Source of the DNA: Entomortierella parvispora E1425
Taxonomy: Eukaryota > Fungi > Mortierellomycota
Reading direction: 5' to 3'
Length of the DNA: 64,000 nucleotides
Assembly: GCA_020891255.1 (NCBI GenBank)
Contig: BQFW01000011.1
Location: 558,001 to 622,000 of the forward strand
In this document: positions 1-64,000 of the stretch, in pieces
Layout of the letters: each line of letters begins with the position of its first letter
How positions within the stretch are numbered: the first letter of the stretch is position 1
Made by a program: the position numbers and the translations under genes
The notes under the pieces: model-generated
What the model was told of the DNA's origin: nothing
Seen by the model: only the letters and a program-made list of their open reading frames with translations
Databases searched by the model: none

Positions 1-897
1 ATAGAGAGAGGAAGGATATCTCGGAGCATCAAAGTGACCATTGGGATAGAGATGTGGAGGGGGTGGGGTCCATGACAATCCGAATGAGTAATGGATTGGA
101 TAAAGTGTCGTGTTGGTTCGTGGTTATGGAGGGCAATCGGTTTTTGGGTTTATCACCAACAGCTAACCCACAAGGGAAGGGGAGGTTCTCTGGCGCCCAA
201 TGCTTGATTTTTAGCGTCTACTCTTGAGCACCATTGCAGTCTATCGCAAGTCTGGAATCAGACGAGTGTGGGTTGAGGAGCATTTGGGCACGAGTCATGG
301 AGGGAGGAGAAACAAGCAAGGTATGCACTTTTAAGTAAACGGGTCTCTGTCTGTTGAGCCTTCCGTGCACGAGCAGGCGACAATGGAGAAATTTCATGTG
401 GCGGAGGGAGCTGCGAGGTCGGATTTCTGTGACATGTCTGGACTGTTGCAGATAGAGAGGGGGGGATCGCAGTCTTCATGGGATGAGCAAGAGACAAGGT
501 TGGAATTGCAAGAGGGGTAAAAAGGTGGAGGAGAGGGCCAGTGGAGAGCGTAAAGTGTCGTCTGTGAGGATGACACCGCTGCGCGCACGCTTGTATGTAG
601 CGATTCAATGCGATTCAATTGGATCCAACTGCGAATCAAGGTTGAGTGGACTGCCAGAAGGGCTGTCTCCAACTCTTCAAGGTTGTGTGCTTAGAAGGAA
701 GTCGCAATCACATAAAAAGGAAACCTCCCCTCCATGCTTTTCTTTTTTTTTCTTCACTCTCAAGTCCTTCTTCCACACCCACCCTCCCCTCCAAATTACA
801 ACCCACGCCTCCTTCGAGCACGCCCGTCCAGTTGCAAACTATACCCAAAGTCTTTTCTCTCTCTACCTTCAACGAAAAACACTCTCCCATTACAATC

Positions 898-2334
898 ATG
901 ACCTCCACCTACGTCAAGCCCGTTCTCCCCACCGAGGGCCGCCTCGGCCATTTGACCCCCGAGCAGACCGAGAAGCTCCAGCAGTTCTGGGTCCGTCTCT
1001 ACGATATCTTTGACGGCAAGACTCAGTTCGATCAGACCGCCCCTTCCTCCTTCAAGGGCCAGGCTCGCGATGAGGACACCCCTGCCCCTGCCCCTGCCAA
1101 GTCCGGCTGGTTCGGACGTAGCAAGTCCACCGAGACTGCCTCGGAGAAGACCGTTGCTGCCCCTGCTCCCCGCTTCACCGGCGCCGAGCTCCAGAAGACC
1201 TTCTGGAAGTTGACCATGATGGATCACCCCGACTTGATTCTCCTCAAGGTACTTTTTATTTCTTCACTGCTATGGATGGATCAGACAAAAGACCAACGGA
1301 AAAGAAAGAAAAAATAATGCCGTTGTGCAATAACTTTAAAAGCGTTGAGAGCCATTTTGGACTATGGCCATTCTCCACCACACAGTTGGACTCAACTCTC
1401 TTTTGTCATCATCTTTACTTTCTGCCGACAATAGTTCATTCGTGCCCGCAAGTGGAACTTGGACGATGCCATGAAGATGTTCTTGAATGCCCTCAAGTGG
1501 CGCATTGTCGAGCGTCTGGATGAGCTCGTGGAGTTGTCGGACGTCGAGCTGGATGCCAAGTACCCCAAGTTCATTGAGCAGATGAAGCTTGGCAAGGGTT
1601 ACCTTCGCGGTGCCGATCCCCTCGGCCGCCCCATGTCCGTCGTCAACACTCGTCTTCACCACAAGGCTGATCAACCCGCCGAGACCATCCACCGCTTCAC
1701 CCTTTACACCATGGAGTGTGGTCGCATGGTCTTGCCCCAGGGTGCCGAAACCGTCATTGTCATTTTCGATCTCTCCTCGTTCGGTCTCGACAACATGGAC
1801 TGGGGATTCGTTCGTCTGTTCGTACAGTGCTTCGAGTCCTACTACCCCGAGACCTTGGGCGTTTGTGTCGTCCACAAGGCTCCTTTTGTCTTCTGGGGTC
1901 TCTGGAAGTTGATCCAGCCCCTCTTGGACCCTGTCGTTGCCTCCAAGTTTGTCTTCACCCGCAACAACGCCGAGCTCCACAAGGTCGTCCCCCGTGACCG
2001 CCTCCCTATCATCCACTACGATGGTTTGGATGACTGGAAGTACAACTATGTCCCTGCCGTTGCTGGCGAGAACGACGTCCAGAAGGATACCGCCACCAAG
2101 GACAAGTTGTTGGCCGAGCGCCATGCCTTGCAGGACAAGTTTGATGGTGTGACCCGCGCCTGGATCAAGAACATCAACGGCAAGAACTCGTCCGAGCGTG
2201 ATGAGGTTGCCCAGGAGTTGAGGGAACAATACACTCGCTTGACGCCCTATGTCCGCGCCAAGAACTTGTACCAGCGCCTGGGCGTTGCCCACGATGGACG
2301 CGTCGACTGGACCTACAACGTCAAGGCCGAGTAA
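898..2334 (+). CDS. CRAL-TRIO (Sec14-like) lipid-binding protein, 2 exons (898-1248, 1435-2334)
   Basis: Splicing the GT(1249)-AG(1434) intron joins 'DHPDLILLK|FIRARKWNLDDA', the CRAL-TRIO N motif. Downstream 'GRPMSVV', 'DLSSFGLDNMD' and 'ESYYPETLG..VHKAPFVF..LW..IQPLLDP' are Sec14-family motifs. Codon bias is strong. Confidence 0.9.
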
Positions 2335-2713
2335 AACATGATCCACCCCGACCAATCCGTCTGAACGATAGAAAGACAGACACATACACCATACACAGAG
2401 AGATAATTTTACAACATACCCCATTTGCAACTGGATACCATCCCTCCACCCATCTTTTTTTTCCTTGAATAAACCTGCCCTTACCATTGTAACAAACACA
2501 GTTGTAGTGAACCAAGCTCCTGTCCTTCTTTTCACAGACCGATCGATCGCCGGTTTGCACGTGACGCCTGGCCGTCGCTTTGGCCGCCAACGAGCCGAGT
2601 TTTCATAGAGGACCGAAAGACCGCAGTGGGGTTGGGCCCACTCCTCTCTTTCTCCCTTTCTTTTCATTCCTTTCTTGACCCTTCCCCATTTAACCACAAA
2701 TCATAAACCCACG

Positions 2714-3329
2714 ATGGCACCTCATCACATTGAGCATCTACAGGGATGGATGAATCAGATGCATCAGTTTTGCAACCGCGAAGATGAGGACGGTCCAGGC
2801 TTCGTTCACGACTGTTTCGCCCGGGCCAAGGTCGTCGAGGCCGAGGACGACTCCGCCACATTTGAATACGAGGTCCAAAAGAAGGATTGCAACATCTCCA
2901 ACAACTTTCACGGTGGTGCCATTGCCACCTTGGTCGACAACCTCACCAGCGCTGCCATCTTCACGCGTGAACGTAAGTGTAGAATCGAAAAAAAAGGAGA
3001 CGAAAAGACCACGAAGATCATACATGTATGCACAATCGGCTCAAAAAAAAAAAAGAGAGAGACGTATCCACTGACTTCTTGTTCAACTCATGCTTCTCTC
3101 AGGCAAACACTTTCAATTTGGAGGTGTCTCCACCGATCTGCACGTTACCTACATCGGTGCTGCAACGCTGGGCATGACTGTGCTCTTGGAGTGCAAGGTC
3201 AAAGTTGGCTCCTCTCTCTGTTACACCACAGCGGTCTTGAAGGACAAGGCTACAGGTCGAGTCCTTGCTACCGCTTCGCATACAAAATTCAACAATGATG
3301 CAAGAATTGGTGGCGGATCCAAGTTGTAA
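2714..3329 (+). CDS. PaaI/ACOT13-type hotdog-fold thioesterase, 2 exons (intron 2973-3102)
   Basis: 'NNFHGGAIATLVD' and 'GVSTDLHVTYIGAA..G' hotdog-fold motifs; GTAAGT donor and CAG acceptor. Confidence 0.85.
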
Positions 3330-3481
3330 CGATCTCGTTTCCTCAGTGTGTCGGTTGGTAGAGTCTTAGAGAATACCCTCCTTGTATTTAGACGAATAAC
3401 AATTAGCAAATATTTACAAGGATTATTTCAAGATCAGACTACGTGAACAATGACAATCCTTTGCACTTCCTCCTCATCGCC

Positions 3482-5688
3482 CTACTCCTTGCTCGTCTTT
3501 GCATTGGAGCCTCGACTAGTGAAGATCAGACCTGTTGCAAGCGGATCACCGAGACGCGAGAGTAAAACGGCCTTGGCCTTTGACTTGTCCTGAACATCAA
3601 TCTTTGAATACTTTGAGATCATCAACGAGCCCACCGTCTTGAGCTGCTGGATGGCCAAGAAACGTCCTGGACAAGCATGTCTGAATATTTTAAAGTAGAC
3701 ACATTAAAAAATAGTCAGTATCAAGTTCTCGAATTAGTTATAGAATCAAGAAATCGGTTGCATTTAAGCAGCAGACATGATACATACTTTCCCATGCCAA
3801 AGGGCAGGTAATCGGTTGCAGCCTTGGTCGCATTCTTGGTCTTGCCCACAAATCGCCACGGACGAAAGTCGGATACATCCTCTCCTTGCATCTCCATGTT
3901 TTGGTGAACGGAATGGTTGTTGATAATGACCTTGGCCCCCTCAGAGATGTACATGCCGTTCGATAGCATGACACGCTTCCGTGCAGTATGAACCAACGAC
4001 AACCGCTCGGTTCTGTAACGGAAGATCTCGCGCACAAACGAATCCATCTTGACCATCTTCTTCAATGCCTGAGCCGAGAACTCTCGGTCTTTTGCAGGGT
4101 CCAAATCGGTGCCTTTGAAATCGTCCATGGACTGGACCTCGTCCTTGTCCATCTGGTCTTGGCGCAACTTTTCTCGCTCTTGGGTCATCTGGTCCAAAAC
4201 TTCGTTTTGTTCCTCCAACAAGGGCTCCATGCATTCAGGGAACGCAGCCAGGTAGTAGCAGAGATTGGTCGACGTATCCGAGGTTGTATGGACTGAGGCC
4301 AGGACCAACATCAAAATATGACCACACACATCCTCCAAGTCCACAAAGTGGTACTTGTCAAAGTTGTCCAAAAACTTTTGAAGAACGTCCAAGGGACGCT
4401 CGTAATGGGCCATGGTATCACCAGCCTCATGTTTTGCCAAGGCTTCAGCTTCTTGACGACGACGCTCCAGAATAACAGGTGCTGCAGCAGTAACAAGGAC
4501 TTGAACATGATGGTGCATGGGGTTCAGCATCTTGTTGCCGTACTTGCGGCGGTTGAAGAACGCGTTCCAGGATGCCTTTGTCCTAGTGCCCTCCAGGATT
4601 TTAGCGAAATCATAGGTACATTGACTAAAGGTCTCAATCACCTTGGGGTCCTTGGCGACCTCGGGGCCCATAAACACATTGGCCACTATTGGACGAAAAG
4701 AACATCAAGTGCACGTTTTGCTTTGGTTAAGATGGCTCCTTTGTGTGATATCCGCCTCATCTATCTTGTAGATCACATCTATTATGTAAAGAGGGTAGAC
4801 CTACTCGCGCTGGCAACCATTTCTTGAATGATCAAAAGCGGATTCTTGACTAGCTTGGCCTCACAATACCCAAGCTTGTTGTCCAAAATGGATTCCAACA
4901 AATCCACGATCCTGGGTGTGAACAGAGGCAGGTTCGGTGAGATGTTGTCCCGGATCATCTCATGAGCCAAGGTATTATCAGGGTCGCCATTGCTCTTGAC
5001 AACCGACTGCGTAAAGGCTCTAATACCAGTCATGTCGTCTATTGCGTCTGAAAACGAGAAATTGTCGTTCAAGAAAACCTCGCGGACAAGACGGCCCGAC
5101 ACAGCAGTAACAGATTGACCTTGAATGTAGCAATTGAAGACGGGCCCAAACTCTTGTTCACATCGGCTGAGAAAGAGATCAGGGCCCTCACGATATTCGG
5201 CATCATGGGTCGTGTCTCCGGGACGAAGGGGGACTGTGGGGATGGACTGGTTGATAGACGAGGATGCAGAGAGGTTAATATGGTGTGCCCGTGCTGTGAA
5301 ACAAAAAGGTCATTTACAAGATACTGATTGGGCACAAGGGCTGAGTGGAAATGTATGAATTCAGGAATTCAGGAAGGGTCCAGCATGCAAGTGGTAGGAC
5401 GGGGTGACCCTGCATCGAGGCATCGACCTTCCTCCAAGGGGCAGGAACCTCTTACAGCAAGCCATATACTCTCGGCTCGGGGGATCCCCTCCTGCACAAG
5501 GGAAGAGTAGGATGATCATCGCTACACCCCGGAAAAAAAGATACCTTGTCGGAACTAAAGCCATTGGAAGAGTGCGACAGCTTCAGTGTCAGAAAGGCGG
5601 CCGAGGCAAGACCAAGGCCGATGGGTAGAGCCGCCTTCAAGACGTCAACAGGAAGAGTGCCAGAAGAGTTAGAAACAAGGCCGAGCAT
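3482..5688 (-). CDS. Cytochrome P450, multi-exon
   Basis: N-terminal membrane anchor (MLGLVSN...LGLASAAFLTLKL), I-helix 'LASVHTTS', ExxR 'EIFR', and 'FRPWRF'. The heme loop 'FGMGK|HACPGRF' is rebuilt across the last intron; stop at 3482-3484. Confidence 0.9.
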
Positions 5689-7250
5689 CGTGAGAGGCTA
5701 TTGCTGTACTTTGCGGACCGGGTCGAAAGGCGAAAACAGGTTTGTGCTTGGGCAGGCGACAGAGGCAACAAGGACAATTGTGTTGCAGTAGGTTATACGT
5801 GTTAGGGTTACGAGTTGGTGCACACGAAGACTGACGGGTGATCTCGCCTTTGTTTGCAGAGTTTTTTTGCTGAGAAGAGCGGTTTGAAGGTGCAAGAAGG
5901 AAGATGATTGCTTTGAGGAATAAAAGTCGGGGAGAGGAGCAAAGATGAAGGCGATTTATAAGCGAGTGAGGGATTGACAAAGTTGGTTGCTTTCAAAAGG
6001 CTGATCCTCCTTTGCGTTATCACTTTCACTTTCTGTTTTTCACCAGCCCTCTCTCCTGTTTTTCACTGCCCCTCATTTCCTCTTCCTCCTTCAATACCCC
6101 TTTGGCCCTGTCCTTCCAATTTCGTGCATGATTCGCAACTTTTAACAAACCGGTTGTTCGTGGGACGTCTTACTTTGCTTGGGTCCTAATCGCAAGCTCA
6201 AGGAAGAGGAGAAGGACAAAGCGACAAAGCGAGTGCAGTATGAAAGTACGGATGATCATGGGTACCTAAAAACGAAGAAGACTTTGTCAGCAGTTGTTTA
6301 CAGAACTTTGGCGCTTGGACCATTGAGTCGCGCAAAAAAAAAAAAGGCTCTTTCCGCAGACAGTCCCTGAAAAGTTTGTTATTGTCCAACCATCCCAGGG
6401 CTTAGGCATTTGGGAGAAGAGTCAAGGATCGACCTTCAGACTTTATCGTGGAGTCAGATGTTCGCGTCCGCGTTATAAACAGTTGTAAACAACGGAGCAT
6501 AAACAACGGAGCATAGGCAATGTGTAGGTGTATATCTGAAGAGAATGGCAAATGAGATTCCCATCCAGTCGCTCGTGCCAGAGAGAGTGGTGCTTCAGGG
6601 GAAAGCAAGGAGAGAGAGGATGGACACGAAGCAGACTTGCAAACCGGTTGTGCGTGACAGAGCGTGCCTTTACAAAGGAGCAGTCCAAAAGGTAGAATAA
6701 TTGTTATAATTTATTAATATTTATTCGGCTTATTTATTCGGCACTTTATATACAAGATAATTTGAGCGCTGTGCCTGGTCCAGGTCCCTGGGAGCGCCTT
6801 TGCTCGCGTACGTGTCCAGGAAACAGGTCGCGTGGGTGCAGGAAAGGAAGATGGAGGAGGGAGGGCATTGAACTGCAACGGCCCCGCGTTGTCTCCTCTG
6901 TCATCCACGGGGCTACACCCTCGCAACAAGAAAAAGTGTTGAGCAGACAAAGACAGAGATGGACACCACCGACCCGTTGTTCCCCCTGTCCCTGTCTGTC
7001 TTGTCGTTGTTCACCCATCTGCTCTCTCTCTGTGTGTATGTGCCTCTCTGCCTCTCTGCCTCTCTCTCGCCATGCCCATGCACGGGAGAGAGGGGCGGAG
7101 GCTGGGAGCAGAGGGAGGCTGGCCCACCATTGGTGTGTCCGACCCCTTCCCAGCCATCCAGCCAGCTAGCCAACCCTCGACCATGCCCCCAAATCCCATC
7201 TGTCCTCACTGTCCCCCCTTGGACTGGTCACAAAGGGGCACAAGAGGTGC

Positions 7251-7275
7251 ATCCCATCCCATCCCATCCCATCCC
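7251..7275 (+). repeat. (ATCCC)5 pentanucleotide microsatellite in a pyrimidine-rich upstream region
   Basis: Read directly from the sequence. Confidence 0.85.
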
Positions 7276-7805
7276 ATCTCTTCACCATCACCTCCTTCTC
7301 TCTTCTTTCTTTTCTCTCTTTCTCTCTCTCTTTCTCTTCCCGTCCTCTTCCTGCTCTTCTTTCACCACCGCTGTCCTTCCCACTTCCTTCACGTCCCTGT
7401 ACTCCTTCGTTTTGTCATTCGCCCTCTTTATGAACGTCTGCTCTGTATCCCCGCTGTTGCTTCTGTAGTTATCTCAATCACTCTACCCTCATCGTCGTTT
7501 TCCATCCCATCCTCCTGTACATAATCTCATTCACAGAAAAGAACAAAAAAAAAAGAAAAAAAAACAGACCTTGCACTCATTCTACGCGTCAAAGAAAGAA
7601 ACCAAAAAACGCGCGTTTCCCAGCTATCGTCTCCACGTTTTGATCGTCCTTGGCTCTCTCTGTTCTCGGTCCTCCAGCTCTCCAGCTCGCTCCTTGCCTC
7701 AAGTCTTTTGTTATATACCCACCCTACCTCGATACGCTCCCTTCATTTCCTTTGGCCACTGCTTTCTCTTTTGTCTTTGAACCGGAAACGAACAAATCCT
7801 TAGTC

Positions 7806-10255
7806 ATGACCACCAAGCAGCTCGACATGTCCTTTGATGCCATGAACCTCCGTGACAATGGTCCTGGCTCGCCCATGGACCACCATCAGCAACACCAGCA
7901 CCAGCTGCAGAATCAGCAGCACCAGTACCAGCAGCAGCAGCAGCCTCAGCACCAGAGGCGCTACTCCCAGTATGGCTCCGAGCGCGGACCGACTAGCCCC
8001 CTGACTCGTAAAAACACGGGTGGCCACCCCGGCAGCGGCAATGTATCGCAGCGTAACAGCATGGGCATGAATGGGATGGTCATGGGTGTAATGAACGGCG
8101 GTATGAACGGCAGTCAGAGCCTGAGCGGAAAACGACCTCCTAACCGCCTCTCTGTTGCCAACATGGTACGTACACGAAGAGAAGGCAGATATAGATCCTC
8201 TTTTTTTTATAGAGTGGACGGTGGCTGGCTGGCGGAGACCACCCACCAGATCTAAGGTGGTTCTGGCTCTCTATTGTTTTCGTTTCATTCACAAAAGGGG
8301 TCCAGAGAGTGAGGAAGGGGAGGGTGTAGGGGAGGACCGGGTCCTCTCAGGGCAAACATGGTCTGCATACGCTTTGCCTTTTGCTTCACTGCTCTGCTCT
8401 GCTCAGCGCTATGTAGCCCTTATATCTCCTCGCAAACACCCCACGCGCCCATGCCCACGCCCACGCACGCACGCGCACATGGCACATCTGGGCCGGGGCA
8501 CTGTTGGTCAACAGAAAAAAAGATGGAATGAGAGCCTTCCTTGTTTCCTTGACACTCCACGCATGTTCCAAAAGAGGGTCGACATCAGAACACCAAGCAC
8601 AGGGTGCCTCTTCGGCCAAGGATACAAGATCGGTTGATCCTGTCACCACATGCTCGCGCCATCGTTCAGCCGTGTTACTGTGCCAAGCAGCTAAGTATTC
8701 CTTCCTTCATTCACAATAGAACTGGAGTCCCCTTCAGGCGACACCTCTTCAGTCGCCTGTCTTCCAGCAAGACCCACGCCAACAACAGCAGCCTCAGTAC
8801 TATCAAACTTATGCGTACCAGCCCATGATGCAGCCTGGGCCAATGATCGGGCAGTTCCAGCCCTCACCCTATCAACAGCAGCCGTTGCCATTGCACCATC
8901 AATTGCAGCAGCCCATGATGCAGCCAGAGGAGGAACCGGTCGAGACCATCCCCACTGCGATTGTTATCAAAAACATTCCATTCCAGATCAAGCGAGAGTC
9001 CTTGCTTGCCATCCTCGACAACCTTGACATTCCCAAACCCTACGCGCTCAACTATCATTTTGACAATGGAGTCTTCCGTGGTCTGGCTTTTGCAAATTAC
9101 AGGACTGCAGAGGAGACCGATCTTGTTTATCAAGCCGTGAATGGACTGGATGTCCAAGGAAGGAAACTCCGAGTGGAGTTCAAAAAGGTGATGCCTGCCG
9201 CCGAACAGGAGAAGAGGGACCAGGAAAAGGCCGCTGCTGCTGCACTAGCCGCCCAGGAAGCTCTTCAGCGCCGCGAAGCTGAAATTATGGAAGTACAGCT
9301 CCAAGAGCAACAGCAGGAACGCCAGGAACGTCAGCGTGAGCTGATGGAGTTGCAGAACCGCGAGTTCGATCGCACTCGTAATAGATCCTCGGCTGCATTG
9401 TTGGAACGACGCGATTCTGGACGTAGTCTACTGGACCGCGATGAGGTTGCTGCCCTAAGCTTGAACCAATTGGACTTGAACGATGGCGAGACTCTGGCCT
9501 TTTACGACCGATTGCTCATGTTCCGAGGTGACACTACCAAGGACGACATGGTCTTTCCCGAGAACCTGAGTGCTCGCCAGCGCAGGATTTTGCACCTTAT
9601 CGCGGATAAGCTGTCTTTGCATCATTTCACGGAAGGAGAGGGCAACCTCCGAAGATTGATCATCATGAAAACCCCTCCTGCAAGCTCTGTCCTGGAATCA
9701 GCCGCACACATCTCACCCGGAACCCCAAGCAAGGTAGACACCCATGTCTTTGAGTTTTTACCCGATATTTGATCACAGCTTGCTTGTCTTTACACCAAAC
9801 TAATGCCGCCTTCGTTCGATCTGCAGCAGCGCCCAATGTCCTTTGCTGGCCGAGGCTCTCTTCGATCTGATAGCCCCATTTACAAATCCAGGACACCGCT
9901 TCCAGATATCCCCAGTGGATCTTCATCTTCTGCTGCAACGCCTTCCACCACTATCAGCACTGCAATCCACACCAACCTTGGTGGAGGTGCAGGACTCGGA
10001 GGTGGCAGCAGTGTCACCAGCAACTACACGTACACCTCCACAACCATGTCTTCGGGATCCGCTTCGCCCACCCGATCTCTTTACAGACGCTCGATCGTCT
10101 TTGATGTCTCTTCCGCCTCTGGAGCAAGCGCAGCGGGAGGCAACTTGATATACCCTATTCGCCAGCCCAAAGGACCTGAGCCTGGCAAGATGTTTACAAT
10201 CCGAGATCAGAAACAACTGAGGGATGCGACCATGATTAAGCCTGCCTTCGCGTAA
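7806..10255 (+). CDS. PIN4: PIN4-like RNA-binding protein (RRM + R3H, Gln-rich), 3 exons
   Basis: The RRM 'IPTAIVIKNIPF..KRE.LL...PYALNYHFDNGVFRGLAFANY' closely resembles yeast Pin4. R3H motif 'LSARQRRILHLIADKLSLHH'; poly-Q N-terminus. Introns at about 8166-8719 and 9734-9825. Confidence 0.8.
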
Positions 10256-10837
10256 TCAGAGTGCGAAAACTACCGTAGACTGTTGGGCAGGCGATGAGCA
10301 TGTAGTTTTTGTTTGTTTTTTTTCTTGAAAAATGTCAATAAGAATTCATTTTTGTATCTATTCGGTTCGATGATGTCGTTGTTGAATAATGTTGGGCTTC
10401 GTGCCTCGTTCATCTTTCAGGACGTTGCAATCTTGAAGTTGACTCACTGGTCCATCTGTTTGAGGCAGGAGCGCCTAAACTCCGCCTATTGCCGAAGGGC
10501 GCTGTTGTTGTGGGCTCGGTGAGGTTGTCCCGAATTGCTTCGGGACGTGCAGCAGCGTCAACAGCAAAATCAGTCCAATGCGGAATAAGAAGGCGGACAG
10601 TGCTTTCCTGGTGCTCTGTGATTCACAATCTCCAATCGTCAATCGCACTCAGCTTTGGCGTGGGAACAAGCGACCAGAAGCGATTTCTTATAACGCGTCC
10701 CAATAAAAGGTCCCTCCCATCTTTTTTCGCTCTTCTTCTCTCTTTCTCTTTCTCTTTTCTTTTTCTCTTTCTTCACCCCTCCCAACCCCACTCGCTTTTC
10801 AAGTCCACCAAAACCTTTCCCACCTCCAGTAACCACT

Positions 10838-11975
10838 ATGTCCACTGACAAGATCACCTGCTTGCTGAACTGGCACGCTACGCCTTACCACCTCCCTCTC
10901 TTCTTGGCCGAGAAGCTCAACTACTTTGTTGAGGAGGGAATCAAGGTTGCGATCCTCGAGCCCAACAACCCTTCGGATGTGACCGAGATCATCGGGTCCG
11001 GAAAGGTCGATCTCGGCTGCAAGGCCATGATCCACACCATTGCCGGTAAGGCCCGTGGATTCCCCATCAAGTCTATTGCCACGCTGTTGGACGAGCCTTT
11101 TACCGGTGTCGTCTACCTGGCGTCCAAGAGCGGGATCACGACCGACTTTCAGTCCCTCCGTGGCAAACGTATCGGCTACGTGGGCGAGTTTGGCAAGATT
11201 CAACTGGACGAGTTGACCCGCCACTATGGCATGACTCCCGATGATTATTCCGCGGTCCGTGTTGGCATGAACGTCACAGGGGCCATTATCCGCGGCGACA
11301 TTGACGCCGGTATCGGTCTTGAGAACGTCCAGATGGTCGAGCTTGAGGAATGGTCGGTCCAACAGGGCCGCTCTCGCGATGACGTCCGAATGCTCCGAAT
11401 CGACGAGTTGGCCGACTTGGGATGCTGCTGCTTCTGCTCGGTGAGGAGACCTACCAATAGAGAGAGTAACACTGTTGTCGTTTGTGGATCTTTTCTCTTC
11501 TAACACGCCCCTGTCTTTTTGTTTACATCTTTGTCAGATCTTGTTCATTGGCAATGAAACCTTTATTGCACAGAACCCCGAGAAGGTGGCTGCGTTCATG
11601 AAGGCTGTGAAGCGCGGAGCTGACTTTATGTTTGCTCAGCCTGCAGCTGCCTACGAGCTCTTTGTGGAGATGAAGCCCCACATGACCAGCGAGGTGAACC
11701 GCAAGATCTACCAGCGCTCGTTCCGTTACATGTCCCGCGACCTCAAGAACGTCCAGCGCGATTGGGACAAGGTCACCAAGTACTGCAAGCGCCTCGAGAT
11801 TGTCGACGAGGGATTTGTTCAGAACATGACCAACGAGTTCTTGACCTGGCCCATGGAGCCAGAGTCGGCTCCTGGATTCATCCACCCTACCATCGATACC
11901 GGTGTCTTGGCCGATTGCTCGAGCTGCAAGCACTCGGCCTTTGCGGAAGCTTCGACCACGGTGGTCGAGGCTTAG
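10838..11975 (+). CDS. THI5: HMP-phosphate synthase THI5/NMT1, 2 exons (intron 11441-11537)
   Basis: '[20 protein letters not shown]', 'AMIHT' (substrate His), '[10 protein letters not shown]' and the 'LGCCCFCS' metal-binding motif are characteristic of the THI5/NMT1 family. Confidence 0.95.
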
Positions 11976-12068
11976 AAAGCGCGGATCCACAAGAAAACGA
12001 GAGGAGACGAAATTTTATTAGCGGTAGAGCCTTCATGAGAGGGTTTCTTTGTTTGCTATTTTGCTCAG

Positions 12069-12414
12069 GTAACGCGCGTGTTGGATGCAAGTGAGGATAC
12101 TAATATCACCCATCTCTTTTTCTTTCTGTCTTTTTCCTTTCCACTTGACTATGGTTCCTGGTTCGATATTTCCGGCTACCTCCTCCCTGGTTTCATTTTA
12201 CCCTCGGGTCGATCTCTTGTCTTGGACGGACACATTACACCATCGCCAACTCTTCCCCGCTGCCGTTTTCCACGCCTCATACTCTACTCGCCTTGACTTC
12301 CGCTCTCTGCCGGCCGCTCTGTTAAACATCCTGACCCGCCTGGGGGACGGTGATCCAAACAATACTTTGATCCATGGTTGCGCATGGCACAGTGAGACTA
12401 ATGGTCGACGCTAG
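12069..12414 (+). promoter_or_regulatory. Putative riboswitch-regulated 3'-UTR intron
   Basis: Donor CAG|GTAACG at 12069. Branch-like TACTAAT (12098-12104) and GACTAAT (12396-12402). Acceptors CAG (12390-12392) and TAG (12412-12414, at the aptamer P1/P2 junction). No AG dinucleotide between 12096 and 12390. AATAAA at 12555-12560. Confidence 0.65.
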
Positions 12415-12510
12415 GGGTGTCCCGGGGATGCGGTCAAACGTATCTCCATTGGACTGAGAAATACTCTTTGCACCTGATCAGGGTAATGCCTGCGAAGGGA
12501 AGCGTCGACC
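12403..12510 (+). ncRNA. TPP riboswitch aptamer in the THI5/NMT1 3' UTR
   Basis: Perfect 10-bp P1 (GGTCGACGCT 12403-12412 / AGCGTCGACC 12501-12510). Conserved cores GGGGTG, CTGAGA and 'CCTGATCAGGGTAATGCCTGCGAAGGGA'. P3 GTCC/GGAC, and a P3a hairpin GGGGATGCG/CGTATCTCC. It lies ~430 nt downstream of a thiamine-biosynthesis gene on the same strand. Confidence 0.95.
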
Positions 12511-12957
12511 AGTTTTGTCTTTTGTCTCTCTGTGTCTGGTCCGAATCTTTTTCAAATAAACAAAAAAAAAGCCGACCATCCGTCTGTTCTATATATCATA
12601 CACACACTTTACAGTACACGTACATGCATGCATGCTATGAGGAATTGATGACGTTACATACAGACCCGAAGGAGCAAGAAAGGAAAGCAAACAGAGCATG
12701 CGACTCTCGCGCGTTGATGTCGGTGTCGAGCACCAAAAAGAAAAGAAAAAAAAAAAAAAGAAAAAAAAGAAGACACGTCACCGCAACTACATTTGATCGC
12801 ACAAGCAGCAGTCACTCTGCCCTTTCCCTGCCTCTCTCTCTCTCTCACCCTCTCCCAGCACACACAGCCACCCAAAACAAAAGAAAGAGAAAAAAAAAGA
12901 GACAAAAGGAAAAAATATCCTTTCATTCCTCATCCACCCACACACACCACATTCACA

Positions 12958-14230
12958 ATGTAAGCAGGCGGGCCGTATTTGCCCATGATCGAGCCACGTC
13001 CCCCCGCAATGGAGGAAGGGACCATCGCCCGGGGTCATCTCCCGTTCATCCTCTCCTTGACAGCCATCCCTTCTTATTTGGACTCGACTGGGACCAGTGG
13101 ATCTAGATCTCGGTCCCTGGATCGATCTACTCTGGACAGGATAAACAAACCATCCAGAGTCGCTTGTTGTTGTTTGTCTGGATGAATCTCGGATCCATCG
13201 CCAGACCATAGAACATCACTCTGCCAACAAGATGACATCAAACTGCAGGGTTGGATAGTCATCTTTAACTCGACTTCACTATTGCGCTGGGCGTACCTCT
13301 TTATTTATATATTCACGCCAGGAAGAGAGTGAAGGTCAAGAGCCAAGGAGTATCCTTGCCAGCAATCGGGACACACCATCATGAGGCCAATACACAACGG
13401 ACCGGCAACAGCTTCATCAACAGCAGGCAGACTGGCGAGCGATAGACTCAGGAACCGACATTCTCCCTCTCTCTTTTCTTCTTTGCGTTGGTCAGGACAG
13501 TTCGCATCCTGGGTCCCTGAAAAAAAACAAAAGAAACTCATCAATGTCGACCTGCCTTTTCTTTTTATTGCAAACGACGCATACCATAGGGCTGATATCG
13601 AGAACAAGACCGCTTCCATCGAGGAGATCCACTCTGACGTTGAGTCTGATGTTGAGGCCCAGACCTCTTCCCGCGTCCAGTCCCGTGGCGAGATCAAGGC
13701 CCGCAAGGCCCTCTCCAAGTTGGGTCTCGAGAAGGTCAAGGATATCACCCGTGTGACCATCCGCCGCTCCGGTCAGCCCATCTTGGCCATCTCCCAGCCC
13801 GATGTCTTCAAGTCCAAGATCTCCGATACCTACATTGTCTTCGGTGAGGGTCAGGCCGAGGATGCCAACAGCTTGCAGTCCCAGCTCCAGGCTGCCCAGG
13901 ATGTCCTCAAGGATGCCGGTGAGCCCTCTGCTGCCGTCGATGCCGCTGAGGCCGCTGCCGATGAGGAGGATGGTGAGGAGGTTGATGAGACCGGTGTTGA
14001 TGCCAACGACATTGAGTTGGTCATTGCCCAGGCCAACGTCAGCCGCGCCAAGGCCGTCAAGGCCTTGAAGAACAACGACAACGACATCGTTAACGCCATC
14101 ATGGTGAGTTGATTTCTTTGCTTTTTTTTTTCTGTCATCGAGAGGAATTGGTTTGCAAGTCTCCTTGGGAAATGGTCTCTAATGTTGTCAACTCTTTCTT
14201 TTCAATGTCTAATAGGAGCTCACTATGTAA
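12958..14230 (+). CDS. EGD2: Nascent polypeptide-associated complex subunit alpha, 3 exons; start codon split AT|G by intron 12960-13589
   Basis: NAC domain '[20 protein letters not shown]...PDVFKS...YIVFGE' and UBA-like C-terminus '[32 protein letters not shown]|ELTM*'. The split start is rebuilt from ACAAT|GTAAGC and CATAG|GGCTGAT. Confidence 0.88.
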
Positions 14231-15472
14231 ATCATCCTCCAACTCTGACCCTTCTCCGCTCTCCATAATTGTCCAACCAACTCTGTCTGTCGCTTGACTC
14301 TTTTCTTGACAAATAAAATATCAAAAGCATTTTTTGTTTGCAATTCTACACCTCTGTTGTCTTGCACTTGCCCACGCGCGCTCAATGTTTTCCTTTGGTA
14401 GGTGGAGGCAGACGTTCCTCCTAGGCTAATGCAGGTGTGAAAGAACGCTCTCATCTTCCTGCTGGATAACGCCACACTGACTTGTCGACTTTGTTGGCTC
14501 GGTTTCTTTGAATTCCGGGGATAGCAATGGATAACTGATCTCTTTTCGCGATGAAGCTGCCAAGCCCGGGATCCCACCCGAACATCGCATCGCGCCCTGC
14601 TGAGGCGCAAGGGGCAAGGGATAGATGCTAGATCAGGAGCTAGCAGTTTAACATCGCGATTTAGATGCCAAGCGCGGGTTCTGGATCCGGATGCATGACT
14701 CTAGAATCCTTCTGCAGGATGGGGGCGATTGTCTACATTTGCCGTTTGTTTTTCACAGCACGCGTGCATTCTTTCCTTGTCCATCCTGTGATATGTTGGC
14801 TGGTCTACATGAATTTTTTCAGATTGAGCTCAACAACGAGTGCGATTCCGCTTTCACTTTATCTTTATTTTCATGCTTACCATCAACTGCAGGGTTCAAC
14901 ATCACCAAAGGGTCGATTCAATGTGCTCGACGCAAACCTCATGGGCTTGAGGGTGCAGAATAGCTTACTGTCCTGGCTTTTGGAAAATGGTAGCGCCTAT
15001 TTTTGCCCTTGTCATGCAACGTCCAAAGGGACCGAAGGAAAGAGGAGGAGTGAACACAGCATGGAGGCCAAAAGGAGAGATCCATGAGAACTCGAACATG
15101 TCTCCTGGGAATGGGACTGATAGGTTATAGGGATCTGCTGAGGGGCAAAGCCTAGGAGGAAACGATGGTCAAGAAAAGGTGGCGTATTAGAGGCGACAAT
15201 CAGAGAGCCTCAGGCTTGGCCAGGGATGAATGCCTTTCTTGGAGCTCATTCTACTTCAATTTGCCCGCAGCAGCTCCCAGCAGACCTAGAGTTTCTCCCT
15301 TGGCGTGGTAACACAAAACTCTTGGCACTTTCTTCTGACCCTCCGCCCTTAACGGTAGTTCGTCCCTGCCTCAGCGCTTGATTTCCTGAAGGTTAAAAGA
15401 GCGAGGCCCAAACAGTTCATTTCCCCTTTCTTCAAAAAGTTCCCACCAACGTCCTCCTCACATAATTTAGTC

Positions 15473-17499
15473 ATGAAGATTGCCACCGTTGTTGTGCTTG
15501 GAGCAGCTTTGCAGCTCCTTGCTTCCACCTCCATCGTCGAGGGTTTACCTTTCGATAGCCAAACGGCCAAATATGACAATTGGCGAAAGACGATCGATCA
15601 TGCCAGGAAGCTGACCGGTGTTCCCGGAATGAGTGTTGCTGTCATGCACAAAGGCAAAGTCATTTTTGCCGAAGGATTCGGCCAGCGCAACAAGAATGGC
15701 GACCCAGTTACTGCCGAGGTAAACACCAGAGTGCCAATTGCAATTGCCCTCCCCCTCCTGCTCTCCGATGGTTACACCTCGATCATACGTTCTCTTTGTT
15801 TGTCTGTTGGTTTTATTTGGTCATTATTGAAGATCCTGACGTCGACTATTTCAATCCGCAATACTAGACTTTGATGCCCATTGGATCCATGACCAAGGCC
15901 ATGACGGCCGCTATGATTGGTGAATTGGTCGCCGAGGGCAAATTGGACTGGGACAAGACCCCCGTTGTTGAATACGTTCCCGAGGCTCGCTTCAGCCCCG
16001 TTCTCTCCGAGGAGTTGACTCTTTCTGACTATCTCTCACATCGTTCTGTAAGATTGAAACTTGAGATGCCAATTGATCATTCTGTGAGAGTAAAGTTGGG
16101 GCAATTAGGCTCACATTCCGGTCTTTGATGTGGACGAATAGGGTCTTCCTCACGATGATACTCCTTGGACCAACACCACAGAGACCCGGGCTCAGGTCTT
16201 CCGTCGACTCAAGAACTTCAACCTTCCCACCAAGCTGTCCACCAACCTCCAGTACTCGAACGTGGGTTACGCCATTTCGGGAGAGGCGGCGGCCAATGTC
16301 GCCGGTGTCCCCTACGAGCAGCTTGTCCACGACAAGATTTTCCGTCCCTTGGGTCTTTCCCACACGGGCTTCTCGCCCGTCGAGATGGGCAAGCGTCCAA
16401 ACCATGCCATGCCCTTCTATTCCGACAGCTTGAAGGATGCTCAGGCCGGTATCTTCCACGAGGGATATCTGGATCGATTGATCGAGTTCGATTCGGCTGC
16501 CGGGGATATCTACTCCAACATGGACGATCTGCTCAAATGGGGAAGGACCATCATGAAGTATGGCGAGTGGGATGGCGAACAGATTTTGAACAGGGCCTCA
16601 GTCGAGCAACTGTTGACAGCCCGCACAATCGCTCGAGGCGTCAGGACCCTTCCTGAGTTGGGACCCGCGACCACCTATTCCTTCGGATGGTTTGCCGACA
16701 GCTACAAGGGTCAATCCGTGTACTACCATGGTAAGAGCTCTCTCCCTTTTTTTTTTGTGCCGTCTGTGATGGTTGCACGACAGCACAAAGACATGAGGCT
16801 GAACACTTTTTAATTTCATTGTTTCTATTCGATTTCATAGGAGGCAACACGCTTGGATTCTCCTCCATCATTGCCTTGTTCCCAGAGTCCGATCTGGTCA
16901 TTGCCTCCCTGACCAACACCTATGCAGCCATGTACCCTAACTTTGTCTACTACTACCTTGCGGATGAGATCCTGAACCTCCCCAAAACTCAAGACTGGAC
17001 TGAGGCGGCGCTCGCCATGACCGAGCGTGTCTACAACGGCACGGAAGAGGCTCGCAAAGGCAACTTCCCTCGCCGCCAAAAGAACACCCACCCATCTCAC
17101 CCTTTGAAAGAGTATGTCGGTGTTTATACCCACCCTTTGTTCGCCGGCGACGTCACCCTCACGTTGAAGGATAACCACTTGATCTTCCACTTTACGACCT
17201 TTGTCAGCAGGATGGAGCACTATCACTTTGATTCGTTCTCGTTCACCTTTGATGTTTGGTCGGTCAAGTCCGCTCAGTTGGTGACCTTCTTGACCGGTCA
17301 GGATGGCAAGATCAGCGGATTCGAGTTCGAGCACATTGACAAGATGTTGATCTTTGAGAAGAAGGAGGAGAGCAAGATCCAAGAAGAGAATGACAATGTC
17401 CAGGAGGATGAGACCGAGGAGATGCAAGAAGAAGAGAAGGAAAGCGCCTTTGAACAGGGCGCGGACCACATGCAGTTCAAGCTGCTCAGGGCATTGTAA
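15473..17499 (+). CDS. Secreted beta-lactamase/AmpC-like serine hydrolase with C-terminal DUF3471-like domain, multi-exon
   Basis: Signal peptide 'MKIATVVVLGAALQLL'; SxxK motif 'IGSMTKA'; 'LSHRS'; 'YHG|GNTLGF'; C-terminal 'LKEYVGVYTHP'. Confidence 0.82.
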
Positions 17500-20007
17500 G
17501 AACTCGATGTCTTCTAGTCTTATATACTATATATCCCAAATATAAAAATCCTTTCACGTCTGCAGCAAAGGAGTAGGATGTAAGATGCAGAAGCGTAGGC
17601 TAGTGTCAATGCCCATTAACGAGCCCATCGGGAACGTAGGATGGCACTGTCCTACGCGATCTTCTCAATGTGGTACCTCAAGGTTCAATCCTTTGCCCTA
17701 CCTAATATTAGCCAACATGCATACACTAGACAGACTGTGGCCAACTTGTATGCTAACGCCGGATCTGTTGAAGATAACCATTCCGTCCTTGTCATATATT
17801 ACGAGGTGAGACTTGTGTCGCGTGTTTTCCATGGCCACGTTCCATTTGCGGTTCCAGGACAAGGCCATTGAGATAAGAAAGATCAACCCCATGTCCATCC
17901 TTTGTTGTTACTACAGCTCTTCCTGCTTGTGGTCCATCTTGGGTGGTGTTCCTGTCCTGCGTAGCCAGAGATGCCTGCTCGTCTGTCGTTGCCTGGGTCG
18001 TGTCCCAGTTCCTGAACGAAGTCCGTTGTATCATGTGACAGATGTGGATTGAACTCAAATTGTTGCCGCAGCTGGTGGGCGAGTTTTTGTCAAGTTTGGT
18101 GCCATGCTGGCAATCTGTTCCACTGGGCTGTTGCCGAGTGATAATCAAAGATCACAAGAGAGCTGGAGCCCATTCCTTTTTCTGGAGTATTGGAGCTTCA
18201 TGAGCTGATGCACAGGAAGCAATCTTCTTACCGAGTGCGATCAGGGACGCGCGCCCTATCTTCCTGAGGGCCGTACTGTAGCTTTTAGCCCCTGGGTCGT
18301 GGGGATATCGTTTCAGATTTGCCCGTCTCCCCTATCTATCCGTGCAATATATCCATATTTCTTCGTTCTATTGTCGCAGTTTTAAGCGATACTGATTTGT
18401 ATGTGTGCGATTGTTGTTGCTACCTTTTCTCATGACCAAGTTCTGTCCCCGGGATTATTGCGCCGCTTTGTCATTTGTTGCTTTTGAGTTCTATTGGCAA
18501 TATTTACGAGAGAGAAGACTGTTTTCTCTTTGAGTTTCAGTGATGACCACAACGCCACAAAAATAAAAAAAAAATCATTCTAGGTAGCAGCGCCCGCAAA
18601 GGGATCAAGAGGTCAGAGTCTTTTCATGCATTGTGAAAGGGAAGGATAGTGCAGCTTCGAGCGAGCGAGCATTCTCTTTGACCATGTGCATGGATTAGCC
18701 GAGAGAGAGGCAGTACGACCGTGCATGGTGTTTGGAGCACAAACTGCCAAATATACTTCCCCTCTCCCTCGGATGACTGATGTGCCAACTGCAAACAACG
18801 TGCTCCGTTTCGTGGGTCCCAACATAAACATCGGTCGACCACCCCTTTCCTTTCCTCCACCTTCAGCTGTGTCCGTACTGTTCATCATACTGTTCATTGC
18901 AAGTCTGCCGGGAGAGCTACGAGAATAGTATCCTAAAGAGATAAGCACAGGGCAGACACTATTGTCTCGAAGTACTTTACATGCACTGCACAAAAAGAAA
19001 AAAGACAGTTTTTTTTTGCTGAGATGTGAGCAATGACATGATGTGAAAGAGCGCTGCAGTTGATTTTTATGTACCAGCTGGACAAAAAAAAAAAAAACAC
19101 TCAAAAACGCAAAAAAAACGTAAGGAGCAGCTTAACCACAACAGCCCGAAGTTGGGTTTCTTTCATTTCTGGTCAAGCACCAACCGCAGTGACTCAAGGC
19201 GCAAGGAGTTCAAGGTAGCGATAACGAGTCGACAGCCTATGAAGGCTTGGCTTATCCAACCCATTCCCGAGAGGCGTGATGAACAGAAAAACCATAAAGG
19301 CCATGATGCCTCGGCGTGGAATTCTTTCCTAGTTTTCGATCCCATTTCTGCATGGATTGGTGCTGGACAAAGAAGCAATATACTTTTTTGCGGATAGAGT
19401 GCATTGTTCGTTTGGACTGCACCTGTCGCTTGCCAGGGAAATCGAACCTCCGATCGAAAAATCAAAGTGGATTTTTGCAAATTTGCAAATTGAATTGCCG
19501 AGGGAATGAATAACCCTTTGAAGAGAGTTTCTGGTACGGAATACAAACGGCGCTTCCTCCCCTCCCTTTGGGCCCACATGGCGGCGCCTCGGCAATGAGA
19601 CAGCCCAGCTAGTGGTCGAGAAACGGGGCGAGTGTCAGAGGTCACGAAGCACTAGTTCTGGCCAGCACAGTGCACCAAGCATTGCCTCATATCATGCCTC
19701 AGGTTCCAATTTGCCATAAATACAGACAACGTCGGCCTCTGCTTCTCTCCTCATATTTCTTTCTTTCTTTCTTGCACCCCTCTCCTCCTGCATTGACGAC
19801 CCTTTGTACATACCGTCACCCACCCTATTCTTCATCCTCCCTCTCAACCTCAGCACTCGTCTTCATCTTGCTCATCGATACCATCCATCTCTTCACCAGC
19901 AAGCCAATATCCACACTTACTGCTTCCGTCTCACCTTCACAGACACTAGCGCAGTGGTCCCTCAAAAGCCAGAAATAGTCCACTCCACTTCCACCTTGCC
20001 ATCGACA

Positions 20008-20808
20008 ATGAAGCGCACCAGTCTCGTGTTGTTCGCTACAATCGTCATAGCCTCGATCTTCGCCAATGGCCCCATGGGCTACGTCGAGGCGGCCCCTGTT
20101 ATGATCCCACAGCAGGAACAACATCAACTGCCCCTTGCCCGCTTGCCCCATTCGTCTTCAGGACGTCTCCGCATCAAAACCAAGGCCTACTCAAAGTCGC
20201 ATCAGCGCAAGCACCGACCCTCCTCTCACCAGATCCAACAAGCGCTCAATGAGCTCAACCAAGATGGCCTGGCTCGTGAGCGGGTGGCGGTCATTTCTGC
20301 CTGGTACCACCAACGGTCCGACTTCTCGATCCACCCTAGACGCCGAGGCTTGGGTGGTGACCGGGAGCGATTGCAGGGCCATGCTGTCCTGGATGATGAG
20401 GACGATGATGCAGGCAACGAGCTTTTGGATACCGAAGATGACGATGATCTGAGAACCCTTCCCGATGGGGACGATACGATCGAGGGTCAGATCCTGGAGG
20501 AAGAAGAAGATGATGAGCCCTCGAGCGCGGAGGCAGAAACTGAAGAGTTGATTCGTCTGTCGCGATCCAGCATTGGCTGGTTGCACGAGAATGGACTCCA
20601 AGACCGAGATGTTGTCCCTGAGGACTTTGAAGAGGATGATATGGAGGAGGAGGAGGAAGGGGACGAGGAGGTCCTCCGAGAGTCGAACTTGGAGTTTGAC
20701 AACGGCGACGTTGTTGAGGAGGATGAGGAGCTCGAGGCTTATATCATCCCCACCTCCAAGTTTGGCGGTAATGTCGCAGCTGCCGAAATGGCCGCTGGCG
20801 AGCCCTGA
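20008..20808 (+). CDS. Hypothetical secreted protein with basic N-terminal half and highly acidic C-terminal half
   Basis: Single open frame of 266 codons; signal-peptide-like 'MKRTSLVLFATIVIASIFA'; long D/E-rich tracts. Confidence 0.7.
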   Translation: MKRTSLVLFATIVIASIFANGPMGYVEAAPVMIPQQEQHQLPLARLPHSSSGRLRIKTKAYSKSHQRKHRPSSHQIQQALNELNQDGLARERVAVISAWYHQRSDFSIHPRRRGLGGDRERLQGHAVLDDEDDDAGNELLDTEDDDDLRTLPDGDDTIEGQILEEEEDDEPSSAEAETEELIRLSRSSIGWLHENGLQDRDVVPEDFEEDDMEEEEEGDEEVLRESNLEFDNGDVVEEDEELEAYIIPTSKFGGNVAAAEMAAGEP

Positions 20809-21452
20809 AAAAAAAAAAAAAATCGCGCAACTCCCCTACTTGTATATATTTCATGATTGCCCCCTTCTTTCCCACTTTGTACAGAACCGAAAAAAAAAGC
20901 ACATCATCCCTTCCAGCATTTGACATAGCACCCCCAAAATAATAGAAGCCTCACAGCAACCTGCAACCTAAAAACGAATCCCTCTTGCAATAGTTCCATG
21001 ATACAAAAAGTCCTGCTTCCACAGGTTCTTTGTTGTTGTTTTGCTTGCTGTAGTTGTTTGCCCGACAGCGGTTGTGGTTTTTTTTCTTTGTTGATTTCCA
21101 ACGGTCGGGACTTTTTTTTTTTTTTTTTTTGTCGGGACGACCAAAAGACCATTAAAAAAAGTGGTATGGATACCCTATGAAACGTACGGCAACTCAGCCC
21201 ACTTCCTCATCCCCTATTCCAGTTTTCCAGTTTTGCACTTGGACGCAACATAATGACAACATTCATGCTCTCGCCCGCTCTCGTCGTCCTATGGATTGAC
21301 AGTCAATGAATGCTCTCCTGTCCAAACTGATAATATTTAAGCGTGCTTTATGGATATGAGTGTATATGTGGTCGGATTGGCGAGCGAGGAATAGGTTCTT
21401 GGAGAAAGACAAGGGTAGTGTAAAGGGAAGACAAAGGGTCGGTCTCCTTCCT

Positions 21453-22234
21453 TTACAGCCACTTGTCCTTGGCCTCCTTGGCCAACTTTTGGATCTTCTC
21501 GGCGTCGAGTTCGTTGACGTTCTCAGCCAATCCAATGACGTGCGAGTTCCAGGTATCCTTGACCGAGGGCACAATGCGCTCCTGAATATAAGTCGTAGAT
21601 TCCTCGAGGATCTCCTTGGGCTTTTCAAGGATTGAGGCGGTAGGATGTGATGTGAGGGCCTGTTGAAGTCGAGAATAAAACATGAAAACGTTAGACAATC
21701 AGATCTTTTTGAGAGGATAATTCACGCTTGGATCGGTCGATTCAACGCTTCAAGAAAGGCTAACTCTCTCTCTCTCTGAAAATCATTCGATAGACAGCCA
21801 ACCCCTTCTTTTTTCTAAGAAGGAGCTGTCTCCATCCTTCCGACATGCTCGTTGTGGGAGTGAATAATCTCCTCCAGTTTGACTGTAGGCGAACCAGCAT
21901 CAACAGGTCCTCATAGATGCAGGATCGTCCTCCCGTTCCTGAAATTTCCCGTCGGAGAAAGGGCGTGTTGACATCATGCCTGCATGGGTGCCTTTTTGGT
22001 GCCGCATCGAGTTCTTTCCAGAGAGTGATTGATGTCATTGCGAGACTTCACGAGTGCATTCTCTTTCATTACATTGCTAATCTTGTTTCCGGGAACAGAT
22101 CCAGCGAGACGGTTCTGGACATCGCTCAACTGGTTTCTGACTTGACGCATGTCCGATGTCAGCTCTGTCCTGAACTGGTACAAGATGGCACCAGAGACCA
22201 AGAGTCCTGTAAAGATGGTAGCAGGGCGCGACAT
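21453..22234 (-). CDS. Small mitochondrial-type membrane protein, possibly MICOS subunit Mic12/Aim5-like, 2 exons
   Basis: N-terminal TM 'IFTGLLVSGAILYQF', then a coiled segment. The C-terminal 'VKDTWNSHVIGLA' resembles the Mic12 'KD.WN..I...' motif as I recall it. Intron about 21661-22071. Confidence 0.5.
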
Positions 22235-22800
22235 TATGATTAGGGAGGGTGAAGGGGGATGGTGTGTGGCCGGCCTGCCTCGGGACATGGGTGTGGGCTT
22301 GGTTCAGACTCTGGTGGCTTAGGACCTTGGTTGCTCAAAGAAATTTTGTCCGGCGCTTGAATCCCTCCTGCAGGCACAGAGTGCCTGATCCACACCCTCT
22401 TTTGACCTTTCGACCGTGTTTGGTCTTGGAGTTGATTCTATGGAAGCAGGACACACTCAGTACAGCTCCCAGCGCCTCTCTGACTGCTATGTTGCTCTAG
22501 ATGCGAGTGCCCATGTTGGTCGATACAGCAGTCGTGCCCTGAAGACTATCGCAGAGGCGCAGACTTGGATGAATGTGAAAAAAAAGTATTGTTTGCATGT
22601 ATCTGACGAGATAGCGTTCAAGGCTAACCGTTTAAATACAGGTAATAGTGGTGCTGTGGCTCACCATGCATCGCTCGCTCTAGATACTGCGACGCGTCCA
22701 GAATTCACTCTAGATAACCTAAACAACATGTTTGGCATGTTGCCAACAAGGATTCGTCCGTAGATACTCCTTTTTTTTGTTCCATTTCTTTTATTTATGC

Positions 22801-24127
22801 TCAGTATGATTTCATGGAATTCCAGTCATCGTCATGAAGGGCCATGGACGTTGAGGCCAAAGGATCTAGGGCTGCAAACTCTTGTATCATCACGTCCCTT
22901 GACACTGCCTCGAGCTCTTTATACATGGTCGTCAAAATTTTCTAAAGGAAACAACAAGCTGTGCTTAGTTCGAGCTAGAAGCGATATCCACAAGAAGATG
23001 AGGAATAAATCTCCCAGATCAAAGCAATCGAGAGCCAGGATAGAGGCGGGTGTTTACCTTGAACTTTGCGTCAATCTTTTGAAAAGATTCAAGTACTTGA
23101 AAATTCCAGAGCTTATCCTGCTGTTGTTGCTCCCACAGTTTCTCGTACAATAGCCCGATCATATCACAAAGAGTCGACGTAGTAATAATGTAGTCTAGAT
23201 TGAACGGCTAATTACGTTGAACAGGCAGTGAGATGAACGTTAAGGATTGGGAAAAGATAGAACTCAGCGCCCCTACGCCACTTTATAAAAAGACTCACCA
23301 GTGTCCGAACTTCAAGGTATGAATATTCGCCAGTCTCCTCGAATGTTCTGCCATCGCTTGTCGCCTTTCGACCAGATTTGGAAAATATCTAAAAGGAGAG
23401 GAGATGTGTATAAGCGAAGATGCCAGAGTGTCTTTAAAAGTTCCAGCGGAAGAAAGAAGGCCACGTACAGACTTTGATCTTGATTCGGCGGCAGCAAAGT
23501 GGTCATACTCCTGTAAAACGTTCGTCAAGGCCTTCAAGCAGTCACCTGTGATAGGGATCTCGAGTATCGTTGCAAGAGATGTTCCCAAGAAAAAGTATTG
23601 CTGGGACCTAAAAGGCGGAAAAATCAGAAAAGTCAACAGAATTAAGCATTGAAGGTCATTTCCCTGTTTGGTTTGCATCTCTGTGAGTCTGTTGTTACAC
23701 AGAGGGATCCATTCTCCTGTTTTATCGATCAAACAAGAGTGGAAGATTGTGCAACGTTGGCGATCCATCCACAAGTTTTCGGGGTGGTCAAGAGTGAACA
23801 GCACTGTGGGCCAAAAGAGGGCCAGGCGTAGAATCATCTAGCCTGTATCCGTGGGAGTGAATTTCATGTTTTTGAGAGAGCTATTTTGTACCTCCGCTGC
23901 ATCTTTTCATCGGTCCAAATGGCTCGCATCTCCTGCTCTGAGACTAAGGCTGTGTTGTAGAGAACCATGCCACCCTGGAAACACCGCTGGAGATATCTAA
24001 AGGTGGTGATGCGCTTGTGGATCAAGGTCGGAATCCATTCCTGCTGTTGAATCTGCTGACTTGTAGTTTGCAGCACGGCGCCTGGCGTGCCCATCATCAA
24101 AGTGGCGGAACCAGCGAAGCCAGACAT
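22801..24127 (-). CDS. Conserved fungal protein of unknown function, 5 exons
   Basis: In-phase spliced segments: 'HKRITTFRYLQRCFQGGMVLYNT', 'QYFFLGTSLATILE', 'GEYSYLEVRTL|PFNLDY....TLCDMI...YEKL', 'FQKIDAKFK|KILTTMYKEL'. Canonical GT-AG sites; TGA at 22801-22803. Confidence 0.7.
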
Positions 24128-24984
24128 TATTTCTGTTGGTGGATAGTCGTGATGGCTGTGTATTTGGGGTAGAGAAGGGTATATATGTTGATGTCGGGTA
24201 GGACAGAAGTGTCGATGGCACGAGCACAGAGCGGGAACAGAGGGAGACTGGTAACCCTCGGAGGACAAGGGTGATTCGTGAAAACGCAAAGACGTTCGAA
24301 TGCGATGAACAATGGAAATGGGAAAAGAGAAAGGACGAAGAGGTAAGGACGAGGAGCAGGAATCGGGATGAGTGCAAGTAAGTCAAGGTCGAAAGAGGAG
24401 CAGATTGCAGATGGCGACGGTGATGTGAATGAGGGAGGAGAGACTGCCCTGTTGTTGGCCCTGTCGTCTTGTTCTAGCCTTGTTCTGCTTGTTCTGGCCT
24501 TTGTTCTTTGCCTCTCTTTCATCCACTGAGACGACTCCGCTCACTCTTGCTCTCATTCCACACACCCAAAAGGAGACGAATTCATCCGTGCGCGTGCGCC
24601 TGTACTATGTCCATGCCCTTTTGTGCTCCCTGTCCTCTGCTGCTCCCGCAGGCATAAGGGCATCAGCTACCACGTTGACTCGACTTTTTCTGGAAGCTCC
24701 ATTAAGGGCTTGATCTCCGAAGGAAGCTATAAACTCAAGAGTGACATCCAGGAATCCTCCAGGAGGCATTCCATGATGGCGAAGAACGAACGCTTAAACA
24801 ATCAACCCATCACAGAATCAATGTTAACATAGTCATCCTGAACAAGGACGGGGGCGACAGGTAGTCATGACCTGGATCATACAATGGGTCTCTTTCTCCA
24901 GCGTCTAAAATTCCTGCCCCTCAAACGCAATAAGACTCGAGCATTGGACATCTAAGTATACAGTAGTTTATTAAACTACAGATC

Positions 24985-26511
24985 TCAATCGGCATACATG
25001 TCCACATCCTCGTCCTCTCCTGTTGCTGTCGATCCCTGAGCCTGCTTCCTTGCCTTTGCATTTTCCAACTCTGCTTTAGCTCTTCCTTTTCCTTCGTCAA
25101 TCAATGTACTGAGCTTGCCCTCCTGTGCCAGGCCCTTGAGGATCTCATAGATCAACGGCACAAAGTTATGACGACGCAGCTTGTTCTCCCGAGCCTGCTT
25201 CGTCCTCTTTTCTTGTTCCTTTTGAATATCTCCCTTCATATTCTCAATCTCGGATCTAAGCCAGCTTCCGATCTCAAGGCCATCACTCCCTTCCTTCTCC
25301 TGGAGAGCCTTTAGTTGGCTTTGGTACTCGGCCATTTTGGACTCATAAACATTGATCCTGTCATCGACCACCGCCATCAAGTTGAATCGGATTTCGCCTC
25401 CTGCGTAACGATCCATACGCTCCTGGATAATGGGCCCCACTTGATCCAACCAGGAATCGCCGGGACAGGGGCCATGGTTCCGTGGTCCCTCCTGCAATCC
25501 GTCCAGTTCGTAGAGATTGCCATTGATAGGTGTATAGGCGATAAAGTGGAAAAGATCCTCGCTTTCTTTAGAACTTGGATCATGCATGTCGTTGACAAAA
25601 GGGTCTGAACGAGCAAACGAATTATGCACTGTCCTGATTACGTCCGAGTTTGAGATAGCATGTCCTTTCAGCTGTGAATGAGGAGGTAAAGGGTTTTGTT
25701 AGCGCCTCTGCTGCTACTGAGAATCACTGTAAGCTGAAAATAGCCGACTATGGTCTTTGGGAGAAGCCTTACCTCTGCTGGAAAGTCAGAGACGAACGAT
25801 TTGAAGTTTGTCAGCTCCTCGCCCAAGTCGATCGTCGCCGAATTCAACAGGATAGAGAGGATAGCCTGGGTCGCGCATGCATTATTGATCACCTGGATAA
25901 AAACGTCAAAAAATAAGTTGTTTAAGAACTTCATCTGTACCAGACAACTAGACATGTTATTCCTTGTTTCAAGGACTCCCGTCTTTTACCTGCTGGGCAA
26001 AGAAAACATCTGGGTTGTCGTACTCAATGGGTGCCAACTTTCCTGATGCAGCTGGGTCTCGTCCTTGCCATTTGAACAGAAAGATCAATCCATGAACAGG
26101 CCTACATATTGTCGAAAATAACAGTGTTTTCATAAGTGCAAAGCATCGGTGCTTGGACATGATAAACGGCTATACCGTCCTTGCATGTTTCGCCTCAAGA
26201 CTGTTCCAAACACCTACTTGAGGTCCTCCAGAGTCTCTCTGTCAATCGAGTAAATCTCTTCCACCTGAACACCGTTTACTCCAATGCCCTTGATCAATCC
26301 TGAAAAGACTCCTAATAATGATAATAATAAATGGTTGATCCAGAAAAGAGACGATAGAGTCAGACACCACTCATATATGGTCTTGAATTCCTCATGTACG
26401 CCCTCCATTGCGAGGAAAGGCCCATGATCTCCAGAACGTTCCCATCTCTACAGAGGCGTTGCGTTTACCAGGATCACTTTCAATGAGGCACCAGTTTCCT
26501 GAATCTGACAT
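24985..26511 (-). CDS. UCH37: Ubiquitin C-terminal hydrolase UCH37/UCHL5, multi-exon
   Basis: 'MSDSGNWCLIESDPG', catalytic Cys 'QVINNACATQA', 'FHFIAY' (His), 'LYELDG' (Asp), and C-terminal 'RRHNFVPLI' UCH37-like domain. Confidence 0.93.
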
Positions 26512-26901
26512 TGTAGGCAAAAAATAAATAAAAGTCGGGTATCGGTTCTTCCGGGTTTGTCCTGGTCCTGAAATCCGCGTCGCTGTGGTTTCTTGAGGTG
26601 CTGATGCAAGCAATGCAAAGCTCTCTTGCCACTGCATTGCGCGTCGCCAAAAGTGACTGCTTCTTTGATTGTGTATGAGTTGCCTGCGCAGAGAGCTCGA
26701 AAAAGACATGTTTTTAATCGTTTTTATTATTTACTGAAATGCTACTATACAAAATGCGACGGAGACACAAAGAAAAGGGAGTGGGGAGAAAGAAAGCGAT
26801 TGAATGGGGTAAATATGACGGCAAGCGGGTGTGTTGGCCTGCTTTTTCTAGTGACTAACACGAGAAGCGGACAAAAAGAAAAGAGCAAAATTGCACCCTA
26901 A

Positions 26902-27897
26902 TTAACAAACATCTACAGCCTGTGGTTGTTGTCCTTGTTGTTGCTGCTGGGCTGCCGCTTGCTGGGCCTCCAACAAAGCCTGCTTCTTCTTTTGCGTGGC
27001 CTGGAACTCTGCTCGCATCTTGAAATAGTCAACATGGAGACCACACTCAGTCTTTTGCTTTCCTTCCCATCGGCCCGATCGCTCATCCTCCAAGTTTGAC
27101 GTGGGTTTGGTCGAGTGCCAGTCTCCAATGGAGCGATAGCCTTGATCCAACAAGGCGTTGAATGGAACCTGGTAAGCTCTCAGATATGTCCAAACTTGTT
27201 GGAACGACCATGTTGCCAGCGGGTTCAATTTCAACAGGCCTGTGCCCTTCTCGACCTCCAAAATCTCAAGCTTGGCCCTGTCACCCTTCTGGGAGCGACG
27301 GCGGCCTGAGATCACGGCCTGAGCGCCTAGTTCTTGATAGGCGCGACGACCGGGCTCGACCTTGACCAGGTAATCGTACGAGACATCGTCCGTCTCCCAG
27401 AGATTTTGACCGTACTCGCGCTCGAAATCAGCTGTGCTTTCGGCATTCAGGGGCTTGTACACCTTCAAGGGGATGTTGTAGTGATCCTGCACCCGCTGGG
27501 CCAAACCGAGGGTTTCTTGAAAGTGATAGAGAGTATCGATAAAGATCAAGGGAACAGGGTGACGACGAGTGTTGTACCCAGACTTTTGAAACCGTTTCTG
27601 CTCCGATGTCGCCTCATCATCCTCTTCATCTTCAGAAGCTGAAGAGGAAGCAGGGGTAGGGTGGACATTGGCGGCGGCTTGTTGATCAATGTGGATACGG
27701 TTGATCATGTCAAGGATGACGAGGCCAGTGGGACCGAAGGCGGTGGTCTGGATGAGTCCTGGAAGGGAGATCATGGCCCACTCGAGGATCTTTTCAGGCG
27801 AAAGCTTCTCCAATTTGGCATTGAGGAACTTCAAGTGCGCAGGAGTGAAGGCAGCAGAGAGAGGAGCAGGGGAGGAGTTGGTTGTGGATTCTGGCAT
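26902..27897 (-). CDS. MET16: Phosphoadenosine phosphosulfate (PAPS) reductase
   Basis: 'QTTAFGPTGLVILDM', 'FIDTLYHF.ETL', 'GRRRSQ..DRA', 'GYRSIGDWHST' and 'ECGLH' motifs in an intact 331-aa ORF. Confidence 0.95.
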   Translation of the reverse strand: MPESTTNSSPAPLSAAFTPAHLKFLNAKLEKLSPEKILEWAMISLPGLIQTTAFGPTGLVILDMINRIHIDQQAAANVHPTPASSSASEDEEDDEATSEQKRFQKSGYNTRRHPVPLIFIDTLYHFQETLGLAQRVQDHYNIPLKVYKPLNAESTADFEREYGQNLWETDDVSYDYLVKVEPGRRAYQELGAQAVISGRRRSQKGDRAKLEILEVEKGTGLLKLNPLATWSFQQVWTYLRAYQVPFNALLDQGYRSIGDWHSTKPTSNLEDERSGRWEGKQKTECGLHVDYFKMRAEFQATQKKKQALLEAQQAAAQQQQQGQQPQAVDVC

Positions 27898-28839
27898 GGT
27901 TGCAAATGTGGATGGGGGTGGGGGTGGGGGTGTTTGTGGAGAGGAGAGAGACTATAGCCGTGTTACTCAGAATGCGGAGAGTGGGGAAGTGGAGAAGGAG
28001 AATCGAGGAACAAAGAAATGAACAGAGATGGATGAAAACGTGGGCGGATAAAGAGTCCGAAGGGTCCAAACTGAGCAGGAAGAAAAGTGAAGTGGAGGAG
28101 AGAGAAGAAACTAGAGGCGGGGGAGAAGACGATGATGATGAAGAAGAAGGATGAGGATGAAGAAGAGAACGGGAAAGGCGAGGCTATAAAGGAGTGTGTC
28201 AGACTGGGGACTGATTTCTCAGCAGCACAGTCCCGAGAAGAAACAGAGGCCCGCGTTTCTGGTCTGTTCTCTGTCTGCTTTGTTATTGCCCCCTCTCCCT
28301 CTTGCAGAGCAAATTGCTGCGTAGATCTGTCTCTTCCCCCATATCTCGTCTCTCCTTCGCCATCGTCCGTGATCGGACCACGCGTGGGGAGAGCCGAGGG
28401 GGCGAATATGGCGTCTTCGCGCGTCGTGATGATACCATCAGACATAGATCTAGAGGAGCAGTCACCTGCAGATAAGCTACTGCTTAAGGGTCTGGTCGCT
28501 TTTTCCTCGTTTCTTTCCTTGGTCTGTGGCCCTGCAACCCTGCCACACCTTCTTGCCTGTCTATTTGTCTCACGTACACTTCACTGCTGATTGGGGGACT
28601 AGACGTTGGATCCTTTTGGTGCGTACACACCACACACCCACACAGGCATGATACACAGAAAAACACTATATATGCATGAAATGGACAAGCAAGGAAAGGA
28701 AAGAGAGAGAGAGAGCTTTGTTTGTCATTATTGTACGAATATGAAGATGATACGATGCTATTATGAAGTGAAGATGAAGGAGATGGACGAGGGAAACGAC
28801 AGGTGAAGCTTTTCTTTTCTTTCCCTTTCTACAGGATGT

Positions 28840-31309
28840 CTAGACAGGCGCAGGGATCGGGTTGTAGGCGAGGCCACCGAGGGCGCAATGGTCGAGTGCA
28901 GCAGCGTTGGGATCCGCGAGGTTGGGATTGGGGTTCAAATACCAATAGGGCATCTTGCCTTCCCAAGATTGGATGGCAAAGAAGATGATCAAACCACAGA
29001 TGGCCACACCCGTGTCCAAAGCAGCCGAGGTCAAGTAGTTGTAACGAGCCCACCAGTCATAACGGTAACGTCTGAGCAAGAACGCAAAGATGAAGCCAAG
29101 GACGAGACCGTTCGTGTAGAAGTAAGGCAGGGCTGGGGGCATGTTCGAGGTAGCAGCCAACAACACGGGCCAGTGGACGTATTTAAGCCACATCACATGA
29201 GGGAACATCTTGGTGGCGTACCAGAAGGGAATGGGCAAGATCGCGCCGACCAAGAAACCCCACTGGACGGGGCTGTAAAGAGCTCCCTCCAAGTTACCGA
29301 AGACACGGGCAGGGCCAATGGCTCCCCAGATGATGGAGGCCGAGTAGAAGGTGTTGGTGGAACGGCAGGTGAAAGGGTAGCCCTGGGGGGTGCAGATGTT
29401 GGGACGAGTGTTGACCAACCAGGTGGCAGTCGACAGGTTAATAACACCAGAGATCAAAGTCGAGACGATCTGGGCCATGAACATGATTCTTGGGGGGATC
29501 TTCATGTAGTGACCCAACTTCAAATCGGCTGTGAAGGCAAGGGCCTGGATGTTGACAATGTAACCATAGGTCTTGAATGTGACGTTGGCAATGGCATGTC
29601 CTGGCAAAAGGTAACCGATAACGTACTCTGTCACAATGTTCAAACCAGGCTGCTGGTTGGTTACGGCCTGGACGATACCGACGGGCAGAACAAAGAACAC
29701 GGCCAAACCAACTGCCAAGAAAACGGCCCACCAAGGCATGTAGTCCCAAACGACACAAGTGACAAAGGAGAGACCCAAAGACGCGACAAACAAGAACATG
29801 TACCACCAGTCGGGCACCTCGGGGTAGACGCGCATCAAACGAGAGTGAATATCCTCATTCTCGGCACGGGCAGATCTCCAGCGGGCCAGCATTTCTGTGC
29901 CGTTGTAGAGAATGACGTGGACAACAGTCGCGGTCAAACCAGCAAAGCCGACACCATAAGTCAAGGCAAAGAAAGAGTCCATACGAACAGGTCCGTAGGC
30001 CAAGTACTTTTCATCCGCCAAGACGTTGTTGGTCAAGATCAGGGACTTGTTGTACTCGGTTCCGTCCTCACGGAAAAGATCGGCCGAGAGGATGGGGAAG
30101 TTCTTGGAGTTCCACAGGTTGGTGTAGTAAGCCCAGGGGACCATGACATAGACGACGAGAATAAAACCGATCAAGATGTTGACCTGGGCGAACCAAGGGG
30201 TAACCAAGGGCTGAACATAGTAAGAGGCAGCAGCCCAGTCCAAGGCAATGGTACCGATGCCAAGACCGTTGGAGCCGGTCAATTGCGCCAAAACAACATT
30301 GTTGGGCGCAATCCAGCAGATCCAGGAGATGACACCAATGGTGGGTGCAATAAAACCAGGGAACCAGTACCAGAGGAAGGATCCGAAGCTGACAAGCATG
30401 AAATACTGCATACGGTTCATTCTTCCAACATCCTCCTGCAACTCGGTGGTAGTGTGAAGGGAACGGAAGAGTGAGGCCGTAACCAGGGTCGAGGGCCAGA
30501 TCATGTGGGCAGGACGGATCAAGAACTTGCGGAGAGCACCAGCAAGGGCGAAACCAGTGACCTGTGTTGTGAAGACGAGCAAGAGACCAGCAATGAAGGG
30601 CTGCTCAGAGTCGTAGTAAAGCTTTTGCAAGATGACGATATCAACAGCGTAGGCAGTACTGGTGTTGACGGCGGTCATAGTTCCGATCAAGATATGCTCC
30701 TTGATCGAGAAGGGACCAGGGTTGAGGGAAAAGGATGTACCAAAGATGTGGAAATCACCAGTGGGGAGGATGCGAGCCATGAGATGGCCGAGAGGTAAAG
30801 ACACCAACGCGACAACCGAGTAACCGATCGAGATCTGAGTTTGACGCAAATAAAAGAACTGGTTCACAAAGGAGACAGCGGCTGGAGAGTGAGAGTAGAT
30901 GGAAGAAAGGAAAATCAGTTGCTTAGAGGATTGTTGTGTGGATGTTGTGGCAGGACTGACGATCGATCTCTATCGAGGTTTACCTGTGAAAAGCAATCCC
31001 AAGAACCACATGCGGAAGGTATTGCAAGGCATGTTGGGATCATCCGTGTCTGTTGATCAAAAAGGGAAGAGATATCATGGTGTGAGTTGGAGGTCGAGTG
31101 GCTGTGGATATGTGGAGAGTTGTCAGTACTAGAGGCGATGGGGTGGCACAGTCAGCTCACGTACTGGAAATAGTGACACGGACTTCCTCGATGGGTGAGT
31201 CGTCCTCTTCCTCCAAGTCATAGTCAGCATCAAGGTGGTCGGCCTTGTCGTCGTCCACCCGTTCAGTGATGTACTCTTCCTTCTCTATGGTGTATTCTTC
31301 CTTCTCCAT
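28840..31309 (-). CDS. Oligopeptide transporter (OPT family), multi-exon
   Basis: 'DSPIEEVRVTIS', 'NQFF', 'NPGPFSIKEH', 'WPSTLV', 'GYIVNIQAL.F.ADLKLGHYMKIPPR', and many TM helices. Confidence 0.93.
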
Positions 31310-34153
31310 GGTGAGGACAGGGGAATAGGTGTGTGGGTAAGGGGGTGCAAGTGGGTTGTTGGAGTAATGAGATCAGTTGAGGGGCGTGGAGTGAATGTGT
31401 GCTGATCTGTGCGTGAACGGAGAAAGGAGTGGAAGGGGGCGACAGGATACGAGGATGGGGAGAAGAGAGACGAGGGAGAGGAGAGGGGGAAGAGAAAAGA
31501 GGAAAGAGGATCGCAAGCAGAAAAGAGGCGGACATGGCGGAGATTGCCAAGGGTGCGTGCTTTTATATGGCCGCTGTTTTTTGCGCAAATGGACACCAGG
31601 GTCATGGCCCCAATTGACCATCCCAGGAAGCTACGAGAGAAAAAAAAACGGCTGTCCACCAGTTGCAACGGTAGGCTATGAGGCGATTATACTCTCGAGC
31701 CCCAGCAAGCGACGATTAAAAAAAGAAAGTGCTCTCGTACCCCTCTGCGCTGCGGGGGGATGTTCATTTATCCTCTGTGCTTCTGTACGCATCCGCGCCA
31801 TGTCCGCGGCGCACAAACAAGGGAACACAGAGACGAATTATCTAATTTGCGAGTGGCCCATGGCCGTTCATGTCAACAAACAAACCGTCATCAATACTTC
31901 TTTGGGAACAGTTTTTTTTTTCTTTTTCTTTTTCGATGCCCATTTCTGTCCCTACCCACACAAACTCAAGATCAGGCACACCTCTAGGACATGCCTATGC
32001 TGTTGTGTGGAAGACAGCCGGGTGCGAACAGGCTGCGAGACAGGAAAACACTGATGTGGTCGACAGTAGCCGTAATGTCTTTTTTGTGTTTTTTTTTTCA
32101 TCTTCCGCAAAATTATGAAAAGCCAAAGGGTGTCACTCACTTCCACATTTCACTTTCCTATCAACATCTCCAGCAGGATCCCCTGATGGAGTTTGAAACA
32201 GACTTTTTTTTCAAGTCGACAAGCGGATGGGCCTCCTGTCTATATCTGTCTCTTATCCTCCGTGCACTGCCATCGTGCGATGGGGTGGGTAAATGGGTAC
32301 CTCGATGAGAGCATGCATCCCATTTACAGGTACCATTTCTCTAGTGCTCTTCTCGAGAAGAGGCCCTACGTGTACGTTTGTAGTATGTACAGTACTTTGG
32401 AAGGAAACTTGATTGCATTTTCGAGAACATATGGCCGCTGCTAACTCTCTATGTTTGTAGTGTATCAGATGGGTAGTGAGTAAATGGGACGCCCCTGCTT
32501 CCCATGTTCATTGCCTCCGTTACGTGTCATCTTGTAGCAAACAGTTAAGACCGCGAAGCAAAATTGGGGATCCGTCATTTTTATTATTGTTATTCCAAAG
32601 CAAACAGGCAAAAAGAGAGAGAGAAACGATAGTGGGAAACCAAAGAGGGTGCAAAACTTCCATTGAGCCCTTTCTTTTTCTCTCTCATTTTATTTTTTGG
32701 ATGTTGGTGAGATCAACAAGGAGCGAAAGGGATCGCTACCCGGGATCGCTTGACAAAATGGCTGCATGCAGTAGGCCATTTTTTCTCAATCCTATCTGAG
32801 AAAGGAAGTGATGCACGAGAGTCACTTGTCCATCTGAGTGGAGTCTTCCAATAAACAATACCTGTGCCACCTGTTCACATCCAAAAGCCAAAGCCTGCAG
32901 AAAGGAACGCTGGGAAAAATGCCAGCCCAAAGAGAGCAGAAGCTGTGGCGGGCAATGAAAAAAAATCCACCCAAAAAAAAAACCTCACAGCCAGCAAGTC
33001 GGATCAAGATGCGGAAGGAATCCACCTTTTCCCCCCGTTTCTCTATTGTCAATCGTCCCAATTGCCAGCTGTAGCTCATGACTCGCTCTGACTTGCAAAA
33101 TAATTGCGCACCATCTTTTTCATGTTCAGCATCAGCACCAATGGTCCAGTCCCTGAGTCCAAATGTCGAGAGACGCTGGCCTTCTTCTCGTTTTTTAGTC
33201 CCGACATCCGCGTTCACGCGGGGGCATGTCACGCTTGAGAAAAAGTCCGTTTAGGCATTGTTGATATAAGATGCACATGAACGCTAGCCCATGAGAAGCA
33301 AGCGGTAGATGGGCGCAAGACTCCGATAAGGATCTATGGTCCAGTGGCCCCAACACTCCATTCGAATGGATCGAGTTGTCCAAATATGGTGTCTCTGGAG
33401 CAGCTACAGTAGTATGGTGGCGGACCTCCCTGGAGACCAAAATTGCGAATCTTCAACTATTTAGACCTTGAGACTCTTAGCTATCCTCTGCTCCCTCAAG
33501 TGCTGATTGGTGTCTATGCATCCTAATCTTGTCCGACATACATGGTGCATCTACCCTGTTTTTTGAATGGGTGCTTCATTACTGGGTGCTCGAGCCGTTG
33601 GTTCGATTTTTGTACGACAAACAATGCACGGGCAATGGGGGCCGGGGCTGGGTGGCCCCCTCCTCAAAGAAATGCTTACCCACGAACTTACGGCAAAATA
33701 AAAAATAAAAAATCTGCGCCCTTTCAACTTGCCTTGGATTCTTTCTTCAGCTCAAGACACCTCAAAGGCGAGGTAGCTAAAATCCCGCAATTGTTTCTTT
33801 GGTTTTGCCTTTTCGTAAGAGCTTGGTGCAAATTGGCCTTCCTGGGAGCCTGTTTTCACACATGAAGTCGTGAGAAAGCATCTCCTATTCCTGTCATTTT
33901 ACTTTTTCTAGTCTTGACAACCGATCGGACCTTCAGGATGCTCTGTCAAATAAGAGATGCAAGGCGGAGCAGTTGCATGCACCTTGGTCAATTGGTCCAG
34001 AACGTCCTAGACATAGTGTCGTTCTTGTCAAATGGACGCGTTGCAGACAGAACCATTCTTACCTCGGATTCAAAGGGTTGGCACACAGTGCGGGTATTTA
34101 TTAATGTCATGGTTCCTAAAGAATAGTATATACAGAGTCAAGAGGCTATCTCT

Positions 34154-35604
34154 CTACTCTTTAGGTTGGTCAAACTCCTTACGGACATTCTTTGTAAATT
34201 CGGCATCGAGCAAAACGTCCAAGCCAGTCAGGGACATGGCCTTGGAAGCACGAATGGCGGTCTGGTGTGCAACCTCTGTTCCGGCGCGTTCGGCAAACAG
34301 AACCGAGTGCGTTGACAGACCTGGTTCGCGAACACCTTCCATACTAGCAATGTTGAAGACTGGATGGAACCCAGGCATGGCCACTGTGACATTGCCCATA
34401 TCGGTCGATCCTGTTGGGAAAGTTTCGTCGACCTGTCGTTCCTGGAACTTGGCGCCAAAGGTTTCCATATAAGATCTGAATCGCTCTGTCAACTGGGAAT
34501 TGTTGTTCAATGGCATGTATTCCATGACCTTTTCCACCTTGACCGTGCATCCTGTTGCCTCTGCTGCTGCATCAAGAATCTCAATGATTTGGTCGTGCAG
34601 TTTGACAAGATCTGGGTTCTTAACGGCACGGTACATGATCACAGCTGTGACCAGTTCGGGAATAACTAACACGCAGAAAGTTAGTAAGGACGAGTGAGTA
34701 GACGTTCAAAATGTAATAGGACGTTCTTGATAGGGTGAGAAAGTTGCATACTGTTGGCTGCTTGACCGCCATTGGTGATGATGGAATGGATCCTGTTGCT
34801 GGGCAATGTCTGTTGGCGCAAAAGACCAATGGCATTGTAAGCCATCGTCATAGCATCGAGTGCGTTGATGCCTGCACAAGGTAAGGAGAGATTCATTCAT
34901 TAGACAAGTGGAAACTCCTTCCCTTCTGCTCCATTTAAAGCATTCATTGTCCACGCATCTACACCGCCGTCTCTTAGTTTGCGACAGAAAAGCGTGCCCT
35001 GCTTACCTTCCCATGGCATCGCAGACGCATGTGCTGCCTTCCCATGAAACTCCACCTCCAGCCTTCCAACGCCCAACGGCTGACGGTATAGAATATCAAA
35101 CTGGCCTGGATGAACCATCAGGCATGCATCCAAGCCCTCAAATGCACCCCTCTCCAACATGGGTCTCTTCCCGCCTAGAGTCTCCTCTGCTGGTGTTCCC
35201 AAAAGACGAACTCGGCCTCTAATTTTGTGCTTCTCCATAGCCTCCTTCACTCCCAAAGCGGCACCCACACCTGCAATTGCAATCAGGTTATGGCCGCATC
35301 CATGTCCAATCGAGGGCAGGGCGTCAAACTCGGAGCAGAAGCCGATGGATCGAATTGGCGTGCCAAACGCAGCCTTGTCTGCACCGGGGTGTTCATACTC
35401 GGCAATGAAGGCAGTAGGGATATCGCAGGCATGTTTAGTGACATGGAACCCGTGCGCGGTAAGGAAATCTGTCAGCGTCTTGTGGGCATAGACCTCCTCG
35501 TAGCCAATCTCGGGATGATCATGGATCTTCATGGAGAGCTCGCGTAGCTCAGGCGAGGCCTTTTCGATAGTGGCCTCAACAGTCTTTCCAGGGTTTGTTT
35601 GCAT
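34154..35604 (-). CDS. M20 family amidohydrolase (PM20D2/ACY1L2-like), multi-exon
   Basis: 'IHDHPEIGYEE', 'SEFDALPSIGHGCGHNLI', 'GTPAEE', 'HGKAAHAS.MPWEG|INALD', 'GSTDMGNV'. Confidence 0.92.
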
Positions 35605-35935
35605 TTCTTTTCAAGCGGGGAGTTGAGCAGTGGTCGTTTCCGTGGGGAAAGAGAGATGGAGAGAGAGTAAGAGCGAGAAGTGAACCATTTGTGGCAAGGA
35701 TGATTTTCATGAATGTGCGGTCACAACAGGTGCATAACTTTCTCTTGAGTGGCACAAGGACGTTGGCGGATACGCGAGCAGCGGCTGGAGTAGTTCCCGT
35801 TTGTCCATGTCAGTGAAAGAGATGATGAGAAGAAGAGAGGAGGAACGGTAAGAAGGATGAGCAAAAGTACAAAGAAGGCAAGGAAACATAGCCAGTTCCA
35901 GTTCCTAAGTTGCAGCGGGGAAAAACAGCAAGATG

Positions 35936-36030
35936 AAGTGCGGGGCGCTTTATTTGTCCAGGAGTTTGTGACTCCTTTTCACGAGCCCCACTTTAGAACG
36001 TGCTGGCAAACACGCATATGTTTTTTTTGG
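35936..36030 (-). ncRNA. Candidate Fanzor omegaRNA scaffold
   Basis: Lies immediately 3' of the Fanzor stop codon. 7-bp hairpin at 35998-36015; outer stem AAGTGGGGC/GCCCCGCACTT (35985-35993 with 35936-35946) enclosing a perfect 6-bp hairpin AGGAGT-cacaa-ACTCCT (35960-35976). Position matches known TnpB/Fanzor omegaRNAs. Expression is not shown. Confidence 0.4.
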
Positions 36031-36037
36031 GAAATGT

Positions 36038-39000
36038 TCACTCGGTTCTGGCGCGTTTATCCCTCCCACCCGCGGCGCGTTGTTGCAGAGCTCTTTTGGC
36101 TTCTGTCTGGGGGGTCGGTTGCTCTCGCTTGCATTGTATACTGAGTGGCCTTTCAGATGGCGGGAGATTGTTTAATCTTTCCAAAATGTCGCGTTCTCTC
36201 TGATTCAGCTCTTTGACTGGATCGGGTGTGCTTGTCTTGACACCAGGTGTCCATTGACAATTGCCCTCCCTATCCGTGGGCTGCAAATAGTCGATTCGCG
36301 TAAAGTATGTCATCTGATGTCGGGCGGCATTGGCAATATTGTGGGCCCCGACAACGTCTCTGTGAACTCGAGACCCGCAGTGATTACAGGCCAATCGCCT
36401 CATGTTGATGCGAAACAGGAACCGATGGCAGTGTCTGCGTGGACACTTTTGGCTCGTGTAATATTCATTCACCAGAACTACGACGTAACCGAGTGACCGT
36501 AGCTAGAAAGAGCAACAGCAGTTAGTATTTGCCAGATCTTTTTGGGGCTGCAGGAATCGAAGTACATGTCATGTTTGTTCAACTTACAACTCGAATAAGA
36601 TAGGCAGTAAATGTGCTGTCCATGGATTCCAGGCCCTTGTTGTATCTAGACCCGCCTTGTCCTATTGCCACCAAGACCTTTTCGTCCGGTCTTCGTCGGC
36701 GCCCGATGCTGCCTCCAAACGACTTCATGATACGGTCTGCCATGATGGCAAACTCGGCCTCCATCGCCTTCTTCAGATCCCAATGCCTTTTCTTGTATTT
36801 CTGGCTCCCGTAAAACGCATCAAGTTTTTCGGCAACCTTCTCCATCTCTTGCATATACTTTGTGAAGGATGCCTGTGGCCCATGCAGTGGTGGAAGACGT
36901 CTGAGTATATCAGCGATGCTCTCTTCGGCGTCGATTGGTACAATATTGGCAGGTGCAGCATTGGCGGGTGCAGCATTGGCGGGTGCAACATTGGTAGGTG
37001 CAACATTGGTAGGTGCTACTGCCATTGGCTGCGATCGGGAGTGATTTTCCAGACGAAACTGAGCCTGACGTACAAGTTCTGCTGCTTCGTTCATTTTTAC
37101 AACAAGAAGAGCTTTGGCGTCCGTTGGGAGCAGTGTTGATAGCTCTGGATCTGGCGGTCCCGTTGTATGAGCCCTGGGGTTTGTTGCTGCTGTTGATAGT
37201 GCCTGCGCATTCGAGGCAGAAGCTTGGGAACTTGTGGAGGCCCCTTCTACTGAGGGCGTCGAAAAGGACTGCAAGAGTGCTGGGGAGATCAAGCTTGGTA
37301 ACGACACTGGAGATATTGCTGATGAAGCTGTGATCAATGGTGCCTCTGCGGAGAGCGGAACTGACCGTAGCATCTTCTTGGACTCCTCCTCAAGCCAAGC
37401 GCGATGCTTGAGAATTGGTTGGTATGCAGCTTTCTGACTGATGGTAAGGTTGCGAAAGCTCGGACTGATCGTAGGATCCTGAACGCTTGGGCTGCTCGCA
37501 GACTCCGGTAGCAATACATGCACACCAACAATAAACCGATCCCCAGGATCGATGCCAACAACTGTGATGTCGCTTGGGCTGCAGTCGCCGTAGTAGCGTT
37601 GTACGTCTCCCTCATTCTTGAAGACATGGCGGATCTCGGATGGGAAGTAGTCGAGCCCACGGATAGTGGAGGTTGGAGAGACGGGCATCCGATCTGATGG
37701 CAGCCGCTTGTATTTGACCATATTCAGTTCTCGAATCTTGAAGACGTTAACGTGGAGCTTCGTTCCGTTTGTAGTAATGGAGCCTTGCAGGTAATAACCC
37801 TTGTCCTCATATGCATTCGGGTCAAAGTCCTCGCTCCCCAGTCTTTGAAGGTGAGCCTCGAGCTCCAAAGTGTTGGCATCGATGATTTTCGCCTTCATTC
37901 CTCGCTTCTTCCGTTCTCGTCTTGAAAAATTGTTGCGACCGATTCTGCAGACGAATTCTTTAACGATGGCCCCAGGTGATTGCCTTCCCACCCATGATTT
38001 GGTGTCTTCCAGAGTGGGCTCCCTAGACAAGCCTGCGCCCCCAAAGTCGCCTTGGACCATTTCCTGCAGCCTGGACTTTAGGTCAGCATGATACCAGAAC
38101 AATTGTGCAAGCTGGTGGTCGGTCCATGTGATGTGAGGGTCGCTCAAATGGGTGAGAGGGAAGAGCACATGGGTCTTGCCGTCCAGAATGTTTAATCTCC
38201 AAAAGTTCTCGATCGCGGACTCATTTTCACGAATTGAATGATCCTCTCCGTGGATTTGAGCGCCGTCCTCTTCGAGCTGCGTACAATGAAAACAAAAGAC
38301 CGGATTGTTATTAAACACGCGCTGATAAAATAATCCGGCTCTGAAGCGCGATATCACATACCTTTTCTTTGATTGCAAGACTCGTATTGATATAGTGGCG
38401 TTGGATCTGGCCCTGAACGGTCCTTAACCAGGGTTCAACCAAAACAGTGGCAGAATAGGGACAGTTTTCACTCTGATAAGGAAAACCTCTGTCCTTGATT
38501 CCATAAAAGCGCAGTCGCTCTCGAAAGGCTCTGAGGGCTTCTGTTGTTCCAGGATTTTCTGATATGAGAAAACGGGCAAAGCAGGCCAGAAAGTTGCGTT
38601 GTTGAGAATTGTTGACTTTCTTGCGCTTTTTTGGTTTGCTCCCGCTGCTCGCACTGACACTGCTGACGTCAGGACTGGTGCCTTCAGAACCAGGAATCCT
38701 TGGGCAAATAAGATCCAAGAAAGTTCTGTCCTTATTGTCAACCACTGACTGCGCTAGAACCGCCTCAATGTAGCGTCCAAATATCCGCTCAATTTGTCTC
38801 CTGGCTGCTGTACTCACTTTCGCCGCCAAGGCAAGGCAATCGACGACTGTTTGGCCATAGTTACCCTTCTTACAAGCCTGAAGAATGTTCGCCTTTAGAC
38901 ATCCGACTTTAGCTGTGACAAACGGATGATGACGACGCAGGTCTCTCTGCATTTGCTCTCTGGGATGAACCCTGCGCTTAGTTCCATCAACTGCTGCGTT

Positions 39001-40554
39001 ATCAACCACAGTGTTGCCCTCCTGGGCGCAGCCACTTTCGTCATTTTCCACCTCATCCTCGTCCTCATCCTCATCCTCCTTGCTGCTCTCTTCCTCCTGG
39101 GCAGGTTTTTGGTACGACTTCCAGTAATATTGCTCAGCCTCCAGTGTTGGTCCATGGTCTTTGGCCTGTCGTTCATGATACGAGTAGCGTGGTTTGATGT
39201 GCCTGTTTTTCGCGAGACTGACATCTGCCGCTGAAGGTCGATCGATTGTTCTGAATGGGTTGAAAGTCTGCTTTGAACCATGCCTCTTCGATGAAGGGTA
39301 AAGTGACGAGCTATGACAAAAGTCATGACAGTGTGAATATCAGCGAAAAAGGTACAGGAGTATAGTATGCCAATGGAGGATGCAAAGAGAAGGTTCGGGA
39401 ACTTACATCGCTTGTTCTTGTCCAGACAGCCTGGCGTCACGGCGCCTCTTTTCAAGACCGGCCTTAATTTCCTCGAGGTCTTTACAGACACTGACCCATG
39501 TAAAGGGCAGCAGGGTATCCGTTGGCGCTTGCGCTGCCGTCTGCACCTTGTCCACAAAGACGCGTCTTGAACCCGCAAACATTTGGGGATCAATGTTCTT
39601 GGCCGCCAAAAAGACGATGGGAAAGGAACCGTTCAACCATCTGCTCGACCCCAATGTACGCAGACGCGTCTGAAAACGAACAGATAACGATGATCGTTAG
39701 TTTGTACTCACAATACATAGAAACAGAAAGAAACAAACAGAGGAGTTTATATTACCTGCATCGCCAGAGTCAAGTTGCTTGATAACATCAAGAGTCTTGA
39801 CTGACCCGAATCCCTCAACGTTCTTGTTATAGTCATTTTTGCTCACGATTGCAAAAGTTGTGAGCTGGACTCGGCTTAGATCCAGCGAGGACATCACTTT
39901 CTCAACCGCACTCACAAGAAAGCGATCTTTGGATATAGGGACAACTACGGTGTGAATAGTGTCGTAGGCGAACATGTCGCTGTCCCGAGACACAACAACA
40001 TCGTGCGTTTGGCAGTCGGACGCGATTTCAGGATCTGCCTCAAAGCTACACACCCTGGCGTCGAATCCCTGCTGAATGAGAAACTGGACAAGATTGCTCT
40101 TGATCTCTGCGGGGAAATAGTAGGCGCTTGATAACAGGCGATGGGCCTTGTTGAACAGGCCTTTCGAGATGCGTTTGTCGTGGAGAGCTCTTTGCTGTAT
40201 ATCCTCCACAGTTGCTTTGGCTGCAATCAGCGACTTTTGCTGTTCTTGATGTCGAGACTTTGCCGTTGCCTGCTTTTCTTCGCAGGGCTTTCCATCAAAG
40301 TAGAGAACGACGCTACTCTTAGGGACTCCACTTGTCTGTAAGAAATGGTTGATCAAAGCCAGCACTTTCTGGTGACCGATCTCCCATTTTTTCGTCGTGT
40401 GATAACCGTAGTATGACCGAAGTTGACCAAAATACGTTGCCTGCATGTCGATCCTAATTTTTGTTCCTTCTGTGCACAGTTGATCGAGCGAAAGCACAAG
40501 ATCTGGACGAAAGTTGACAGCGTCGAGTCTCTCTCGTAGAGCGGGCCACCCCAT
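36038..40554 (-). CDS. FEN1/XPG-like (PIN) 5'-nuclease fused to Fanzor (TnpB-like RuvC + Zn finger); exons 40554-39756, 39669-39407, 39310-38362, 38276-36588, 36502-36038; one apparent +1 frameshift
   Basis: N-terminal motifs: MGWPAL, IRIDM, LYFDG, FEAD, SRDSD, and H3TH 'IVSKNDYNKNVEGFG'. C-terminal motifs: RuvC-I 'VVGIDPG', RuvC-II 'VNEYYTSQKCP', CX4C...CX2C, RuvC-III 'HRDVVGAHNIA'. Exon lengths sum to 4165 nt (1388 codons + 1 nt). Confidence 0.85.
36945..37019. repeat. Coding minisatellite, 5 x 15 nt (ATTGGYRGGTGCWRC), encoding (V/A)AP(T/A)N repeats inside the Fanzor gene
   Basis: Five consecutive near-identical units read directly. Confidence 0.9.
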
Positions 40555-41582
40555 GTTGAAGTAAAAGGAAGAAACTGCAAGGAACAGAAATGCGCCCCAC
40601 GGAGGAGGATCAGCAGTGAGAGTATGTGGATAGTGTCAAAGTAAAAAGAGTAGGACAAATGGAGTGGTTTGATAAAAAAGTAGGAATATTCACGCCTGGC
40701 AGAGGTTTACTGGTAGTGAACTTGAAGAGAGAAAGAGAGAATAAAGGTCAAGAAGAGGGAAAGAAAGAGAGAAAGCAAGAGAGAAAGCTTGATGAAATCA
40801 ACAGCTTGACAGCTTCATAGAATCAGTAAAGGCGACCAGGCGCACCACAGATTCATAAGCTTTTCCTGTGTGCCATCACTTCACGACCGCATCTTGATGG
40901 CTCCCCCGAGTTACACTTTTGAAATTTGAATATGATGGATACACAGGTTGCAGACACTGCTTGTATGGCACTATTTATTTTGGACCTTAGGCAACAACAG
41001 CAGGCCCCTGGGAACAACGACAACAGATTCACTGCACCACTATTCTTTGTCAATGTGAGTTGGCAGGGACATAATACAAAAAACCCAACAACTCTGGACC
41101 AGAGCTGTTTGTTATTTTCCGTTTCGTGTTGTCTGGTGGCGATAGACGCAACTCTGCGGCTACTCTTTTACTCTTTCCCCCCTTTATCCCGGATGGTGTT
41201 TACCAACATGTGAGATATGAAGTTGGCGATGGTGCTGGTGCCGCTCCAGTCCAGGCAGGTTCTTTCACGATTCACAAAAATCGGATGGGCAAAGGATCAA
41301 CGCAATTTCATGAAAAATAGTGACTATGGATTATCCTGGACAAATAAGTACACCCATGAAGTGCCATTATATCACGTGACTCATAAGTTCGGCTGGCTAT
41401 TTTGACCTTCGCCCGAGGCAAGAGTGGAAAGAGAGTGTGGGAATGTTGCTGTGGTCTGCGGCTGCGTCCATCATCTGTGTCCATCTCTCCATTCGTTGAA
41501 CTGCTGTTGTATCATCTTTCCCTCTCCCCTCCATTCTGCGCACTTCCACTCCACTCCACTCCTTAGACGTCCAGCCTTTAAT

Positions 41583-42977
41583 ATGGCTTCTCAGGAACAG
41601 CAGGACAGTCAACCGCTTTGGTCAAGCCCAGACACCGCCCCTAACTCCCCCACACTCTACAAAAACTCCGCAGCCAGCAATGCTGTGTCGGACTCAACGC
41701 CTGCATGGACTCCAGGACAGGAGTTGGGAGCCAAGCTGGTCTTTGGCGGCCTTGGTTGTATGATTGCCGTCGTTTTTACCCATCCTGTAGATGTCATCAA
41801 GACGCGCCTTCAGCTCCAAGGAGAGGCAGCCGCCCCTTCCCTGGCAGCTCTCTCACACACTTCTGCGCAACACAGTCCTGCGACCCCCTCCTCTTCCTCC
41901 TCGCTCTCGACCGTCTCAGGATCAATACAGAGCGGGCTCAAGCATCACACTGGGATGGCGACCCTCACCACGGCGACAACCACTGCTACTACCTCTGCAA
42001 CAACTAGTCCGAGTCTACGCTTGTTCCCTTTGCTAAGACAGATCATGCGAACAGAGGGACCTAGAGTCTTTGTAGCAGGATTAGCGCCGGCAGTCCTTCG
42101 AGAGAGTGTCTATTCCACCATTCGCTTTGGGAGTTATGATCTATTCAAGGGAATATATAGCGGGATGGGATCCAAGGGTGCGAGAGGAGGCGAAGAGACA
42201 TCGACATTTGTCAAACTCATGTCTGGATTGACTTCGGGATTGCTCGGCAGTACCATTGCTAACCCGACAGATCTGATCAAAGGCAAGTCAAAGATGTCGC
42301 ACTTTCGATGACCTAAGCATTCACAGAGACAAGACCTAACAGGGCGGCACGTTTTTTTTATCACACAGTCCGGATGCAGGCCTTTTGGCCCAGCGGAAAG
42401 CCTCGATATGCCTCCATTGCGGATGCTTGCAAGTCCATTTACGTAGAAGAGGGCATCCCAGGACTCTATCGAGGCGTGGTTCCTACTGCGGCACGCGCCA
42501 TGGTCGTCACTGCTTCACAGCTCGCTTCTTATGATACCACGAAGCATTGGCTCCTCAAGCTGCAAGATCGGGAAGGACAGTTTCGCTTCCGAGAAGGATA
42601 CCTTGTTCATTTCTGTGCCAGCACGGTTGCAGGTATAAAATTGCAGATGGCAATTGGGAAGGAAATTGTGAGCCAGCTATTCACATTTTTTTTCACTCTC
42701 TCTCTTTCAAACTTCTCTAGGCCTTGTATGCTCCATCTCTACCTCTCCTATCGACACAGTCAAGGTCCGTTATATGAACCAACAATTCAGTGCTAGCGGA
42801 AAGGGCGTTATGTACAAATCGGCCATTGACTGTGCAATCAAGACTGTACAACGGGAGGGACCATTGGCACTCTACAAGGGATTCCTGATGTGTTGGCTTC
42901 GACTTGGACCACACACAATGCTTTCGCTCATGATCTTTGAAAAGCTTCGGAGTTTTGTTGGCCTGAATCCTGTCTGA
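41583..42977 (+). CDS. Mitochondrial carrier (SLC25; dicarboxylate/UCP-like), 3 exons
   Basis: Three carrier signatures 'PVDVIKTRLQ', 'PTDLIK|VRMQ', 'PIDTVKVRYM'; 'GFLMCWLRLGPHT'. Confidence 0.9.
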
Positions 42978-43189
42978 ATGAAGTAGAAGTAGAAACCTAC
43001 GCATAGAAAATAGAGAAGACTTTGAACAAGGTCAAGCGTGAAAAAACGCGTTCAGGTCATGTGATTTCTGCAGGTCACGTTTTTTTGACCAATTGTCGAC
43101 TTCGACAAGAAGGGGCTCCACTGTTCGTGCATCTGATTCCTTGCATTCATTTCGACCCCACCCTCTTCTTCTCCTGTTGCCAATCTACC

Positions 43190-44698
43190 ATGGAGGGACT
43201 TTTTTACAACGCAGACGACGGCTACCTGGAGGCCATTGTGCGCGGCTACCGCTCTTCCATCCTCAACAACACCTCGTACATCAACCTGACTCAATGCGAG
43301 ACCCTGGAAGGTAAATTCCAAATTGCCTGCTTGGCGTCACCAGGCACGCATGCCTCTCCTGTCTCTTCTGAGCATTATCGTTAAACGGCACTTTCTTTGC
43401 TGAATAGATGTCAAGCTCCAATTGCAAGCTTCAGACTATGGCGGGATTCTCCAGAACGAGCCTCACATGTCCACGTCGATGCTCGCTCAGAAATGCACCG
43501 ACAAGTTGGTTCAGGAATTTGAGTACATTCGTGCCCACGCTGTCGCCCCCCTCCAACACTTTCTCGACTATATGACGTGAGTGATACATGGACCGAATTG
43601 GCATAGAGACCTCTCAGTTCACCCACAATGGATGCAAATTTTACTCTGGCAGCTAACAGGAGAAAGAAAAAATGGTGGACTGTGTCGTTCTCGTTTCCTT
43701 TTTGGATGTGTTTTAGATACGCCTACATGATCGACAATGTTATCCTCCTGATCACAGGCACGCTTCATGAACGTGACACACATGAGCTTTTGGAGCGCTG
43801 CCATCCTTTGGGTGTCTTTGACAGTATGCCGGCCCTCTGTGTCGCGACCAATGTGGCTGAGCTGTACAACTCTGTGTTGGTGGAGACGCCGTTGGCGCCC
43901 TATTTCAAGGATTGCCTTTCAGCAGAGGATTTGGACGAGATGAACATTGAGATTATTCGTAACACGCTCTATAAGGCCTACTTGGAAGACTTTTATCATT
44001 TTTCACAGTCATTTGGCGGACCCACAGCAGAGATCATGGGCGAGCTTCTCCAGGTAAATGCAGTACCTAGAACAAAACGAGAGGCGATCTACTTGGTTGA
44101 GCACTATCGTTCACAGCATGTTACCAACGAGGATCTAGCTACTAAGACGACATTTACCCCCCTCTCTCTCTGCTTTATAGTTTGAGGCGGACCGTCGATC
44201 CCTGAACATTACCATTAACTCATTCGGCACAGAGTTGACCAAGGACGATCGTGCAAAGCTCTTCCCCAATGTTGGACGTCTATACCCTGAGGGTAACCTC
44301 AAGCTTGCAAAGTCTGACGATATTGACCAAGTCAAGGCGACATGCGATGTGTTCCTGGTATATTTCTTTTCTTTAATCTCCTTTTCGTGGGCTTCACCCT
44401 CCTTGATCGACAGAGCGGACTACTCACTTTTTTTTTCTGATTTTCTTGCCATCGTTAGGAGTATCGCCAGTTCTTTGACGGCACCTCTGGAGCGGGAACG
44501 ACCAAGACATTGGAGGACCGCTTCTTTGAATATGAGGTCCACCTGAACAAGAAGTCATTCCAGCAGCAATTCCACTATGCCATTTTCTACTCATTCCTTA
44601 AGCTGAAAGAGCAGGAGATCCGAAACATTGTTTGGATCTCTGAATGTATCAGTCAGGGCCAAAAGGAGAGAATCAACAACTACATCCCCATTTTCTAA
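43190..44698 (+). CDS. VMA6: V-type ATPase subunit d, multi-exon
   Basis: '[20 protein letters not shown]', '[20 protein letters not shown]', '[15 protein letters not shown]', '[17 protein letters not shown]'. Confidence 0.96.
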
Positions 44699-44847
44699 AT
44701 GACAGCAAGAACTTTGGGAGATTGACGGATGCACACAATGGGGTGAACAGAGGAATGTTCACACAAAAAGAATAAACCCCACAATTTTTTTTTTCATGAG
44801 CTGTTCATCATTCTGTTATACTTTCAAACGTGGCGATAGAATTTATT

Positions 44848-46356
44848 TTACAAGATGTCACGTCTGAATCCGTCCAGGGTAGCACGAGCCTTCCCGCTGA
44901 CGACACTCTCTCTAGCAAGGACCACAGCATCCTCAAAGTTATCAGCCTTGCCAGCAACGACCAAAAGAGCGGCAGCGTTCAAGAGGACAAAGTCCAAGAT
45001 GGGGTGGCCAGGTGAATGGAACTTGTTATTGAGGAGATCATCCAAGATCTCTGCGTTCTCCTTGGGTCCACCTCCCTTGACTGCCGTCAGAGGGTGAGAG
45101 GGCAATCCAAACTGTGCGGGTGAAATATCCTCCTCAACAATCTCTCCGTCGACCAACCTCCAGACCTGCGGGGCAAAACATAGAGTACATGTTTAGTTAT
45201 CTTGATGCAACAATAAAGGGCGTTGCAATCATGGCAATTGCTTGCAAAGAGCGTGTAGACAAACTTACGTGCGTCTCTCCTTCGGGACTAATCTCATCCA
45301 GTCCGTTGGCACCGCAGACAACCATACCAGCGATCAAGCCCATCAGCTTCAAACTTTCAATCATCAGGGCACCCAAGCTTCTGGAATGAACACCGACGAC
45401 AACACGACGAGGCTTGGCAGGGTTGCTGAGGGGGCCCATCAAATTGAAGATGGAGGGGACACCGAGCTCTCTCCGTGGGCCAGAGGTGTTCTTCATGGCG
45501 GGATGGTATGTCTGAGCAAAGAGGAAGCAGAATCCGTGATCATCCAGCAGTTGAGCTACGTTCTCGGGTTGCACATTGTCGATCCTGCAGCCAATCTTTT
45601 CCAGAATATCAGCAGATCCACATGCAGACGAGGCGGCTCTGTTTCCATGCTAAGAGAGTGGATGCGGTAAATAGATAACAATAGATAGAAAAAAAACAAG
45701 GGTCAATTTTAGAGATGATTCTTTCTGACTGATCGTCGTTCCCTGTCCAGCCGCTCTGCTGCAGATGAACAAAATGACGAATAATTGATTCCTCGAGTGC
45801 TTCCTGGCCCGACCTCCCGTTGTAATGCAGCCAAAGAGTCGTTATGACAGAGATGGGGGAGAAAAAAAGGCCGAAAGGAAAACGAAACTCTATCGCCCAT
45901 CACAACGAGAGCACATCTGTTCAAAGTTGAGGGTCAAAGCCATTTTTTTTTTTTTGCAAGAATTACCTTGGCGACCTTGCAACCAGCACCGGCAGCGACA
46001 ATAGCGGCAGTGGTACTGACATTGAAGGTATCATGTCCATCGCCTCCAGTTCCAACAATATCGACCAATTGACTCTGCAACTCTGGCTTGTTTTCAAAGG
46101 GGATGGGCAGCCCGTGGTTGCTCATCTCAACAGCGCAGGCGGCGACGATCGCAGGCTCGGCATCGAGCTTGTTGAGCTTCAGGCCAACAAGGTAGGCACC
46201 AATCTGGGCATGGGTGGCACGGCCCTCCATGATTTCTTTTGTGGCGATGGTGGCATCTTCAGTGGTGAATGTGTCGGGGGCATGAACAAGTTTCTTGAGG
46301 ATGGGATGCATGGCAGTCTTTGTTGCGGGGACTCTTTGTGGGATGTTGGTAGTCAT
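44848..46356 (-). CDS. TRP4: Anthranilate phosphoribosyltransferase, multi-exon
   Basis: '[18 protein letters not shown]', '[12 protein letters not shown]', '[13 protein letters not shown]', 'GLDEISPEG', 'LLNAAALL'. Confidence 0.95.
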
Positions 46357-46860
46357 GTTGTGAGTGGAGAGCGAACGGCAAGTAAAAAGAAGTAAAAAGA
46401 GTGGGACAATAAGGAAGTAGCAGAGGAAGTGAAGAGAAAGAGAGTGAAAGAGAGGAGGTGCAGTAGCGGAGCAAAGAATGGACGTTACATTCGGAGGCCA
46501 GAAAACCAGCAGGGGCCAGGAGGACCAGGAACGACTGAGAGGCGCACGCACATACATACAGAGGGAGTCATCGATTGATAACAATCTCTCTCTCTGCTGC
46601 TGAGTGTGTGAGTGTGTGTGAGTGTCTCACTCAAAGTTGGTGGCACACGCACGTGACCTCTTTTTGTGCCCCCTTTTGTCTTTGCCACGAAACATGCCAT
46701 TGCTTGCATTGCATCGCATCGCACCATCGCTTTTGTTTGTGGGCCGTCCTGGTCTTCTTTCCATCCCTCCCGTTGCATTGACCACCCCAAACCCACACAC
46801 CTTCAGGAGAATAACCCAGAGCGAGTGGGCCGGAGATAGACAGACAGACACCAGCACGCC

Positions 46861-49800
46861 ATGTCTACGCCAAGTCGCGATCGGCGTCATCGGTCTGATG
46901 CACGCGAGACCCCTTCGCACCGCGCATCCGCCCGGGGCTCGTCCTTGAGTCCAGTTCTGCGCACTCGAAGCACGCTCACGACCCCCGTCCGTCGCTCGCG
47001 TCCTCAGTCCTCACTATTCCAGACACCCGAACCTGCCGAGGAGTTGTCGTCCAGTCGCAACAACAATATCCCCGGTGGCGTTAGTCACTATGATCTCCGA
47101 AATCGCCATAATAGCACCAGTAATAGCGACCACAACGACCATGATAATAGCAATAATACCAACGGCAACAATAGCAACGGTGGACGCCACAGCAGCAACA
47201 TCAGAACACCTAGTCGTACTGGCCATGTTCAACGCAGCATGGTCTATCCAGTGGTGGAAATCCCTACTCATAACCACCGCACACCATCGTCCTCCAGAAG
47301 GAATGTTCCTGCTTCCGAGAGAAACACCATGCCTCCCACCACGCCTGCACGATCAACAACCACAGAAACCACAGAGCCTCGCCAACTACGTCCAACACCT
47401 CAGCGACAACAGCGACAGTTGGAGGGGTCCAGAACGCTGGATAGGCGTCATCCAAATGTTCCCAACGCATATATACCGCGAAACGGCCACGAGGATGACG
47501 CCCTAGACTCTCATATACACCCTCCACATTCACCCTTGGACAGATTCTCAAACAGCCGGGTGAGCACTCCTGCACGGCCTTCTCGGACTCATCCTTCCTT
47601 GGGGACACCTAGTTTTCATCGGAGTGGCGGCAGCTCAGGAAGCTTTTCAGGATCCGGATCCGGATCAGGTCTTCGACATAGTCCCGCAGGAGGTGGAGGA
47701 GTAGGAAGCGTTGGCCTTCCTCTTGGATTATCGTTGACCACGGCGAGCTCACCAGGGAGCAACTCACGGGTGTCTTTCGGAAGCTACGCCAAGTTTGGCA
47801 TAAATGGCCTCGATGGCGCGGATCTGATCTCTGGGGGCTCAACGCCTTATCGACCACAGCACATGAAGGTGATTCCTTCCCCATATACCCAATCACCAGC
47901 GACTTGGCAGGACACAATTCCCTCAAGGATCGTGGCTCCGCAGCCACCACAGCACCTTTCTTCTTCAGCTGGATTTGGAGAAGGAGGAGCACCATTCAAA
48001 TCTGTGAAGCAAGAGGAGGGAGCGGATTCCAGTAGTCAGGATAGCGTCCTTGCTCACGAGAGTAGCAGTAGCTTGGAAGTAGCCGGTGCCGTTGTTGCAA
48101 ATGAGGACCTTGAAGGAGGGGAAAAGCCGCTTATTCTCCATAACGAGGACGACCAAGGAATGGTGAATTTGAGTGAGATGCGAGGTTGGAGAACAGATGC
48201 GATGCATCAAGGATTGTATGACACGGCAGCTTTTTGGGGGGACAAAATTCTCGCCGTCTCTGGTAAGTGCATCTTGATATTATCAAAAAAGAACAAACCT
48301 TGTTACATACGACAACAAACAAACTAAAATTACCTTCTCATGTAGAGGATGAAAATGACATTTTCTGGCTGGCAAGCGCCTTCTTTCAACAACGGGACTG
48401 GGGTCGAGCACTGAATCTGCTGCAGAAACACAACATGATCCTACTCTCCGTGGCTTGTAAACATCTTGCTGCCCGATGCTTGGTAAGTGGAGAGAGTATC
48501 ATAGTATAAGAGTAAGTAGAGGGACGGATTATCCATTTATCTCACATTCGTTTTTCGATTTGATATATTAGTTCGAAGGACAGAAGTACAAAGAGGCTCT
48601 GGAAATTCTTGGATATATTAATGAACAACCAGAAGATGATTCAACAGAGTCAATACCACAAGCTGGCATCAAGGTATGCAGCAGCCCATTTTGAGGTGAT
48701 GGTTATATTATTTCTATATTGGTTTAAACTGACAGCACTTACTTATACTAGCTCGAGGCATCCATGTGCTACCTTCGAGCTCGATGTTTAGAGAAGATTG
48801 CATACATGGACGAAGCTAGAGAGGCTTACAAGGCAGCTCTCCGGATTGACATCAAATGTTACGATGCTTGGAAATGGATGGCAGACAGACATTTGTTGAC
48901 ACCAAAGGAAGGTAGGGGGCTACGGTCATACTAGTGGAAGCTACAATGTGACAAGAGTATTGGTTTCTAGGACGATGAATCTAAATCTTTGATTCTGTTT
49001 TTCGACGATCATGTAGAAAGAGAGTTCTTGGCCGAATTGCAAGTTATAGCTCAGGTCTCCAAGAAGAATGCCGAGTTTGTTAAGCTATGCTACATGGCAA
49101 AACTTCAGAAAGAGGTAATTCCTCCTCCGTCTTTCTCTAGCGTGAATATGAGACGTTATATGTGCTAAACTAAAACTCACCGACCCTACCCTATCATCTT
49201 GTCCACCCTCTAGACGGATCAGGAGCACAGGAAAGTGGAAGAGGAGACGTACACTCAGTTGGCGAGATATTTCCCAAAGGAGAATGTAGAGTTGCTTCTT
49301 GGCAGAGCCGAGTCATTCTATGCCAATGCAGAGTTCAAGGAGGGCCTTGAAATTACAAACAGGTAAACAACTGGTGGTCTCTCTGGTGGTCTTTGAACAG
49401 GTGACCTAAAGAAAATGGTACTCATCCTCATACTTCTCTTCCTGGTGGTTATTCATAGGATTCTCGAACTGGACGAGTTCAATCGTGCCTGCATCCCCGT
49501 TCATGTTGCATGCATGTATGAGCTCAGAATGTCTAATGACCTGTTCATGGCGGCGCATCGGTTCGTGGAAAGACACTCTCGGTTCGCGGTCGCCTGGTAT
49601 GCAGTTGCAGTATACTACTTTTTGATTGAGAACTATTCAGACGCGAAGCGATACTTCTCAAAATGTGTGCTCATGGACCCGGTCTTTGGAGAGGCCTGGA
49701 TTGGATACGGCCATACTTTCATGGCAGTAAGCAAATTTGACCAAGCCATTGAGGCCTATGGAAGCGCCTCTCAAAAGGCTCAAAAGTAAGTGTGGACAGC

Positions 49801-50811
49801 AAGACTTCACTTTTTTTTTAAAAAAAAAAACAAAAACTAATTTTTCTGGTTATTTTTACTATTAGAATACATCTGGGGTCTATGTTCGTCGGAATGACTC
49901 ACCTTCGTCTGATGAATCTGGTTGCGGCGACTCGTTTCTTGATACCCTGCCTCGATCTCTGTAGTACAGACTCGCTACTGCTGAATGAAATCGGAGTCCT
50001 CTATTACCATCAAGGGGAATATGAAAAGGCCATCGAGTTCTTGGACAAAGCAAACAAGTGTCTTGGCAAAGTTCGCGAGAAAAGTCTGCCCTGGGAAACC
50101 AATTGTCTGAACCTTGGTCATTGTTATCGTCAACTTCGGTGAGTTTCATATACTCTTTTTGTAGCTCTTGCCAAAGGGAGCGTTTACTAACTCTTTCTTG
50201 ATTGTCATTCTGAACACTTTCCCAGAGAGTACACAAAGGCCATCGAGTGTTTCAATCGGGGGCTCACTCTGTCAAAAAAGCGAGGTCTGGCCCATTTTGA
50301 TCTCTTGTCCGGCCTGGGATTCGTACATCAAATCCGGGGCGAGAACCAGAACGCAATCGAATGCTACACCCGAGCGTCCCTAATACGACCTGGAGACGAG
50401 ATGGTGTCCGAGATGATGAACATGGCCTTGGAGGACCAGATCCTCTCTGGAAGAGAAAGCGACGCCAAAATATGGGCTCAGAATATGGCCCGGGAAAGCT
50501 CACAGAGGCTTGCTCGTCAAAAGTTGGAACAATTCTCGAATGTGCGAGCAAAGCTGGAGAAGAAACTGGCGACGAGCAGTGGAGAAGTGAATCGGCTTCC
50601 GTATATCAAGAAAGCAAGTGTTGTAGCAATGACTGGAACCAGCAGTGGAGGAGACAGTTATCGGCCTTCATCAAGGATGGCCCTGAATTCAACTTCTGTT
50701 TCTGCACCAAGTTTTCCCTCTTCTCGATCTGGTGTCGCTGGACGACACAATTCACCAGTAGGAGACGATGAAGAAGAGGAGGGCGAAACGAGTGACATGG
50801 ACATGGACTGA
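46861..50811 (+). CDS. CDC16: Anaphase-promoting complex subunit 6 (Cdc16/Cut9), TPR protein with long disordered N-terminus, multi-exon
   Basis: 'WRTDAMHQGLYDTAAFWGDKIL', 'DIFWLASAFF', 'AWYAVAVYY', 'EAWIGYGHTF', 'LLNEIGVLYY', 'NLGHCYRQL' TPR motifs typical of APC6. Confidence 0.88.
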
Positions 50812-51145
50812 AAGGCGCCAGTCGTTCTTGACCGTTGTATGTTTTTGTTGTTTGGAGCTGATACGCCCGTTACTTTTTTGACTCCCAAAAAAATAAAAAA
50901 TAAAAAACGCGGCCGACCCTGTTCTAGCGAAGGAGACAGAAACAGAATCCACCCTATTTTCACATATTGTTTCTAGTGTAGTGCTGCACATGCTTCCTAC
51001 TCCTCGATGAGACATACTTTACACGTCGCGTAGAAATCAGAAGCGATTGTGTTTTTTGGGGTATATTACTACATCTCTTGTGAGAAAGGATGAACTAATT
51101 AGATCGATCCAGCACCTGGTGGTGACTGATTAACCATGTTACCCA

Positions 51146-52100
51146 TTACTTGCTTTTCTCCTCATTCTCACCCTCCATGCCCAACATCCAATTTAAGGTC
51201 TCGGTCAGCAACGGCCTGGATAATGCCCTTCTCGATCTGGGCAGAAGTAATCGCTCACCACTCCTCAAGTCCAACAGAGCTGATGATGTTGTGATGTTAG
51301 ACATGCAAACCCGATATCTTCCGTGCAGGCACATGTCCTCATGGTAGGCTTTGCCAAGCGGGTGCCAGTGTTCTTCTGGATACAGGTGGCACACATGGTT
51401 GAAGTGAAATACTCATCCGCAATTGGCAGCCCTGTATCCCGATGCCAGCGCCTATCATAAGTAGGGAGAAAAAATCAATATGAATGCAGAGGCAGAGAGA
51501 GCGCGGGTACTGCCAAACTCGTGTGTGTTTTACCTTTTGGAATAGACTCCTGAGGAAAGTGGTGTGGAGCGATGTCAAGTTGAATCCTGTCTTGAACTTC
51601 TCATTCCCCAGTACAAAAAGAACCTTCCTGTTTTGGAATGGGAACTCCTTCACACGCCCCTTCACACGCTTGTTCTACCATCCTCATCTCCGAGAGTTCG
51701 AGAAAAACCCATGGTTGCTTGCCCTTGGATTCCTCTTCATCCTTAATATCCTCGACATGAGACACCACGGTTTTGCAGGCTGCCCGACTTGCAGAGCGTT
51801 GAAAGATAATACGGTGGGTTACGTCTCTCCTCGGGTCAGTCCCCGCGAACTTTTCTCCACATGAGGTACGATTTGATGATGACTTCCTTGCCAAAGAATT
51901 GAGTTGACATGGCTAATGGGCTTGTATGGATGAGAAGTCTGGGAACGGGCGGGAGTCAACAACCCCCGGGGACCGACGAGTAACGACCTCCAGGAGAGTC
52001 ACCCGATGACCTCGCAGATTGCATAGCTGGTGTCTGGAGAGTATCAAGTCCTCGGCCATCTCCTTGCGTGCCGGCGGGACGACCTCGTGGATAGTTTAGC
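51146..52100 (-). pseudogene. Degenerate Fanzor (TnpB-like) relic
   Basis: 'KVLFVLGNEKFKTGFNLTSLHTTFLRSLFQK|ALASGY....(fs)ADEYFTSTMCATC...RLAKPTMRTCAC..DIGFAC(fs)NI' parallels the RuvC-II/ZnF/RuvC-III region of the 36-40 kb gene, with an intron (51452-51533) at the same position. Several frameshifts and stops. Confidence 0.65.
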
Positions 52101-52548
52101 TTGGGTCGAAGAGAATCTTGATCGAGGAGAAGCCACCTCCTGGCAGGCCGCCCGACGATTGACTAGACGGTAAAGACTCGTGTTCCCCGCGATTTGACAT
52201 TATAATCACTTCTTGCTCGATGAAGGCGGTCGACATGGCTGAGTGGATTTCAAGGCTTGCTCGATAAGGTGCCTCCTTAGGTTATTGGGTTATTGCCCTG
52301 TTGAGCACTGAGAGTGAGGCGATGGTCTGAATACCATATCCAACTGGGTGTTGGTAAAAGTGAGGATGAAGATTAGTGGAGGTTGGTGGTAGGGATAAGG
52401 GGTGGTTGGTGGTAAGCTAATAGGAGGATGGGGGGCTGCTTCAACATTTTTTTTCGTCGCTTTTTATACTTTTTTTTTTCTTGTCTTGTGGTCCTTAGTA
52501 CCATTTCTGGTGTCCTGATCAAGCCTTAGTGTATCAGTCCCATGGGGT

Positions 52549-54075
52549 TTAAAGTGGTGGAATGGGACTCACAAAACGCCCTTCCTTTATCGCGTTGATG
52601 GCAAAAGGTTCTTTAGCTGTTTGTTGAACCAATAAGAATCGTTTGAATGATATGGTGCCCCTTGCTCTCCATCCATTGTTAGTTATCGCCAGGCCCTCGC
52701 AGTGGTACAATTGGGGATCTAGCAGCAGCTCAAAGTCATCCAAGATCAAAAGAATCTCGGATGGGGTTCGCATGAAATCGTCTTGACCGATCCCAGCACG
52801 CAGCGAAGCTATATTGGTCGTGGAGATAGGATGATTACATTGCTTTTGGCGTGTTGGCGGTGGTGGTGTCGTACTGTTAATTTCGTGTGTGGTGGTATTG
52901 AGGTGCGGCATGTGTGGCATGTGTGGCATGTGTGTAGGGTTGATGGCGAGCATTCAAAGGTAGCTGGGTAGGTGGTCGGGACTAAGAAAGGTGAAGGAAC
53001 CGCATCGAAATCCTAATGAAAAATCGGTGGATTTTTTTTCGGTTTGAAGGACACCTCGGCCATAATTAGGGGACAGACTAGATCTCGAGTCAAGGCTATT
53101 TGTGAGATAAACGGCTTTGTCAGAATCACGCCTGCCAGTTGTCTCCGAAGCCCAAAGAAGGACCTGTCAGTTAAAAGGTTGCCACACATTTTTGAAAAAG
53201 GTGAGGATTGATTCTCCTTGTGGTGCTTGAACATTAATGCAGACAGAGAGCAAAAACTAGTGCAGAGGCACTTTGGTTTATTTTGTCCATAGGGAAGAAT
53301 GCGGCATCGATGTTCATGCCTGTTTGAATGCAGAGCTAATAGCACGAACTGAGCAGATGACAAGAGTTGTTGGATGGTTGACAAGTTGGAGCTCTGTAAA
53401 AGTTCCAGCCTTGGACTCGCAGTTGGGTGGCTTTAGTTTGAGTTCATCGTGTAGAACAGCATACCGTAGCAACGCGGAGGTTGTGGCTCGGGTTCCACGT
53501 TCTTGGCAAAGGTTATCAGAGGACAGCCTGATTGAATGGCTTGCACAATGTCCTTGCTGACAGGCGTTTCCTGGCAAGGAAGCCGCAGGTATCAAAGGGT
53601 GGGTAGACCTGAGCGTAAGAGTGGTACGAGAAAAGAAGGCGGGTAGGCACTGAACAGGCGAGGTGGCAGCTCCAATTTGATGATCCTAGGATATCCGGCA
53701 GCCCGCAGCTGACGAGAAAGTCCTTCAAAGACCACCATCTCTCCTTCAAGGAGCTCTTCTTCTTCCACGACACGTTCGTTAACATTATTTGCAACAACTG
53801 CCACAGATCCCATCACCAAAGAGAATTTCTTGCTGCTGTCGATGCTGGTTGATGAATTCTACCAACATCTTCAAAGCCGTAGATAATGTTTGGCTTCCGG
53901 GGTCGGATTCTCGTCTTCTACATAGATTGACATAGTGGCGCCAGAGAAAAGGATTGAAGGTATCCCTGAAATCTTTGATGGCCAGACATAGCTGAGCAAG
54001 GTCGGATTGGCTCAAGTATTCGGAAAGAAGGTGAACAAGCTCTGCGATTGCAAAGATCTTGGGAATACAGGCCAT
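52549..54075 (-). pseudogene. Disrupted F-box / RNI-like protein gene
   Basis: F-box-like N-terminus 'IPKIFAIAELVHLLSEYLSQSDLAQLCLAIKDFRDTFNPFLWRH'. Downstream coding-like segments lie in shifting frames (53592-53819, 53314-53595, 53013-53384) without convincing introns. The 3' boundary is uncertain. Confidence 0.5.
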
Positions 54076-54339
54076 GCTACGATGTCGCTTCATGATGAAG
54101 AAAGGTAGAATGGAGTAACAAAGCCGTAGACGACAGTTCTATACTTAGAGAGTGGTCAGAGGCTGCAGAAGAGGCTGCAGAAGAGGTTGTAGAAGGAGAC
54201 AAGGACAGGTAACGACTCTGAAGAGGAACAGAGAGAGGATGAGGAAGAGAATAAGGTCCTGGCGCGTTCTTTAGTTTTAATGTACATGTACAATGTGGGA
54301 AGCAACTCCCTCATATTTTCTCCTTGCTGACCGTAGTGT

Positions 54340-57300
54340 TTATAGCCAGCAATCATAGTCTTCGGCCATCTCCAGAGTTGACCGAATCGAGCATTTTGCG
54401 CCTCCGTTCGCAAACCCGAACCAGTACTGGAAGCACGGTTGGGTTGACTTTCGAAAGATGCAGGTCCCGTCCCTCTTGACAATGTTCGGCTGGACATTGG
54501 CATAGCCGTGGGCGAAATACCCAAAGGTGGAATAAGGTGATGAGATGATTCGATCTGCCTGGGCGAGCAAAAACATCTCTGCTACTGCAGTCTGGACACC
54601 GCCAACAGAGTTCCGGACCACAGCCTCGGTTTCGCTCACACTAGACCCACTAGCACCCGCACCATTGGCTCCATGACCGGTCAATGGCAGGGTGGGAACA
54701 TTGCTAGGCAGGCGACGCGACTTTGAATCCAGGTCCGAGAGCTCAATGTCCTGGGCAAGTTCGTTCTCTTCTGATGAGGAGAGGATATCGCCCACAAATT
54801 CTTGATCCTCATCATCCAAAACAAGGTCCCCTGCTCCGCTCCCTTGTCCTGTTCCTGTTCCAGGTTGAGGTGAGTTTGAAAACGGGGATGATGGCTGGTG
54901 AGACTCAAATGTGTTTTCAAGGACATAGAGTTGATCACCCAAAACCTCCTGGAAATGCACTCGCGTGGGTCTGAAATCCGTGGCGAGATAGAACGCGTAC
55001 TTTTTCGTGAACGAACCTCCTCCTTCCTGGGCTCTACTCGCCAAGGATGATGACTCAGAGGCTGATGGCTGGTGACCCTCCTGTACCATAGACCATTTCT
55101 CTCCGCTCAAATTGTCCGAACCCTGCGCCTGCTCTCCAAGCGAAGATGACAAGTGCAACATAGACGCTTGTCTAGCTCTGACCGTCGTTCCAAGTCCAGC
55201 GGGGTTTCGATCCTCTTCTTCCACAACCTGTTGAGCACAGCTCAAGAACGAATTCTCGATCCCCTGCCCAACCGCGTTGTTCTCTGTCCTCCGAACTTGC
55301 AGTCCAATCAATGTCGCGTCCTTGGGGATCCTTTCCAAGACGGAGTCGACCTTCCTCTGTACCTCTCTCGATGGCCTTAACAACTTCTTTGCCAGGATCT
55401 CAAAAGCGTTCTTGCCACCTTCGGGGAACATTTGGCAGAGTTCTTGCCGGTAATGAGGGTTATGTTGGATCACAGGCAGGAACCAATGAGTGGACAAGAT
55501 CTGAATATACTTTTCGTTCGCTTGTGGCAGTCCAAACAAACTTCCTTCGCAGAGCAAATTCGACCAAGTTGAGTCAGGCCCAATGGCGGACCGGAGTGCG
55601 CAGTTGCGACAATATGGGTACCAAATCTCGGGTTTCTTTTTAAAGATTGCATCATCCTTGTGCAGAGGTAGAGTAGTGCTGAGGTCCCAAGACAGATCTT
55701 TGGGGTGCTGAAAGAGATCTGTGAAATTAGCCTAAAAAAAAAATAAAGCTGTTAGGTCATCCAGCTCTCAAAGGTCTTGGACAAAGACATCTTTCTCAAG
55801 CAGTGCATGCAGGGTCTCTGTTGAGATATCGACAGTGGAGAAGGAGGGGAAAAGAGAGGGGAGGAGCACCAGAGCCATGAAAGAGAGCCATTGGCAATCG
55901 GGATCACGTTTGCACGACATTCACCAACAAAAGAACTGTTTCTTTCTATTCCTCGCAGTAGGGGCACCTGACACAGTCTAGATATTCTGTTCACCCAATG
56001 TCTGTCCACATTTGCCTCCGCTCGCCACTCACCCACCTTCTCTGACTTGTCCCAAATGAACAAGTGGAAACGTGTCAAAAGAAACATGGTGTCCATCATG
56101 AAGCAACGCAAATTGCATCCCCAGAAACCGACACGAGGCAAATCAAATTAAACCAACAGGGGCAGCCAAACAAACAAAAATAAGGTGCAGCACTTTCGTT
56201 CTTGTGCAACCTTTTGACTCTGTCCACAAACTTAGCCGCATGTGCTGCCATTGTTGCCTCCCTCGAAAGAAACGTGTAAAACATTCCTCTACATGTCAGA
56301 AAAAAGTTATTCCCGGCTCAAGGGAATGGGATGAATAAATGGGAGGGGAAAAAAAAAGTAGTCAAGCAGAGGGGGTGAGACTGGAGACAGGGATGTCGAC
56401 TTACGTTGCATTGAGGCATTGCTACCCAGTCCAAGATAATCGCCCGCCGACTGACCATTGCCAGTACTACAGAGCTCAGCAGTGCCTGGAGTCGGTTACC
56501 CAATCCGTCATCGGAGGGCTGGAAGATTAAAAACTTCTTGTCCTTCTCTGCCACACCCCCCTGACGCTCTGGAAGCACCATTGTCCGATGGAACTGGAGA
56601 TAATCCTGCCAGTAACCCTCAAAGTCCTGATGACGGGCTGGTGGTGCCCCTCGCATTACCTGCGGCGAGCAGAGTGGTTCCGGATGTTGAATATCAAACG
56701 AGGCCACCGCACGATTAGGATCAAAAATCCGAGATTCGTTTCTCATCGTTACGGGGATCACATAGCTGAGGACCAAAGTCCAAGCTAGCAACAATCGCCA
56801 TCGAATCGAGGTTCGGTGGTTGGTCTTGCTCAAGAGCTGAACCGCATATTCCAATCGTTGACCAACAGTACCCAGAATTGTTCGCCTGGATCCATGAACC
56901 GATCCCGAAAACGCACCCTCTTCCTTGGACTGTGAAATGAAAGGAGAGTTGTTGTTGCTGTGGTGGCTCTTGGTGTTGCCGTTTTCATCGATACCAACAC
57001 CACTGCAGTCCTCAAGATGATGGTTGTTGTTATTGTTGTTGTTGTTGACGCTGTTAATGTTCAGGGGTGAATATTTTGCAAGGGAGGGAGTTGGCGATCC
57101 AGACCAACCTCCTGCGGACATCGAGGAGGTCGACAGAGATTTGTTATGTCGAATTAGCAAATCTCGACGACCATTCCTCTCTTGCTGATATCTTCGTGTT
57201 CTGGCCAGGATCCAGGTCCCAAATGGTGCCAGGAACAGGATAGTGTAGGACCCAATGCACCACCACAGCCAATCGCTCATCAACCTGTTGAAGATGGAAA

Positions 57301-57910
57301 ATATCAGCAAATGGAAGGGCAGTCCCAAGAGGTAGATGGGCAGGATCGGCATCGTAGCCAGGATTGTGAATGACACAAAAAGAAGGAACATGACCAAGTA
57401 CAGCAGGTTGTTGGCGAAGATGTGGTAACCGGGCAGATACCGGATTACATCGTTGAAACTGTCGAGCGTTATCACGCCGGTGGTGAAGATCCAGATCGGA
57501 AGCAGGAGACCCAAACCAAGACCGATCAACAGGCAAGGTTTTTTTGTCCACCGACGTGGCAGAGACGAGAGCAAGACGCCACTGCCATTGCTGCCGGAGG
57601 TACCAAGGAGGTTCATATTCGTGCGACTTCCTGGAGAGAGTGGAGGCGAAGGTGTCTTTGACTTTCGAGAACGACTGGTTGGGCCGTAGGAGGCTTCCAG
57701 GTCGGGAGAGTGGGCGCGCTCGGATTTGGGGGGTTGAAGTGGGATGCTGCTGCTTCTACTGTTACTGTTATTGTTGTCACTGTGGATGCTGTTGACTATT
57801 CTATTACTGTTTTTGTCATGAAGGGTATTGATGTTGTTGTTGAGGATGTTTGAGCCGTTGATGCTGTAGCGGTTGGAGGAGGAGGTGGACTGGGCCATGT
57901 CCTTGCCCAT
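54340..57910 (-). CDS. Membrane-bound fucosyltransferase resembling plant GT37 alpha-1,2-fucosyltransferases, 2 exons (57910-56405, 55731-54340), ~965 aa
   Basis: 'FLIFQPSDDGLGNRLQALLS', 'LIGLQVRR', 'FYLATD' and 'AEMFLLAQADRIISSPYSTFGYFAHG' are GT-B fucosyltransferase motifs. The intron 55732-56404 joins 'PQCN|ANFTDLF' in phase. Confidence 0.75.
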
Positions 57911-58874
57911 CGTGTGCGTGTGTGTGAGTGAATATGAAGGGATGTGTCGGGTGGGCGGGAAGAGAGTTCGAGGGCAGGATCGAGGGAGAGAGTGAAGGAA
58001 AAAAGCAGACAAGGATGGAATGTCGCCAAAGAAAGGACAGTTGAGGGATGAAGAAAAAGAAGAACAGGAAGGAAAAACAAAATAAAATTGGACGGCCGCA
58101 AAAAAGCACTCAGGGAAGTTGTGATGGATGGCGACAGTTCTTTGCCCTTTAGTGTCTGTCTGTTTGTCTGTTTGTCCGTCTGTCTCCTTTTTCGATCTTC
58201 CTTTGCTGCTTTCTCATGCCGTCAGCTGTCAAGACAACAGCCAGACCAGAGGGGTGTTTGACCACAGCACGTCCAACGATTTCAAGACGCAGTCCGATCA
58301 CATCGGCTCTTGCGACACGCACGGTTTTGGATCATCGCGGCTCTTCCCTCTCAGTTGACCACATGTCCGCTCGCTGCCCTTTCATTCACCGAAGCAGTTG
58401 TCCTGCAGATATTTGATGTCAACAGGCCAACAGCTGGCTGGGTGAACCTTTAACAGAGAGACAGGTGGGCATGCCAATCCTTTTTCCAAAATCGTTTTTA
58501 CATTTCTGTGCACAAACAACCTTGATGAACGTTATTTGTGTTTGAGTCAAAGATATCAAAAAAAAAATATCTCAAAAAGCGAGGGCTGACTAGACACGTC
58601 CACTCTATGGAGTTCCCTCTCTATGCGTGGTGGGCTGCGGGCTGCCGTGCGACTGCTGCTGCTTCCTGCGAACGAATTTAGAACTGGCTGCACTTCGTCA
58701 ATGCACTCCCAACCCCCATCGGAAGCCCACCCCCATCTGCCTCTGCATAGCACCCTCATGTTCGCAGCAAAACCGCCTGTCGCCGCTCCACTTGTTTCGT
58801 CAAGAGTCTCAATCGGCTTGTGGGGGTTGGTCTGATTGTTTGAGTTCAATACTGTAATAACCTTCAGGTGAGTA

Positions 58875-58925
58875 CCCTTCAGGTCCAGGCTGTGCGTCCT
58901 CCCTTCTGGTCCAGGCTGTGCGTCC
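58875..58925 (+). repeat. Tandem 25-nt direct duplication (CCCTTCWGGTCCAGGCTGTGCGTCC x2)
   Basis: Copies at 58875-58899 and 58901-58925 with 1 mismatch. Confidence 0.85.
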
Positions 58926-59767
58926 ACAGTGATTTAGAGGATGGCATTTCTCGATATTCTGGACTTCTCATTCAGACGCAAGACGACGGTTTACCCATCT
59001 AAGAAGTGGAGGAACGACTTTTGACCGTGAAGTTGAAGGGTGCAGCTACGTACGAATTCATTGGGACTGTTGTACGTAGTCCCTGAAAAGGTTTCTCTTT
59101 TTAAGGGTCTGGGACCCGCGCCAGCGCATATGTATCATATCATTGCTTCAGAATGAGATCGCCCCTGCCAGGGGTATGAGGTGGTTCCACTTTGGCACGG
59201 GCCATCGATCGGGACCCTTCTCCTGCGGAGAAACGGGGCCGCGACGTACTTGTTCACAGGCCTATATAGTCTATAGTCTTCATAGTCCAGTTTTTTTTAT
59301 TTATTTGGCGGAGGGTTCACTGAACAGGATCGCCCCCCTGCATGACAAGAGTAGCTTTTCGTTCGTTCGTTACCAGCCCAACAGAAAAAGCAAAATGACG
59401 ACAGCAGGGATCATTGAAACAAAACGCTAGCTCGATTGTAAGGTAAGTTGTCCAGGCGCGGCGCTACCCAACATCTCTTTTTCATTATTATATTTTGGAG
59501 GTACGCGGAGGCTGAGGGACGGGGGGGCAAAAGAATGACTGTACGATGACATGGATTGGGAATAAAGAAGCTGGATTACAGACGAGATGAAGTGATAGAT
59601 GCAATAGTGTTTTCGAAGAGAGTGGCTATGGTAATCAGAAGTAAAGTACAAGTGGCCACCTCACCACGCGACGTTCAGCTGTATGGTGAAGGGGAAAGGA
59701 AAACGGACAAAAAGCACAAGAAGAGAAAAAAAGGGGGAAGAGGATGGATGATTCTCTCACTTATCCA

Positions 59768-60904
59768 CTAGACTGGGACCTTGATCTTTTCTTCGTCCTG
59801 AGGCATGACCTGTGGGTTCCGTGCTGCTGAATGAGTGCCGACATAGGCATTCTCGACCTTTGCATTCTTGTCATAAGAGGTCCGACCAGGAACAGGAACG
59901 GCTGCGACTTGCTGTGGCGTTCTAGGAGAAGACTGACCGCCAGTTGTGGTCGAGGGTGGGGGCTGGGGGTACGACTTTGGCGAGGCAGTGGCGTGGGTCA
60001 TCGAAGGAGACGAACCAGGACCGGCATAGCCAACAGGTGCTGGAGGGGCAAACTTATTCTGAGTGTACTGGTCATTGTAGTATCCCTGCTGCTGTTGCTG
60101 TTGCTGTTGCTGTTGAGCATCACCATAGTAGCCTGCAGGCTGTGGGTGGCTCTGAGAATAGTATGGGTCGTATTGGTCGTAGTTAGGTTGTTCATACTGC
60201 TGCTCAGAGTACTGGCCGCCGTAGGGAACCTGTTGGTAGCCCTGCTGGTAGTCGTATCCATCCTGGTTGTTATTCTTGTTGTGATGGGCCAAGGCTGCAC
60301 CTCCAGCAAGGCCGGCAGCTCCACCAACGGCAGCCATTTCAAGGGGTCTGTTGCCCGCTGCCGAAGGTCTTGACTGGTCCGAGTCAGGTCGACGACCTCC
60401 AGCAGCCAATGCCCCGAGGGCAGGACTGGCTGCATTGGTGCGGCCATGATCGGTGCCAGTACTATGGTCACCCAAGAAATCTAGTCTTCTCTTGCGAGCC
60501 CTGGACTTCTTCCTGTAGCGCATTACAAAGACGGCAACAAAGAAAGCCACGACCAGGACAGCGGCTACACCTCCAATCACGGGGGCGAGGATCGACTTGT
60601 TGCTGCTGTCGCCGCCCTTATTGTTGTCACTATCACTTCCTGGAAGGGTTGAGGGGCTAGCGATGCCCGAGGGGTTGGAACCACCCCCAACTGAAGTGGT
60701 CTTTCCTGGCTTCTTAGAGGCAGTTGGCTTGGCGGTGGTGGCGGGGTCAGGGCCAGTGCCAGGGCCAGTGCCAGTGCCGGGGTCGGGGTCAGCAGTGGGT
60801 GAGGGAAGGGGGGCAGCCGTGGATGTGCTGAGGGGAGGAGCCGTACTGGCGGGAGTGGTGGTTGCGGGTACAGTCAGCGGGGGGACGGTTGTAATGGACG
60901 ACAT
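59768..60904 (-). CDS. Single-pass membrane protein with S/T/P-rich ectodomain and Tyr/Gln-rich tail (Mid2/Wsc-like architecture)
   Basis: 378-aa ORF; TM 'ILAPVIGGVAAVLVVAFFVAVFVM' followed by a basic stop-transfer 'RYRKKSRARKRR'. Confidence 0.75.
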   Translation of the reverse strand: MSSITTVPPLTVPATTTPASTAPPLSTSTAAPLPSPTADPDPGTGTGPGTGPDPATTAKPTASKKPGKTTSVGGGSNPSGIASPSTLPGSDSDNNKGGDSSNKSILAPVIGGVAAVLVVAFFVAVFVMRYRKKSRARKRRLDFLGDHSTGTDHGRTNAASPALGALAAGGRRPDSDQSRPSAAGNRPLEMAAVGGAAGLAGGAALAHHNKNNNQDGYDYQQGYQQVPYGGQYSEQQYEQPNYDQYDPYYSQSHPQPAGYYGDAQQQQQQQQQQGYYNDQYTQNKFAPPAPVGYAGPGSSPSMTHATASPKSYPQPPPSTTTGGQSSPRTPQQVAAVPVPGRTSYDKNAKVENAYVGTHSAARNPQVMPQDEEKIKVPV

Positions 60905-61846
60905 TTCAGGGAATGGGCGACAATGAGGTCAAGACGGAAGAATGTGAGGAAGGGAAGGTAGACGGGAGCAAGAAGCGACCGGAGCTCCAAGAATGAAATG
61001 AATGAAAAGAATGGGAGGACGGAGAATGAGAGAATGAGAGAATGAGAGAAGGGAGAGGAAGACTGAATGGCAATGAAAACAAAAAGAGAAGAAAGAAGGG
61101 AGAAGAGAAGAGAAGGGAAGGAAAGGAAGAGAAGACCGACCTTTGATTGAATTGAATCCAAAGATCAAACCGCCCCTGGCTGGCTGGCGGGCGGGTTGGC
61201 TGTTGGCTTTGACTCGCATTCATTTATTAGATATTTGAAATTGCGAATGTCGACTCTGACTGGACGGCCGCGGTGCAGGGATCTCGATGTTGGATCGCCG
61301 CCATCCCTTGCTCCTGCTCCTGCTCCTTCCTCTTCACAACTCACTCGTTTCCACCCCTGCATCCGAGAACATCTGCGGCTCGACTTTGCTTGCCAGCCAG
61401 ACATCTTCTCTCGTTGTCGTCCAACGTCTGCTCCTTCCCTCCACCTCCATCTCCACCTCCACCTGTTCTCCGTGCGTCTTCCTGTTGTTCGCACACTTGT
61501 TCGCCCCGCCCACACAGACAAAGCTCACCTCATGTGTGCGTAAAAATAGGTTTTGTCTTTTCCGTCCCAGTGGTGGTGACCACCTCCAAAGGTACGTGCA
61601 AAGATCGCTTTCCTCTGTGTTGACATGGGTACTTGTATTGGATCTTCGCCCTCTCTTCCGCTATCCCCCAACCTTCCTTGCTTTCCTCTCTGACCCCTGG
61701 CCAACTTCAAGTCGCGTGTCAGTCATCTCCCCTGTATTTCCTCGTTTTATTCCCGACCGACGGATAAACGTTCTTAGGAACAGATACGAATGGAACCCCG
61801 CCGGTGAGAGATGCAATTTTTCTTTGCTCTTCATGCAGTTTATTAA

Positions 61847-62467
61847 TTATGTCCTGCGAATCTTGAACGCGATCCTCGCCCCAACGAGCATGGTGCCGAT
61901 GCCGAGACCTGATAACAGGTACATGGGCACGATCCTTGGGTCACTCTTTAACATGTAATCTCTCCGGACCAAAAACAGATGGTCTGTTTCTTGCTCCGTA
62001 TTCCTGATCTTGACCACATCATATCCACGAGGAATGGCCTTCATAAATTCTATAGTCTTTGAGATGCACGAGACTGTAAATAATGCACCCACAGCCATGA
62101 CGCACGCAGATGCCCACCGGGAACTCGGCCACCGACTGTTGTTTATAATCCGGTTCTGTCGTACTCCCACTGCAGCTAGGACACCTCCCCAGAGGAGAGC
62201 CTTGATCGCGGCCCAGAGATGATATTGGTTGTAATGTAGGGCTACTGCCCGTTGGAGGGCTGCACACTCTGGATCAATGTGGACAACGATTGCCTTCCAG
62301 TCGTGGCAAGCTCTTCTGAGTTCATATTGATTCATGCAAGACAGAGCAAGAGCAATAGTTTGACGCGAGTCCGCCTGGAGGTGGAGGTGCGAAGGCGTAG
62401 ACTGGGTGGCCAGTTGGAGGAGTAGTTTCGAATGGCGTTGTTGCACCTGTTTACAGAGTCGCGCCAT
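61847..62467 (-). CDS. Hypothetical membrane protein (~206 aa, 2-3 TM); 5' end uncertain
   Basis: Open frame with hydrophobic segments 'LWAAIKALLWGGVLAAVGV', 'ACVMAVGALFTVSCI' and 'MYLLSGLGIGTMLVGA'. Confidence 0.55.
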   Translation of the reverse strand: MARLCKQVQQRHSKLLLQLATQSTPSHLHLQADSRQTIALALSCMNQYELRRACHDWKAIVVHIDPECAALQRAVALHYNQYHLWAAIKALLWGGVLAAVGVRQNRIINNSRWPSSRWASACVMAVGALFTVSCISKTIEFMKAIPRGYDVVKIRNTEQETDHLFLVRRDYMLKSDPRIVPMYLLSGLGIGTMLVGARIAFKIRRT

Positions 62468-63331
62468 GTCTACGTAGGGCTGTAAGCTGCTCAAAATGAA
62501 GACATATTCTGAGTGGAACGTGAAGAAGGAAGGGCGAGAGAGAATGTGCTTGCATGAGTATGTGGTTAAGGTAACACAGCCGGAGTGAAGCAAATAAGCA
62601 ATTGAGATGGGTGGGCATTGTGTTGGAAGAATGAGCGATTGGCGCACAGGCAGCATTGTTTACCATCTGGCTCCATTGTCGGGGCCAATGGCGAGGCCCA
62701 AGTGTATTGTTCGAGGCTGGAAAGGGATGTTGGGGTGATGTGGGTCATGGGTGATGACTGGGTATAGGTGGACATGGACATGGGGGGTGTGTAGGCAAGA
62801 AGGAGCAAAGTGTCTATTCAAATGCATGTCCATGCACCAACGACAGACAGGCAAACGCGACAGACTGAAAATCTTCCTCCAATCGCAAAAGTAATTTGAC
62901 GGGCACACGTGATACAAAGTTGCGTTGCGGTGATGTGGTGGCAAAGTCAAGACGACGCTTTCGGTGTCAGTGAAGGCACAGCGGCTGTGTGGGAGATCTT
63001 TTTTTTTTTTCCCTTCCTCCTCTTCTTCTCCCCTTGTCTCCATCTCCTCTTTCTATTTTTCTTCTCTTTGTTTCCGTTGCCGTCTTTTTGTCTCTGTTTG
63101 TCTCGTCGTTTCATTTATTCTCTCAATCCTTCTCACTCTCACCTCGCACTCATTCGCTTCCTTTACACCTTTAATCCCGTCCTTGTTGCTTGCAAAACAA
63201 CAAAAACAAAAACAAAAAAAAAAACGAAAAAAAAATCCTGATCATTACCACCTCGATCAACTCCATTCTACTCAGCGTTACTTTCCCCCGTGTCAAGTCC
63301 TTTGGAAACAAAAAGAAAGCTTTGCCCATAA

Positions 63332-63400
63332 ATGGACCACATCGAAGAGGCTGTTGCTTGTGCACTCAGCCCTAATGCGGATCCTGCTCTGAAGCAGCAG
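63332..63400 (+). CDS. First exon of a probable exportin-T (Los1)-like gene; remainder not identified in this window
   Basis: 'MDHIEEAVACALSPNADPALKQQ' followed by a GTGGGT donor. It resembles fungal exportin-T N-termini as I recall them; only 23 codons are visible. Confidence 0.45.
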
Positions 63401-64000
63401 GTGGGTGTGCATAACTTTGATTCCCTTTTTTTTAAAGAATGATCTTTCACACCTGCTCGTCAATGACGGGTTCATTTCTTTCATACTGCGCCGTGGACGA
63501 GTAGGAGGAGGCGTAGCTTCGACTGTTTTCTGTACATGAGCCGCCCGGTTCTGCAGGCGCGGCACCTCTACAGGGTGCAGTAGAGTTGTGGACAGCGCCA
63601 GTGTAGAGCATATAGGGTCACGGTCAGGATCCGGATCAGGACTTATCCAGGCGAGGATTGGACCAGGATCAGGAGACCATGGCGGCTGTTATAGTCCGGA
63701 CCAGTTCGTGTTTCTCACCCCTCGTCGGACGCGAATCGGTCATGTACATCTCTGGGAGAGACGTTCCTGTGCGACCGTAGTGTCAAGGGGGACAAAGCAG
63801 ATGCAAGAAGCAAACAGCCATCTACCAGCCCTGTTCAAGGATGGGCAGTAGAAAAACCGCCAAACAGATGGGATCGGGAGTAATTAGAGGACCTTTGATG
63901 GACTCAGGAGACCTTGAATCAGCAGGAAGCAATGGCGGTGTCCCTGGCAACAGAAAGTGGGCGATCATGTCCCATCGCCACCATTTTAGTCGGACGAGCT

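Follow-up and report, generated by a model that had tools for sequence, protein, structure and literature searches.

In eukaryotes, the way a riboswitch works has been established in only a handful of systems: those of Ascomycota and green algae use 5'-UTR or internal introns, and that of the plant THIC gene is located in the 3' UTR. In the known eukaryotic TPP riboswitches, a sequence complementary to P4/P5 is the switching element. Wachter is said to have placed, in 2007, the 3' splice site of the regulated plant THIC intron inside the aptamer. Excerpts of two papers describe an mRNA processing site that precedes the aptamer and falls within this regulated intron (PMC10226581, PMC3597705). 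In Neurospora crassa, excerpts describe an NMT1 aptamer in a 5'-UTR intron, where control involves upstream open reading frames (uORFs) and masking of the 5' splice site by P4/P5 (PMC3597705, PMC5997356). Predicted 3'-UTR TPP aptamers are also reported on thiamine-related genes of diatoms and other marine algae (excerpt of PMC9544697, citing McRose 2014). According to the same excerpt, some algal aptamers are associated with NMT1-domain genes, the side of the gene being unstated; the algal proteins with an NMT1 domain probably serve in salvage, like ThiY, and thiamine elicited no response from the diatom elements (PMC9544697).

The window, i.e. the whole 64-kb stretch of DNA that was analysed, carries an NMT1/THI5 gene followed by a TPP aptamer, both on the + strand. 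The pyrimidine moiety of thiamine is synthesized by the product of NMT1/THI5. Each coding exon was queried by itself in the Pfam search, and the following features were found:

10838..11440, + strand: NMT1/THI5 exon 1, 201 codons (Pfam PF09084, E 3.4e-54)
11441..11537, + strand: NMT1/THI5 coding-region intron, 97 nt, GT..AG, spliced out in the RNA contig described below
11538..11975, + strand: NMT1/THI5 exon 2, 145 codons plus the stop codon TAG at 11973-11975 (C-terminal part of Pfam PF09084, 11538-11972)
12403..12517, + strand: TPP riboswitch aptamer (RF00059, 64.9 bits, model positions 1-105 of 105, E 1.8e-10)

The NMT1 proteins of other Mortierellaceae (Actinomortierella, Podila, Mortierella, Linnemannia and Lobosporangium) are 92-97% identical to the exon 1 product of the window, which places the source organism in this family. 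The earlier note on this DNA had proposed a canonical TPP aptamer downstream of the THI5 stop codon, and the Rfam scan bears this out: the match exceeds the gathering score of RF00059 (54.3), it is the sole Rfam family in the window, and it starts 428 nt from the stop codon, on its 3' side. All helices P1-P5 appear in the covariance-model alignment of the window aptamer. P1 is formed by the strands 12402-12411 and 12502-12511, the pyrimidine sensor contains CUGAGA, and the pyrophosphate sensor contains ACCUGAUC..GGGUAAUGCCUGCGAAGGGA. Compared with shuffled sequences, the aptamer fold has a z-score of -4.8. The sequence belongs to the TPP aptamer family and is predicted to bind TPP. A permissive Rfam scan (E up to 1) of positions 9000-14500 gave no second TPP match; therefore NMT1 in the window is without a 5' copy of the aptamer. 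The locus shares with Neurospora NMT1 its gene family, its aptamer class, an involvement of splicing and, in the clade of the window, the presence of two candidate donors (12024 and 12069). It differs in that the aptamer lies after the stop codon and 3' of the intron, which makes a uORF logic impossible.

One public RNA run matched part of the stretch (share 0.07) and was aligned over positions 10600-13000. It contains a 1153-nt metatranscriptome contig, a single assembled isoform from a relative, which is about 91% identical to the window in the coding sequence; in the aptamer part, 155 nt contain 6 differences. In this contig the coding intron is absent (joint at 11439/11537, 97 nt skipped; a cut one place rightward fits equally), the coding sequence is followed by 48 nt past the stop codon, and the sequence then jumps to 12393. 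It covers the whole aptamer and ends at 12546, before the AATAAA, rather than before 12403, an end that would have counted against the earlier proposal. Six contig letters left unplaced by the aligner match 12017-12022, and the joint is therefore 12023|12393. The skipped 369 nt are still present in the genomic contig L011, which comes from an 84%-identical relative, about as close; they are thus an intron and not a deletion. The 3' UTR is consequently divided as follows:

11976..12023, + strand: retained start of the 3' UTR, first 48 nt, present in the RNA contig up to the joint, 90-95% identity to L011
12024..12392, + strand: 3'-UTR intron, 369 nt, donor GTAGAG 12024-12029, acceptor CAG 12390-12392, from the RNA contig
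12069..12074, + strand: second candidate donor GTAACG, 93 nt past the stop codon, at the aligned position of the one donor predicted in other Mortierellaceae, unused in the RNA contig

In the contig the coding sequence leads, across this joint, into the complete aptamer; the aptamer is therefore entirely contained in the last exon of the spliced NMT1 mRNA, as observed in this single contig of a close relative. The acceptor used sits 10 nt before P1. A TAG|GGGTG sequence at the P1/P2 junction had previously been read as the 3' splice site. The sequence is there (12412-12418, with TAG at 12412-12414), and its splice-site role was not borne out, the RNA contig using CAG 12390-12392. TAG|GGGTG belongs to the Rfam aptamer consensus and is found in 12 of 13 aligned loci (the window and 11 others); its presence is therefore no evidence of a splice site.

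The likeness to plant THIC that had been claimed for this locus holds in part. In both cases a 3'-UTR aptamer is carried by a gene of the pyrimidine branch of thiamine synthesis and an intron extends as far as the start of the aptamer, as far as excerpts of the plant descriptions go (PMC10226581, PMC3597705), and this layout with an abutting intron recurs in relatives. The parts that do not fit are the acceptor, which is outside the aptamer, and the AATAAA, which comes after it. The gene family, NMT1/THI5, is also different. The acceptor of plant THIC is reportedly inside the aptamer, and that of the window is 10 nt upstream of P1 in the one isoform available.

The donor had been placed 93 nt after the stop codon, a distance at which splicing had been suggested to trigger exon-junction-complex (EJC)-dependent nonsense-mediated decay (NMD). 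GTAACG does exist at 12069, yet the RNA contig uses GTAGAG at 12024, 48 nt past the stop codon. A donor-like GT is present in 11/11 Mucoromycota loci, where these predicted sites leave 0-54 nt after the stop codon; in Mucor the predicted donor abuts the stop codon itself (TGA|GTAAGT). Exon-junction-dependent decay follows a rule of roughly 50-55 nt. The NMD argument is thus weak for the observed isoform, because distances of 0-54 nt are at or below this limit.

A different use of the two donors would restore decay: TPP would direct splicing from 12069 to the TAG at 12412-12414, creating a junction 93 nt past the stop codon and hence NMD, and 12023|12393 would be the productive isoform made at low TPP. 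Both sites exist, 12069 is where the alignment puts the one donor predicted in other Mortierellaceae, an ACTAAT (12397-12402) is located 10 nt before the TAG, and the donor sequence TCAGGT has a 6-bp match with ACCTGA in the aptamer, a weak one found by reading the sequence. We nevertheless regard this explanation as improbable. First, the junction is absent from the single transcript contig. Second, the 12069 donor region is 65% identical to L011, versus 95% for the 12024 region, and most relatives have one predicted donor, 0-54 nt after the stop codon. Third, this second ACTAAT is not conserved and the TAG is part of the aptamer consensus. Fourth, pairing of the donor with the aptamer is not exceptional: when 20-nt windows were slid along each 3' UTR against the aptamer, the donor windows ranked mid-field in 9 of 11 loci, including the window (the Mucor donor ranked first, that of Rhizopus 13 of 87), and a run on the whole region gave z-scores near 0. 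Splicing from 12069 to TAG followed by NMD may occur as a minor, TPP-induced isoform.

In plant THIC, P4/P5 nucleotides pair with the 5' splice site when TPP is absent; at the NMT1 loci, the search for such complementarity gave none that was both significant and conserved. Conserved intron elements that might pair with the invariant GCGAAGGGAAG strand were picked out by eye and then rejected, as shuffling the pyrimidine-rich tract gave matches of equal quality; the composition of this tract explains the anti-P4/P5 matches.

The comparison was extended to the NMT1 regions of twelve named fungi and of three metagenome contigs, which were scanned with Rfam. The results by locus were:

Lobosporangium, Linnemannia, M. 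alpina, Podila, Gamsiella, two metagenome relatives and Mucor saturninus: aptamer 3' of the stop codon, coding strand, 57.5-64.2 bits
Basidiobolus: aptamer 3' of the stop codon, coding strand, 59.6 bits
Rhizoclosmatium, a chytrid: aptamer 3' of the stop codon, coding strand, 62.3 bits
Umbelopsis: aptamer 3' of the stop codon, coding strand, 52.9 bits, under the Rfam threshold
Rhizopus arrhizus: aptamer 3' of the stop codon, coding strand, 43.2 bits, under the Rfam threshold
Saitoella (Ascomycota): no aptamer at the NMT1 locus in the Rfam scan
L013, a distant intron-less metagenome homologue: aptamer upstream of the gene (5' type)
Actinomortierella wolfii: NMT1 locus without a canonical aptamer

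The orthologue 3' UTRs, to which the earlier note had pointed, thus contain the aptamer on the coding strand after the stop codon in 12 of the 14 other NMT1 loci, 10 of them exceeding the Rfam threshold. Mortierellaceae, Mucorales, Umbelopsis, Basidiobolus and a chytrid are represented, that is, three fungal phyla. For the 12 orthologues obtained through their proteins, the upstream sequence, of as much as 4 kb, gave no TPP match. In A. wolfii the canonical aptamer appears to have been lost.

The positions that contact the ligand are invariant in 13/13 loci from the three phyla, and CTGAGA and most of P4/P5 are invariant columns. Base pairs of P1, P4 and P5 are preserved, with changes on both sides in 5 pairs and compensatory changes in P1; P3 differs freely in length and sequence among the 13 loci. 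RNAalifold applied to a MAFFT alignment recovered P1, P4 and P5 only, because P3 lengths differ and the 5' half of the chytrid sequence is misaligned, and the Rfam model alignments were used instead. Compared with L011, identity is 85-100% over 12340-12555, 90-95% over 11980-12059 and 50-75% in the middle of the intron. The conserved block 11980-12059 showed no significant pairing with the aptamer or its flanks, and no significant local fold.

Two features could suggest that the aptamer is a relic or that it belongs to another transcript, for example to the 5' UTR of NAC-alpha (Pfam NAC and UBA), the next + strand gene of the window, which starts about 450 nt further on: the proximity of this gene, and the A. 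wolfii locus, which shows that the element can decay. The comparative data make this very improbable. Ligand-contacting positions that stay invariant across three phyla are not expected of a relic. The genes downstream of NMT1 differ from lineage to lineage and frequently have the opposite orientation, from which it follows that the aptamer travels with NMT1. In addition, the RNA contig ties the aptamer to NMT1 and stops before the AATAAA, and a separate RNA contig begins at 12948. The aptamer as a 5' leader of NAC-alpha was therefore rejected, on the basis of the lineage-specific neighbours and of the RNA contig that links it to NMT1. In conclusion, the element is very probably a real, conserved 3'-UTR riboswitch of NMT1.

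The region between the donors and the aptamer has an unusual organization, defined by these features:

12096..12390, + strand: AG-free pyrimidine-rich tract, 295 nt, 0 AG versus 8.1 expected, 11 GA, frequency of AG-free shuffles 0.0002
12099..12104, + strand: branch-point-like ACTAAT, 30 nt after donor 12069 and 75 nt after donor 12024
12386..12398, + strand: 5' strand of an outer helix, P0, which holds the acceptor CAG 12390-12392 and the next AG (12395-12396)
12524..12537, + strand: 3' strand of P0, pairs with 12386-12398, 95-100% identity to L011

A branch-point-like ACTAAY or ACTCAY followed by a pyrimidine tract is found at the corresponding place, about 30-75 nt after the donor, in comparison loci L002-L006, L008 and L011. 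An AG-exclusion zone is the mark of a distant branch point. In eight Mortierellaceae loci, AG-free tracts measure 128-295 nt and contain 0 AG compared with about 42 expected, and 46 GA; the limits of these zones were set after viewing the data, and the depletion is not significant in the G-poor tracts of Mucorales. In 11/11 Mucoromycota loci the first AG past the tract is located 11-28 nt before the TAG of the aptamer. The AG-free tract, together with the distant branch point, therefore leaves reachable AGs only at the edge of the aptamer.

The P0 duplex of the window has an energy of -26.8 kcal/mol, compared with -13.3 +/- 3.2 for shuffled sequences, none of 300 being as good. For M. alpina, Gamsiella, Linnemannia, Umbelopsis, L012, Rhizopus and Lobosporangium, the minimum-energy fold contains a P0-like helix made of other sequences; that of Podila has no equivalent. 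P0 flanks pair better with their cognate partner than with one taken from another species (permutation value 0.005), an effect driven by four lineages; when loci are taken one at a time, P0 is not significant in Podila, Lobosporangium, Mucor and Rhizopus. The distant branch point with its AG-free tract and P0 have no counterpart in the excerpts of the plant THIC descriptions.

The third element next to the aptamer is a poly(A) signal, which the earlier note had correctly placed just after it:

12555..12560, + strand: poly(A) signal AATAAA, 44 nt past the 3' strand of P1

In 12 of 13 loci P1 is followed by an AATAAA at a distance of 1-52 nt, compared with a background of about 5% per locus (P about 4e-15). 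Between the stop codon and the aptamer, AATAAA and ATTAAA are absent in 11 of the 13 loci, and a poly(A) signal inside the 3'-UTR intron was for this reason rejected. The order of elements is thus different from plant THIC: in NMT1 the poly(A) signal follows the aptamer, and in excerpts of the plant papers the processing site is inside the intron. As for plant THIC, the output is probably linked to 3'-end formation.

In the chytrid and in Basidiobolus, the aptamer starts 43 nt and 25 nt after the stop codon, respectively, which is too short for an intron, and the AATAAA follows P1 by 1-2 nt. Splicing therefore cannot be the universal mechanism. Cleavage and polyadenylation could be controlled directly: TPP would alter the presentation of the poly(A) signal or of an upstream element, leading to read-through and degradation, and the intron would be a later addition of Mucoromycota. 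Because the chytrid and Basidiobolus loci keep the adjacency of aptamer and AAUAAA, this is a serious rival and the control may be older. The recurrence of AATAAA after P1 in nearly all loci is in its favour, as is Lobosporangium, where the AATAAA lies within the 3' strand of P0. We consider it unlikely as an account of the present locus, since it leaves unexplained both the AG-free tract that extends up to the aptamer and the acceptor 11-28 nt before the TAG, and no complementarity was seen between the aptamer and the AATAAA region. Furthermore, we know of no natural riboswitch that acts directly on a poly(A) site.

The explanation that best accounts for these observations is a functional 3'-UTR TPP riboswitch of NMT1/THI5 through which TPP would exert feedback on the maturation of the last exon; taken as a whole, we give it an even chance of being correct. 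The step regulated would be the use of the 3' splice site of the last intron, coupled to 3'-end formation, a point that we infer and rate slightly short of even. The last exon would be little more than the aptamer, set between the acceptor and the poly(A) signal, and the distant branch point would reach only those AGs that are in, or next to, the P0 and P1 helices closing the aptamer. Binding of TPP would lock the aptamer, so that the acceptor would be held in P0/P1 or the last exon, filled by the aptamer, would escape recognition. Either the last intron would then be retained, or cleavage and polyadenylation at the adjacent AAUAAA would fail, and less mature NMT1 mRNA would be made. In the absence of TPP, the acceptor CAG 12390-12392 would be used and the mRNA would end just past the aptamer, as in the RNA contig. 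The main weakness of a TPP-gated acceptor is that P1 (10 bp, -19 kcal/mol) and P0 appear stable without ligand, and that no significant element complementary to P4/P5 was found.

The NMT1 mRNA keeps the whole aptamer, unlike the productive plant THIC transcript. This would be expected if the aptamer acted on the finished mRNA in the cytoplasm, by affecting its stability, translation or localization, with splicing and polyadenylation being constitutive. Such an action would not require the AG-free tract, nor an acceptor and a poly(A) signal that abut the aptamer, and to our knowledge there is no precedent for a TPP aptamer acting on a finished mRNA in the cytoplasm; we regard it as quite improbable.

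A broader reading is that TPP riboswitches of fungi outside Dikarya are, as a rule, located in the 3' UTR, as NMT1 is seen to have it in three phyla, and form an undescribed platform in which TPP gates the definition of the last exon, a step comprising both removal of the last intron and cleavage with polyadenylation. We propose this tentatively and hold it to be rather doubtful. If it were true, the 3' placement, also seen in plants and algae, would have come first in eukaryotes, Ascomycota would have a derived form in their 5'-UTR intron type, and published tables would be mistaken in labelling Mucorales elements 5' UTR. We know of no intron architecture common to the algal 3'-UTR aptamers and the fungal NMT1 loci. 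With a conserved 3'-UTR riboswitch on a second thiamine gene, in chytrids, Basidiobolus and Mucoromycota, control of 3' ends by a metabolite-sensing RNA would no longer be confined to plants, and the fungal loci offer a second, independent system for the crosstalk between an aptamer, splicing and polyadenylation, in organisms, Mucor and Mortierella alpina, that can be cultured and transformed. The AG-free tract and its distant branch point provide a clean natural case for studying the choice of a 3' splice site. The filing of Mucorales elements in surveys is also corrected, which matters as some surveys propose these elements as antifungal targets.

Our literature search on riboswitches in Mortierella or early-diverging fungi found nothing beyond a one-line mention. 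The published surveys do list NMT1-associated aptamers in Mucorales, filed as intron or 5' UTR elements (Mukherjee 2018, PMC5882874; ACS Omega 2024, PMC11683625). A fungal 3'-UTR NMT1 riboswitch, its intron and its adjacency to a poly(A) signal are not described in these two papers (PMC5882874, PMC11683625), to which the comparison was confined. In Mukherjee 2018 (PMC5882874), the 3' UTR is mentioned only for eIF5B of Postia placenta, and the NMT1 aptamer of Mucor circinelloides is labelled 'Intron, Type III'; the tables of ACS Omega 2024 (PMC11683625) label the NMT1 aptamers of Mucor and Actinomucor '5' UTR, Type I'. The supplement of Mukherjee 2018 (PMC5882874) gives coordinates by which the M. 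circinelloides aptamer is at the 3' end of the gene model, 47-162 nt away from its terminus. In our own set, the aptamer is located 153 nt past the stop codon in Mucor saturninus and 92 nt past it in Rhizopus arrhizus, with no + strand gene close by.

The NMT1 aptamers of Mucorales have been tabulated as '5' UTR, Type I' (PMC11683625) or as 'Intron, Type III' (PMC5882874). At the two Mucorales loci compared here, by contrast, the aptamer was found 3' of the NMT1 stop codon and on the coding strand, at positions 5255-5390 in Mucor saturninus (locus L008) and 5183-5315 in Rhizopus arrhizus (L009); at both loci the next gene lies on the strand opposite to NMT1. A contrasting case, with a 5' arrangement, was observed on the metagenome contig L013, where a TPP aptamer (1083-1164, 43.6 bits) precedes an NMT1 homologue that is devoid of introns and 62% identical.

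In Actinomortierella wolfii (L001), the Rfam search downstream of NMT1 returned no TPP match. The position occupied by the aptamer in relatives carries a decayed aptamer (5425-5490), from which CTGAGA and P4/P5 are gone. About 400 nt further on, a TPP-like element is present (5830-5960); its P4/P5 arm contains an inserted 57-nt GGATCC...GGATCC hairpin, and an AATAAA lies 3' of the element.

In Basidiobolus (L010), the 23 nt that separate the stop codon from the closing helix P1 (5214-5236) hold a near-copy of the P1 5' strand (GTGGTAAT, compared with TTGGTAAC in P1 itself). An alternative helix could form between this near-copy and the P1 3' strand.

The start of the NMT1 3' UTR in the window is 90-95% identical to that of the 84%-identical relative (11980-12059), a higher identity than that of the coding sequence. 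This block takes in the initial 48 nt of the UTR, the donor that is used and the 35 nt beyond that donor; neither a fold nor a pairing partner was found for it. Further downstream, an ATG-initiated ORF of 109 codons (12085-12414) crosses the AG-free tract and extends as far as the TAG of the aptamer. Rather than being a gene, this ORF most likely arises as a side effect of the depletion of purines and of AG.

The next feature lies downstream of the aptamer:

12730-12960 and 13381-14112, NAC-alpha gene (Pfam NAC and UBA domains) and the sequence before it

The gene is preceded by long A-rich and CT-rich runs, and a separate RNA contig starts at 12948. An ATG at 12959 directly adjoins a GTAAGC donor-like site; because of this adjacency in the sequence, the start codon may be located at the end of an exon.
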